From: Thalia democratica
Lineage: Eukaryota
DNA length: 64,000 bases
Direction of reading: 5' to 3'
Assembly (NCBI GenBank): GCA_965202585.1
Contig: OZ241829.1
Span: 68,572,001 to 68,636,000, forward strand
Of this stretch, positions 1 to 64,000 are shown piece after piece (the first letter of the stretch is position 1; each line of letters starts with the position of its first letter). The notes below the pieces were generated by a model that was given only the letters and a program-made list of their open reading frames with translations, was not told the DNA's origin and did not search any database. A program made the translations under genes and the position numbers.

Positions 1-285
1 TAACGTCAAGAACCTTGAAATTCTGAGTGTAGCTTTCAGCGCGAATTGTTTTAAAAACAATAAAATACAAGCTTAAACGAGATAAATCATTTTTAAAAAC
101 TTAATACTAAGAACCTGAGAAATCTTGAAAACTTGATGGTGGCTTTCAACGCGAAGGAAGGTTGTTTTAAAAAAATTAAACATACATCTAAAATTTTAAC
201 AATATAAAACATTAAAAAATATAATGCTAAACAAACGTTAGAAACTTTGAACACTAACAGCTTTTTAATGCAAATAAAAGTTGCA
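1..285 (-). repeat. Three intronic copies of the 3' end and donor site of the BCH exon ending at 331
   Basis: 115-164 encodes QPSFALKATIKFSRFL plus AG|GT; 5-45 encodes FALKATLRISRFL plus AC|GT; ~229-285 is a decayed, AT-shifted copy. Confidence 0.85.
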
Positions 286-330
286 TTAAATCAATTAGAT
301 ATACCAAAAAAAAGTAATAACAAAACAAAC

Positions 331-3300
331 CTGAGAAATCTTGAAAACTTGATGGTTGCTTTCAACGCAAAAGACGGCTGCACGACGTAACAGCACTCCA
401 TCTTCTTCTTCAGCTCCCTAGGGATCATCTGGTGGAACTTCCTCAGGAAGTTGTTGCCGGGTATCTGGCTCCTGTACACGTTGTCGTTGAAGTACACGAT
501 GGAGAAGTTGTAATCGCCGACCAACAGTTGCGTCGTTGAGAGAAGATACCTGGAATTGTGTGTTTTCTGTTACACGAATATAGCGTCACCACGTGGTCAA
601 AATATTGAAAAAAATCTGTGTAGTTGCAGGTATTTGTAATTCTATCTCTTTACGTGATCGAAGTAACTAAAAGTTAATGTTGAAACTTTCATGTTTAGTT
701 CAGCAAGTAAACTAGCCATTTTTTTTGTTGTAAATAATTACGTGAAGTTTATATTGATAAGTATCAAGTTGAAGTAAAAGCAAACTGAAGTACAACCTAT
801 TTTAAAGCAAAAATACAAAACTTACATAAATATGTTGTCCAAAATCCAATTGTGAGCCGGGTTTGAACTGTCGGGTAGATACTGGCCAAATATTTCCACT
901 ATCGTACTTTTGTCTTTGTAAAAACCTAAAAACATAATACATGTTTATGACTTTTATTAATTTTTTAAATCCTGAAGATTGTTATTAATTAATTATCGAA
1001 ACTTTATTTACTTTGAAAAGTTAAGCTCATGTACTGTACACATTATATAAGACAATGCAGTAAAAGTATTTATACTTCATTTAATATTGTTCTTAAACAT
1101 CCATACTACTGCTAATAATAATCTTCCAAAGGTAATTTGTTTTGTTTTGAATATTATTATTTAATACCTTTACACACCAAAGTGTTTGCTTAACCACAAA
1201 ACAGTTTTTATAAAGGTTTAGTTTCATGATCGTTTTGTATTTTATGTGTATAAGATAATTGCAACAAATTTTTTTTTGAAAAAGTTCTACGATCAGAATT
1301 TTTTTTTTTAACGTTGTAAGTACTAGCTAAAACAAAAGTAGAAAACACTAATTGGTTTACTGTTGTACATAAGCTACTAAATGTTGCAGCTTAATTTTTA
1401 TAAACATCATTAAATACAGTTAGTTTTTGCTTTAGCATGCTAAAATGAACATAATTCAAAAGTGCGTACTCAAGGAATGCTGATTAAAATTTAAGTGAAA
1501 CCAATTAGAAACAAACATAACTTAAAATAGAAATACAATGATTACGGCTCAGCAATAACTAAATAACTCGTCCCAAAAAAGCGTGTTCAAGGAGATCTGA
1601 TTAAACTCCATTTCGAACACAATTTTTTTGTCCCAAAAGTAAATAAGGAGTTACTTACTTAACAAAAATATTATCAAAACCTAAAAAAAAAAAGTACTTA
1701 ACAACGAACCCCCGTGACATATGATCTTCTTGTAAGGTTGGAGACAAGTTCCGTCCACCTTGTAAACCTCCTTATTGACCACAACCTCCTCCCACCCTAC
1801 AGTGGAAATGTCAACACTGGGTGGCGGTGTCAGCAGCTCCTCGTACTTGCTTTTCATGGTGAAACCGGTTTCAACCACGGTGATTTCCCCGATTTCATCC
1901 GTTGTTAAGTCCGGTGCTGTGTCTATATTGTTAATAAATTATGTAAGTAATAATATCTCTTTTTTTAACAAACTTTTTTTATTTTACAAACTTCTGATCA
2001 TTTTTTTTTACCTGCTTGATTTTGTGCTTGTTGATACAATAAAATCATTTGCGTTAAATTAAATAATTAAAGTAATATGTTTGTTTTAAAGTTTGGAAAA
2101 TCTTTTGTTGAAAAATAATGTATACTAAAGACATATTGCATACTTCAAACAATTTTTTAGCTATTTTGTTAAGTTTTTATATGCATTGTATTTAAAATAA
2201 TAAAACCAATACGACGGATCAGTTTTCTAATCAAGCTTAACTTAAACACTCGACTTCTTTTTTCAAGACTTAGTTATTAGTATACCACTTTTATTAGTAA
2301 AGGTTATAGTTTAAACACTTTTAGCAAAGATTCTTTTTTCAAGACTTAGTTATTAGTATACCACTTTTATTAGTAAAGGTTATAGTTTAAACACTTTTAG
2401 CAAAGATAGTAACTATTATTTTCAAACTTATACTTGACCATTGGTTTGAGACCAAGAAACTTGCTTATGAATATTTCATTTATATAGTTTCAAACAAAAA
2501 CAAAACCTCTTTGATTACTTCCTTGTTCTTTTTTATCTTTTTCTTCTTCTGAACTAGTAGCTGTTTCTCCTATTGTAACTGTTTGTTCTTCTGTAAAAAT
2601 AACTAAGTAAAAGTAGTTGTTTAAACAAATTTAGTAGTTTTTCTTAAATTTTTACTGTTTTTAACACGATAAAATCGTGCATTTAAAAAGTTTTTAGTCG
2701 ACGAAAGTAACAATGAATTACTACTCATTTTTTGCTTGAGTAGTTTAACGTGTACTGAAAATCTTAGTTAAGTTACTTTAAATAATTTAATATACAAACT
2801 TATTACCGTTTAGTTTTATCTTATGCTTTTAGACCGTAATTTCTACTTTATTTAAAAGTCAAGTAACTGTTATTTATTATTTATACAAGTATCTAAAAGT
2901 TAATAAAAAGGTCACAACAAAATATTTTCTCCTTCCTATTGTTCGACATACAAAGAACTACAAAAACTTTCAATATATGTATAAAGCCGTTTAGTTTATT
3001 TTTATGTTTTCATAAAGTTGTATTGTGTTTAAAAAAATTCAAATAACTGTAATAAATAAGTTATGCAAGTACTTAAGATTTAAAAATAAAAACATTTATC
3101 TCTTCAAACCATTTTCTCCCTCCTCTTCTTGTACACTTGGTGGCGCGTTTACGTCATCGAGCGCAACGGTGAGCAACAGCGCCGTTGGTGGCGATAGTGA
3201 TTTTCTCTTCTTCTGCAAAGTTCCCTCCTTCATCATCTGGTCCTCGTCTTCGTTAGAGAGCGGGATCAGCAACCCCGTTCCGTCTGAGTGATTTTTAAAG

Positions 3301-6300
3301 AGTAATAAAATATATGTTAAAATATTTGACCATCTAAATTTACAAAATCGTCTCCCAAGTTTCTACATTTTACTGGTTATTGCCACTTGCTAAAACACCC
3401 CTAAAGGGGGGCGATACTGCATATTTAGGAAACCCTGTTTTACATACTTTTACTGCTTTACTAAAAATAAAAGATGGTGAAAAGATGCCGACGAAATATA
3501 ATAGTAAAGTCAGCAAAATAAGAAAGTTGTTTGATTGAGCTATCATACTCCCTAAATGAACTGGAGAACATTATTGTTTAAAAAAATAGAGCTTATTTTT
3601 ACTTTTTTGTCAGCGTAAAATGTATTCAATGAATTAACCTACACACACAATTTAGAAACCAAAATCAAAAGTAGAATTTAAACTTTGATTGAAGTAACTT
3701 CAAATACTGTATAAATCTTATCTTTCCCTAGATAATTATCTTATTAATACAAACCTGGTTTTTCATCATGTTGTTTTTCACTTTCACTTTCCTCGTCTGA
3801 AGAGGTCAAAAGTTCAATACTTCCGGTCGTATCGTATCTTTTCCTGAAACATTTAAATTGATGTATTGTAAAGTTTTAAATTCATATTAAAAAGTATTTA
3901 GTCTCTAAAATTGTATCTAACTATACTTCTGATTTATATCAAAAGTTGTAAGTAATGCGTTTTAATAGCTAATTGTTTTGAGACTTAGTTATGTAAGAAA
4001 ACTGATAAAGTAGTATTAAATTGTATTTTAACCTGGAAGTCGATTGCTCGATGTTTTCAGATTCCTTATTGAAATCATCGATAGTTACTCTTCTCTTTAG
4101 TGAGCCATTAGCTAAAATACAAATAAATAAAGAACTTCAATTTTTTCTTTCTTAACACAAAATGTTGTTAAGATTTTAAGATAAACATACTTTTAATGTT
4201 TTCATCATTATCACTTTTTTCTAGCGTTTTTTTCGTTTCGCTTTGTTGGTTTTCTGTATTCTGTTGTTTGATCAAGCAAATTTAAAACAAACAGTTTTGT
4301 TCTGGTAAGTTTACATTATGACGTGAACTTTGTTTGAAATAAGATAATTTTGTTGCAGTACTAAAAAGTTTAAATTTAAACTTTATGTTGAAGGTTAGTT
4401 ATACATTCGACATATATTCAAAACCAAAGTCTTAAAAAGTTAAAATAATAATAGAAAATAGTTTCAGTTTAACTTTAGATACCAATAAAAATTATCCTAA
4501 ATGAAAGAATTAACACTTATTAGTCGTTTCAAAAAACAGTTTTTGGCAACCTTTAGGGAAATAAAATTTAAAAATACCAGTAAGTTGTATAAACATTAAT
4601 TTATCAAATCAAAACTACAAATTTAGTTTTGAAATTATTGACACCGTTTAAAAGCGTGATTTTAAGCACACGTAATTATTAACACATTCACAAAAGTACT
4701 TGATAATTTTGAGTGCCTCCATTCACGTTTTCGTTGTTTTCTTTCGCACTGGCGCGCCTCTCTGTGTGTATTCGTACAATTACAAGTACGTTAAAAATTA
4801 TTATTTTACAATAAAAACTACCTTCGATTGCCTTGTGATCAATTTCAGCTGCATTGTGGCTGTGTTCAATCTGGAAAAAAATAATAATCACGTATGATTT
4901 TTTTCATGGTTGTTAACAGAAAAATTTTGAAGCACTTAGAAAATGATAACATTTAAACGTAAAGTTTATTTTAAAAATTTCTTTAAAACCTTTATCCTGT
5001 ATAAAAAAAAAGCTGCATATTAGTTTCACAGTAAAAAAATGATAGTTTTGTAATAGTTTAAATTACTTTTTACTTTCGAACATAATATTACCTCGGTTTC
5101 GAGTTTGTTCTCTTTAGAAGCTTTGTTCAAATCGTCCAACAATGTATCAATAATTCCTTCATTTAAACTTTCTGCTTCTATGCTGGTTTTCGCTGCCTCA
5201 TCGGCAGAATGCAACTCATCTTCAATCGTTTTTGTTTGCTCTATACTTTCAACAAGTGTCTGTTCATTTTCTTCAAGTTCGTTAATACTTTCACTGTTCG
5301 AAACATTTTTTTGCTCGTTCAAAGCGTTGCTTATTATGTCGTTGGCTAAATAGTCGAAAATGTTTTCATTTTCCGCTTCAACTGGTTTTTGGTTTAGGAT
5401 GTTTTCGTAATGTAAGTTTTCAGATTCAGAAACAGAGTCGAAAATGTTGTCAGAGTTGATTAACGCCGGCTCAAAAATATCTTCTTGTTCAGAAGAAAGT
5501 GTTTTTGACACACCTATTGCAGAGGCAACAACTTCAATACTTTTTTCACTATTATGTAAAGAACTTGTTTCTTTTACATCATCAAAATTATCCAATTTAT
5601 CAACATTGCGACTATTTTGGTTCGTATCTAAATCGAAAATATTTTCTTGATGTTCTAATAAACTGCTACTATTAGCTTTATCATCACAAACTGTTTGTAT
5701 ATCATTAAAAGTTTCAAGTATAACGCTGTCGTTGGTATCATCAAAATTTTGAATGTTTGTTTTGTTTTCAATATCAAGTGTGTTTTCAGCGGTCAAAACA
5801 CCATCAGGTTCTACTAAGTTGTCAAATATACTTTCAGCAACATCAGTTTTTTCCTCTTGTGTTTGTTGAGTTTCTAATACATTTTCGTTCAAGTTGTCAA
5901 ATATGTTTACATCAGCATTTATTTCTTCGGCTTGTGCTTGTTTAGTTTCTGATACAAAAGCATCTAAATTTTCTGAACTGTTATCAAACAATTGTTGGTT
6001 TTCTATACTCCTATTAAAAGCGTCAGGAGATACTGTGACAATCTCTGTCGCTGTTATATTTTCGGCAGGACTGATTTCTTCGACTAGTGTTTGTTTACTC
6101 TCTGACTTAACTTCAATTAAGTTCAATGAACTATCATCAATTATTTGCTTGTTTTCTACATTCTTAATGTCAGTGTTACGCTCTGTTGCTTTTGTTTCAA
6201 ACAAGTCTAAACTATCTTCATTAATTGCAACATTATCACTGCCTGTACTTTCTGTTAAGTAAACTTCGGTTGCTTCGCTTTCAAAAATGTTCTGTGTATT

Positions 6301-9300
6301 CTGAACGTCAATCGTTTCCACTGTTTCGTTTGTCTCGTTAATATTTAAATTATCATGTTCAACCTGAGTCTCTATATTTTTATCACTGTTAATATTTTGC
6401 TGCGTATCTATTTCTATTTTACCTTCTTCAGTTTCCAATAAGTTGCTGTTAAATGGAGTATCGTTTTTGTCTATGTCATCAAAAATATGAATACTTTGTT
6501 CAATGTTTTCATTCTCAGGTACATTTTCAAAATCAACAGGATTTTCAAAAGCATTTTCAAATAAACTTTCTGATGCTTTATCGTTCGTGCCAGATAAGTT
6601 TTCACCAAACAAAATATTGTTTTCTACTACTTTATCTACAGAAACGGTAGAAACGTTGTTATCAGCAGGCAGTTTAGGTTGTATCAATTTAGTATCAACT
6701 TCAGCTGGCTCAATATCTACAGAAATGATGTCTTCTTTTTTGTAAACATTATTTGCCTCATCTTCAAAAATGTTTTCAATGTTACCAGCAGCAAATTCAA
6801 CTTTGCTTTCATCTATACTGTTGTCTGAATGCTTTTCTTCAAAAGCAAAATTTTCATCTGATAAATTACGATCACTTTTATTCAAATCCGGCCCTTCTAT
6901 CAACGAACCACTATCAAATATGTTTTCCGTCTTCTCGATACCAAAAGTTTCTTTTGTTTCATCTATTTCAAATGTGTGGTCAGTTTTTGGACAGGTACTA
7001 TAATCTTCATTGTGTGATACTCCAATGTTAGTGTCCACTTCATTTTCATTCAAAGAACTACCCAGAGTCGCTTGATTACAGTCATCAGTTTTTAGGTTTT
7101 CTGTGTCAATTTTATTAGTTTTTTCACCAGTTTCATACGTGTAAAGGTTTTCTCCTGTCATTTTATCTGGTGACTGTTCTACTTTTAATGCAGATGTCTC
7201 TTCATCACTGCTTGAAATAATAGCTTCTTGTGATTCGTTGTTTAACTTACTCTTCACAACTTCATCACTTGTTGAAAGATCTGAAACAAGTTGACCTTGA
7301 TGAAGTGTTGCCTTTTCACTGCTGTTCAAGACGTCAGATTCAACTAAAGCATCCGTATTAAAAACATCAGCAACATAATCAATGTTGTTGTAGTTTTCTA
7401 ACAAATTGTTGTTGCCATGTTGTGCAAAGTTTTTTGTAAGAGTTTGTGGTACAATTTCTCCTGACGTTTCGTTACCAAAGTTCTGACTGATCAAACTATC
7501 GTGTTTAGTTGAACTTTCAAAGATATTTTCTTGAACCTCTAAGCTTCTAGAATTCACTTCAAGCTTTAAACTATCCTTGACATTAATTCTTTCTGAGTCA
7601 GACTTATTTTCCAAGTCGTTCTCTGTATATTTTGGCAGAACCTCAATATTGTCTTCGTCTTCATCACTGAGGTGTTCTTCCCGCTCAGACATGACGTCAT
7701 AATCGTTGTGTGACGTCATAGGGGTGTTGGAAGGTGTGGCGGGGTTCTTGTTGCCCGAGTTCAAGATGTTGTCGTCATGGAGACGGGAAATCAGGTCGTG
7801 CTCCGAACTCGATATTTCATGGATCCTTAGCTCCTTTGAATCCAAAATCATATGATCCTGATTATCAGAGTCAGACTTATTGAGTTGTTGATTATTTACC
7901 TCAATTGTATGGTCAACCAGCTCGATTGACGCCGAATCGCTGCTGCCAGACGTGACAGAACTTGCCGAACTACATTGATCTGATTGATTAGTTGTGTTCT
8001 GTACGGTGTCGAACAAGTTCGTGTTTTCAATTTCAACCACTGCGACTTCCCCTGTGGTTTGAAACTCATCACTCGTTTTATTTTCAGCGTTGAAAGCGTC
8101 TAAGCTGGGGGGAACTGCAGCAGTTAGTTGGTTGTTCTGGGTATCAAAAATAAAGTCACTGTTTGTGTTTTGCGCTAAGTTTGTACCAGCAGACTTGTTT
8201 TCATTGGCAAAAGAAAGAGTTTCTTTTTCACTTTCATCAGTATCTGTCATATCAAAAATATTTTCTGCAGGTTGTGATTTTTGGTTTGAAAATATGCCTA
8301 CTGCCGTAGATGAGCTATCTTCTTTTGTAAATAAGTTGTCATTGCTAGTTGGTTCAGAAGTAGTTTTTTGGCCAAATAAAACTTCATTGTTGTATGTAGT
8401 GTCATCTTGCAAAGATAATCCAGCAATTTCCTGCTGAAAACCTACATCCTGCATGAACCTGTCTTGAGTTTCTGTTATGTTTGAGTTTGTATCAATAATT
8501 GAAGTTTGAATGTTTTTTTCGCTAAAGCTCAAATCAGTTGCGACTTGTGTTTCGCTTCGATTATTTTCCATTGTAACTGTATGATTAGCTGTGAATAAAT
8601 CATTGGTAAAATCAGTTTTATTTTCATCACTAGTCAGACTTTCATCAATATTTTTCATTTCAACTAAATCGTTATCTACTATAGTATTTCTGTTATTTGC
8701 TGTAAATATATCATTTGCAAAATCAGTAGTATTTTCTTCACTAGTCTTATTTTCTGTTTTCATTTGCATTTCAGCTAAGTCGTTAATTTCTAAGCTCTCT
8801 TCTACAAGTTGCCTTTCTAAATAAACACTCTTATCGTCAGTATTGTGATTATTCGTCATTGTACTCGTGCTACCCGAAAGCTCGTTATTAAAAACATTGT
8901 TCTGACCTGTGATTGCTTTATTAGGCTGCAAGTCATCTTTGAAACTATCAGCAGCAAACGCATCTTTTCCTTCGATTTCAGTTGATTTTTCTATATTGTC
9001 TTTTGTATCGCTTGCAATCTGTGACGAGCTGATAAACCTGTCAGTATCGAACGAGTTTTCAGTATGAGAAGTTTTCATTGGCTCGCTCTTATTTGTAAAG
9101 ATACTTGTATTCATTTCAAGTTGGAACTCATTGCTTTCTTCTTTTGTTTCAATTCTTTCGTTTGCATTTAATTCAAACGCATCAAAAATAGAGCTTTCTT
9201 TCGTACTGTCAACGTTTTCTTTTAGACCGAAGACTGCAACCTGTGACGCATCTCTACTTGAGATTAGCAAGTTGTCTTCTTCCGCAAAGTTTTGAACGTT

Positions 9301-12300
9301 GGTTCCGCTTTCATTTGAGAAAATATTTGTACTGGCTTCATTGGAGGACTCAATACTGTTGTTAAACAAGTTTTCATTTTCTGCTTGATCTTTGTGTGTA
9401 CTTTGGTTAAATTGGTTTTGATCAGTTGCATTTGTAGTAACTTCGTTTTCTTTTAACTTGGAAGTTGTTAAAACTGCACTTACATTGCTTGTTTCTGCGT
9501 TAAAATCAGTTTCGTTCAACTCACTTCCAGCAAAATTGTTTTCTGTAATAACTTCTGAATACATATCAACTTTTTTATAACTTTCTGAAGCTAGATTCTG
9601 GCTTAAACAACTATCATCATTAACTTTGTTTTCAATACTTAAAGCAAATTGATTTGTGTTTATTTCTTTATTTTTTGGCATAAAATCATCAAAAATATTT
9701 ACATCTTCATTTAAGTTTTCTCTAGCTTCGTTTTGCAAATTTTGGAAAAGATTTACTTTTGATTCTTCTTCTGATATATTAAAACTTTCCTTTTCACCAT
9801 CGTCTACGGAGTTGAAATCATCGAATTTGTTTTCTTCATTTAACTCTTTATTAATATAGTCTAAATTAGTCGTGACGTTGTCATTGACATTTTGGTTCAA
9901 AGAATCAAAGCTTAACTCGTTATCTTCGTATTCTGACAAAATTTTAGTTTGCTTTTCAGAATTCTCAGGGTCATTAACATCATGTGACTCGTTTGAACTG
10001 TCTTCAAACGTATTTTCAGTTGTTAGTAATTTTTCATCATTGTTATATTGCATTTTGTTCAAGTTTTTGTTGCTTGTTTCAGGAACTTTATCTTCAGTGT
10101 TCATTTTAACTTCATCATCAAAACCATCTGAAACTTCACCTTCAAGATAACTTTCTCGTAGGTCTTCCTTGTCTTCTAATTGACCGCCTACAATACTCGT
10201 TTCTGTATAAATGTGTGTTACTTCATTGTAGGTTTTCACTTCAGTTTCAACTTCTTCTCCAAAATCTTCTTCAGTTAAATTTTCTTGTGAAACGTCTTTA
10301 ACTGTTTCGAACTCATTATGACTCTCTTTCACGTCAGAAGGACTAACGATGTCAAGATACTCTTTGTAGTCGTTGAAATACTTTTCTGTCTCGCTTTCGA
10401 CAACATCGTTTTCTGCTTGAACTTTTTCTTCATCTGTAGTTTCTGCTACATCATCATCTTCTTCCGCAGAATCTTGATCTCCTAAATCGCTTCCATCGCC
10501 GTCTTCTTCATTGCCACTTCCTGCTACATCTTTGATTTCATCACTGACTTCTCCACTCTCTTCTTCACCTTCATCTTCTACTCCTTCTTCTTCCTCTTCT
10601 TCTTCCCCGACTTCCTCGCTTATGTCGTTCTCGTCCTCCTCGGCGATCATCGGCAGCGTGTTTATCCGCACGTGGGCGCCATCGTGGGCGCCGTTCTCCC
10701 CACCGACCTGCTCCCAGTCGTTGTAGTCGTCGTACGACATGTATTGAGAACTTCCAACCATGCGACTGTCTGTGACGTCATCGTATCGGGGGTTCTCCGT
10801 GACGTCACTGACCCTGAGCTGGTTGCTGTACTGTTGCGCTTGCTCCTGAGGAATGTTGAAGCTCGCGTCGGGGCTCAGGACTCCGTCGGAGTACGAGTCA
10901 GAGTCGGATCCAAAATAAACTGTGCTTTGCAGGACGTCGCCTCTGAAATTATTCGTTATAATGCTTTAAACAAACAAAATAACTTGTAAAATATTAAATT
11001 TTTGTGAAAAATGTAAGTTTTTCAGTATTTGTTTAAAAAAAAACTTAGTTCGAAAAACTAATGTTATTTGGTTGACACACTTTCGCTTGTGCTGGGTAAG
11101 TATTTGGTTTTTAATGAATGTCTGTTAAGTACGTCGTTACAAAATAAGAAGGAAAAACGTTGAGAGGTTTGTCAAAAAATAACTTTTGATTAAAGTTTTT
11201 CTAAGTTTCAAAAACTTATGTAGCATTTTTTGAACAACGATTTTAGTTAAACTTTCAGACTTTTAAAACATTTATATATTTGATATTGTCTTACTATTAT
11301 TAAACTATATTACGCTTAAAGCTTAAAATTTTTTATTTCACTTTGTTAAGCTTAAATTCATTTTCAGAACACTACTATCTTAAAATGTACATTTAATGAT
11401 TTAATTTTTTAATTAACAAAAACTTTAAATAAACTACAAAACTATTTTTTTTTAAGTTTTAAGTATCCTTTATCGCAAAATTTAATATTAAAACAAAATT
11501 TTCTTTACATGAGAAGACTTAATATTTCAAACTAAACCATACCTGCTAGATCTGGTTGGTTTTTGTTCGGGGACTTTCCCAACGTAGAAACTGTCTTCGA
11601 ACTCCATCGACACGGGGCTGACGTTCCTCGAAGACTTTTCGTTGGCGTCTTCCGATTCGTCTCCCGACTGCTTGCCGTAGCACGATTCGTCCAAAATCAG
11701 GTTCGAAGCTTCCGTTCCGGTTTCTGATTGGCTTGATTCTTCTGCAACAACTTCTTGTTCGTCAGATGTTACATAGTCGGTTTGATTTGGGATTTGTTTG
11801 TTTTCGAAACTGTCTGCCTCTTCTTTGAGATCTCTTACATTGCTTTCACATTCTTCAGGCATATCCTTACTGAGTATGCTCTGATCAAGAGAGTCTTCTA
11901 AGTTTGAAGAGGATAAAGTTTCGTTTAAATTGTTAGCTTCAACATTACTATCGACGTTTAAAAAGTTCTCAAAGTTGCTATTTATTAAAGTTGAACTGCT
12001 TTCAGTAATTTTATTGTTTATAACCTCTCGGGTTTGATGTTCTAAAGTTGAGTTTTCAAGTAAAATATATTCAGATGATTTATCACCACTTGCAGGATTA
12101 TCTTCAAAGCTACTTTCTAGAGTTTGCTCTAGAATATTATCAAACTGGTTCGAATAATTTTCGAGTTGTTCAATTTTTGGGCTATGAGTATTTTCTGATT
12201 CACCTTGTTCTGCTTCTCTTGCTTCAGAATTGTCTTCTTCAATCTGTATTCCCGTATCAGACTGGTTCAAAATATTTTCAGCGGTGCCCAAACCTAGTAC

Positions 12301-13755
12301 GTTGTTTTGTTCACAACTTAAAACTTCATCAGATTTTTCAACCGAGTTGTGTGAACTGCTATTTGTAACATTTTCAGTTGTGTTGTCGTCACCAAAAAAC
12401 CCTCCTTCAAAAAAACCTTCTTGACTTAAATTCATTGTCATGTTTTCATTTGCAATATTATCAGTTTGAAAGTTTATTTGCGGGGCAACTTCCATCGTAT
12501 TTGATTGTGTTGAAACGTCAAATATGTTTACAATTTCTTCCTTGACTGTACTTTCTGTGTTGTCACCGAAAATGTTCAGTAAATCGTCTTGTGCATTATC
12601 AGACGTTGAAACCTCTAAATTTTCTTCAGTGCCTAAATCGAACAGAGAGTTATCTATTTGTTCGTCAGTTTTTACTTTATTTTCTTCCGAACTGTTTTCT
12701 TTGTTTGAATTTTCTGAAAAATCAAGGTTTAAGCTGTTTTCTGTACCTAAATCAAACAAACTGTTGCTGAATTGATCTTGAGTGTTCAGTATGTTTTCTT
12801 CTGAAGTTTCTGTCTGGCCAGTGGAATTTAGATTAGAATATTCGCTCTGAGAAGTTGAAAAGAAATCAAGTAGTGAGCTGTTTAAGTCGTTATTTGTGCT
12901 TCTGTCTTCTAAACTGCTCGAACTTTGTTCAAAAGTTGTTGCATCAAAAATATTACCTTCTTCGCTCGCACTTGTGTTTGCTGTTGCTTCTGTTGAAAAG
13001 AAAGAATCAAGTAAGTTGTTATTGTCAACAGACTGATTTGTAGAGCTGCTATCAATGGGGTTTAAAACTTCACCACTGCTTGTAGATTGATTTAATAAAG
13101 TGTTTTCTCCTATTTGATTTGAGCTTTCAAAAATATCTGCTACGTCAGTATTTTCAGCTGGATCAACAAAATTTGTGCTTTCCTTGGACTGAATTAGTTC
13201 ACTTAAGCTCGTGCTATCAACTAGTTGATTTGCAGCCTTAACTGGGCCTAAAATTTGGGATAAACTATTTGGCAATTCCTTATCTACCAGTTGGCTTGTG
13301 TTTTCAAAGTTACTAAAAATATCAGTGCTTTCAGCTGAGTCGTTAAAATCAGATTTTTCTAGTACTGGTTCGCTGTTATCAACTGTATCTGTCGTGCTTG
13401 AACTAAACAAACCAAGCAAATCTTCATTACCTGAAACTTGACCGTTTTCGTTTGTATTTTTGCTGCTTTCAGCGCCAAATATATCAAGCAAACCACTGCT
13501 GCTGTTGTCAACAAAACTCTGCTGGTTCGAAGGACTTTCTACAACTCGACCGGTCAACAAATTACTGTCGAGGCTAAACAAATCACCGCTTTCTATTGGC
13601 TGCTGACTAAAATCACCGTTTTCTATTGGCTGCTGGGAAAAATCACCGTTTTCTATTGGCTGCTGAGAAAAATCTACTTTTTGTTCGCTTAGTTGCTGCT
13701 GCGAGCCGTTATCACTTGCTACTGATAACAAAGCGTCGTCGTCGATGAGCGACAT
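331..13755 (-). CDS. BCH (CRAL-TRIO-like) domain protein of the BNIP2/caytaxin/PRUNE2-BMCC1 family with a very long acidic disordered N-terminus; 3' end lies outside the window
   Basis: Exons on the minus strand, all GT-AG with matching phases: 13755-11543, 10942-5092, 4870-4822, 4761-4700, 4260-4191, 4111-4033, 3843-3755, 3283-3110, 2590-2507, 1922-1710, 925-826, 549-331 (9203 nt). The last exons read WEEVVVNKEVYKVDGTCLQPYKKIICHG-G-FYKDKSTIVEIFGQYLPDSSNPAHNWILDNIFM-YLLSTTQLLVGDYNFSIVYFN...RELKKKMECCYVVQPSFALKATIKFSRFL, matching recalled BCH motifs (IEPYKRVISHGG; LRKNLKSLIIVHPSWF). An in-frame TAG lies just upstream of the ATG at 13755. No DHH (Prune) domain seen. Confidence 0.88.
2255..2407. 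repeat. Perfect 76-bp intronic tandem duplication
   Basis: ttcttttttcaagacttag...ttagcaaagat occurs twice with a period of 76. Confidence 0.9.
5092..10942 (-). CDS. Giant 5851-nt internal exon of the BCH gene (D/E/N/S-rich low-complexity protein)
   Basis: ORF 5026..10761 extends upstream in frame to a tttcag acceptor (exon start 10942). Donor GAG|GTAATA at 5092. Phase 2 in and phase 0 out fit the neighbouring exons. Confidence 0.88.
11543..13755 (-). CDS. First coding exon (2213 nt) of the BCH gene
   Basis: ORF 11527..13755; donor AGCAG|GTATGG at 11543 gives phase 2, matching the acceptor at 10942. Confidence 0.85.
13580..13674 (-). repeat. 30-bp coding tandem repeat, 3 copies (DFSQQPIENG)
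   Basis: aaatcaccg(c/t)tttctattggctgctg repeated three times; visible in the ORF translation. Confidence 0.9.
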
Positions 13756-13757
13756 GC

Positions 13758-13800
13758 TCTAGTGATCACGTGGTTATGACGTCACAATGAGCACGTGTTG
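13758..13800 (-). promoter_or_regulatory. Putative proximal regulatory cluster: two CACGTG E-boxes flanking a TGACGTCA CRE, plus a TAG acceptor 3 nt before the ATG
   Basis: Direct motif reading: CACGTG at ~13767 and ~13792, TGACGTCA at 13777-13784, in a GC-richer patch next to the start codon. Function is inferred. Confidence 0.4.
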
Positions 13801-16800
13801 CAGATGAAAGGGAGTGCACTTGAAGTGTACGAGTGTTTGATTTAATATTTAAGCGTCTGTTTTATAAAAAGTGTATTGTAAACAAACTTGTTTTGTTAAA
13901 ATGTTTTTTTGTTTACGTGCTGCAATCTTTACTAAAGTGTTTAAAAAAGTACTAAATTGAAAGTATAATGGTTTAGTAAAAATGAAAATTATTAAGCTTA
14001 ATGTTTCTATTTAGCCATTTGAATGTATCATTGAACAGTATTAACACAAGCCTAAAATTAAAAACAATAGTTTGGATTTAAATCTGACAAAAATGATTGT
14101 CGCTTTTAATACCAGATAAATTAGAGTTTGTTTCGTTTAGAATAAATTAAACGAACTTAAAATATAGGTACGAAAATAAGTTTACCACCTTTACATTGTT
14201 TGATTTTAAAACATTTTCTAACAACTGTAAACATTTTAGCTTTTTAAATTTTTGTTTAATTTTGGTAGATTTTTTTTGTTTGTATAAATAAAGTACTCTT
14301 CAGAGTATAACATTTTTAAAGCATATAATAGAAGCTAAAAACATCTCAGTATAAAAAAATCTTTTATTAAACAAAAGTTTTTAGTCTTTTATATTTTATT
14401 AAAAAATAAGTAACATAATAAATTATTTAATTACTTCATGTTTTGTATTATACATAAAATCTTCTTTTAAACTTTGAATTTCTTGTATTGCGAACTTTTG
14501 GGTATAAAAAACTGAAAGTAAAACAAAAATTTGTAATAATAGTTAAGCTTGAAAAATACTTTAGTAAGACAAAAAAAATCATATATGTCAAAAACTAAAG
14601 AACAGATAAGAAAATTATTTACATCCTCGTACAATTTTAAAAATATGTTTTACTTTCGTTTTAAAACTAAATTTTTATCTAAATTTAACTGCTTAAATAT
14701 AAACAATGTTATAAAACTAATTACTCTTAATTATTTATGTTTAGATAAAGTCTTTGTAGTTAAAGTTAAACTAGCTACTGACAATATTTAAAACCAAAAC
14801 TTAAAACAATAAATGTTTTGATACTTTGTAAGCAAGTAACCTAAACTAAAATCACAAATAATCAGTCTGTTTAAAAAAAAAGTTTTAACTTTCAAACTTA
14901 AGTTTAAAAATAGCTTTAGAAACTAATATAGTTTAACGTTAATATTTCAACTGTTTAACTTTTGTAATGAATAAAACAGTTGTCGATAAAAATTATTGAT
15001 TTAAGATTTTAAATAGTAATTTTGTCTATAAACTAAACTCTTTATAAAAAATATATATCTACTAAACTAGATAAAATGTTTAGTTACTAAACTGTCTGTG
15101 TAAAAGTATTTATTCTAATTAAAACTTGCCTTAAAAATACAAAATTCATAATTTTTCATTATACAAAAAAAACTTCGAACTATTAAAAATCATTCAATGT
15201 CTGTTATTTAGTCTGTGTTACAATAGCAATAAACAGAGAAAAATGAATATTAAACAAATATTGGTATGAAGCATTCATTGTTAATAATTAACTGAATAAT
15301 GTTTACAATTACTATGTCATTACCCTTTTGCTATTTTCTGCATAAAACCTGCATTATTTTTGTTTATTTAAACACTATTTTGAACATTTTTTCCTTGAAC
15401 TTGAGTGTTTATTTATTTGTGATTTTAAATGCATGTTATAGTGTATAGCTAATTGATTAGTAAACATTACGTACTTTGTAAGTTAATAAACCTACAATAT
15501 ATTTTTTAGTATTAGCTAGCTTGAAATGAACATACAGCTAGCTAAATATGTATACTATTATCATTTTTCATATATGATAATAACTACAATTTTATTGCTA
15601 CGTTGTATTGTCGTAGTCTGATGATGATTTTTGAAATTATTTTTATTTTGAACCTTTTTACACGTAGCTTTAGCTTACTTAATATTATTAATGTGTACAT
15701 TTGTATTAATATCAAAAAATACAAATTACTGTTTTTTTTTAATTTTTAACAGTTCTGATATAAAACAATACAACAAAAAGTCTTTTAATTATCTGCCACA
15801 CAATTATCAATTAAGTTATTACTTGCCTTGTTTAAAGAAAATATTTGTTTTATTTGTTTAAATAGGTACATAAAATCGCACACTTTTTTAAGGAGGCCTC
15901 TCAACTAATACGTCCAAAATATTATATTTTATGTATTACTAAGTAGTATAATCTCAATAATTTATTAACATAATTAGTTATCAAATACTTAAATACGAAT
16001 TAGTCTAGTTGTAAACATTTAATTAGTTTTTCTTTTAACATATGCACATAGTTTTTATATAAACAATAAACTTGTATATTTCTTTATAACAGCAGTGATA
16101 TCATAGTTTTGAATTTTGTGCTTCAGTGAAAGAGTAAAACAGTACTTTCTAAAATTATGAAAAACCTGAAAATGCTACTTTAGAAACTGAAGAGGTTGAA
16201 GATCCTAAAAAACAAAAGTATATATATCCAGCTGTGTTTTGTATAAAATATAATTTTTCAATACATAAAGTTAAAAAAATTAATCTTCACTTTAATATTT
16301 AATAAATTTTACGAGTAATACCTTTTGGCACGAGAATAAATAAAAACTTATCTTTAAATAAAAAAGCTGTTTTTTTCTTGAACTTGTACTTTTCCATCGT
16401 TCAAAGTTTCGTAAATTTTTCTATTTTGATTAAAATAAAGATTTGAAATTTTTTAAAATAATAATAAGAATATTACAATAAACACTAGCATATGACTTTT
16501 AAATAATTAGATAACAAATACCTTTTTATATAGTAATAGAAGAAATATAACAATTATGTCAATTACAAATGATGAAATGAGTAAAAGTATAAAGTATTAA
16601 AAAAATTATTAAAAAAAAAAAACGAATAAAAGTTTATTTATAGAACTTAAAGTTATGTAACAAAAACTTTCAAACTTATATCAAAACCAAAACTGTTTTA
16701 AATATAATAATAAAGTGAATAAAAACTGGAAAAGACAATAAAAAATCGCAAAAACTCAGAACTCTATTTTATATATATTTTCAAATTTCCGTCATATAAT

Positions 16801-17899
16801 AAACATTATGTCTATAACATGAAACATTTTTAATTAAACAAGAATAAGGACTTCAAATGCTAGGGTAAAAAAATTAAAAACAGTAAATAATTATCATCAT
16901 AAAACAAATTACCGTATATACTTTCATATACTGGTCCACTTTGCTGTTTGTTTATTTTTAAATAAAGTAACATTTAAAAATCAAAAAACAACTTAAACTG
17001 ATTGTATTAAAACAAATATGTTGATTTTAAATCTTACTCATGTAAGAAAAAAAATGTGCTACACTTATTTTAAAATCAAAACACTTTAAAGTTGTAATGA
17101 TAAAAGAATTATTGAACCTTATTTTCGTTTGTAAATGATATGTTTATTAAGAGTATTGTTTATAATAAAGTTAGAAATAAGACAGTTTACCTTCACATTT
17201 CTGATAAACATTTGTTATCTTCTTTTGTTGTTCTGATAAAAATTAAAAATAAGTGATTACAATAGTTTTCAGTTTAAATCTAAATATATAAAATAACAAA
17301 AGTTTTTGAAATACAGATTTTGTTACTCCTCTTCTTTGAAAAAATATAATTGAAATGATCACTGTAAAAATAATTCTAAAATATAAATTTTTGTAGTATG
17401 ATAACTATAAGGTTTTACTGGTTTTTATGTTTAAATTAAAATATATTAGTCTACGTTTAATATACTGTATTAAAATTAGTATAATTTTATTTAAACATAT
17501 CTATATAGCCAAATGTTTGAAGGATTAATTAAATAGTTAATAATAAAGCAATTTTGTGCTACTACTAATCTTGTTATTATTATTGATATATGATAACTTG
17601 TTCTAGTAAAACAAACAAAATAACAAATAAAATAATTTAGTCTTTAAAAGCGAAAAAATTGATTAAAACATTTGAAATTTTTTGATAAAGCTTAGTCAAA
17701 ACTTAAATCATTGTTGGTATTGTTAAGCACTGTCAAAATATTTTTAATTCCATGATCGAGACTAATAACATTTTCCTGAAAAATTATTAAATTTTTTTGT
17801 CATCTTTCGTTTCTCTGACTGGTGTCTTTTACAACAATAGAAAATAAGAAATGAAATAAAAATTATAAATATCACCAATATGATATGATCGCGTTGAAA

Positions 17900-19410
17900 G
17901 TCCAAACTACAAACCTATTATGACGTTGCAACTGTTTTATTTCTCAAAATGTCACACATTATCTGTAGATCATAGTTTTCAAATCTACAGTTTAACATTA
18001 TTAAGTCGTTTGATTTTACTTGATCCATTTCAATTACTACTACTTTGATAATAAATATCTTTGTTACAGGTTTTTTACTTTTTTTTTTTCTGAAAACAAT
18101 AAATAAATATATCAAAAATTTTAATTTTTATGATAAATTGTAAAACTAAGTAAGTTTAAAAGTCTTAGCTACAGAAAACACTAACGAATGACAATTAAAT
18201 GAGTCACTTACTTTAACTATTTTTTTTATTTATCTTTTAAAACATTCTTATCGCCCTTTAAACTTTTTGTTAGTTTACTTTAACAATGCAAACAAATTAA
18301 TTTAACAAAAACAAAGTATAACCATTTGTTATACACAATATACATCTTTTTAGAAAAATGTTTGTTTTTCAACAAAGTTTTTATACAGATTTGATTAAAC
18401 ATAGATTATGAAGTCAAAGTAATGTTTCACTTACTACAGCGCTTTTTAGAACTAATTATTTTATTTTATTTTTTATATAAATTAGACATATTATTTTAAT
18501 TCTAAATTTCTTCATCTAGCTTTATTATCTAAAGCGATACAATTTAACTTATCATTATACATTATGGCTTCAATTTAAACTACTTAAGCTTGTGTTCAAA
18601 ATAAAATGTTCGTCTTAAAAAAAATTTAAATACTTTTTAAGTTTATATTGTAAGTTTCATCTTCATAACTGAGTTCAGTCATTTAGTATTTTAAAATAAG
18701 TAAGTATATCTATTAAAACTCTAAAAATATATGATCAAGTATTATTTTCTACTTAAACTTTAAAACTATTCTAATTGCTAAAGATGTTAGATAAACACCA
18801 GCAAAAAAACAAGTATAATGAATCATTTACTTCCTTTTAACTATCAATACTAATACTAAGTTTTAAACGTTGTAGTTTAACTTTAAAGGTAAGAATAAGT
18901 TTAGTTTTTTCACACTAGAGATGTTTTTTTTTAACTGACAAAGCTTTTACTTTTAATGTTTATTAATTTTGAAGGTAATTTGTAAACCTTCACTACAAAG
19001 TTAAAAATTTGAGTACTACATACTAATTTTTAGAACGTATAATACATACAACGTTATTCAATGTTTCTATTTTTTTATTGTGTTTGTGAAAAGTGAACTT
19101 CTAATAGTTTAAGTTTTTTAACAACATTTTTAACATGTAACGTTTAGTTTGATGTTTTAATTAACACAGAAATTTGTAGTTTTCAATGTTATAATAAATA
19201 AACAATTTAACATATTATTTAATGTTTGTAGTTTTACGCATTAATTAACTTATCTGAAATTGTTGTAACTAATATTTAGAAATAAAAAAAATTAAAGCAG
19301 AAATTTTCATTTCGAAGTCAACTTTTTTCTGTAAAAACAGCCTACTTAAGACGAAAGATTATGTACCTATTTTTATTCCAAATTAAAACATTTGTGATAA
19401 TGCTGTAATG
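17900..19410. repeat. Outer left arm of the large inverted duplication (pairs with ~41530-43780)
   Basis: Reverse-complement matches, e.g. 18160-18220 with 43490-43540, 18330-18450 with 43230-43350, 18840-18990 with 42680-42850, 19080-19360 with 41560-41860, 17930-18075 with 43630-43770; visibly diverged. Confidence 0.8.
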
Positions 19411-21438
19411 AGCTGCTGCGAATTCCTTGCATTGTCATTGTTTGAACGTTGAGCTCAAGAGAATATTTAGAGTTTGATACGGTTGCATGCAGCTAGACAA
19501 CAATGACCGAATATGGAAGCTAACTCGCATTCAAGCGAGCCAATGAGAATCAAGGCTCATGATGCACTACAGTTTTTACAGATACAGAGCAGTTAGTAGA
19601 CTGTGTGAAAGACTTCCAGAAAGAAATCTTATCTTGAACTTATTGTATATGTTTATTTTAGGTATTGTTTGAATGTAGAGGTAATACTTAAATTAAATGT
19701 TGACTGCCTTAAATTATTTGAATTAGATTTAAATGTTTATAAGTTTATTAAGCCTTTTATAGTCATTGCACTCTAAAGGTTTTTATTTAAACAATTGTTA
19801 ATTTTTTAAGTCACTTGAAATTGATTTATAAGTTTGATATTTATTTAAGTGTTTTATAGTTTACTGCACTAAATCTTGATTTAATATTAAGTTGCACTTT
19901 TACCAAGTGATTTTAAAAAAGTTTAATAAGTTCTTCGTATTTTTGAAGTATAGTGCTTCTATTTCTTTGTGGTTCTTTGGTATAATAGATACACCACTCT
20001 GAGCTGTTTTGTCTGATCGTATAAAGTTGTCTAGAATAGCTGTAACTATTTTCAGATAAAATCCACTGATAAGCATAAGTTAGCACATAAGTATTTTACA
20101 CTAATCATGTCCAACCTAAGTAATATAAATGAAAAGCTGCCTGCAGCGGGTTTTAAGCATAAACGTGCTAGAAAGTCACCCCTTCTGCAGGAGAAGTATG
20201 AACAAAAGGTCAGGTTGACAATCTTCTCACAGACAGTCAACCAGACCTAACTGAGACTTTGGATGTTGGCCCACCAGTATCCTCAGTTCACAATGCGTAC
20301 TTTTAATAATTGTTTAATAATTAAGCCATTATAATAAACAGGGGCATCGCGTGGGGTGGCACACTAAAGCTGTTGTTCCACGTCACAAAAAAAAAAAAAA
20401 GAAAAAGAAACTTTTTATTAATTTTAGATTTTTCGCCGTTTTAAACGAATTTTAAATTTGATTATTTTTCTTTTTTTTTTTGTTTGAATTTCAAATACTA
20501 GTAAAATTAGAGCTGCATGCTCAATCTTTGCTAGCTGAGTTTTAAAAATGTTAAACATATAACAAAATTTCCATACAAAAAGTTGTTGAAAATCTCAAAC
20601 ATTGATTTAAAATTCAAATTGACCATTCAGATAAGGCTAGTCAAGTAAAAATTTCCATTTGGAGGTAAAAAAAAACCAAAAAGTTAATAAATTATAATAC
20701 CTATCTCTTCTTTTATAATTTAAGCTAGTAATCATTTCTTGCTGTTAAACTCGTTACATGAGTAACCTGCTGTCGCCTTAGTTTTAACTCAAGTATTTTT
20801 TAAACTCTAATTAAAATACCTATTTTTTTAGAATTTAGATACTGTTTATGAATTATGTACGGGTTGACTGTAAGTTTTAGCTGACGTTAAAGCGTTGGTA
20901 AAACAAGTTTTTAACGCTTAATTTTACTTTGTAGACTTTTGAAAAAACTATAAATAGTTTAAACTTCTCATTGGAATTAAATTTTGACATAAAGCTGATT
21001 AAATTTGGAACGTTCAAAATTTTCTTCATGTGTGGAAAATACTAAATTTTCCAACAAATTTTTATCATTATTCATTTTCAATTTAATTTTTTTTAGCAAA
21101 TACATCTACTTTAATGATACACATACATACACAACAAAATAAAAGCATAATTTAAAAGTTAAAAAATGGGTCGAAACTAAATAAGATGATAGGTAAATCT
21201 TATTTTCAACTTATATCAAACTTTAATTTAACTCACAAGTCTCATAAATTTATTTTAAGTAAAAAGATATTGTTTATGAAGTTTATAAAAATTTGCTAAA
21301 CAGTTTTTGTTGTTATTTTATACTTTACCTTTTCTATACACATAAATAGTTATAGCTTTTTTAGATAATTGTTCTTTAATTAAATTTTATGAACCTCGTA
21401 TGTTTTAATTATTTGCATAATTTTTTTTTTATTGTTAG

Positions 21439-22305
21439 CAGGGTTCGTGCGCGGTTTTTTTTTCATTTAGCCTGACTGAGACCAATTTAGCCTGACATTT
21501 TTTCAAAGTAAGGAAAATACCCTTTATAAGTCATTTGAGGTAATGGGAATCTGATTAGTACTGTTGTAGTCTCCTACTTTAACCAGCTTTAGATCAAAAC
21601 TTTATAAACCTTTTTGAACTTTTAAAATCTGCAAAAAAAAACCTCATAGTTTATTTACAACTCAATAAAATAAGGCTAAACTGTGAAAAAAGTGATTGAC
21701 CCCCCTTTGCCCTTAACATAACAAATTCAGTGATAATTTTTTAAATAAGTGATCTACTACTAGTGTAAAAATATAATATATATTACTAAACACAATTGTT
21801 CAATTTAATTAAGCACTAAGTTAAACCATTACAACCAGAAGATTTATAATAAAACGACGTGCATTTTTGTGTTTTATTAAAATTTAAAATGAAACGCTTA
21901 CACGAGTATTAAAATACAAACAAACAAATAAGTTGTTTAACTAAACTGTAATATTTACAATGTTTTTTTATAATGAATTTTCAAAATTATGACGTATATA
22001 ACTTACTCAAAACTAAATTATGAAGATTCTTAAAAATTTTATAGAGATCCAAAAAAAGTTTTCAAGCATTTTTTTTTACAAATACTGACTGGTTTTGTTT
22101 TTAATAACTAATAACTAAATTCACATCTCAATTTGATCTTTAAAAAGATTTTTCAATTTTATTTTAATTAAAAATTTTCAAGCATTTGAACGATTGTCAA
22201 ACTTTTACATAAAAAAACTGATTTAGCCTGACGTTTTTCAACTTTTTTCAAAAAAACTGATTTAGCCTGACTTAGCCTGATTTAGTCTGACGCGCACGAA
22301 CCCTG
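21439..22305. mobile_element. MITE with perfect 15-bp TIR CAGGGTTCGTGCGCG and tttagcctgac subterminal repeats
   Basis: TIRs at 21439 and 22291-22305; tgttag is directly repeated on both flanks (6 bp); repeated tttagcctga motifs near both ends. Confidence 0.85.
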
Positions 22306-22488
22306 TGTTAGTTAGTCAAGTCCTAATTTTGAGTTAAAAACTTATAATTGTGCAAACACAGAACTTTAGAAAAGCATAAATTAAAAAAAGTTGCTATTGT
22401 TGTAGAAAAAGGGTGATAATATACAGAGGTATATTATATGTTTTTTTTTATAACATATCTTTGTTCTTATTTATCTAATTATATAAAA

Positions 22489-22557
22489 ACTATAATTTAA
22501 ACAGCTGTTTCACACATTGAAATGTAAAATTTCATGTGATCGTCAGTAAGTTACAGT
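22489..22557 (-). ncRNA. Type I hammerhead ribozyme motif associated with a Penelope-like element
   Basis: Minus strand: ACTGTAACTTA-CTGACGA-TCACATGAAATTTTACATTTCAATGTGT-GAAA-CAGCTG-TT^TAAATTATAGT. Helix I is 11 bp with one mismatch and one GU pair; both core boxes are present; helix III is minimal and palindromic (AC-AGCT-GT). Located ~250 nt downstream of the PLE ORF end. Confidence 0.75.
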
Positions 22558-23220
22558 TTATTATAATAGTGAACAGAAATTTCGATATTAAAGTTTTTAT
22601 AATAATTGTGACGTAGTAATGGTACAGTTTATTGTACGATTAGCTGAACTTGAAATAATACGCTGTGAATGTTATTTTACGCTTTTTAGGAAAGTTTAAA
22701 AAGGTTATTTTGGAAAAATGTTTTAAGCTATTAGAAAAATTTTTTTAGACTGTTGGGAAAAATGTTATAAAATACTCGTGTTTGCCGCTTCGATTTTATT
22801 TTGTTTTAATATTTTTTGGTTTTAATTTTGTTAAAAATGTATTTTTGATAAAGGATGCATATGTTTTGTCTTTCGCTTTTCTTGTTTAGTGTTACGTTCT
22901 TATCTGATTTTTTGATTTCTATTTTTTCTAAGTTACAAAGTTTGCAGCCGAAATTAGTATTGAATTTTAATTTTGTCCTGTTTAATATTTCCGATTTAAT
23001 TCTGTAGTCTGTATTGTTATCTTTTAAGTTCCATATGTAATTCGCTAGTTCTGTTGTGTGTCTTTTGTTAGCATTGTTGAATGATGATTTGTGGTTTCTG
23101 TATCTTTGTTTAAAGGTATTTCCTGTGGATCCTATATACTACTTTGTTGTTTTATTTGATGTTATCTTTGTTCTTATATATTTTATTTAAGATATATTTC
23201 AACAAACATGTTCTAGTTTT
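22489..23220 (-). mobile_element. 5'-truncated Penelope-like retroelement: GIY-YIG endonuclease C-terminus plus 3' region
   Basis: Minus-strand translation (~23170-22806), absent from the ORF track: KITSNKTTK*YIGSTGNTFKQRYRNHKSSFNNANKRHTTELANYIWNLKDNNTDYRIKSEILNRTKLKFNTNFGCKLCNLEKIEI...LNKKSE, typical of PLE GIY-YIG domains; one in-frame TAG. Confidence 0.85.
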
Positions 23221-24732
23221 TTTTTATCGCATTTTTTTTATATTACTTTTAAGATTTTGTATAAATATTTCAAATTGGGGGATTTTTTAATTTGACAACG
23301 TCAATCTGCAACACCCCCTAACAAAAAGACCACGCAGTGCCACTAGTGATAAGTAACTATATACGATAAACAAGAGTAGAAGAAAAGTGTAAAAAGAAAG
23401 GCTGATTTGAAGTTCATGAAAACTAGTCTGAGCTTTTAAAAAATCTTAACTGTCAATAATTATCTCTCAAAATTTCAAAAAACCTCAAACAAGTTCAAAA
23501 TAGCCCAAGTCAAACGTAGTTATTTCAAAGTTTTAAACTTGACTGATTAAGTGGTGATTAAGAGGTGTTTTTACTTTAGGGAACTTATATTTTGTATCTT
23601 CAAAGCAGGAGTTTGTAATTAAAGTGAAATAGTTTAATTTTGAACCAACTTATTATTTTCAATATAAAAGCTGGCTTTTTAAGATGGATTTTGGAATACT
23701 TACTTTTAAAACAAATAAGTCTTGGTTTACTCTTATATAGTTTAGCTTTAAAGTTATTACAAAATATTAAATACTTAGCCACTACTCTTTATGGAGTTAT
23801 GAGTTTGTAATCTAGTGATTTATGAAAAGGTATAAAACTTTATAATATACTACAGTAGTTAGTTTTTGCGTTCAGTTTAAATTTATTTATTTTACATTTT
23901 AATATGCAGTAGTATTTCAAGTTTGAACAAACAATTTGAAACAATATTTTTATTATCTATAAGTGGTTCTTTAAATAAATTACTTTTAAACTTTGGTTTT
24001 AGATTAAATAGTTTCATGTAAAATTAAACAGAAAATGATAACATGATACAAATAATTTGTAAATAGAAACACATAGTACAACAGTTAAAATAATTAATTT
24101 AAAGCATAATTAAATATATCTCATCTATAATTATATCTAATAACCCTAAATTTTTAGTTTCAAAAGTAAAAGTTATTTATGTTAAAATGCATAAACACGA
24201 ATACATAATATTAATACTGAAATACGTTAATAATACACTTAAAAAGTTCAAATAAGCATAATTTTCTTATATAAAAAAGCTAAAGTAACATTATCTATTG
24301 TCAAAATTTCTACAATTGTTCGTTTAATTTGTACAAATACATATAGTTCTCAAACAATTCGGAACAAAAAAAATCAATTATAAGCAATCTTAAAAAATGA
24401 ATATTTAAATATAATAATTAGTTTATTATTGTTTCGAGTTAGTACAATTTTTTTGAATTATAAATTTTGTTTTGAGTACGTAAAAACAAAATACAAAAAC
24501 GTTTAATATATACTTTTTTTAATTAAAAGTTTAAATAGATATTAATGATTTCTTACTATACGATTTATAACATACTTAACTAAGTAATTCGAAAAAATTT
24601 AAAGAAATTTTTTTTAGATTTTACAAAAAGTAGAAAATTAAGTAAAATTAAAAGAAAAATTAAACGTATATCACAATTAAAGAGTTTGAATGTGTAGATG
24701 AGATAATAGAGTAGCTATTTAAGAAAGGGTTA

Positions 24733-25347
24733 CACAGTGCTTATTTATTTACCCGGACAGTTTCAGTCGATAATAAAATTCGAAAAAAATCTTCATTAAT
24801 ACAAACATTTTTATGCAATACAAATATTTAAGCTTTTATGCTGTTAGAAAATTTTAAGAATTGTTTTTGTAAACTCTGCAATTTATTTCTTTATGATGAC
24901 GAAATAATACGACTAAAGCTTACATTCAAACTTTGTTAAACATTAGGATTACATATTTTCTTTTTAAATTTTAAAACTTATTTTGATTTGTTTTTTCTCC
25001 TAAACAAAACTAATCTTCTTTTTTTTTAATTAAAAATTACGGGAGGTTGAATTAACCAATTTTACTTGTTTGACCCTCAAAAAACGTATTTCTGTTGAAG
25101 TCTGATGTTTTTATACCTTACAATGAATTTAAACAGGTTTTTAACAAAATATTTAGCTTTTATTATTTATCGTTTTATTGTTTTTATTCATAATTACTAT
25201 CTGTTTTAATTATAAGGCTTTTACTATTTATTATGCATTTTGTAACATACGTACAAGAACTTTTTTTTACTTATCTGGAAAAATGCTTATCCAGACATGT
25301 TTACAGAAAAATCTTGCTCAACTGGTCAAGATAAGTAAATAAGCACT
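24733..25347. mobile_element. MITE-like insertion with TTA flanks (PIF/Harbinger-like)
   Basis: Terminal agtgcttattta / taaataagcact inverted repeat; TTA on both sides; absent from the inverted arm near 40090. Confidence 0.55.
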
Positions 25348-25631
25348 TTACCATCTCTTTTTATCAAAAAAATTAAAAATTTAGCCATTTAAAAGATAAA
25401 ATAATTATATCATGTGACAAACCTACTATCTAAAAGTATAAATATTGTCAATTATACAAATTATTGTATTGTCTTTATAACTAGTAAATAAAAATACTAC
25501 ATTACTTCATATTTTAATTCTCTGCTTATGACAAACTTAAAGGAAGTAATTACAAAAAAGATTAAATGCAGAACTAAAGTAATCAAAATTTTCAAAAAAA
25601 CACCTGAGCTTCAATTATTGGCATACTAAAA

Positions 25632-27167
25632 CTAAACAGCACAAACAGATAAAAAAAAGTCATCTGATCTACAAATAAGAACACAATGTTCCCATATTGT
25701 TCCAGTTTCAACTAGTTTATCATTGCGGTAATCAAACGTTCTTATTTCTATTATTCTATTGTCTATATTTGGTTTGTTATAACCTTTGTACATGTAAACA
25801 GTATCATTTTTATCAACAGTGTACAATGGTTTGTCAATTGTTTTATAAGTCAAATACCAGTATCTATCTAGTGATCGCGGAACGATATCTTCGGCGAAGT
25901 AAAAACTTTGTTCGTTAGCGTCAAACACTAAAAACAGATTGATCCAAACATCCATAACAACTTTTTTGTACCGTTTGAGAACAAACAACACCTCAAAATC
26001 ATAGTACATAATTTTCTCGATGTATTCTTTTTGCTTATACGGTCCAAATTTTGTGCATTGACTCAAACTCTTATTACTCAGTATACTCATTGTTTTAATA
26101 CATATTGTGAGCAGGTATACTTTATGAAGGGATAGCTCTTCATCCTCACTGAATAAGAGTTGATAACAAATGCTGAGTTTTTTTATAGTCAGAGAACGAG
26201 AAACGAACTATAAATTTGTAGTAATCCCAACTACCCTTTTCATAATTAGGATAGTATGAATCTGGAAGAGAAACGTTTTAGTTTTACAAAACCACCGTGT
26301 TTCATCACTAATTGATTTACTTAATACAGATACGGAAAACTTGAACGTTTTCTTATTTTCTATAGGCGTAATCACATACAGGTTCTCATTGTCTGAACAA
26401 ACATCTGAACATCCGGTGTATTTTACATCTACGTGGTACATCTTTCCACTTATGAGATCATACTGTAGCAGAAGTGGATCGCATTCCCATTCATATTCTT
26501 TCTTGCGGATTATTAAACTATAACAGTAACTGCTCAATACTGTAAGTGAGCTTCGACTGGTAACAGTACCAAACTTTGTTTTGTTTTCATCTTCATTCAA
26601 CATTCGATATTTAAATTTGTACTCATGTCCATCAGACATAATTGTTAATGAATGCTTATGACCGTCCAGGATATACAGACCTTTGACACAAGGTTGGCAA
26701 CTTGCTTTAAATTTTAACGCAATCTCTTTAAAATCTCGAAATATGAGTGGCTGTTTTTCCAGCACACTTAACTGGTAGTCTATATGTTTTTTGTTCAAGT
26801 TGTAAATGAAATGGTCTAAGCACAACTTGTTCAAGTTTTCAATAATTAAATAGTCAGAAACTTTATATATTTCAAAAACTTCATCGTCTTCTATGTCAAT
26901 GTGATCAGTAGTGATCCAGTCAATGACTTTCTTGAATGTTTTGAAGTTTACTGGAAAGGTCACTTCAGTGAAATGGGATTTGTGATCCGAAAAGCAGGAC
27001 TTTGTAATTGATCTGAAGTAAAGAGATTTTTCGATAAACTTTGCTCTTTTTGCCATTATGACGTGCTGTTTATTCAAACGAATTCTCAAAACTTCAACTT
27101 TTATGTTCTGAACATCTTTTTGAGTGTAAATACTATTACCAACTACTGATGCTTTATTGTTGACCAT
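25632..27167 (-). pseudogene. BTB/POZ plus divergent propeller-like gene, copy A1, with a 1-nt frameshift
   Basis: N-terminus has BTB features (SLYFRSITKSCFSD...EIYKVSDYLIIENLNKLC). A TTT run at 26271-26273 corresponds to TTTT in copy A2 (39189-39192); restoring one T joins ORFs 26208..27167 and 25632..26090. No coding introns. Confidence 0.8.
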
Positions 27168-28992
27168 TGTAGATTTTTGTTTGTTAAGTAGTATAATGAT
27201 ACTCAGTTACTTAAAATATTTATGATAGCTTCTTGTAGCCAATGTTTAGAAATAGTTGATAAAAGTCAATGTTTTTATTAAACAGTTAGTAAATATTCCT
27301 GATAAAAAAATGTTATTGCTGTTTTAAATAAAAATAATGATAATTATCACCATTAAAGTTATTTGCAAAAACTTTATAATCAAAGCATTTTTGACTAAGA
27401 TAAGGTACTTTTAAATAATGTAATGAAAATTAGAAAACGTAAAAAATTTAAAAACAAATGTTTTGGTCAATAAATAGTTTCAAAATTATGATTTGTACGC
27501 TGAAGTTTTTGCAATTAAAAAACACTAAAAAATTGTAAAATAATCACCAATTTATGTACTTATCCAGTGAATTAATTTTGTTTGAACTGTATAACATATG
27601 CTTAATAATTAGAAACAAAACATGTACACTAAGGTCAAGTTTTAAAAGTATAAATTAAGTTTTTAAGCAATTGAAAAAAAGTTTTAAACCTATCTAAAGG
27701 TTTTTGTTATACTAAAAAGTCTGCTAAGTATTTTTAGTTTATTTTAATAATGTTATTTAGCATTAAAATAAAAACAAAAAAAAAATTTAATATTTGCTGA
27801 AGTTATTTCAGTCAACAACAATAGAAAACAAAAAAAATTAAACTCTTTAGTTGATTATTAAAACCAAAGAAATAAAAAATGTATAGTTAAACAAAATAAA
27901 TTTTTGATCGTTATTGATGAATGTTTACATTATTTAAAGCCTATACTTAGTGTTTACATGTGTAAAGTTAATGCATATGTAAGTGAAAAAATGATAATTT
28001 TTCATACATAAATCTAAAAGTATAACTACTTTAATACATGAAAATTAAATGATAGCATACTTAGTTAAATGATATACAAGTTTGATTATAATAATTACTA
28101 TAAAAATTTAAAACGTAAAATAAAGTATTTTGTTAACTTAAACACGAAAGAAATGTAAAAATACTAAACTTGTTTTAAAGGTATAATAAAATTTAAAATA
28201 GCTCAAACAAGCATAAACTACTTATGATAAAACAAAATGATGATTATAAAAATATAGACAAGCTTTTTACTGTTTAGTTTAAAAAAAAAATTATTTTGCG
28301 CAGAGCAGCTATAGGTAAAAAAATATATATTAGTAGTAAACAGTTTTTTACTAAAAACCTTTGAAAATTGTATTTAACTGAATTTAAACTTCAATTACTA
28401 TCTATGAGTTTTAAATTATTTTTATTTTTAAGCTGTTTCAATTAACTCTTATTCAATTTGAAATGTGCTTGGTTAAATTGAAAACTTTTATTATGCACGT
28501 TTATTAAATCTAATTTTTAATAGATTGTAGCGCATATTTTTTAGAATCAATTAATTATTTTTTAATGCGTTGTGCTGTAGAGTTGAAAAAAAAATACTAT
28601 AATAATAAATATAAAAGCCTTTCTTTGGGTTGAAAAACGTAGAACATTAATATAAAACTACGACAGTTTTTATAAAAACAAATAATATATACAAAATTCA
28701 AGTTTAAAACTTTTTTAAATAAAGTATAAGTTGTTTTATTTAATTAAGCGATGTTTTTAAAATCAATTAATATGTGAATGTATTTAGTAAAAATGTTAAA
28801 GTGTTTTACACATATAATAAAAATAGTTTAAAAAAAAGTTTTTATTGTTTTTTAAACAGTTTATTGTCATCAGCTGCAGAACACTTCAAAAGAAATATTG
28901 CTTACCTCAATGTGTTTTCTTACAAAGTGGGTTTAATGAACTGCAAACAATGTTAAACTTGACCACATTGTGATCTACTGCACATAGTCAAC

Positions 28993-30504
28993 CTAAACAG
29001 CACAAATAGTAAAAACATCGTCCTCCAGCAAATCCTGCGGAAAGCAGTGTTTCCATACAACTCCACTCTCAACTAATGCATCGTTCCGGTACTCGAACGT
29101 TCTTATTTCTTTTGTTGCCATCTCCGAGTAATCGTTCTCCTTGTAGTATCTCCACATGTAGACCGTGTCATTGCTGTCCACAGTGTAACAAGGAACACAA
29201 AACAGCTCGGTCACAACGGAAAAGACTTCAGGGTGCGGTAAGTCGGGAAGGATGTTTTCGGTGAAATAAACGCACTGGTTTTTGAAATCAAAAACTAAAA
29301 AGAGACCAGTGCTAGCAGTTATAACAACTTTTTTTGCCGATCTTAGAACAAACAACAGCTCTAGAGAGTATTTCATCAATTTTTTGATGTTTTTCTTTTG
29401 TGTGGTAGTTCCTCCTGTTCCGAAACTTATGCTTTGACCTAATTTTTTATTGCTTATAATGTTCATTGTTTTAATGCATATTGTGATCATGTACACATCA
29501 TTATGAAGGAAATCAAATAAGGACTTTTTAATTGGGTAAGCCATGAAGTAATAACATATACTTAGCTTATCGTTATCAGAAAATGTAAAAGCGATCAAAA
29601 ACACTGTATCAGTATGAAATTCTTGACTTAAAATAGCAATATTTTTAGTTTTAGAGACTTTTAATGCTTCATCATTTTTTGTTTTATTTGATACCGAAAC
29701 AAAAATTTAATAAATTTTATTACATTTTGTTGAAGTAATCACATAGAGGTTTCTTTTATCCGAACAAACTTGCGAAAATGTGGTATATTTTACTTCTGTA
29801 TGGTACAACTTACCACTCAAAATACTATATTGTAACAAAACTGATTGATACTTTGAATGATTCAAAGTACGAATTATCAAAGTGTTTGAAAAACTGTGTG
29901 ATAATATAAAACTCTGTCTATAGTCACCTAGATGTATCTTGATTTCGTGTTCATGTTCGTCTGTTAAAATTTTTAAGAAATAATCATCATCGTCCGGCGA
30001 TGACAAAATGTAAAGACCTTTAAAAGATGGCCAACCATTAGTTTTGAATTTTAATGCATCTATTATAAAGTCTCTGTACAACTGTGGGTGTTTGAACAAA
30101 ACGTTTAATTGGTAGTCAACACAACTTTTGTTCAAGCCATAAATAAAACTGTCTAAACACAACTTGCTTAAACATTCAATTTGTAAGTAATCTGAGACTT
30201 CATAAATTTCAAACATTTCATTATCAATACTATCAATGTGATCAGTAACTATATATTTTATTACTTTTTTGAATATTTCAATACTTGCTGGAAAGGTCAC
30301 TTCAGCAAACTTAGATTTGTGATCAGCAAAATAAGGTTTTGTAATTAGTCTGAAGTAATGTGACTTTTCTAACAACTTTGCTTTTTTTACCACAAACACT
30401 TGATTTTTATTTAAACGTACTTTTAAATACTTATTGTCAATGTTTTGAATACGTTTTTCAGTGGTAATGTTTTTATCAAATTCTAATGCATCACTGTTGT
30501 TCAT
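28993..30504 (-). pseudogene. BTB/POZ plus divergent propeller-like gene, copy B1, with one in-frame TAA
   Basis: ORFs 29707..30504 and 28993..29604 are in the same frame, separated only by TAA at 29707-29709 and 34 sense codons; paralogous to A1/A2 over the whole length. Confidence 0.8.
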
Positions 30505-32640
30505 TACAAGTTTTAGTGGTAAACGTTATAATGTAAAGCTGTAAAAGAAGTTATATTAATTTGTTGAATTTTAAACATAAAGTATTGACTCATTAATTTT
30601 CAATTCATTTCAGTAAGTAAAAAAAAAGTGTATTGTCTTGGCAACTACTGTCAAAGAACTATGGTGAAACAATTTTTGAAAAAAAAATCAGGTAAAAACT
30701 ATTCTTAACTCCAGATGGTTTAATATTTAAATAAGCAGTAATTCAGCGTACAACTTCAGATTTTATTATTTTGTTACTAATGTCTGTGAACACTTATGCG
30801 CTACACAAACTAAGTTGTAATAAAAAGTAACCTTTTTAAAATGACAGAAAAAAATGTTTGTATATGCTTAATAATTTAAAACAATAATTAAAAGAAAGTA
30901 AAAGTAAAATCAACAAATTTATAAAAACTTTATTTCGAATATATTTTTTATTAATTTCAGTAATTTTTTGTTATAAAACAATATCTGATAGCCTTTAAAC
31001 TGTACAGAACTTGTTAAAAACATTTACCTAAGAAAAACTATTAATGAAGTGTTTTTTAAAATTTTTTAATACTTTGATAAATTTTAGATATTAAATATGA
31101 CAAATTTTATAAACAAATTCAAAATGATAATTTTACATGGTACAGAAGTCTTAATACTAATTAATTTTAGTTTTATGTGTTAACAAGTGTAAATAAAAAG
31201 ATTTTAAACTAGATTACAACTAAAACTAAGCAATTATATTTATGTAACTTAAGTTTGTTTACTGTTTAAAACTTTTAAGTTATAATTTATTTTCAACTAC
31301 ACTAACTCAATTCAACAAAACAAACGTTTTAAACTTCAATTTCAGTTTAAAAATTAAATAACAACTAAACAAATATATTAAACAAAATGAAAACCTCAAT
31401 TTTAGTTTTGTAACGAGTAACAAAAACTTATTTAAATCCTAAACTTACTTTACCTTTAAGTAATAAAACAAAGTCATAAAACTAGACTGAATTAGAAACG
31501 TGATTATCAATATAACCAGTTTTTTTAAAGCATTTTAAACAATATTTGTTGAAAACTCACATGGCTACCTTTAAAAAATATTATTCTTTTTTTTTGTATT
31601 TAACTTTGCTCTCTCTCTTTAATTGGTACTTTTCCATTACAAAATACTTGTTATTTGTAAAACTGTAAAACAATAAAGTTAAGTAGTTATTGCTTGCGCT
31701 AGAAAAATTAAATTTTCTTTTGGTTTTTTATATAATTTTTAACACTTGGGATTTCTGCATGTAATTATTATCGTATAATCAGATAAAAACTCTTTTAAAA
31801 CATGTTTTAAAAATGTTAAAATATTTTTTGTTTTAAATATTTTTAAAATTAGACTTCTAAAAATATCGAAAAAGTAAGCTACTAAAATAGCTTTTATTTT
31901 ATATAACTACAGTAATAAAAAAACTGCAATCAACAAAATATTCTAGCTTAAACTTTAATAAAGAGTATTGTTTTTAAAGTAAAACATGTGTATACAAAAA
32001 TAATATAACTTCATTTATCAGTAAGTAAAAAATCTCGATTGAATATTTTTATTACTTATCAACACCAATTCACATTGAAATGAGATGGTGTTAATGGGAG
32101 AAAAGATTTTTTTTTTTCAAATTTGAACCATACGCGTCGGCTGCAGTTCTAAGGTCGCTTCTGATTGGATAATGTTTTACTTATTTTCATTTCACTAATA
32201 AAAATGGGGAAAACGGATTTCTTCAAAAAGAAAAGTTTTATTAATCAAATAAAAGTCAAGTTGTAACTAATAAAACTTTTCTTTTTGTTTTTTTTTATGT
32301 TTGGTTACGTAGGGTTAGGGATAAGGGTATGAATGTTTTAGATATTCTGCTGTATAGTCAGTTTACTTCATTTGCATAAATTTGCATAATGTCATTAATG
32401 AAAACATTTTCAACAACTTACAACTGCAGCCGACCCGAAGCTTACTATAATAAGTAATATATAGCTACCTTGAGCAGTGACTTGAAGAGAATACTTTTTT
32501 AAAAACAAAAAGTGTATAGTTTAATGTCTGGTAGAAGCTTTAAAACAAGCTTACGAAATGTTGCATTAAATTTACTTAATTTACTGGTAGGCTTAAATGG
32601 TTTGTTTTTAAGATGTTTTTACTCGATCTATATCAAAACT
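30505..32640. repeat. Upstream region of B1, present in two inverted copies (35450-37563 upstream of B3; ~33670-34919 upstream of B2)
   Basis: Reverse-complement matches, e.g. 31600-31700 with 33690-33800 and 36350-36440; 32040-32640 with 35450-36010. Confidence 0.85.
32134..32436. mobile_element. ~300-bp MITE with G(C/G)GTCGGCTGCAGTT TIRs and a 9-bp TSD (MULE-like)
   Basis: Flanks gaaccatac / gaagcttac; the inverted paralogous copy keeps gaagcttac on the other side. Contains a CCAAT box and two ATTTGCAT octamers. Confidence 0.7.
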
Positions 32641-33474
32641 GTTTAATTTTTCGCTCAAAATTCTACTAACAACAAAACTTTAATAAACAACAACCAATGT
32701 TACTTTTAAATATACTGTAACAGACTCCTACTGGTTAAAAACGTTGTATTTTTTGGAATTAAATAATATAACTAAAGTAAAAAAATTGGAAAAACTTGTT
32801 ACTTAAAAACGATTAAAAGACTTTTATGCTTAAGATAAGTGTTTATTAGAACTATAACAAAATATCTTTTTTCGTTTGCAAGCATAAAGTTTTTTGAAAC
32901 TTTCTAAATTTCAAATGCATGTTTAAATCAAAAGTTTTAGAAGTTTTAAAAATATAAAAAATTTGATTTTAATTTAAGAGATAGATTACTAATAAAAAAT
33001 CAAGCTTAAAAAATTTTTCACAGTCAATGTTTTAAACTCTAGTAAAGTCGCATTGATTCAGCTAAAAATCAGTCAGTTTTTTTTTCAGTCTACTCGAATT
33101 TGGTAGTTTTTTATTTAATTAGAACAACTATTTTTTATAATGATTGATAACCAAATTATTTAAGCTTAAATTTTTTAAACTTGTGAATATAAGGCTAATG
33201 TGATGTGAATTACTGTAAGAAAGTGTTAAATACTACAAGTGTTAATTAAAATAAAAACTGCATATTATAACTATTAAAGATTTGAACAACTTTAAAGTTC
33301 ATTTCAAAACAAGCCTTTAATAAAAATTGACTTAAAAATTAATTCAACCTTTTAATAAAATTCAGCCAGATTAATCAGTTGTTTATTCTCTTAACTTTTT
33401 GTTTATAAGCTTTATTTATAACTTTTACATTGTTACGTTATAGCCAACACATTTTTAACGAAATAGTAAAATAG

Positions 33475-33501
33475 GGCGGGGCACTTTTGATAAGTATAAA
33501 A
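33475..33501 (+). promoter_or_regulatory. Possible GC-box plus TATA near the centre of the palindrome
   Basis: GGGCGGGG followed ~13 nt later by TATAAAA; motif reading only. Confidence 0.2.
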
Positions 33502-34919
33502 CATTTTTTGGGTCAACTCCTTAAAGAATATCTTAGCGGAATATTTAACTATTACAAACCGTACTATAAATAATGAATGGTTGAAAAACGAGTGACATAG
33601 TCTTTTTAATAAACTATTTTTGCATTAAAAAGATATCAAACACTTATTTCGTTGATTTTTTTTTAAAGCTATTGTTTTAAATTTTAATACAAACTTTAAC
33701 TTTATTGTTTTACAGTTTAACATAAAACAAGTATTTCGTAATGGAAAAGTACCAAATAAAAAGAGAGAGTAAAGTTAAATACAAAAAAAAAAAAGAATAT
33801 TAACTTTTAGTTGCAGCCATGTGAGTTTGTTTTCAACAAATTGTTAAAAATGCTTATAAAAGAAACTGGTTATACTTATATTGATAGTCATGTTTCTAAA
33901 TCGGTTAAGTTTTATGACTTTGTTTAACTAGTTATAAGTAAAGTAAGTTTAGTTTTCAAGTAAATTTTTTGTTACTCGTTTAAAAACTAAAATTGAGTTT
34001 TTCATTTTGTTTATTATATTTAAGTAGTTGTTATTTGATTTTTATACTGAAGTTGAAGTTTCAAATTTTTGTTTTGTTAAATTAACTTAGTGTACTTGAA
34101 AAAAAAAAGTTGTAACTTAAAAGTTTTAAACAGTGAACAAACTTAAGTTACATGAGAGCAATTGCTTAGTTTGAGTTGTAATCTAGTTTAAAAAAATTTT
34201 ATTTACACTTCTTAAGTCATCAAACTAGAATTAAATAGTATTAAAATTTCTGAACCATGTAGTATAATACATTTAAATAGTTTTTGAAACTTTGCCATTT
34301 TTAATATCTAAACTTTTATCATAGTAACAATTTAAATTAAAAATGTTTCAATAAAAGTTTTTTTAGGTAGATGTTTTAAACAAGTTCTGTTCAGTTTAAA
34401 GGCTATCAGATATTGCTTTACAAGAAAAAATTGCTAAAATTATAGACATAAAAAAATATTCTTATTAAAGTTCTAATAATTTTGTTTGTTTTAATTTTAG
34501 TTACTTTTAATACTCGTTTCAAATTATGATATACATAAAAACAACTTTATAGTTTTTTTTTTAATTATTCAAAACTTGTTTTTATACACTTCCTGTTTCT
34601 TACAACTAAATTTATGTAGTGCATAAATACTCACATTATTAATGATTAAAAAAATACTTTTTAAAGATGTACACCATACAACTATTTATAAAAATTAAAA
34701 ACATTTTGGTGTTGAGGTCGTGTATAGTTTATTTATAAATATTTCTATTTCTCCAAGCTTAGTTATTTGACAGTATTTGCCAAGACAACACACTTTATCT
34801 TAGTTACTTAAAGACTTTAAAAACCAATTAATGAGCCTATTTTTTATATTTTGAATTCAGTAAAATATTAAAACTTTTTTTACAGCTTTACATTATAACG
34901 TTTACCACTAAAACTTGTA

Positions 34920-35430
34920 ATGAACAATAGTGATGCATTAGAAATTGATAAAAACATTAACACTGAATAACGTGTTCAAAACACTGACAGTAAATACTTA
35001 AAAGTACGTTTAAATAAAAATCAAGTGTTTATGGTAAAAAAAGCAAAGTTGTTAGAAAAATCACACTACTTCAAACTAATTACAAAACCTTGTTTTGCTG
35101 ATCACATTACTCTGAATTTGCTGAAGTGACCTTTCCAGCAAGTATTGAAATATTCAAAAAAGTAATAAAATATATAATTACTGATCAGATTGATAGTATT
35201 AATAATGAAATGTTTGAAATTTATGAAGTCTCAGATTACTTGCAAATTGAATGTTTGAGCAAGTTGTGTTTAGACAGTTTCATTTATGGCTTGAACAAAA
35301 GTTGTGTTGACTACCAATTAAACGTTTTGTTCAAACACCCACAATTGTACAGAGACTTTATAATAGATGCATTAAAATTTAAATCAAATTGTTGGCCATA
35401 CTTTAAAGGTCTTTACATTTTGGCATCGCT
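34920..35430 (+). pseudogene. Truncated BTB gene copy B2
   Basis: ATG at 34920, TAA at codon 17 (34968-34970), a +2 frameshift near 35105; homology to B1 ends at ~35430. Confidence 0.85.
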
Positions 35431-35647
35431 AACTTTTTCCGCTAGAAAAAAATAGTTATGATATATATTCAGCAAAAACATCTTAACAACAAACCACTAA
35501 GTCTACCAGTAAGGTAAGTAAATTTTATGCAACATTTCATAAGCTTCGTTTTAAAGCTTCTACTAGACATTAAACTATACAATTTTATATTTAATAAAGT
35601 ATTCTCTTCAAGTAACTCGTAGCTGTATATTACTTAATAAAAGATTT

Positions 35648-35922
35648 GGGTCGGCTGCAGTTTGAATTGTTGAAAACTTTTTCATTCATTACATTATGCA
35701 AATTTATGCAAGCAAAGTAAATTGATAAAACAAAGAATATTTGAAACATTCATACCCTTATCCCTAACCCACCTTACCCAAAGTTTTAATCTACACCTTT
35801 ATCCCTAACCTACTGTAACCAAATAACAAAAACAAAAAGAAAAACTTTATTTATTAAAACTTGAAATGAAAATAAGTAAAATATTAGCCAATCAGAAGCA
35901 ACCTTAGAACTACAACCAACGC
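35648..35922. mobile_element. Inverted paralogous copy of the 32134-32436 MITE
   Basis: gggtcggctgcagtt at 35648, decayed opposite TIR ending at 35922, followed by gtaagcttc. Confidence 0.65.
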
Positions 35923-37563
35923 GTAAGCTTCAAATTTAAAAAACAAAAAAAATATTTTCTCCCATTTACACCATCTCATTTCAATGTGAATTAGTGTTGA
36001 TATGTAAAAAAAATATTCAGTCGAAATTTTACACTTAGTGATAAATAAAATTATATTATCTTTGTATACACATTTACTACCTTGAAAATAAGAAACTATA
36101 TAAAGTTTTAACTAATATACTTAGTTGACTTCAATGTTTTAACAATGTAAATATATAAAAAAAATACTTTTTTAATTGTTAACATTTTCGATTTTTCTTA
36201 TAGACAAGGTTTTAAAAACATTTGAAATAATCAAAAAGCGTTTATATCTGATTATATGATTTTAACTACATGCAAAAACACCAAGTTTTGAAAAATATTT
36301 TAAAAAGCAAAATAGTAGTTAAACTTTAAGCGGAAACAATAATTAAACTAACTTTATTGTTTTACAAATAACAAAAAATTTCGTAATAGAAAAGTGCCAA
36401 ATAAAAAGAGAGAGTAAAGTTAAGTGCAAAAAAGAAGAAGAGACTAATAACTTTTAATTGCGGTCATATGATTTTGTTTTCACAAGTTTTTCTAAAATTG
36501 CTTTAAAAAAGAAACTGGTTATATTGATAGTCATGTTTTTATTCAGTTTATTTTTATGACTTTGTTCAACTAGTTACAGTTAAAGTAAGTTTAGAACTCA
36601 AATAAGTTTTTGTTACACGCTTTAAAACTAAAATTTAGGTATTCATTTTGTTTATTATGTTTTTGTAGTTTTTATTTAATTTTTATACTGAAGTTTAAAG
36701 TGTATGTTTTGTTGAATGGATACTTAGTATACTTGAAAATAAAGTCATAACTTACAAGTTTTAAACAGTGAACAAATTAAGTTACATAAAAGTAATTGCT
36801 TAGTTGTAGTCTTGCTTAAAATTTTTTTATTTAGAATTTTTATAAAATAAAGCTAAAACTAATTAATATTAAGATTTATGTACCATGTAAAACTATAATT
36901 TTAAATTTATTTTATAAACTTTGTCGTTTTTAATATCTAAACTTTTATCATCGTAACAATTTAGATTAGAAAATTTTTAATAATAGTTTTTATTACGTAG
37001 ATGTTTAAACAAGTTCTGTTCAGTTAATAGGCTATCGCCTATTAAATATTGTTTCACATTAAAAAATTACTGAAGTTAAAACATATATATTTTAAATAAA
37101 GATTTTATAATTCTGTTTATTTTAATTTTAGTTACGTATAATACTCGTTTCAAATTGTAATATAATATGTAATCAATTTGATTATAATATATAAATTATA
37201 ACAAGTATTTTTTTTTTCTGTTTTTTCGGAAAAGGTTTTTATACATTTGCTTTTTCTTACAACTTAGTTTATGTAGTGCGTTAGTGTTCACAGACATCAG
37301 TGGTTAAATAATATAATTTGAAAATGTACGTTGAATTACTATTTTGATAAATTTTAAGCCATATCGTGTTAAAAATGGTTTTATTTTTTTTTTTAAGTGT
37401 TTCAGCTTAGTTAATTGACTTTAGTTACCAAGACAACACAATTTATTTTAGCTACCTAAAAAATTAAAATTTTATGAGTAAATATTTTATTATTTGAAAT
37501 CAGCAAACTAAAAGAGCTTTTTTTACAGCTTCACATTGTAACGTTTACCACTAAAATTTTGTA

Positions 37564-37675
37564 ATGAAAAACAGTGATGCAATAGAAATTGATAAAAACA
37601 TTACCAATGAAACACTATTCAAAATACTGACAATAAGTATTTAAAAGTACGTATGAATAAAAATCAAGTGTTTTA
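37564..37675 (+). pseudogene. 5' fragment of BTB gene, copy B3
   Basis: ATGAAAAACAGTGATGCAATAGAAATTGATAAAAAC... matches the B1/B2 start and stops after ~110 nt, where A-type upstream sequence begins. Confidence 0.8.
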
Positions 37676-38294
37676 AAAAACTGTTTTTAATGTTAATGCT
37701 AAATAACATTATTAAATTCAAACTAAAAATACTTAGCATACTTTTTAGTATAACGAAACTTTTAAATAGGTTTAAAACTTTTATTCAATCGCTTAAAAAC
37801 TTATATTATACTTTTAAAAGTTAACCATAGTGTACATGTTTTGTTTCTAATTATTAAGCATATGTTATACAGTTCGAACAAAATTATTTCACCGGTTAAG
37901 TACATAAGTTATTGAATATTTTTCACTTTTTTAGTGTTTTTTTAATGTAAAAATTTCAGCATACATATCATAATTTTTAAATCATTTATTGATCAAAATA
38001 TTTGTTTTTAAATTTTCTACCTTTTCTAATTTTCATTACATTATTCTAAAGTACATTTATCTTAGACAAAAATGCTTTGATAATAAAGTTTTTGCAAATA
38101 ACTTTAATAGTGATAAATAACATTATTTTTATTTAAAACAGCAATAACATTGTTTTTATCAGGAATATTTACTAACTGTTTAATAAAAACATAGAATTTT
38201 ATAAACTATTTCTTAACATTGGATACAAGAAACTAACATAAATATTTTAATTGTAACTGAATATCTTTATACTACTTAAAAACAAAAATCTACA

Positions 38295-39821
38295 ATGGTC
38301 AACAATAAAGCACCAGTAGTTGGTAATAGTATTTACACTCAAAAAGATATTCAGAACACAAAAGTTGAAGTTTTGAGAATTCGTTTTAATAAACAGCACG
38401 TCATAATGGCAAAAAAAGCAAAGTTTGTCGAAAAATCTCTTTACTTCAGATCAATTACAAAGTCCTGCTTTTCGGATCACAAATCTCATTTCACTGAAGT
38501 GACCTTTCCAGTAAACTTCAAAACATTCAAGAAAGTCATTGACTGGATCACTACTGATCACATTGACATAGAAGACGATGAAACTTTTGAAATATATAAA
38601 GTTTCTGATTATTTAATTATTGAAAATTTGAACAAGTTGTGCTTGGACCATTTTATTTACAACTTGAACAAAAAACGTATAGATTACCAGTTTAGTGTAC
38701 TGGAAAAACAGCCACTGGTATTTAGAGATTTTAAAGAGATTGCGTTAAAATTTAAAGCAAGTTGCCAACCTTGTGTTAAAGGTCTGTATATCCTGGACGG
38801 TCATAAGCATTCATTAACAATTATGTCTGATGGACATGAGTACAAATTCAAATATCGAATGTTGAATGAAGATGAAAACAAAACAAAATTTTGTACTGTT
38901 ACCTGTCGAAGCTCACTTATAATATTAAGCAGTTACTCTAATAGTTTAATAATCCGAACGATAGAATGTAAATGGGAATGTGATCCACTTCTGTTACAGT
39001 ATGATCTTATAAGTGGAAAGATGTACCACTTAGATGTAAAATACACCAGATGTTCAGATGTTTGCTCAGACAATGAGAACCTGTATGTGATTACGCCTAC
39101 AGAATATGAGAAAACGTTCAAGTTTTCCGTATCTGTATTAAGTAAACCAATTAGTGATGAAACACGGTGGTTTTGTAAAACTAAAACGTTTTCTCTTCCA
39201 GATTCAGACTATCCTAATGATGAAAAGCGTAGTTGTGATTACTACAAATATGTAGTTCGTTTTTCGTTCTCTGATCATGAGAAACTCAGCATTTGTTAAC
39301 AACTATTAAATTGTGAGGACGAAGAGCCATACCTTCATAATGTATACCTGCTCACAATATGTATTAAAACAATGAATATACTGAGTAATAAGAGATTTAA
39401 TCAATGCTTAAAATTTGGACAAAAAGAATACATCAAGAAGATGATGTACCATGATTTTGAGGTGTTGTTTGTTCTCAAACAGGACAAAAAAGTTGTTATG
39501 GATGTTTGGATCAATCTCTATATAGTTTTTGATGCTAACGAGCAAAGTTTTTACTTTGCCGAAGATATCGTTCCGCTATCACAAGATAGATACTGGGATT
39601 CGACTCATAAATTTATTTGCGGACAAGAGTACACGGTTGATAAAAATGATACTGTTTACATGTACATGGGTTATGACAAACCTGATACAAACAAGGGAGT
39701 AATAGAAATAAGAACGTTTGATTACCGCAATGATAAATTAGTTGAAACTGGAACAATATGGGAACATTATGATCGTTTTTATATATTAGATGACCATTGT
39801 GTATCTGTTTGTGCTGTTTAG
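38295..39821 (+). pseudogene. BTB/POZ plus divergent propeller-like gene, copy A2, with one in-frame TAA
   Basis: ORFs 38295..39299 and 39372..39821 are in frame; TAA at 39297-39299 corresponds to TAT (Tyr) in A1. Confidence 0.8.
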
Positions 39822-41872
39822 TTTTAGTATGCCAATGATTGTAAGCTCGGGTGTTTTGTTGAAATATTTGATTAATTCAGTTCTGCATTCAATTATTTTC
39901 ATATATGTTTGGCATAAGTAGAGAATTATAGTATCAAGTATTGTATCATTTTTATTTAAAGTTGTAAAGACAGTACAACATTTTGTATACTTGACAATAG
40001 TTTAAACTTTTAGAAAGTAGATTTTTCACAAGATAAATTATTTTAAATTTTACATTGTTAAATTTTTATTCATTTTATAAAAAAAACTTGGTATAACCTC
40101 TTTTTAAAAATCTATTTCATAATCATATACATATTCAAACTCTTCGATTGTGATATGAGTTTAAAAATCTAAGAACTAAACAAAACTGTCTACATTCTGT
40201 AATATCTAAGAAACATTTTCTTTTAAATTTTTCGTCCTATTTAGTTAAGTACGTTACAAATCGTATAATCAGAAATCGTTAATATTGATTTAAACTAAAA
40301 ATATATTAAAAATACATTTAAACTTGTATATTAATCTGTATACATATACATATATTTACTAATAGTTTTTTGTACATACGTTTTCAAAACAGAAACTCGA
40401 AAATGTTTTAAAACACCGAAATATTAATAAATTAATTGTCATATTTAAGTGTTTTTTATTCAAGATTGATTTAAACTGATTTTTTGCTTTTCCAAAATTA
40501 TTTGACAACCATATGTATTTGTACAAAATAAACAAAGTTCAATAAATTTTGACAATAAATAACTTTGCTTTGGCGTTTTTCATATAAAAAAAGTATACTT
40601 ATTTGAGCTTTAAAATTTGCTTTTAATGTACCTTAGTATTAATATTATGTATTCTTGTTGATTTATTTGAACATAAATAAATTTTATTTTCGGAACTAAA
40701 TATGTAGGGTTATCAAATATAATCTTAAAAGAGATATATTTAATTATGCTTCAAATAAACTATTACAACTTTTTTACAAAATGGTTCTCTTTACAAACAT
40801 ATTGTATCAAGTTATCCTATTCTGTTTATTATTTACATGAAACTATTTAACTTAAAACTAGAGTGCAGTTGTAAAACTAATTAAAGAGCTATTTTATAAA
40901 TAATAAAAACATTATTTAATATCTTGTTCAAATAAAAATGCTTCAACTTAAAAATAAACAAAAAATAAATTCATACTTAAAGCATACTGTAACATATTTT
41001 AAAGTTTTATATCTTATCATAAATCATTAAATAAAGAACTAAAAACTCCATACAAAGTAGTAGCTAGTTAGTTTTTGCAATGAAACTAAAAATTTTAAAA
41101 GTGGAAACGAATTTTTGATTTTAAAAGTATATATCTCAAAATTCATATCAAAAAAATGTGTGTTTATATTAAAAATATTAAGTTTGTTCAAAATTAAACC
41201 ATTTCACTTCATTTACATACTTCTGCTTTGTAGATAGCAACTAAACTTCCCTAAAGTAAAAATACTTCTTAGTTACCACCCAATCAGGCTAGTTAAAAAT
41301 TCTGAAAAATCCGTATTACTTGGGCTAGTTTGAACTTGTTTGAGTTTTTTGGAAGTTTGAAGATATAGTTATTGACAGATAAGGTTTTTAAAGCTCAGAC
41401 TAGTTTTCATGAACTTCAAATCAACCTTTCTTTTCACACTATTCTTTTACTTTCATATATTGTATGTGTTTACCTGTTACTATTTAAGTAGTTATTTAAC
41501 AGTTATTAAAAGTACATATTGTCACAATCAGTTCCATCTAGCATTGAAAACATTTTTTATTCATAAACTTATTTCGTTTTAAGTAGCTCTTTCACGGAAA
41601 AAAGTTGCGTTCAAAACAAAAATTTCTGCTGTTAAATTCTTGTTTTTCTAAATCATAGTTTAAAATATTTCCAATAAATTAATAAATTTATAAAACTACA
41701 CACATTAAATGGTAAACTAAATTGTTTACATATCATAGCATAGAAAACTACAAATTTGTATGCTAATTGAAAGTTAAACTAAATGTTAAATGTTAATAAA
41801 GTTGTTGAAAAATTTAAATAACTAGAAGTTAACTTTTCACAAACACAAAACAAAATATTAATATTGTATATA

Positions 41873-42652
41873 CAGTAGACTACCGCTTAAGTACGCACTT
41901 TTTTTGGTACTTACCTCGCCTTAAGTACGCACTTACCTAGAAAGACAAAAAAATTCTAAATTTTCTTAGACTTAGATTTTATCTAAAGACTTGTTCCATA
42001 GAGTCATTTTCTGACGCTTTCCATCCATTTTTCTAAATTTCTCTAAACTTTTCTAAAATTTCTAAATTCTTTTTATTCAAAAGCTTTCAAAATATCTGCA
42101 AAAGAAAGACTTATTTTAATGTGACATAGCACATAACTAGTTAACCACAAAAACTAGTTACAATTTTATAAAGTCAAATTAAACATATAAAAAGAAGCAA
42201 CAATAACAACAAAAAACTAAAGTTTAAAAAAAAATTAATGAGCATCTTATCATTGTGCACTTATACTATAAATGTTTATACTGATATAAACTTTCTTACA
42301 AAAACAGTCCTAAAACGTTTTTCTTTTAAATAAAATTAATCCAACACTTTTTAGCTAATGGAAAATTATAATAAATGTATTAACTAAACTAAACTTAGCT
42401 TGACTAGCAATATGTAGAAACTTTTTGGAGAAAAAATAAATCATTTTAAAATCTATTTGAAATTTTGCAGATTTTAATTATGTATTAAGCGTTGTTTAAA
42501 ATAAAAATACTTGTTTATTTGGCTTAACCATTTGGTGGCTAGTTGTTAGAAAGAAAACAAACAACTAAATTTATATTATACTAATCGTCAAAAGTACGCA
42601 CTAACCGTGCTAAGTACGCATTCAATTTGCGTACTTAAGCGGTAGTCTACTG
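41873..42652. mobile_element. Tc1/mariner-type (pogo-like) MITE, 780 bp
   Basis: Perfect TIR CAGTAGACTACCGCTTAAGTACGCA, TA on both flanks, subterminal taagtacgca repeats; absent from the left arm near 19045. Confidence 0.9.
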
Positions 42653-44280
42653 TATTGTTATTTAATATAAGTATTTAGTACTCAAATTTTTAACTTTATA
42701 GTGAAGGTTTACAGATGACTTTAAAAACTAAAAGCATTTAAATTAAAATCGTTGTCAGTTAAAAAAAAAATCTCTAGTTTTAAAAAACTAAACTTACTCT
42801 TACGTTTAAAGTTAAATTACAATGTTTAAAATTTAGTGTTAATAATGATAGTTATAAACAAAAGGAAGTATTGATTCATTATACTTGTTTTTTTTTTATG
42901 GTGTTTATCTAACATCTTCACAATTAGTTCGGTTTTAATTACAAAATACGATTTGATCATATATCTTTAGTTTTAAAAAAACTTACTCATTTTAAAATAC
43001 TAGAAAAATTAACTCTGATATTAAGACAAAACTTATATTACAAACTTTAAAAGTATTTAAAAATTTTATAGACGGAAAGTTTATTTCGAATACAAGTTGA
43101 AGTAGCTTTTATCAAAGATGTAAAGTAAAATGATAAATTGTGTCGTATGGCTTTAATTAATAAAGCTATATGAAGAATTTTAGTAATAAAAAAGAGTTGC
43201 GTTTAATTTATCTACAAAACTAAACGTAGATAATTGTTTCTGAAAAGAGCTGTAGTAAAGAAAACATTACTTTTACTTTATAACCTATGTTTATGCAATT
43301 CAGCATAAAACAGTTACAAATACAAGTATTTTTCTAAAAAGACGTATGTTGTTCAAAATAAATAGTTATATTTTACGTTTGTTTAAGTAGTTTGCTTGTA
43401 TTGATAAAGTAAATTGATAACAAACTTAAAGTACGATACGAGTATTAAAAAATACTAAAAAAATAAAGTTCACTTAATCTAAAGGAAGCAATGACTCATT
43501 TTTTTTTTCGTTTGTGTTTTCTGTAGTTAGCTAAGGCTTAAAAATGCCTTTAGTTTTCCAATTTATAGAAAAATTAAAAACGTACAATAATGTTTTTTGG
43601 ATTATAAAAATAGTAAAAATTAATAAAAATACCTGTTACAAAGGGTGCTTTTATTACAAATGTATTAGTTGAAATTGACCAAATTAAATTATACGATCAA
43701 ATAGTGTTAAACTGTAAATCTGAAAACTATGATTAACAGATAGTATATAACAATAAAACAGTTTCTTTCAAAGTCTAAATATATAAACTTTCTGAGGTAA
43801 GGAATAAATTTCAAAATTTTGTAAGATTAATTTTATATTTAAACATTCTTAGGATACTTATTAAACGATATAAGTTATAAAAACAAAAACACTTTCTTTT
43901 AATTGTTAGTGTAGATATAACACAGTTAGTATTTAATTAGTTATTTTAAAACAACTAAAAATTCTTACTGTTTATACACTACGAAAATAAAGCGCACAAA
44001 ATATTTGGTTCTAGGAAATGTTGCACATAAAAACCTTTTGGTTATTGAGTCGCACACAACTTAGATACCTTTTATCCTGTTGACCGAAAATATACTGTAC
44101 GTTTATTCAAAACAATAAATAAAATATATTACTATAAAAAAAATTTTAAACTGTAAAGTGCGCGTTTGACGTGAAACATTCACTTTTACCTGTGTTCAAG
44201 GCGTTTTATCTTCACATTAACCCTCACTGTAGTTTAAACCAAGTAAAAATTATTATATTCTTCGTAAAAGCAGTAGTTTA

Positions 44281-45747
44281 TTAAGCGAGAAGATAAAGAC
44301 GCTCAAAATATTTGGTTCTAGGACCTGGTGCACGAAGAACCTTTCGGTTATCGAGTCGCACATCACGGATACCTTTTAATGTCTTGTCCAGGACAATACT
44401 ATGTTTTATATATTGGCCTGCTAAAAAATTATACTTTGTTGTTACCATTATAGTGATAATTTCAATGTTCGATGTTAAATATTAAGTCCATAACCTTTAA
44501 TAAAAATAACAGTATTTTTGTTATGTCTAATTTTTGTACGTTTAGTAAAAACATTTATAAACAGTCGTTTTATTTGTAGAATTATCTACTATAAACGACG
44601 TAATGTTCGATTTTTTAAAGTTTATTGGATTTTTCCGAATAAATTTTTTTTAGTCATTCTTGGTAAATAAAATATATTTATATTTAAGTTATAAATATAT
44701 ATCTTGAAGTAAAATGTCATTACCATTTAAATAAAGAATAGTTTTCTAAAACGTAAAAGTTTCTTATACTAGTTTGTAATTAATATTTTAAACTTGACAT
44801 ATAAAAGTTAACTGACTAGAAGACTAATGTAATATCTAGTCAAAATAAATGAGATTGATTACTAAAATTTATATTAAAATAGCACTTATTTTTCTTTAAT
44901 TGAAGCTTTTGTTTTAGTTAATCGGATTTATTATAACTAAAAATCTATAAGTAAACTACTGTAAAAAAAACGCTCATAGGTACTTATTTTTGTGAAAAAT
45001 AAAAGAAAGATTTTATGAATTTTACGATTTTTAAATTCGAATTATAAAAAAGAAATTGTTAATATAATGTTTTGTGTATTAACCATAATACATATAATTT
45101 AAAGTGTTATGAAATTTTTAAATGTTACTAAACTTTGCAATAGTTATGAGTTTTAAAAGATATTTAAATCATTAAATTTTGAAAAAAAAACATAAGAGCG
45201 ATTTATTTGTTTTATAACAAATAATTAAATTTGTTTACTGTCTTAACTTTTCTTACTTCATGTACATATGCTGATTGATTATTTAAATTTACTATACTTT
45301 TTGATTCATTAAACATTTTTCATGATGCAAAAAATTTAAATTGATTACAACCATCTTTACAATAATTTTATCATGTCATGGGTTTTGATAAATTCAAAGA
45401 GTTTCCAAACCTGTTATCATGACCTCTACGTCATCAGGCCACAGTTTTATTGTAATTATAACTGTCTTCACCTAACTACAAGAAATTTCTTGCTAAATTT
45501 GGTTATGTAAGCTTTTTTTGTATATGTTTTTACTACTATCCTGCCCTGGACAAGATTTTATAAGGTATCCGGTGGTGTGAGAATCAATATTCAAAAGGTT
45601 TTTTTTTTGTGCACCAGGTCCTAGATTTTTATTGTGCACCAGGTGCACCAAATGTTTTGAGTGCTTTTTTTTCATTCAATAAACTGTATTATAATTATTT
45701 TTCAACTTCAACTTGGGAAGAGTTAGTCTCTTCTGATGTTCTTCTAC
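44281..45747 (-). CDS. 3' exons of an unidentified gene missed by the ORF track
   Basis: Terminal exon 44417-44281 (ttttttagcag acceptor, phase 1, TAA) and penultimate exon 45471-45411 (phase 0 to 1) join to VKTVIITIKLWPDDVEVMITGQYIKHSIVLDKTLKGIRDVRLDNRKVLRAPGPRTKYFERLYLLA*, with exon-like GC enrichment. A weaker 35-nt exon at 45747-45713 also fits the phase. Confidence 0.55.
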
Positions 45748-45980
45748 CTTAAAAAAAAAAAACTTATAGAGCTGGACCATAAACTGAGTGCTATTAGGCC
45801 ATAACAACAATTAATATTAATGATAACTGTTTTTGTTAATTAGTATAATTAAATTTTTAAACTATTCATTCTAAAATTTATCATAATAGTTTATTAACTA
45901 AAATCCAATTGAATCATTCTTTAGCAAAGAACTTAATATTTTAGTTTAATTTAATTAACAATGATTGTTTTTATAATTAA

Positions 45981-46685
45981 GGCCATAGGGGGGGGGGGTA
46001 GACCATGTTTTTTACAAGTTGATCTTATTTTATAGAGTTTTTACTAAGCTTCAAGATGCTTTTTACCGTTTTTAAAAATTCGAATTAGTTTTTGAGATAT
46101 GACCGGCCAAAGTCGGGCCGCATAACAGGTTCCTTATGGGGAAGGAAAACTAAAACGGCGAAAAAAGACTAATGCATTCAAAATCTATCTCCTCCTTCAT
46201 TTTTTAAGCAAATTCTTCAAACTTTCACAGTCTATTCTTTATACAATAACAAAAAAACGTTATTTGTGACTTTAAAAAATTTCAAGTAAAAATACTTTTT
46301 TTTTGTAATTTTATGACAAAAATTAAAAAAAAAAGTGAATTTTCATCAAAAAAAATTTTTTTTACAAAAAAAAGGTATTTTTACTTGAAATTTTTTAAAG
46401 TAACAAATAACGTTTTTTTGTTATTGTATAAAGAATAGACTGTGAAAGTTTGAAGAAGATTGCTTAAAAAATGAAGGAGGAAATAGATTTTGAATGCATT
46501 AGTCTTTTTTGCCGTTTTAGTTTTCCTTCCCCATAAGGAACCTGTTATGCGGCCCGACTTTGGCCGGTCATATCTCAAAAACTAATTCGAATTTTTAAAA
46601 ACGGTAAAAAGCATCTTGAAGCTTAGTAAAAACTCTATAAAATAAGATCAACTTGTAAAAAACATGGTCTACCCCCCCTATGGCC
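45981..46685. mobile_element. Palindromic MITE with ~310-bp TIRs, TTAA TSD and GG termini (Kolobok-like)
   Basis: TTAA|GGCCATAGGGG...CCCCTATGGCC|TTAA; the arms are near-perfect reverse complements. Confidence 0.9.
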
Positions 46686-47790
46686 TTAATTTAATGTTTT
46701 TAATAAATGTGAACAAAGTTTCTTCTAGTTAATAGGTTGAAATTTATTGGTCAATGGTCTTCATGGTGTGCACAAAGTAATTTTAATGTCATAAGAAACT
46801 TAAAAAACTTAAAAAAAAATATATATAAATTTTATGTGTTGTTTTTGAGATTTATTTGTACATAATAATCAAGTAGATATTAACTCTTCTATTTTTTCCT
46901 GGCTTCAGTGGAAAAATTTCTGATCTTATATATTAATGAAATATATGTTTTCAATAAAAAAAATAATTATATAATATACTAATATGTTAAGGCTATAGGT
47001 TGTCAAACATTTTTTTACAAGAGTTTACATTGGCTCCTGTATGAAAGCTTAGTATCAATTGCAAGCTATATTTTATAGAATTTGAAAAAGTAATACAACT
47101 TTAATAATTTTGTAAAAAGTTTTTGGTACAAATATATGAAGTGCTAATTTTTATTTACTAGTTTTATTAAAAAAAAAACTAGAATTCTGTTTTCTCTTAG
47201 ATTTTCAAGCTAGGATTGTTATGAAATATTATTTATATAGCTAAAAAGACTTGGATTGTTTCAATTTTAAAAGTATTGAATAAGGAAACTTAAAATAAAA
47301 AAACAAAAAAAGGTGGTTGTTTCCAAATATATCTTTAATAGTTTAAGATAAAAAAATTAAGCATTTTATAGAATTAAATATTAGTTGTATACTTACTAAA
47401 AATTAAAGCAAAATTTATAAAGAATAAAAAAGATATATTTTTAATAAAATGGTCCTTGTTTCATATTTTTGGTTTACAACTTCTAAAATGAACCTACTGA
47501 GCTCACAAAGACTTTGATTGAGTATAACACACTTTCAACGTTCAACTTGCAAAAACAAGATGGACCTCCTTATGGCCAAATTAAAAACTCAATAAAAATA
47601 GTGTTTTTGACATTGGTAAGTATTTTTTTTTTACAATTATTAGTCTACAGAATTTATTTTGTAGTGATTTACTATGACAGCTTTTGAAATGACTACAGAT
47701 ATAGATTTTGGCTTTATTAAAAAAGTATACAAGAAATAGAAAAATTGCAAAATGATATTTTTTTGTTTGTCATACTAAGTACTTCAACTT

Positions 47791-48336
47791 GTCACTTTTG
47801 CACAAGGGGACAATTTTTCATGGCGTCACTTTTGCACAAGGGACAATTTTGCATGGCGCCACTTTTGCACAGAGACACTTTTACACAGGTTGAAATTTTT
47901 TTAAATTAAAAACTTTAATTTACATTTTTTGCTATTACTTTTACCCCTAACCCTAAATTTTTTAATAATTTTTTTGGATTTTATAATTTTTTTTAAAATC
48001 GTTTTTGTTATCATGTTATTTTTTTGATTAATAATTTTTATTAGGTAGATATTTGTTTTGCTATCACAACTAACCCTTACCCATGATTGGTAAATTTTTT
48101 ATTTTATTTTTTTGGGTTTTATAGTTTGTTTTTCAAAATATTATTTTTTTCCTGTTGTTTTTTTTGATTAGTAGTTTTTATTAAATACATTTTTCTCTAT
48201 CACTGTTTCTACTAACCCTTACTCTCCTCACTCCGTAAGTTTTGTTTTCAATATATTTTTTATATATTCTTGTGCAAAAGTGACACCCTGCAAAAGTGTC
48301 CTCTTGTGCTGAAGTGATGCTTGTGCAAAAGTAACC
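47791..48336. mobile_element. Foldback MITE-like element with inverted subterminal cacttttgcacaag repeats
   Basis: Four (c)acttttgcaca units at the left end and inverted tgtgcaaaagt units at the right end; internal ~135-bp duplication with ctaaccct motifs. Confidence 0.65.
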
Positions 48337-49536
48337 TATTCCCACTCTAAGGCAATACCAATTATGAAGTCAGGTTGTTTTAGAAAGTATAATTTTTCTT
48401 AGTTACTCAGCAAATATTTTGACAATGGAATTAATAAAAAAAAAAATTTTATTCACTCAGTTTGTTATTATTTTCTGTATAACATTATAATTACCAATTT
48501 CATCAAACTCATTTTAAGAAATACATTTTAAGGATATAGTGTACAAAACTTAATTGCTAGTATACAGCAGGTAATTGAATTAAAAAAAAACAAATATTAA
48601 ACTAAAGTTTAATTTTGACTATAGTCAACTTACTATTGTTTATTAAACAAATAATTCTTAAGAAATGTACTTAAAACTTGTCATTTAAAACAATAGCTTC
48701 TGTTTAGAAAGAAGTTAGATGTTTGTAAATTAATTAAATTTAATTAAAGTAAGACAACAGTTTACTAAAATGAAAATGAGTTTCATACAATTAGTTTTAA
48801 GAGTTTACATGTTTGAGAATATAGTTTTTTGTAACAATGTTTTGATAAGAATATCATTTTAATGCATGAAAACTATTATAAATTGTAAAACAAATAAACA
48901 TAATCATATGAAAACAAAATATATAACAAAAGTGATCTACATAAAAAGGCAAAAATTTTTTTTGGTTATAATACTTTTAGTTACATCAACTGAATTAAAT
49001 TATTTATCCAATTAATTTAATAATCTACATTGATGAGTTGAACACATACAATTAGAACTTGTCTTCCTCAAAATAAATGATACTATTTTTTCCAAATTTG
49101 AAAACAAACAAGTATTTACCAGATTTATTGTTTATGTTCACTGACTAATTAAAAAAAAATTAAAACTGTTCAACATAACTTTGAACTGAAGCCTTACTAT
49201 GATACCTGGAAAAGAGACAGTTTCTACTAACTTAAAAATTAAACAAGTAATATCTTTATATTTTATTAAAACATAATGTTTGTTTTTAAATTAATCATGT
49301 GTAAACTTTTATGAAACAATTACAGCCACTTTATATAACGTTCAATCAACAATGCCTGACAAAGGAAAATTTATCTTAATTTTCATTTAATAATGATGTT
49401 TTGCACATGTACAATTAGAACTTTGCCTGTCCAAGTTAAAAATTAATTAGCATTTTAAGATTTATTTGATTTTTACTAATTGAATTATAACAATCACAGA
49501 TATTTTGTTTATAGCCTAGATAAAACCTCATTTGTA

Positions 49537-51609
49537 ATGCCTGGCAAAGGAAAAGGAGGCGGTGGCTTCAAGCACGATGAAGTTCTCACCGGAGTTTTGC
49601 TGGCAGACGACTTCAGCAAGTCCTTCCACCCCATCACTCAAACCAAATGCCTCATCAAGCTGGCAAACGAGCCTCTGATCCACTACTCACTCTCTCTGTT
49701 GCACAGGAGCGGCGTGGAAAAGATCATCGTATTCTGCAAGGACTCTGACCATGAAGTCACCAGCTACTTGGAAAGCTCCACCAAGTGGGCCAACCTGCAC
49801 AAGCACGGCAAGATCAAGGTGCACGGGCCCAACCCTGACGTCAACTCTGTTGGGGACGTGTTCAGGAAGCTGGACATCTTAAACATCAACGACGACTTCA
49901 TATTTGTCCCTTTTGATGTAGTCTCCAACACAGACCTCTCAGCCACTCTAAAAGAGCACAAGCAGAGGAAGAGCAGCCACCCAGTTGATAAAAACGCTCC
50001 TCTGCTGACGGTGGTCATGACTGACAATGTCAACACCAAGCACGAGCTGAGGCAGCTGGATGATGATGTCATAGTTGCCTATGGCACCATAGACCACAGG
50101 CTGCACCATTTTGGCAAGACCAAGTCCTCCCAAGGGGGTCAGAAGCTTCCCATGAGTCTTTTTAAAGAGTGCAAGAGGCTGACTGTAAACTACCAAGTTC
50201 TTGACTCTGGCGTCTGGATATGTTCAAAGAATGTCATTGAAGTCTTCAGTGACAATTTTGATTACGAGACCCAAGACATTTTTGTCAAGAGGGTGATAGA
50301 GTCGTTTGAGTTCTTGGGCAAGGAGATTCACGCGCACCTGCTCAAGTCTGACTATTGCTGCAGGGTTAACAACCTGACAAGGCACCAACTAATCCAGTGT
50401 GATGTCATCAACAGGAAAATCTACCCGCTCCTGCCAGAGACCTTCCGCAGGTCGATGCGCGATGGAGAGTACAAGGTGGACATGAAAAGAGACTACTTGC
50501 ACAGCACCAGCAAGCTGTCCTCTGCTGTGAAGGGAAGCTCTTTCATGCTTGGACCAAAAACTAAAGTTGACTGCTCTGTCACTATGAATGAATCAGCAGT
50601 TGCTGGAAATTGCAGCATTGGAAGCTGTTCTGTCATTGAAAAATCAACAGTGATGGACAATGTTAAAATTGGCAGAAACAGTATGATTAAAAACTCCTTT
50701 GTTTGTGGCAGCGTTGAAATTGGAAGCAACGTCAAAATGGAAAATTGCTTGTTATGCTCAGGGGTAAAAATAGCGGATGACACTGAGGTGCCCCAGAACA
50801 GCATAATTGTCTATGACCAAGACAAGGAATCCACAACTTCTGTTGTTGGCAAGGGCGGCAGGGGGCAGCAGTACTCCTTGGCATCAGACAGCTTCTACGA
50901 GGACACCTCAGAGTCGCAGAACACCGCAGACCTGGCCAACAAGCTGTGGGGACTTTCCATCGACAACGTGGACCTTGAAAGCGACGATGAGATTGATGAA
51001 GTTTCTTCGGATGAGAGCATGACTTTTGACAGTGACGACGACGGAGACCCCAACATGTTCTTGGTGAAGTCCGAACCTGAAAAGTTCAAGAGGGAGGTTG
51101 AGGAGACGATTGTGAGGCTGAGCGAGGAGCCGGAGGTTGAGGTCAGGAACTTGATCCAGGAAATCAATGCTTCCAGACACGCGTACAACGTCCCTTGGAG
51201 CGGGGTGACCACAACTGTTACGTTATGCATCATGGAGCACTTTGTGCAAAAGTACACTGGGCAAGCTCAAGAAGAGAGGAGGACTTTTGGCACGGTGCTG
51301 AAAGAAGTTGTGGACATGTGCAGTGGTTTGCTGCAGGAGTACATAGTAGCCAAGAAGGCGGACCAGGAAGCTCTTCAAGCCATCACAAATTTTTCCCAAC
51401 AGAACCAGATCTTCTTGAAGAAGCTGCCCAATGTTTTGAACCTCATGTTCAACGAAGACATACTACAGCCAGAGGCGATTGTCAACTGGTATAACGAGGA
51501 CACTGACCACCCTGCCAGGCAGTGTTACAAGGACAACATCAAGGAGATCATCAGCTTTATTGAGCAGTCCTCTGAGGAAGAGTCCTCTGAAGAAGAAGAT
51601 TCTGATTAA
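49537..51609 (+). CDS. EIF2B5: Translation initiation factor eIF2B subunit epsilon (690 aa), single coding exon
   Basis: Pyrophosphorylase-like N-terminus (GVLLADDF, NFDY motif), hexapeptide beta-helix repeats, and a W2/HEAT catalytic domain (NLIQEINASRHAYN) with acidic SSEEESSEEEDSD tail. First ATG is at 49537; the ORF track starts at an upstream TTG. Confidence 0.95.
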   Translation: MPGKGKGGGGFKHDEVLTGVLLADDFSKSFHPITQTKCLIKLANEPLIHYSLSLLHRSGVEKIIVFCKDSDHEVTSYLESSTKWANLHKHGKIKVHGPNPDVNSVGDVFRKLDILNINDDFIFVPFDVVSNTDLSATLKEHKQRKSSHPVDKNAPLLTVVMTDNVNTKHELRQLDDDVIVAYGTIDHRLHHFGKTKSSQGGQKLPMSLFKECKRLTVNYQVLDSGVWICSKNVIEVFSDNFDYETQDIFVKRVIESFEFLGKEIHAHLLKSDYCCRVNNLTRHQLIQCDVINRKIYPLLPETFRRSMRDGEYKVDMKRDYLHSTSKLSSAVKGSSFMLGPKTKVDCSVTMNESAVAGNCSIGSCSVIEKSTVMDNVKIGRNSMIKNSFVCGSVEIGSNVKMENCLLCSGVKIADDTEVPQNSIIVYDQDKESTTSVVGKGGRGQQYSLASDSFYEDTSESQNTADLANKLWGLSIDNVDLESDDEIDEVSSDESMTFDSDDDGDPNMFLVKSEPEKFKREVEETIVRLSEEPEVEVRNLIQEINASRHAYNVPWSGVTTTVTLCIMEHFVQKYTGQAQEERRTFGTVLKEVVDMCSGLLQEYIVAKKADQEALQAITNFSQQNQIFLKKLPNVLNLMFNEDILQPEAIVNWYNEDTDHPARQCYKDNIKEIISFIEQSSEEESSEEEDSD

Positions 51610-52474
51610 GAAAAACTGATTAACTTTTAGATAATTTGTGTAAGACTGAGAGGGTGTTTTTATGTTTACTTTCTATTTTTAACTACAAGGCCTTAAAAGC
51701 TTGTATCTATGCCACAATTGTTAAACTATTAATTTGTTGTTGTAGGGTTTGGATTAGATTGTTATTTTGGCTAAATAAAAATTAAGACAGTTTTGCACAA
51801 AATTTATGAACTATTTCAAATTTTGAATATTTAAACATATTAATTTAAATATTTTTAAGTTTTACATATATTCTTGTAGTTTCTTATTCTAAATAACATA
51901 CCTAGTTTCCATAAAAAATAAAAGCTGTTTGGAAGCTTTTTTATTTTATGAGATACTATTGTGTACTATTTTTACTGTTTACATTTTAGATTTGATGTTA
52001 AAATATGCAAGATTAAAGTTAAGTTGACTTGTGTATATTCATTTTTGATGAATTTAAATAGATGGTTGATGCTTACAATAAAACTTTTAGATAATTGATA
52101 CAAATTGTGTTTTTCAGAAACTATAATTACTCCAAATAAAACGTGAAGATCACAAACAAGTACCCAAAGAAACTCTGACAAAAACTTTGTAGTAAGTTCA
52201 AAAGCTAAAAAAAAAACTATCAGATCTGTAAAGTATTGTCATCCTCTCAACTCTCAAAGTGATTTGTGCTTATCAAAAGTTTAGGAAAGCTAAGGATCAC
52301 TGATTTGACTTCAACATAGTATAATTTAAGCATAAAGTAGTATAAAATAAAATTTATATCAGTCATCATTGTGATAAAAGATGAATGTTAAAATATAGAA
52401 CTTATTTTTAAAGAAAGCTAAAAAAAAACAAGCTAAATATACTCTTTTATATGTTACAAAATATGTTAAAACTT

Positions 52475-52728
52475 CAAGTTATTTTTACTTAGTGAAACTT
52501 TTAGAGGTTCAACAAAAATCAAGTAAATTTTAAAACAAAGTTAAACATTTAGAAAGTTTTTAATCTTAAGGTGCAAATAAATACTTTTTAGATAAAAATT
52601 TAACTGTTTGCACCTTAAAATGAAAAACTTTCTAAATGTTTAACTTTGTTTTAACATATATCTTATTTTTGTTAAACCTCTAAAAGTTTCTGGAACTTAA
52701 TAGAATTTCACCAAGTAAAAATAACTTG
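52475..52728. repeat. ~250-bp imperfect foldback (arms ~105 bp)
   Basis: caagttatttttact...aaggtgcaaa pairs with tttgcacctt...agtaaaaataacttg; ~26-nt loop and an ~18-nt insert in the right arm. Confidence 0.85.
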
Positions 52729-53170
52729 CAGAATACTAGATAGACTTAATATCTTCAAATAACTATAAACTTAAAGTCAGAATATATCAAAAAATGTTTA
52801 TAGTAGACATTATTTAAGTCCTTTGTATCAGTTTTGTTGATGTAAGTCTTTTTATAATCTTTTTTTATACTACCATTCTCAGGCACAAATTTACTGTAGC
52901 TAATTATACATCAAAATTGAGCATGTTTTTAAATTTTAATAAAATAGTTATACGCAGGGTTTATTTGAGTAAGTATTTGTTAGTTAAATTCTTGAAAATT
53001 TCTCTTAAGACCAACTTATAAAAATCAAGATGACCTTAATGCATATTTGTATATTATGTTTCCATCTATTTATGCTAAAATAGTTTAATGATTTATTTTC
53101 ACAATAAAGTATCTTGGCTTTTAGCAATTTAAAACATAAAATTAACAAGTGTACACATCCCATTACTTAA

Positions 53171-53871
53171 GGGCATAGGGGGGCGGGTCCACCTTGATTT
53201 TTACAAGTAGATCTTATTTTATAGAGTTTTATCTGAGCTATCAGACATTTTTAACCGCTTAAAAAAATGCTTAAAAAAATTTTAAGTATTTTTTAAGATA
53301 TGAGCGATCAAAGTTGGTGACCTCAATAGGTTCCTAATGGAAGGCGCAAACTAAAAATGCAAAAAAAAGACCATTTCACTAAAAATCTATCTTCTCCTTC
53401 ATTTTTTTAAGCAATCTTCTTCAAACTTTCACAGAAAGTGTATTACTAAATTTAAAAGACATTGAATGCAGGATTTTTTTAAATTTTGAAAATAACATTT
53501 TTATTAAAAAAATACCACCTATTTTTTTGTTTTTTTTTTTATGTAAAATTTTTATTATTTTCAAAATTCCAACATTCAAAGTCTTCTAAATTACAAAAGG
53601 AACGTTTCCTGAAAGTTTAAGGTCTCTAGCTTAAAAAATGAAGGAGGAGATAGGTTTTTAGTGATTTCTTAAATTTCCGAGAAAATTGACCCCAAAAAAT
53701 TTTTGGTCTATACGTTTGTATTGGAATCTTTTTATAAAAATTTCAATATCTCAAAAGTTAAATAAGATTTTTTAATTCTATAAAAACTGGCTTGTAGTTT
53801 GTACTTTAAGATTTCGTTTAAGATACAATGTTATTTTAAGCAAAAAAAAAATGTAGGACCCCCCTATGCCT
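53171..53871. mobile_element. Second, more decayed Kolobok-like MITE related to 45981-46685
   Basis: TTAA|GGGCATAGGGG...CCCCTATGCCT|TTAA; shares internal blocks (gatcttattttatagagtttt; ctccttcattttttaagcaatcttcttcaaactttcacag). Confidence 0.8.
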
Positions 53872-54774
53872 TTAAATGTTTAGTTTATTTATTTATTATT
53901 ATATTAGTACATTTTATTATTTATATAACGAAATTTAAAGCTAGAAATTTCAGAATAAAGCTTAACTGAATGCTTTATAAAATGCTTAAAAAGTTAAAAC
54001 CTAGCATCTTTGTTTTACCAAAGGTGGTAATTGAATTACTTCATCAACACCTGTTTATGTTGCTTTTATTCAGCTGTAAATTCAATGACTTCACTTTTTT
54101 CTTAGAGAACAAGCTTTTTTTCATTATTACTTACAATAAGTTATTTCAAGTTGATTTATAATTTTTGTCTTTGAAGTTTAGATCAAAAATTAAAAAAATA
54201 TATATAAAGCAGCAAGCTTTTTGTAGAAAATGACTGTTGTTATATAAGCTTGAGTGTTAGTTTGATAAAAATGGTTTATAGCTTGGTAATGGTTGACTAA
54301 TGACTTTTTGCAATTAAATACAAAAGTTTCAAGAAAATAAAACAAAATCATTTAACTTTTGTATAAATTGTTGAAATTTCTACTTCTTATAATTACACAG
54401 TATTTACAAATATGTTTTTATCTTTTTATGATTAAGAAAAAAAAAGTTTTATTTGCATGTTTGAAAGTTACTTCTATAGTCAAATTTTTAAAAGTAATTA
54501 AACTTTTAAAAACTTTTTGTCATATTTTTTAAAGTTTTTTGATTAAGTAACAGAGATTAAACAAGGTATAAAGTGTTGCTAAAGTCGAATTAGTTAAAAA
54601 TAGACTAAAAAGGGTTATAATTCACAATAGTATTTTTTTTAACTAAAATATTTTACATTAAATACTCAAGTTTAACTTTTTCATCATTTTTTGTATAAAA
54701 AACACAATAACAGTGAACAGTAGTAACAAGAATTAACGTTATTTTAGTGTTTATTAAAACAAACAAACAAAAAA

Positions 54775-57700
54775 ATGTCGGACATGGAAGATGATTACGA
54801 CTATGATTCATCATTTGTTAGTTTTCGTTTATTTTTATTTTATGCTTACTTTATGTTTATTTGGTTCTTTGTAACAAATAAAAAAACTAAATAAATAAGT
54901 AGTTGTAGGTGAAGCAAGTACAAGTAATTTTTATATATATATTCATCAGTATTTTGTTTCAAATTTGAAAAATTATAAATCTTTTCTAATTATTATTATT
55001 GTTATCTAATAATATTGTTACCTATATAGTTGTTGTAAACTATTTTACCTCAATAGCAAAAAAAAAAAAAATTGTTAAAACTAAATTTTTTGCTCAAGTT
55101 GTATTACTAATAAAATTTTAAGCATATAGTGTTAAATTAAAATTAGGTATCATTTTACCTTTTTCATAGTATTTGTGTTCAAAATGTTGTGGGGTATAAA
55201 TGTCCCAAGCATTTTGAGAAAACTTCATAATTTACCAACAATAAATTGTAGTTTACTTAAATCATTAAGATGATTAGCAAGCAAGTTTATTGTGACTGAC
55301 AACTCCTGTGAAGTAGTAATTGCCTATATTACATTTAGTTAGAGACATTACATTCACTAACTAACACTCATTTTAAAACTTAAGAAAAATATCCATTTAT
55401 TAAGAACATATAGGAGTAAGAGAATTTTTAAATACTATACTAGATATTAGTTTGCACATTTTTAGCTTTTGTTGGTTTTTACTGAATCTTAAAGTTCTCA
55501 CTTTTGAATTGTTAGTAAAAAATATTATTTGATACCAATTTGCTTTAACAACGAAATGTTAAATAAAACAGTATATTTTTTTTGTAATTTTTCTTAAAAG
55601 TACACAATACATTGAAAAAAAGTTAAGCAAAACGTGAGTTAAGGTAAAGTAAGATTGACTATGGCTTTATTTGTAATAGATCATTCTACAGCAAAAATAT
55701 TTCTATGCTAAATTTTGAAAGAAAAAGCAATTAAAGATAGTTAAAAGTTTTATATATGTTTAACTTTTCTACAAATAAAATACAATGACATACAATTAGT
55801 CTTGTAACATAAAAAATATTATATTGTGATCTCATTTTAAAAAGCTGTAAAACTGATTTTATAATCATATTTTAAAAGTAACCATTGGTGTAAGCTAAAA
55901 TTAAAATGTAATTACTTAGTTTGTTTTTTGGTACATAAAAATAGCAAGTATAATAAACAAGTATTTAAGTTTTAAAACAATAATATTACTTGTTAAATTA
56001 TCTGTATACAATAAATAATTTACTTCATGAAAACAAAATGTAAGCAGTTTCCTATTCTATTTCAACAAATTTGATACTTATATGCAAGCAAATGTTCTAA
56101 ATTTTGTATCAAACATAACTACATAGGTACACATAAAATTTTCTGTAAGTATTTAACTTTTTAACAAAGTTTTCTTGTTTCAAATACAGGAAGAGGTATC
56201 AGCTGTAAGTGATTAAGTTAATAATTTTATAACATTTTCGTTTTTCACACTTTTTCTTTGATATACAACACATTTTGTGTACACTTTTTTGTTGGAAGCA
56301 CTGATGTCAGCAGATAATAAAAGTTTTGTTGTTTTGTTTCAATTTAGTGTGAACACGTTTTTCAACTGGTAACAAATAACTGTAAAACTAGTATGACTTA
56401 CACAATAAATGTTGTCTTTAATGTGTAAAATATGATTAAAGTTTTGTAAATTGCATGCTTTATTTGCACAGATAAATACAACACTTATAAATGATAGACA
56501 AATTGAATGCCGTTATGTCTTTAAAAGTATTCTTTGTAATAAAAGTACACATATACACTGAGTTGATTTAAAAGCTATGAGAATTTCTATTATTAGAGTT
56601 TTGTTGTTTTGAAAACTTTTTTTTTCTTTGCACACTATTTTAGTTTTGCACATTTTTGTTTTTGTGCTATCACTCTTCCTTAAATTGTTTTAGTATTTAC
56701 CTTCTTGTGCTGCACTGACTCTAAATGCTGTTAAGTTTTTTTAAAATCAATGTTTTTTCATCACTTTTAAATATTAAATTGTTAATTTTAAAGCTGTTCT
56801 ACCTATTCAAAACAAACTATGTTATTTTTCCACCTAAATATACTAAAAAAAATTAATCTGATTTTAAATAATTTGTTTATTGTGGCAATTGTATTGGGAC
56901 TGAATTAAATAATTGAAATATGTTTTTGTAGCACAAAAATAAAGTTTGATTTGTTTTATTGATAATACTTGATAGTTTCTATAAACAGCACTGGGCTTTG
57001 AAAAACACTTTTTTTGATTAGTCAGTGCAGTGATCTTAAGCCTCATCAAAAGTGCACAGAAATTACTGAATAATAAATTTTGTGCACATTAAACTACAAA
57101 ATTATATATTTATGATAAACTGTTTTTAATAATCTTAATTGTCTTGGAAAATAAATTTAAAGTTAAAAGTGTTAGTTTACATCATGTTTATCTTTTAGTA
57201 AATGAGGACATAAGAAACACCATTTCATAAAATTCACTTTGACAAACTTTTGTGCACAGTAAAATAGCTTCTTTGATCTAAGCAATTTTTGCTTTATTAA
57301 ATTTGAAACGGTCAGCTTGCTTACTGGCGTACTCAGTTGTTTTCAAGGAGTAAATTTTTGCATTGTTGTTTGTATATAAATTTTTGAATAAATTGAAATC
57401 AAGCCTAAAGCTAGTGAAACACGTGTAAAGTACAGTCTGTTTTAAAGTTTATATAACTATTTAATCATAAAAACAGGATTACTCGAACAGTGATGAGTCT
57501 GAACAGGACGTTGGTCTTGAAAATCAATATTACAACAGCAAGGCGCTGAAAGAAGATGACCCAAGAAGCGCACTTGATCTTTTTCAGAGTGTATGTAGTT
57601 TGTTTGTTATTAATTGTTAAACAGGTAATAAGTTATCTTAGTAGCGTATATTACATAAAGAAAACGCATACTAGATCTATTTTAAAGTCTATGTTTGTTA

Positions 57701-60700
57701 ATTGTTTATAAATAGTTAAGTTACAATATTTTTTAACTAAAATAGTAATGAGACTGAATTTACTGCCCACAAAAAATCAAAGCTCTTCAACATAATATAA
57801 TTTCCATGTATAAACAATGTATGCACACTTCGTGGTCAATGAAAAAAGATAATGTATTCTTAATTATAACGTTTTAGAATTTAATACTGGTGATAAACAT
57901 GATTATGTAAACTTCTAAGTTGTGCAAATCGTAACTAGTTATAAAAATTGGAGAAAGGTGATATGAATAAGTAAAAAAAAAAATCAAGCATATTTTTTAG
58001 CAAATCAAAGTTGTATATTTTAAAAGTTAACAGTAAAATTTAATGTATTTGTTGTTTCAAATTTTTATTGTAACATTCAAATACTGGAAGTGGATTGGGA
58101 TTTTTCATATCAATATGATTCTAATACTTTTTTTAGATAAAGTGTTTGAGACATTATTGATAACTATTATTAGTTATTAAAAGCAATATATATTTTTTTT
58201 TTGAAATTTTTTATTACATGGAAGTGTTAAAAATACTTAGCTTACGTTTTTTGTGTCTCTAAATTTAGTAAGTTTTTTTAACTTTACACACTGTTTAAAA
58301 CTTTTCAGCTATTTATATACAATGGTTGCAAATTCTGGTTAACTTAATGTTTGTTGTGAAAAAATGATTAATTAGTTTATGAAAAACATTTTTTAATAGT
58401 TTACTTAAACAGATTCATATAAATGATCATGCAACTTGATTGAATTTCTCAAAAATGATATAGAAAACTTCAAATTCAATTCATATGTATGACTGAGCAT
58501 ATTAATATACTGCAACGATTCGGTCATAATTAAAACTTATGTATAAATATGTATTTATTTGAATATTTTATAACATGCAGGTACTTGACATGGAAGAAGA
58601 GAAAGGTGATTGGGGATTCAAAGCTTTGAAGCAGATGACCAAAATAAATTTTCATTTGCAAAAATATGAAGCTATGATGAAACATTATAAACAACTTCTT
58701 ACTTATATCAAGGTAATTATATTAAAATTATTTGGTAATTGTTTAAAATAAATAAACTTTCATCTGCAAACATACGAAGCTATTATAAAACGTTAAGAAC
58801 AACTTCTCACTTGTGTACATGTGAATTAATTAAAGGAATAATAATAATAATTAAAAAAATAGTTATAAAACTTGTTGTGAAGTACTAAACACAACTACTC
58901 ACTTACATTAAGGTAGATAAATAAAAAAGTATTAAAGTTTAAAAAAAATATTTTTGAACTTTCTGCAAAGTTAATATATAACAAATACTTATAGGTTTAG
59001 ATTTTATATAACATTAAAAAAACGTGTGAAGCCCAGTATGAATGCTAGATATTGTAAAAAACAATAATTTGAATCTGCTAAGTTATTGTTAATATAAGTT
59101 ACATTATAGGAATATTATCAGCTAAACCAACATTTAATCAATTTTTACTTTGTAAGATACTACTTTAATACTTGGCACTCTATAGTAGTAAATGTGCGTG
59201 CAGTACAGTTCAAACTAAATTGTACTGAGACTTTCAAGAGACCATATCTCAAAAAATAATTTAATTTGAAGAAATAATATATACCACAAAGTCCAATTAA
59301 TATAGACTTTGGTGGTAAAACACAGTTGGTCTAAATATTGAAAAAGGTAGTTCAAAGTCATTCAGAAATATAACAATTTTAAACGTAGTAGTTTACAGTT
59401 TCCCACACCCGGTACATGTAGTAAAATCAAAATTAAAATTGTTTTAAAATAGTAACAAAAATTTATATTAAACCTTGTTTTATGAAATAACAAAGTGATC
59501 AAGTAAATAAATATTTTAGAATATCACATTAATATAATAAACCTAACAAAGTTTAGCTAATAAATAAATCTTAAAAGTCAGCTTTCCCAACAATGTTGTA
59601 TGCATAGTTTTACTTTAACTTTAATAGCTTGGAATTTTAAATATACATGTGATGTTTATTTAGTTACTTACTAAGTTATGCACACCTTTGAGTTAGAATG
59701 GCTATAAGTTGAAAGTACATATATCATTAAATCTCCACTGTACTCATTTGGATATATATTATTTATTCCTTAATCTTAATAAAAAAATTTCTAAAGATTT
59801 TTTATAGAAACATTTTTAAGTTAACCTTTGAAAATAAGTGATAACTAAAATTATATTTAGTTTAGTAGGGTGCATTTGTAGTTGCAAGAGTATTTTTCAA
59901 TTTTATTTTTATTCAATTTATAGTGTGTATCATTTATTATTTTTTATATCAATCTTACAATAAGTATAACGAACATAAAAAATAAAGCCTAGTATAAGTT
60001 ATGTCTAAAACCAAAATCTTATCTAAAAGGTGTATTTGTCTTACAATTTATAATTTCAGAGCGCAGTGACCAGGAACTATTCAGAAAAGTCAATAAACTC
60101 AATACTGGACTACATATCAACTTCCAAACAACTCGATCTTCTGCAGTCTTTCTACGAAATCACCCTCGATGCTTTGAAAGGTTTTTTATGGTATTAATAA
60201 GTCACTAAAATAAGTGCTTTCGGTTTATTTTGCTACTTACAAAAGATGTTTTCAAAATACAATTTTTTAACTAAAATAATTGGAAAAATAATTAACTGAA
60301 AGTATTAACAAAAATCACTATGTATTTGTAAATACATTTAAATGTGATTCTTTGAATTACACTGTTTTGTACAGTAAAATAACCTAAGTATACATGTGTT
60401 TGAAAAAAAAATACCTCAACATTTTTATAAGACGTTGTTTTCTGTTCTTTACTTTAATCTTTGGTAAAACAGCTTTAACAGTTAACAATAAAGCATTTCT
60501 GCATATCTGTAAAGAGAATGTTTTTTTATTTCAAAGATGTCAAAAAAATCAATCGATTGTTTTTGACTCTCATAATCTACTGAGATTTATTGAATGTTAT
60601 TACAGAAGTTATAATAGAAAACAAAACATGGATCTATTTAAAATCAGTTATTTTTTTTTCAGGCGGAAAGAACGAACATTTGTAGTTTAAGACTAACAAA

Positions 60701-63654
60701 AAATATTTAATGTTTTTTGTTTTTTATGTATTTAATTTATTCTTCAACATATGAACTAAACTACATAAAACGAAATGCTAGACTTAAAGAGGTTCTTATT
60801 TTATTTATTTAATTTATTCTTAAACATATAAACTAAACTACATAAAACAAAATGCTAGACTCAAAGAAATTGTGGTTTAAAACGTACAAAAATATGCACA
60901 TAAAATATGAATACACATTAAAAAACTTAATTTTGTTAAATAGATAAACATAAACACATTTTTAATATTTTAATAAACAACAGACGCAAAGAACGAGCGC
61001 TTGTGGTTCAAGACAAACACCAAGCTCGCCAAATTGTACTTTGATATCGGAAACTACACCAAGATGCAGAAAGTGATTGTTGAAATAAAACAATCATGTC
61101 AGACACCCGATGGTAAAGACGACATGAAGAAAGGTATTAGTAATTTTGCTTAAAACTATTAAGTTTGGCTTATATTTGTTTAAGAACTAAGATTTGAGAA
61201 TAAAGAAATAGCCCGATCAAAAAATAATTTTGTTACTTAAATTTAAAACTTAAGCAATTTCTACTCTTAATCAATATCTAACAAGGTAATAGTTGGTACA
61301 ATTGTAAACTAAAAAAAATAGTTATCAACATTTAAGTTATGCATAAGGTATATCTTGTATTATGACAAACTCCTGCTTTATTTTAAGCACTACTTAGTTT
61401 TAATGTTGTGTCCACTAACTGTATGAGTTCAAATATAACTAACTAGTTTTTTTACATTACTTAATAATAATAAAAATGTTTAGGAACGCAGTTGTTAGAT
61501 GTGTATGCTTTAGAGATACAAATGTACACTGCAATGAAAAACAATAAGAAACTGAAACGGGTTTACCAGCAATCGCTGTTGATCAAATCGGCGATTCCCC
61601 ATCCTCTTACTATGGGTGTTATCAGAGGTAATGATATTGTTTTTACAAAATATATTATACATCATTTTACTATGGGTGCTATACATGGTTATTATATTGT
61701 TTTTATTTAACATATTTTATTTCCAATAACTACGGGTGTTATTAGAGGTAATTTTATTGTATTTAACTAAATATATTTCACAGTCTCTTACTTATGGTGT
61801 TATCAGAGGTTATTTATTTATTTTTTTTTAGTTATATTTCACAGTTTCTTATTATAGGGTATATAATATATTTTGATTTAGATTTGAATATATTTGATAT
61901 CATTCTATTTAGTGTCCTATTAAATGTTTAAAATTCATTTAAACGAAAAACACTTATATTCAACTTAATACAAATAATATTTTTTTAGCTTTTAATTATT
62001 ACATCACAAAGGAATCAAAATTTAAAAAAACTTATAAGCTAACATTTTTACAATTTTATTTTGCTAAAAAATATTGTTCAATATTAATAAATGCATCATT
62101 AATAGTATTTATACAATTTGATAAATTTTATTATTAGATAATAACTATTAACAAACTTATTTAATTTTACAGAATGTGGAGGAAAAATGCACTTGCGAGA
62201 GAATGATTATGATAAAGCTCACACTGATTTCTTTGAAGCTTTCAAGGTTTGTAAAGAATATAGATATAAATAAATGTTGAGTTGTTAAATTGATTTTGAA
62301 AAATATTGTTAATATTACAAATTTGTATTAGAAAATGTTTTTAGTTTAATCTGTAGATTTACCAGTATTAAAAAGTTTCTTAAAAGTTATTTTTTTTTTA
62401 AATTTGCTTGCTGCAAACATGGCCAATAGTATTTAAGGCAAAAATTTTGCTTATTTACTCTAATTGATAAAAAAATGTTTTTAAAAGAATCCTGAATCTT
62501 TCCAACTGAATATCAATAATGAACTCAGAGTTTTACAAATAAAATATACGTTTAGTTTGTATTGAAAAATAATATTGCAAATTAGCTAGGGCAGTCATTT
62601 AAATTTTGTTTTAAATCAATGAATTTGACTAAGTAGCATTGCAAAAAAATAAATTCTTAAACAAATTTCATATAAAAAAACATCTTATTTCCACTCAAAC
62701 AACTTTGCCAACCAGAGTAATTTTTGTTCAAAATTAATAAAAAGTTACTTAGTTAACTATTTTAAATTTTATTGGTTCTACTTTTATATTAAAATTTTTT
62801 ATCATTATTTTATTAAAGATGCAACAAGTTAGTGTTTAACAAACAACAGGTTTTATTCTGAACTAATAACTCAGTTAAATAAATAGCCATCTACCAATTT
62901 ATCATTCATGGTTTTTTTATAACTTTGAAATTGGAATTATAACAATTTGGGATGATAATAAACAAAATTTGCCATAAAAATATTTTAATAAAGCTTTTCT
63001 TAGTTTTTAAACTTAAAAATCCGTTAATTAAAGTGGTCTTTCCAGCTATAAGTCTGAAGCTGTTGTTAGGTTTACCTGCTGGAACACATTTATGTCAGTG
63101 TTTTTGTCGTTAACGACTTTTTCTTAAAATTTACTGCTCTAACTTGTTACTGGGTTGTTTGCTAACACAATATATTACAAAAGAACATATCCAATTATAC
63201 AAAGTTTATACATTATGACTCTAATTTAACAGTACCTGTTTTGTAAAGCCCACTTTTATTATGGTAAGTGAGCTACAAGCAGTAAATAATTATGTTATGT
63301 ATAAGATTTATAAGTAATTGGTATCTTTAAGAATTAGACTGCTACAAAAAAAAAAACTGGTAAACTCGTTTTGTGAATATCCAATTTTACAACAACTTAA
63401 TATGAAGTATTAAATCTCGTGCTTTATCTATTTAATCTTAAAATTGTAAATGTCTAATTTAAAACAAAATAAAGTCACATCAATATTATTCAACAGAATT
63501 ACGACGAATCGGGCTCTCCAAGGAGAACGACTTGTTTGAAATACTTGGTGCTCGCCAACATGCTCATGAAAAGCGACATAAATCCGTTCGATTCTCAAGA
63601 AACAACGCATTACAAGAACGACCCTGACATTCTTGCCATGACCAATCTTGTCAG
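54775..63654 (+). CDS. COPS2: COP9 signalosome subunit 2; 3' end lies outside the window
   Basis: Exons 54775-54816, (56190-56204), 57477-57590, 58581-58712, 60060-60180, 60984-61133, 61484-61627, 62173-62246, 63497-63654, all GT-AG and phase-consistent. They give MSDMEDD...[16 protein letters not shown]...WGFKALKQM...[22 protein letters not shown]...[10 protein letters not shown]...[16 protein letters not shown]...[10 protein letters not shown]...[26 protein letters not shown]. Confidence 0.96.
60730..60866. repeat. ~80-bp intronic tandem duplication
   Basis: tttaatttattctt(c/a)aacatat(g/a)aactaaactacataaaac(g/a)aaatgctagact occurs twice. Confidence 0.8.
61600..61815 (+). repeat. 60-bp-period tandem array of the COPS2 exon 7 end and donor site
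   Basis: G|GT junction-like copies at 61628 (true donor), 61688, 61748 and 61809, each preceded by an actatgggtgttatcagag-like sequence. Confidence 0.85.
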
Positions 63655-63884
63655 GTTTGACTGTTTTATTATTTAATTAAATTATGATTTTTCATAATCT
63701 AATGACCTAGACGTACATGTTATGACTAATCTTGTCAGGTTTAATAGTTTATTTTTTATAATTTAAAGTAAAAGACTTTTATTTCAATTGAATTTATTAA
63801 GGTGTCGGTATTAATCATTAAAAATTTATTTATTTTTGATCATTTTGATTTGAATGATATTTTTGTACTTGTCATTAATAATGT

Positions 63885-64000
63885 CAGGATTGCCACTTTA
63901 CCTGGAAAACCTGAAATTTGAGTAATTTTGAAAAAAAAACTGGAAAAACCTTTAATTTAACCAAAAATCACTTAAAAACCTGGAAAATTTGGAATTAAAA
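63885..64000 (+). mobile_element. Left end of a hAT-like MITE, cut by the window end
   Basis: CAGGATTGCCAC terminus followed by repeated aacctg(g)aaa subterminal motifs; the other end is not visible. Confidence 0.5.

What the first reader, a model, noticed from the sequence alone, without database searches (positions are those of the whole stretch)
25632..39821. Patchy hypervariation in the C-terminal halves of near-identical BTB paralogs
Seen: A1 and A2 BTB regions are almost identical, while the C-terminal part alternates invariant blocks (YTVDKNDTVYMY; EIRTFDYRNDKLVETGTIWEH; DFEVLFVLK) with radically changed, indel-free patches (RSLDRYWYLTYKTIDKPL vs LSQDRYWDSTHKFICGQE; KGYNKPNIDNRII vs MGYDKPDTNKGVI; CVLICRSDDFFL vs YDRFYILDDHCV). 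B1 differs again at the same patches. Known: BTB proteins are Cullin-3 adaptors, and nematode F-box and MATH-BTB families show positive selection in substrate-binding domains. Inference: a lineage-specific, diversifying Cul3 adaptor family that may target foreign or selfish proteins.
Basis: partly seen in the sequence, partly recalled or inferred. Interest (0 to 1): 0.7.

Follow-up and report, generated by a model that had tools for sequence, protein, structure and literature searches.

The report
Fast-changing loops in duplicated BTB-propeller genes
Two young mirror-image copies of a ubiquitin-ligase-adaptor-like gene kept their scaffold but rewrote three neighbouring surface loops faster than silent sites changed. 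This hints at a short burst of adaptive re-targeting after duplication. The gene family as a whole shows no such signal, and most copies at this locus are already broken.

Summary
A1 (27167..25632, minus strand) and A2 (38295..39821, plus strand) are the outer genes of an inverted duplication.

- **Gene structure:** Each is one ~510-codon frame, not two exons. They belong to a family of at least 85 mostly intact, intronless genes. The architecture is BTB, a two-helix linker and a six-bladed propeller, KLHL/KBTBD-like by fold.
- **Rates:** Synonymous divergence is uniform (0.115-0.149). dN rises from 0.028 to 0.137 along the gene.
- **The three patches (43 codons):** They hold 32 changes at codon positions 1+2 and 4 at position 3. 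The post hoc ω is about 4.6. They are pure substitutions, have no donor paralog, and lie in same-face loops around blade 6.
- **Limits:** Site classes defined in advance give ω of 0.85-2.2, not significantly above 1. The excess over neutral holds if neutral divergence is at most 0.15, but not at the 3' flank's value of about 0.22.
- **Wider comparisons:** Thirteen other young pairs show ω of about 0.3-0.4 in these columns, and a relative's variants are nearly invariant in patches 1-2.
- **State of the locus:** A2, B1 and B2 are disabled. A1's two frameshifts are disputed by read contigs.

Verdict: a post-duplication burst on a binding face is plausible. Family-wide diversifying selection is not supported. 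Cul3 binding, expression and targets were not tested.

The parts
23345..32117 (.). Left arm of the inverted duplication, carrying A1 and B1
   Evidence: Inverted-repeat pairs I1-I25 and the arm alignment. Identity to the right arm is about 0.90 in the A-gene 5' flank, 0.86-0.99 inside the gene and 0.74-0.84 in the 3' flank.
33696..41482 (.). Right arm of the inverted duplication, carrying the B2 remnant and A2, with an internal 2.64-kb direct duplication (33716-34916 versus 36361-37559)
25632..27167 (-). A1: single-frame BTB-propeller gene. In the assembly the frame is interrupted by a -1/+1 pair of homopolymer indels.
   Evidence: In the A2 register there is no stop other than the one inside the shifted segment.
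26799..27074 (-). A1 BTB domain (aa 32-123)
   Evidence: Pfam PF00651, E = 4.7e-07, 30.4 bits against a cut-off of 20.5
26178..26273 (-). A1 out-of-frame segment, bounded by the T-run at 26271-26273 (one T fewer than A2) and the A-run at 26178-26184 (one A more than A2)
   Evidence: Alignment. In one search every laid contig of X1 and X2 carries the extra base at 26270. Contigs of X2 and X3 lack one base at 26178, while one X1 contig keeps it.
25824..25877 (-). A1 patch 1 (loop between strand D of blade 5 and strand A of blade 6)
25749..25787 (-). A1 patch 2 (tip of the B6-C6 hairpin)
25650..25685 (-). A1 patch 3 (loop between strand D of blade 6 and the C-terminal closing strand)
28993..30504 (-). 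B1: older tandem paralog of A1 (42% identical in the best local alignment with P0011-type relatives, 46% to the A2 C-terminal part). One frame, broken by a TAA at 29707-29709 (codon 266).
   Evidence: Contigs of 2471 nt (X1) and 1186 nt (X2) cover the stop with 0 differences.
34920..35429 (+). B2: dead remnant of the B gene, with a TAA at codon 17 (34968-34970), a 2-nt insertion near 35107, and homology to B1 ending at 35429
38295..39821 (+). A2: single-frame BTB-propeller gene with an in-frame TAA at 39297-39299 (codon 335; A1 and B1 have Tyr there)
38388..38663 (+). A2 BTB domain (aa 32-123)
   Evidence: Pfam PF00651, E = 3e-06, 27.8 bits
39576..39629 (+). A2 patch 1 (codons 428-445)
39666..39704 (+). 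A2 patch 2 (codons 458-470)
39768..39803 (+). A2 patch 3 (codons 492-503)

Best explanation
A1 and A2 are the outer genes of an inverted duplication about 18 kb across. Each is a single-exon gene of about 510 codons from a lineage-specific family with at least 85 copies.

The encoded protein has a BTB domain, a two-helix linker and a six-bladed beta-propeller. By predicted fold this is the architecture of KLHL/KBTBD substrate receptors of Cullin-3 ligases. Cul3 binding itself is inferred, not tested.

Since the duplication (dS about 0.12), the BTB domain and the propeller core have stayed under purifying selection. Three neighbouring loops of one propeller face around blade 6 were rewritten in both copies: the D5-A6 loop, the tip of the B6-C6 hairpin, and the loop from D6 to the closing strand. 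The changes are point substitutions almost only at codon positions 1 and 2, at 2.5-4 times the silent rate.

The most likely reading is a short burst of selection-driven re-specification of the presumed substrate-binding surface after duplication. It happened in a gene cluster that is now decaying by birth-and-death, with A2, B1 and B2 disabled. It is an episode in this pair, not a standing family-wide arms race.

Shown: gene structure, rates, clustering, absence of a donor, loop topology. Inferred: the selection, the binding role of the face, and the Cul3 link.
For: - **Rates along the gene:** dS is flat (0.115, 0.120, 0.149 in thirds) while dN rises (0.028, 0.062, 0.137).
- **Patches versus the rest:** In the 43 patch codons pN is 0.32 against pS of 0.09, giving ω of 4.6 (Fisher p = 0.02). 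Against the gene-wide synonymous rate, p = 7e-6. The rest of the C-terminal third has ω of 0.36 (p = 0.014), so the region was translated and constrained.
- **Codon positions in the patches:** 14, 18 and 4 changes at positions 1, 2 and 3. The position-3 rate (0.093) equals the rate elsewhere (0.078, p = 0.77). This argues against hypermutation, an older age, or import from a diverged donor. Positions 1+2 against position 3 gives p = 0.0008.
- **Scan-corrected neutral simulation:** p < 5e-5 at neutral divergence d = 0.09, 7.5e-4 at 0.118 and 0.05 at 0.15.
- **Loops defined from the structure model:** Only the three blade-6 loops exceed neutral among 23 loops. The D6-closing loop has 10 changes at positions 1+2 and 0 at position 3 in 11 codons (p = 8.7e-5 at d = 0.118).
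- **One face:** B-C and D-A loops have ω of 1.40, the opposite-face loops 0.19 and the strands 0.58.
- **Both lineages changed:** 7 polarised changes on A1 and 8 on A2 inside the patches.
- **No donor:** whole-genome DNA searches find only A1, A2 and B1. Short-word BLAST of the patches against about 80 family loci gives only 11-17-nt matches scattered over non-homologous positions and strands, none significant.
- **No hidden indels**.
- **Same scan on 13 other young pairs:** A1-A2 is by far the strongest outlier (corrected p = 3.5e-6). A weaker burst occurs in a D4-A5 loop of L076/L077.
- **Fold:** full-length model with pLDDT 84 and pTM 0.84. Foldseek top hits are KBTBD4, KBTBD2, K13 and KLHL22 (E about 1e-12), and KLHL12, IPP and KBTBD proteins in Swiss-Prot models. 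The propeller-only model scores Z of 12-15 against six-bladed propellers including KBTBD2, KBTBD12, KBTBD4, KLHL7 and Keap1.
Against: - **Post hoc patches:** The patches were chosen because they differ. Site classes defined independently do not reject ω = 1. Family-variable columns give 1.0-1.3 for the whole propeller and 2.0-2.2 for the last blades (N-versus-S p = 0.16-0.31). Columns variable among independent A-type relatives give 0.85-1.44. Face-1 loops give 1.40 (p = 0.56).
- **Neutral yardstick:** The 3' flank of the arms is about 22% diverged, against about 10% for the 5' flank. At d = 0.20 the scan-corrected excess disappears (p = 0.77), and the best loop does not survive correction for 23 loops at d = 0.22.
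- **Small data:** two sequences and 43 codons. Rates come from Nei-Gojobori counts, not likelihood codon models.
- **No recurrence elsewhere:** 13 young pairs have ω of 0.37 in the homologous columns. P0158 against P0011 gives 0.51. Variants in the P0011 90% cluster differ in patches 1-2 at one residue in one fragment.
- **Copy status:** A2 carries a nonsense codon, and A1's frame is uncertain.
- **Expression:** no RNA run holds the locus.
Confidence: 0.5

Rival explanations
1. Relaxed constraint only. After duplication, the blade-6 loops of two redundant copies drifted neutrally on the way to pseudogenisation. The apparent ω above 1 is a winner's-curse effect of picking the most different stretches.
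For: - Site classes defined in advance give ω of 0.85-1.44, not different from 1.
- The same loops are the most variable columns across the whole family and in the A-type relatives, so they tolerate change.
- A2, B1 and B2 are disabled.
- With neutral divergence of about 0.2, as in the 3' flank, the excess is not significant.
Against: - Neutral drift cannot exceed the silent rate. Yet positions 1+2 in the patches run at 0.37 per site, against 0.093 at position 3 of the same codons, 0.087 at the gene's four-fold sites and pS of 0.118.
- 20 of 23 loops stay at or below neutral, and only the three around blade 6 exceed it.
- The blocks between the patches have synonymous changes but no replacements, so both copies were under selection for most of the time since duplication.
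Confidence: 0.3
2. One reading: the whole family is a diversifying set of Cul3 adaptors under sustained positive selection on the substrate face, for example against viral or selfish proteins.
For: - The expansion is large and lineage-specific, with some pseudogenes.
- The variable positions lie on one propeller face.
- Local bursts occur in A1/A2 and, more weakly, in L076/L077 and L030/L031.
- From established knowledge: the nematode MATH-BTB and F-box families behave this way (Thomas 2006, recalled from memory; PMC8120010 for F-box genes).
Against: - Thirteen young pairs have ω of 0.26-0.37 in every region, and no pooled 15-codon window exceeds 0.71.
- The independent A-type pair has ω of 0.51 in the patches.
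- Patches 1-2 are almost invariant among close variants of P0011.
- There is no evidence on targets, infection response or Cul3 binding.
Confidence: 0.1
3. Gene-conversion mosaic. Arm-to-arm conversion reset most of the gene, and the patches are either older unconverted remnants or short imports from a copy that is not in the assembly, such as the lost 3' part of B2 or another haplotype.
For: - The 3' flank is twice as diverged as the gene and the 5' flank, which suggests an older duplication with later homogenisation.
- A third haplotype at 25870-25873, at the start of patch 1, sits at about half depth in the source sample and is the only form laid for X3 and X4.
- L049/L050 shows a window where position 3 is also elevated, as a conversion tract would look.
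Against: - Position-3 and synonymous divergence inside the patches is not raised (4 of 43 codons; pS 0.09). The binomial probability of 4 or fewer at a rate of 0.22 is about 0.03 (my own calculation from the counts).
- Codons coding the same residue within the patches are almost all identical: 1 synonymous difference in 15.
- No donor is found in the genome or among about 80 family loci, and B1, the stand-in for B2, does not match either patch set.
Confidence: 0.07
4. Artefact: assembly error or haplotypes mis-assembled as an inverted duplicate.
For: The two A1 frameshifts lie in homopolymers and are contradicted by read contigs.
Against: - The arms differ structurally: B2 is truncated, there is a 2.64-kb internal duplication and a 600-bp indel.
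- An X2 contig reproduces all 12 A2-specific bases of patch 3, and other contigs reproduce A1 exactly. These contigs may come from the same sample as the assembly.
Confidence: 0.03

Closest known systems
BTB-BACK-Kelch substrate receptors of Cullin-3 ligases (KLHL and KBTBD proteins, e.g. KBTBD4, KBTBD2, KLHL12, Keap1)
   Same: An N-terminal BTB domain (Pfam PF00651) is followed by a C-terminal six-bladed propeller. The full-length model's best structural matches are these proteins (Foldseek E about 1e-12 to 1e-13). The propeller alone scores Z of 13-14.5 against KBTBD2, KBTBD12, KBTBD4, KLHL7 and Keap1. The variable loops are of the B-C and D-A type, which form the substrate pocket in Keap1 (established knowledge).
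   Different: No Kelch or BACK Pfam match in any of 49 members. Sequence identity to the structural matches is 6-10%. Only two helices lie between the BTB domain and the propeller, instead of a full BACK domain. The genes are intronless and expanded to at least 85 copies in one lineage. The propeller matches YWTD and TolB propellers about as well as Kelch ones. Cul3 binding was not tested.
Expanded MATH-BTB (BATH) and F-box adaptor families of nematodes and plants with positive selection in the substrate-binding domain
   Same: A lineage-specific expansion of ubiquitin-ligase adaptors by tandem or segmental duplication, with birth-and-death turnover. The scaffold-binding domain is conserved and the presumed substrate face is variable.
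   Different: The recognition domain here is a propeller, not a MATH or FTH domain. A faster-than-silent rate is seen in one pair and weakly in two or three others, while pooled young pairs have ω of about 0.3.
BTB-less stand-alone Kelch propeller arrays in the same genome
   Same: Intronless, fast-turning-over propeller genes whose binding-face loops vary at about the neutral rate. This is the same kind of result as my tests on site classes defined in advance.
   Different: Those genes lack a BTB domain and are recognisable as Kelch by sequence. The family here keeps the BTB domain and has no detectable Kelch motif.
Poxvirus BTB-Kelch proteins (e.g. A55)
   Same: BTB plus propeller. The A55 BTB domain is among the sequence matches of the family profile (E = 2e-4).
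   Different: Viral origin, with full BACK and Kelch repeats. There is no sign that the family here is viral.

Membership tests
BTB/POZ domain superfamily | Pfam PF00651 match above the gathering score | tested here: met
   A1 scores 30.4 bits, A2 27.8 and B1 26.6 against a cut-off of 20.5. 46 of 49 family members match. PDB BTB domains of ZBTB8A, KBTBD4, Keap1 and KBTBD2 match the family profile.
BTB-BACK-Kelch (KLHL/KBTBD) CRL3 substrate receptors | BACK domain between the BTB domain and the propeller | tested here: not met
   No BACK Pfam match in 49 members at E of 0.01 or less. The model shows only two helices (residues 123-135 and 141-153) before the first propeller strand at 160.
BTB-BACK-Kelch (KLHL/KBTBD) CRL3 substrate receptors | Kelch repeats recognisable by sequence | tested here: not met
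   No Kelch Pfam family matches in 49 members. The profile search of PDB sequences matches BTB domains only.
BTB-BACK-Kelch (KLHL/KBTBD) CRL3 substrate receptors | C-terminal six-bladed beta-propeller fold | tested here: met
   The P0158 propeller model has 24 strands in six four-strand blades, with pLDDT 84.9 and pTM 0.86. Z is 12-15 against six-bladed propellers, including KBTBD and KLHL Kelch domains, though not standing out from YWTD or TolB propellers.
BTB-BACK-Kelch (KLHL/KBTBD) CRL3 substrate receptors | BTB/3-box binds the Cullin-3 N-terminal domain | not tested
   No Cul3 sequence of this organism was retrieved and no complex prediction was run. The phi-x-E contact motif was not checked against a solved complex.
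Adaptor families under pervasive diversifying selection (nematode MATH-BTB / F-box type) | Lineage-specific expansion with pseudogenes (birth-and-death) | tested here: met
   85 scored matches out of 234 candidates. Most are intact ORFs of 480-530 aa and about 20 carry stops. The local cluster has three disabled copies out of four.
Adaptor families under pervasive diversifying selection (nematode MATH-BTB / F-box type) | dN/dS above 1 at substrate-face sites, recurring across paralogs | tested here: not met
   Pooled over 13 young pairs, ω is 0.26, 0.30, 0.32 and 0.37 by region. The highest pooled 15-codon window is 0.71. P0158 against P0011 gives 0.51 in the patches.
Adaptor families under pervasive diversifying selection (nematode MATH-BTB / F-box type) | dN/dS above 1 at substrate-face sites in the A1/A2 pair itself | tested here: inconclusive
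   Post hoc patches give ω of 4.6 (p = 0.02). The scan-corrected p is 7.5e-4 to 0.05 for neutral divergence of 0.118-0.15, but 0.77 at 0.20. Classes defined in advance give ω of 0.85-2.2, not significant.

The most novel reading that the evidence does not exclude
The intronless BTB-propeller family (at least 85 copies) is a germline-encoded, diversified recognition repertoire. After each duplication, one or a few binding-face loops are re-specified by positive selection, as in A1/A2 and L076/L077. This would give a marine planktonic animal a changing set of Cullin-3 receptors that mark foreign proteins (viral, transposon or symbiont) for degradation.
Probability: 0.12. Interest if true: 0.7.

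Novelty: new member of a known kind. Interest (0 to 1): 0.4.

Why it matters
If the burst is adaptive, this locus is a clean natural example of how a ubiquitin-ligase adaptor is re-aimed. Three adjacent loops of one blade changed by single-base replacements at first and second codon positions, while the scaffold was untouched. It would also mark an uncharacterised, highly diverged BTB-propeller family as a candidate recognition repertoire in a little-studied marine animal. If the burst is not adaptive, the locus is an ordinary case of unconstrained loops in redundant duplicates that are being lost.

Tried and rejected
- **Two-exon gene model with a short intron:** rejected. The two ORFs of A2 and of B1 are in one frame, separated by a single stop, and paralogs are uninterrupted ORFs.
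- **Compensated frameshifts inside the patches:** rejected. Allowing gaps gives no gain, and the shifted translations are full of stops.
- **Conversion from a third paralog:** no donor in the genome DNA searches or by short-word BLAST against about 80 family loci.
- **Local hypermutation or an older age for the patches:** not supported. The position-3 rate equals the rest of the gene.
- **BTB near-identity caused by homogenisation:** rejected. dS is the same along the gene.
- **Expression:** no RNA run holds the locus and only contigs could be laid, so nothing can be said.
- **Reads as a test of the lesions:** only partly informative. A2-derived and third-haplotype contigs cross-map on A1.
- **Likelihood codon models (PAML, HyPhy):** not installed. 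Nei-Gojobori counts, codon-position counts and simulations were used instead.
- **Mapping on 3-D coordinates:** model coordinates are not exposed. The face assignment rests on strand order and loop parity only.
- **Naming the organism:** not possible with these tools. One relative (P0001) traces to a Tara Oceans marine-metagenome record. Earlier scan notes call the organism a pelagic tunicate, unchecked.
- **Literature searches:** no description of this family was found.
- **Cul3 complex prediction:** not attempted.

Full report
**What is at the locus.** The window is AT-rich (21-30% GC around the finding). It lies on an 85.7-Mb contig of an 802-Mb assembly. Positions 23.3-41.5 kb form an inverted duplication.

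- A1 (27167..25632) and B1 (30504..28993) lie on the minus strand.
- A truncated B2 (34920..35429) and A2 (38295..39821) lie on the plus strand.

In A2 and B1 the two ORFs share one frame and are separated by a single TAA (39297-39299 and 29707-29709). In A1 they are separated by a -1/+1 pair of one-base homopolymer indels with a stop in the shifted stretch. Elsewhere in the genome the family consists mostly of uninterrupted single-exon ORFs of 480-530 aa. There were 85 scored matches out of 234 candidates, and about 20 of them carry stops. B2 has a TAA at codon 17, a 2-nt insertion, and loses homology at 35429.

**Are the lesions real?** Only contigs of public runs could be laid.

- Every laid contig of the two runs from the best-holding sample carries the extra base at 26270, which restores the A2-like T-run.
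- Contigs of X2 and X3 lack one base of the A-run at 26178. One X1 contig keeps it.
- With both lengths corrected, A1 is a full-length open frame, so A1 is probably intact in at least one haplotype.
- The B1 stop lies inside contigs of 2471 nt and 1186 nt that have no differences.
- The A2 stop could not be checked.
- An X2 contig reproduces all 12 A2-specific bases of patch 3.
- A third haplotype at 25870-25873, at the start of patch 1, sits at about half depth in the source sample. It is the only form laid for the second organism (X3) and one metagenome run (X4).

No RNA run holds the locus.

**The observation.** It is confirmed. A1 and A2 differ at 7 of the first 165 residues. In the last third, invariant blocks alternate with three rewritten stretches at A2 codons 428-445, 458-470 and 492-503. 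Non-synonymous differences are clustered: 0 of 10,000 permutations reach the observed window variance. Synonymous differences are not clustered. Allowing gaps does not improve the alignment of any patch, so these are pure substitutions.

**Rates.** Nei-Gojobori dS is flat along the gene: 0.115, 0.120 and 0.149 in codons 1-165, 166-334 and 336-508. dN rises over the same thirds: 0.028, 0.062 and 0.137. The near-identical BTB region is therefore purifying selection, not homogenisation.

- In the 43 patch codons pN is 0.32 and pS 0.09, giving ω of 4.6 (Fisher p = 0.02). Against the gene-wide synonymous rate, p = 7e-6.
- The rest of the C-terminal third has ω of 0.36 (p = 0.014). It shows synonymous changes but few replacements, so the region was translated and constrained for most of the time since duplication.
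- By codon position the patches hold 14, 18 and 4 differences. The position-3 rate (0.093) equals the rest of the gene (0.078, p = 0.77). In patch 3, seven consecutive codons each differ by one base, six of them at position 2.

This pattern argues against hypermutation, an older age for the patches, and import from a diverged donor. Consistent with that, whole-genome DNA searches with either C-terminal part find only A1, A2 and B1. Short-word BLAST of each patch against about 80 family loci gives only 11-17-nt matches scattered over non-homologous positions and strands, none significant. Polarising with relatives shows that both copies changed: 7 changes on A1 and 8 on A2 inside the patches, and 15 and 23 outside.

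**How strong is 'faster than neutral'?** The patches were picked because they differ, so I corrected for that in several ways.

1. **Scan under whole-gene neutrality.** I asked how often the best three windows reach 32 differences at positions 1+2. The answer is p < 5e-5 at neutral divergence 0.09 (four-fold and position-3 sites), 7.5e-4 at 0.118 (gene-wide pS), 0.05 at 0.15 and 0.77 at 0.20. The 5' flank of the arms is about 10% diverged, but the 3' flank is about 22%, so the yardstick matters.
2. **Site classes defined without A1/A2.**
   - Family-variable columns give ω of 1.0-1.3 for the propeller and 2.0-2.2 for the last blades (N-versus-S p = 0.16-0.31; positions 1+2 against 3, p of about 0.02).
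   - Columns that differ among independent A-type relatives give 0.85-1.44.
   - Loops of the B-C and D-A type give 1.40 (p = 0.56), against 0.19 for the opposite-face loops and 0.58 for strands.
3. **Per-loop test on 23 loops taken from the structure model.** Only the three loops around blade 6 exceed neutral. The D6-closing loop has 10 changes at positions 1+2 and 0 at position 3 in 11 codons. That gives p = 8.7e-5 at d = 0.118, 6.5e-4 at 0.15 and 0.012 at 0.22, before correction for 23 loops.

The excess is therefore real if the gene's own silent sites are the yardstick. It is borderline if the 3' flank is the yardstick.

**Is it a property of the family?** No.

- Thirteen other young pairs (protein identity 66-94%) have ω of 0.26, 0.30, 0.32 and 0.37 in the N-terminal, middle, C-terminal-rest and patch-homologous columns.
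- No pooled 15-codon window exceeds 0.71.
- The same window scan makes A1/A2 the clear outlier (corrected p = 3.5e-6). Weaker bursts occur in L076/L077 (D4-A5 loop, 9 of 24 sites with no position-3 change) and in L030/L031. A window in L049/L050 looks like a conversion tract because position 3 is raised too.
- Two intact A-type relatives from ENA metagenome assemblies were found: P0158 (511 aa) and P0011 (508 aa), 73% and 68% identical to the first 334 residues of A2. They are hypervariable at the same three loops and invariant in the blocks between.
- Between those two relatives the patches have ω of 0.51. Between A and either relative ω is 1.2-2.3, not significant.
- In patches 1-2, the five members of the P0011 90% cluster that cover them differ at one residue in one fragment. 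Patch 3 varies at 4 of 12 positions.

**What the protein is.**

- Pfam finds only BTB: above the cut-off in A1, A2 and B1, and in 46 of 49 members. No Kelch or BACK match appears in any member.
- AlphaFold models are confident. The full-length paralog has pLDDT 84 and pTM 0.84. The P0158 propeller has pLDDT 85 and pTM 0.86.
- The models show a BTB domain, two helices, then 24 strands in six four-strand blades closed by the C-terminal strand.
- Foldseek's best matches to the full model are KBTBD4, KBTBD2, Plasmodium K13 and KLHL22 in the PDB (E about 1e-12 to 1e-8), and KLHL12, IPP, calicin, KBTBD and Keap1 in Swiss-Prot models.
- The propeller alone scores Z of 12-15 against many six-bladed propellers. 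Kelch domains are among the best but do not stand apart from YWTD or TolB propellers.

The family therefore has the architecture of a CRL3 BTB-Kelch receptor, but lacks a full BACK domain and any sequence-level Kelch signature. Cul3 binding is an inference.

By strand order, patch 1 is the D5-A6 loop, patch 2 is the tip of the B6-C6 hairpin, and patch 3 is the loop from D6 to the closing strand. All three are of the loop class that forms the substrate pocket in Keap1-type propellers (established knowledge).

**Reading.** The best-supported account is a post-duplication burst of amino-acid replacement on one face around blade 6 in both copies. It is probably helped by positive selection. It sits within a palindromic cluster that is now decaying by birth-and-death. 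Pure relaxation of constraint is the main rival and cannot be excluded with two sequences. A standing family-wide arms race, conversion from a third paralog, and artefact are each disfavoured by direct tests.

One relative (P0001) traces to a Tara Oceans marine-metagenome record and two marine-metagenome runs hold parts of the locus. Earlier notes of this scan call it a pelagic tunicate. They report that BTB-less Kelch arrays of the same genome also vary on the binding face at about the neutral rate. I did not check those notes. The scan had not followed up this BTB-propeller family before, as far as the look-ups show.

Noticed in passing
window 25632-25646, 39807-39821; L004-L047 ORF ends: Almost every family member ends in Cys-x-Val (CAV, CVV, CFV, CYV, CMV and similar). 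The Cys, third from the end, is invariant in the 10-sequence alignment (C516). It lies in the closing strand of the propeller. Whether it is only structural or a C-terminal motif (a short lipidation or PDZ-type ending) is open.
   Followed up: no
window 23345-25600 versus 39870-41482, compared with 27168-27780 versus 37675-38294: The 3' flanks of A1 and A2 are about 22% diverged, while the 5' flanks and silent sites are about 10%. This suggests an older duplication whose inner part was later homogenised between the arms.
   Followed up: partly
window 33716-34916 and 36361-37559: A 2.64-kb direct duplication (74-86% identical blocks) places a copy of the B-gene upstream region in front of A2. 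The left arm has no matching stretch between A1 and B1.
   Followed up: no
window 24792-25392: About 600 bp are present only in the left arm, just downstream of A1. This is an insertion there or a deletion in the right arm.
   Followed up: no
window 30505-30546, 34878-34919, 37520-37559: A conserved element of about 40 nt starts with a T-run and the bases ACAG. It lies 5 nt upstream of the B1 and B2 start codons and recurs about 735 nt upstream of A2. It may be a (trans-)splice acceptor or a 5' UTR element.
   Followed up: no
window 25870-25873: A third haplotype at the start of patch 1 would change two residues. It sits at about half the contig depth in the source sample and is the only form laid for the second organism (X3) and a marine metagenome run (X4).
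   Followed up: partly
G000 C6:18.91/19.37 Mb and 18.94/19.33 Mb; C1:95.48/95.90 Mb; C1:88.07/88.09 Mb; C1:40.13/40.16 Mb: Many of the youngest family pairs lie on opposite strands, some hundreds of kilobases apart. Inverted (palindromic) duplication seems to be a common way for this family, and perhaps this genome, to grow.
   Followed up: no
L089 and L090 (metagenome contigs encoding P0158 and P0011): dS between these two A-type relatives climbs from 0.15 in the BTB part to 0.86 in the C-terminal part. They may be mosaics, from 5' gene conversion or chimeric contigs.
   Followed up: no
L076 / L077 (G000 C9:49.12 Mb and C2:17.83 Mb), columns near A2 codon 370: This is a second, weaker local burst: 9 differences at positions 1+2 and none at position 3 in 12 codons of the D4-A5 loop (corrected p of about 0.002).
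   Followed up: partly
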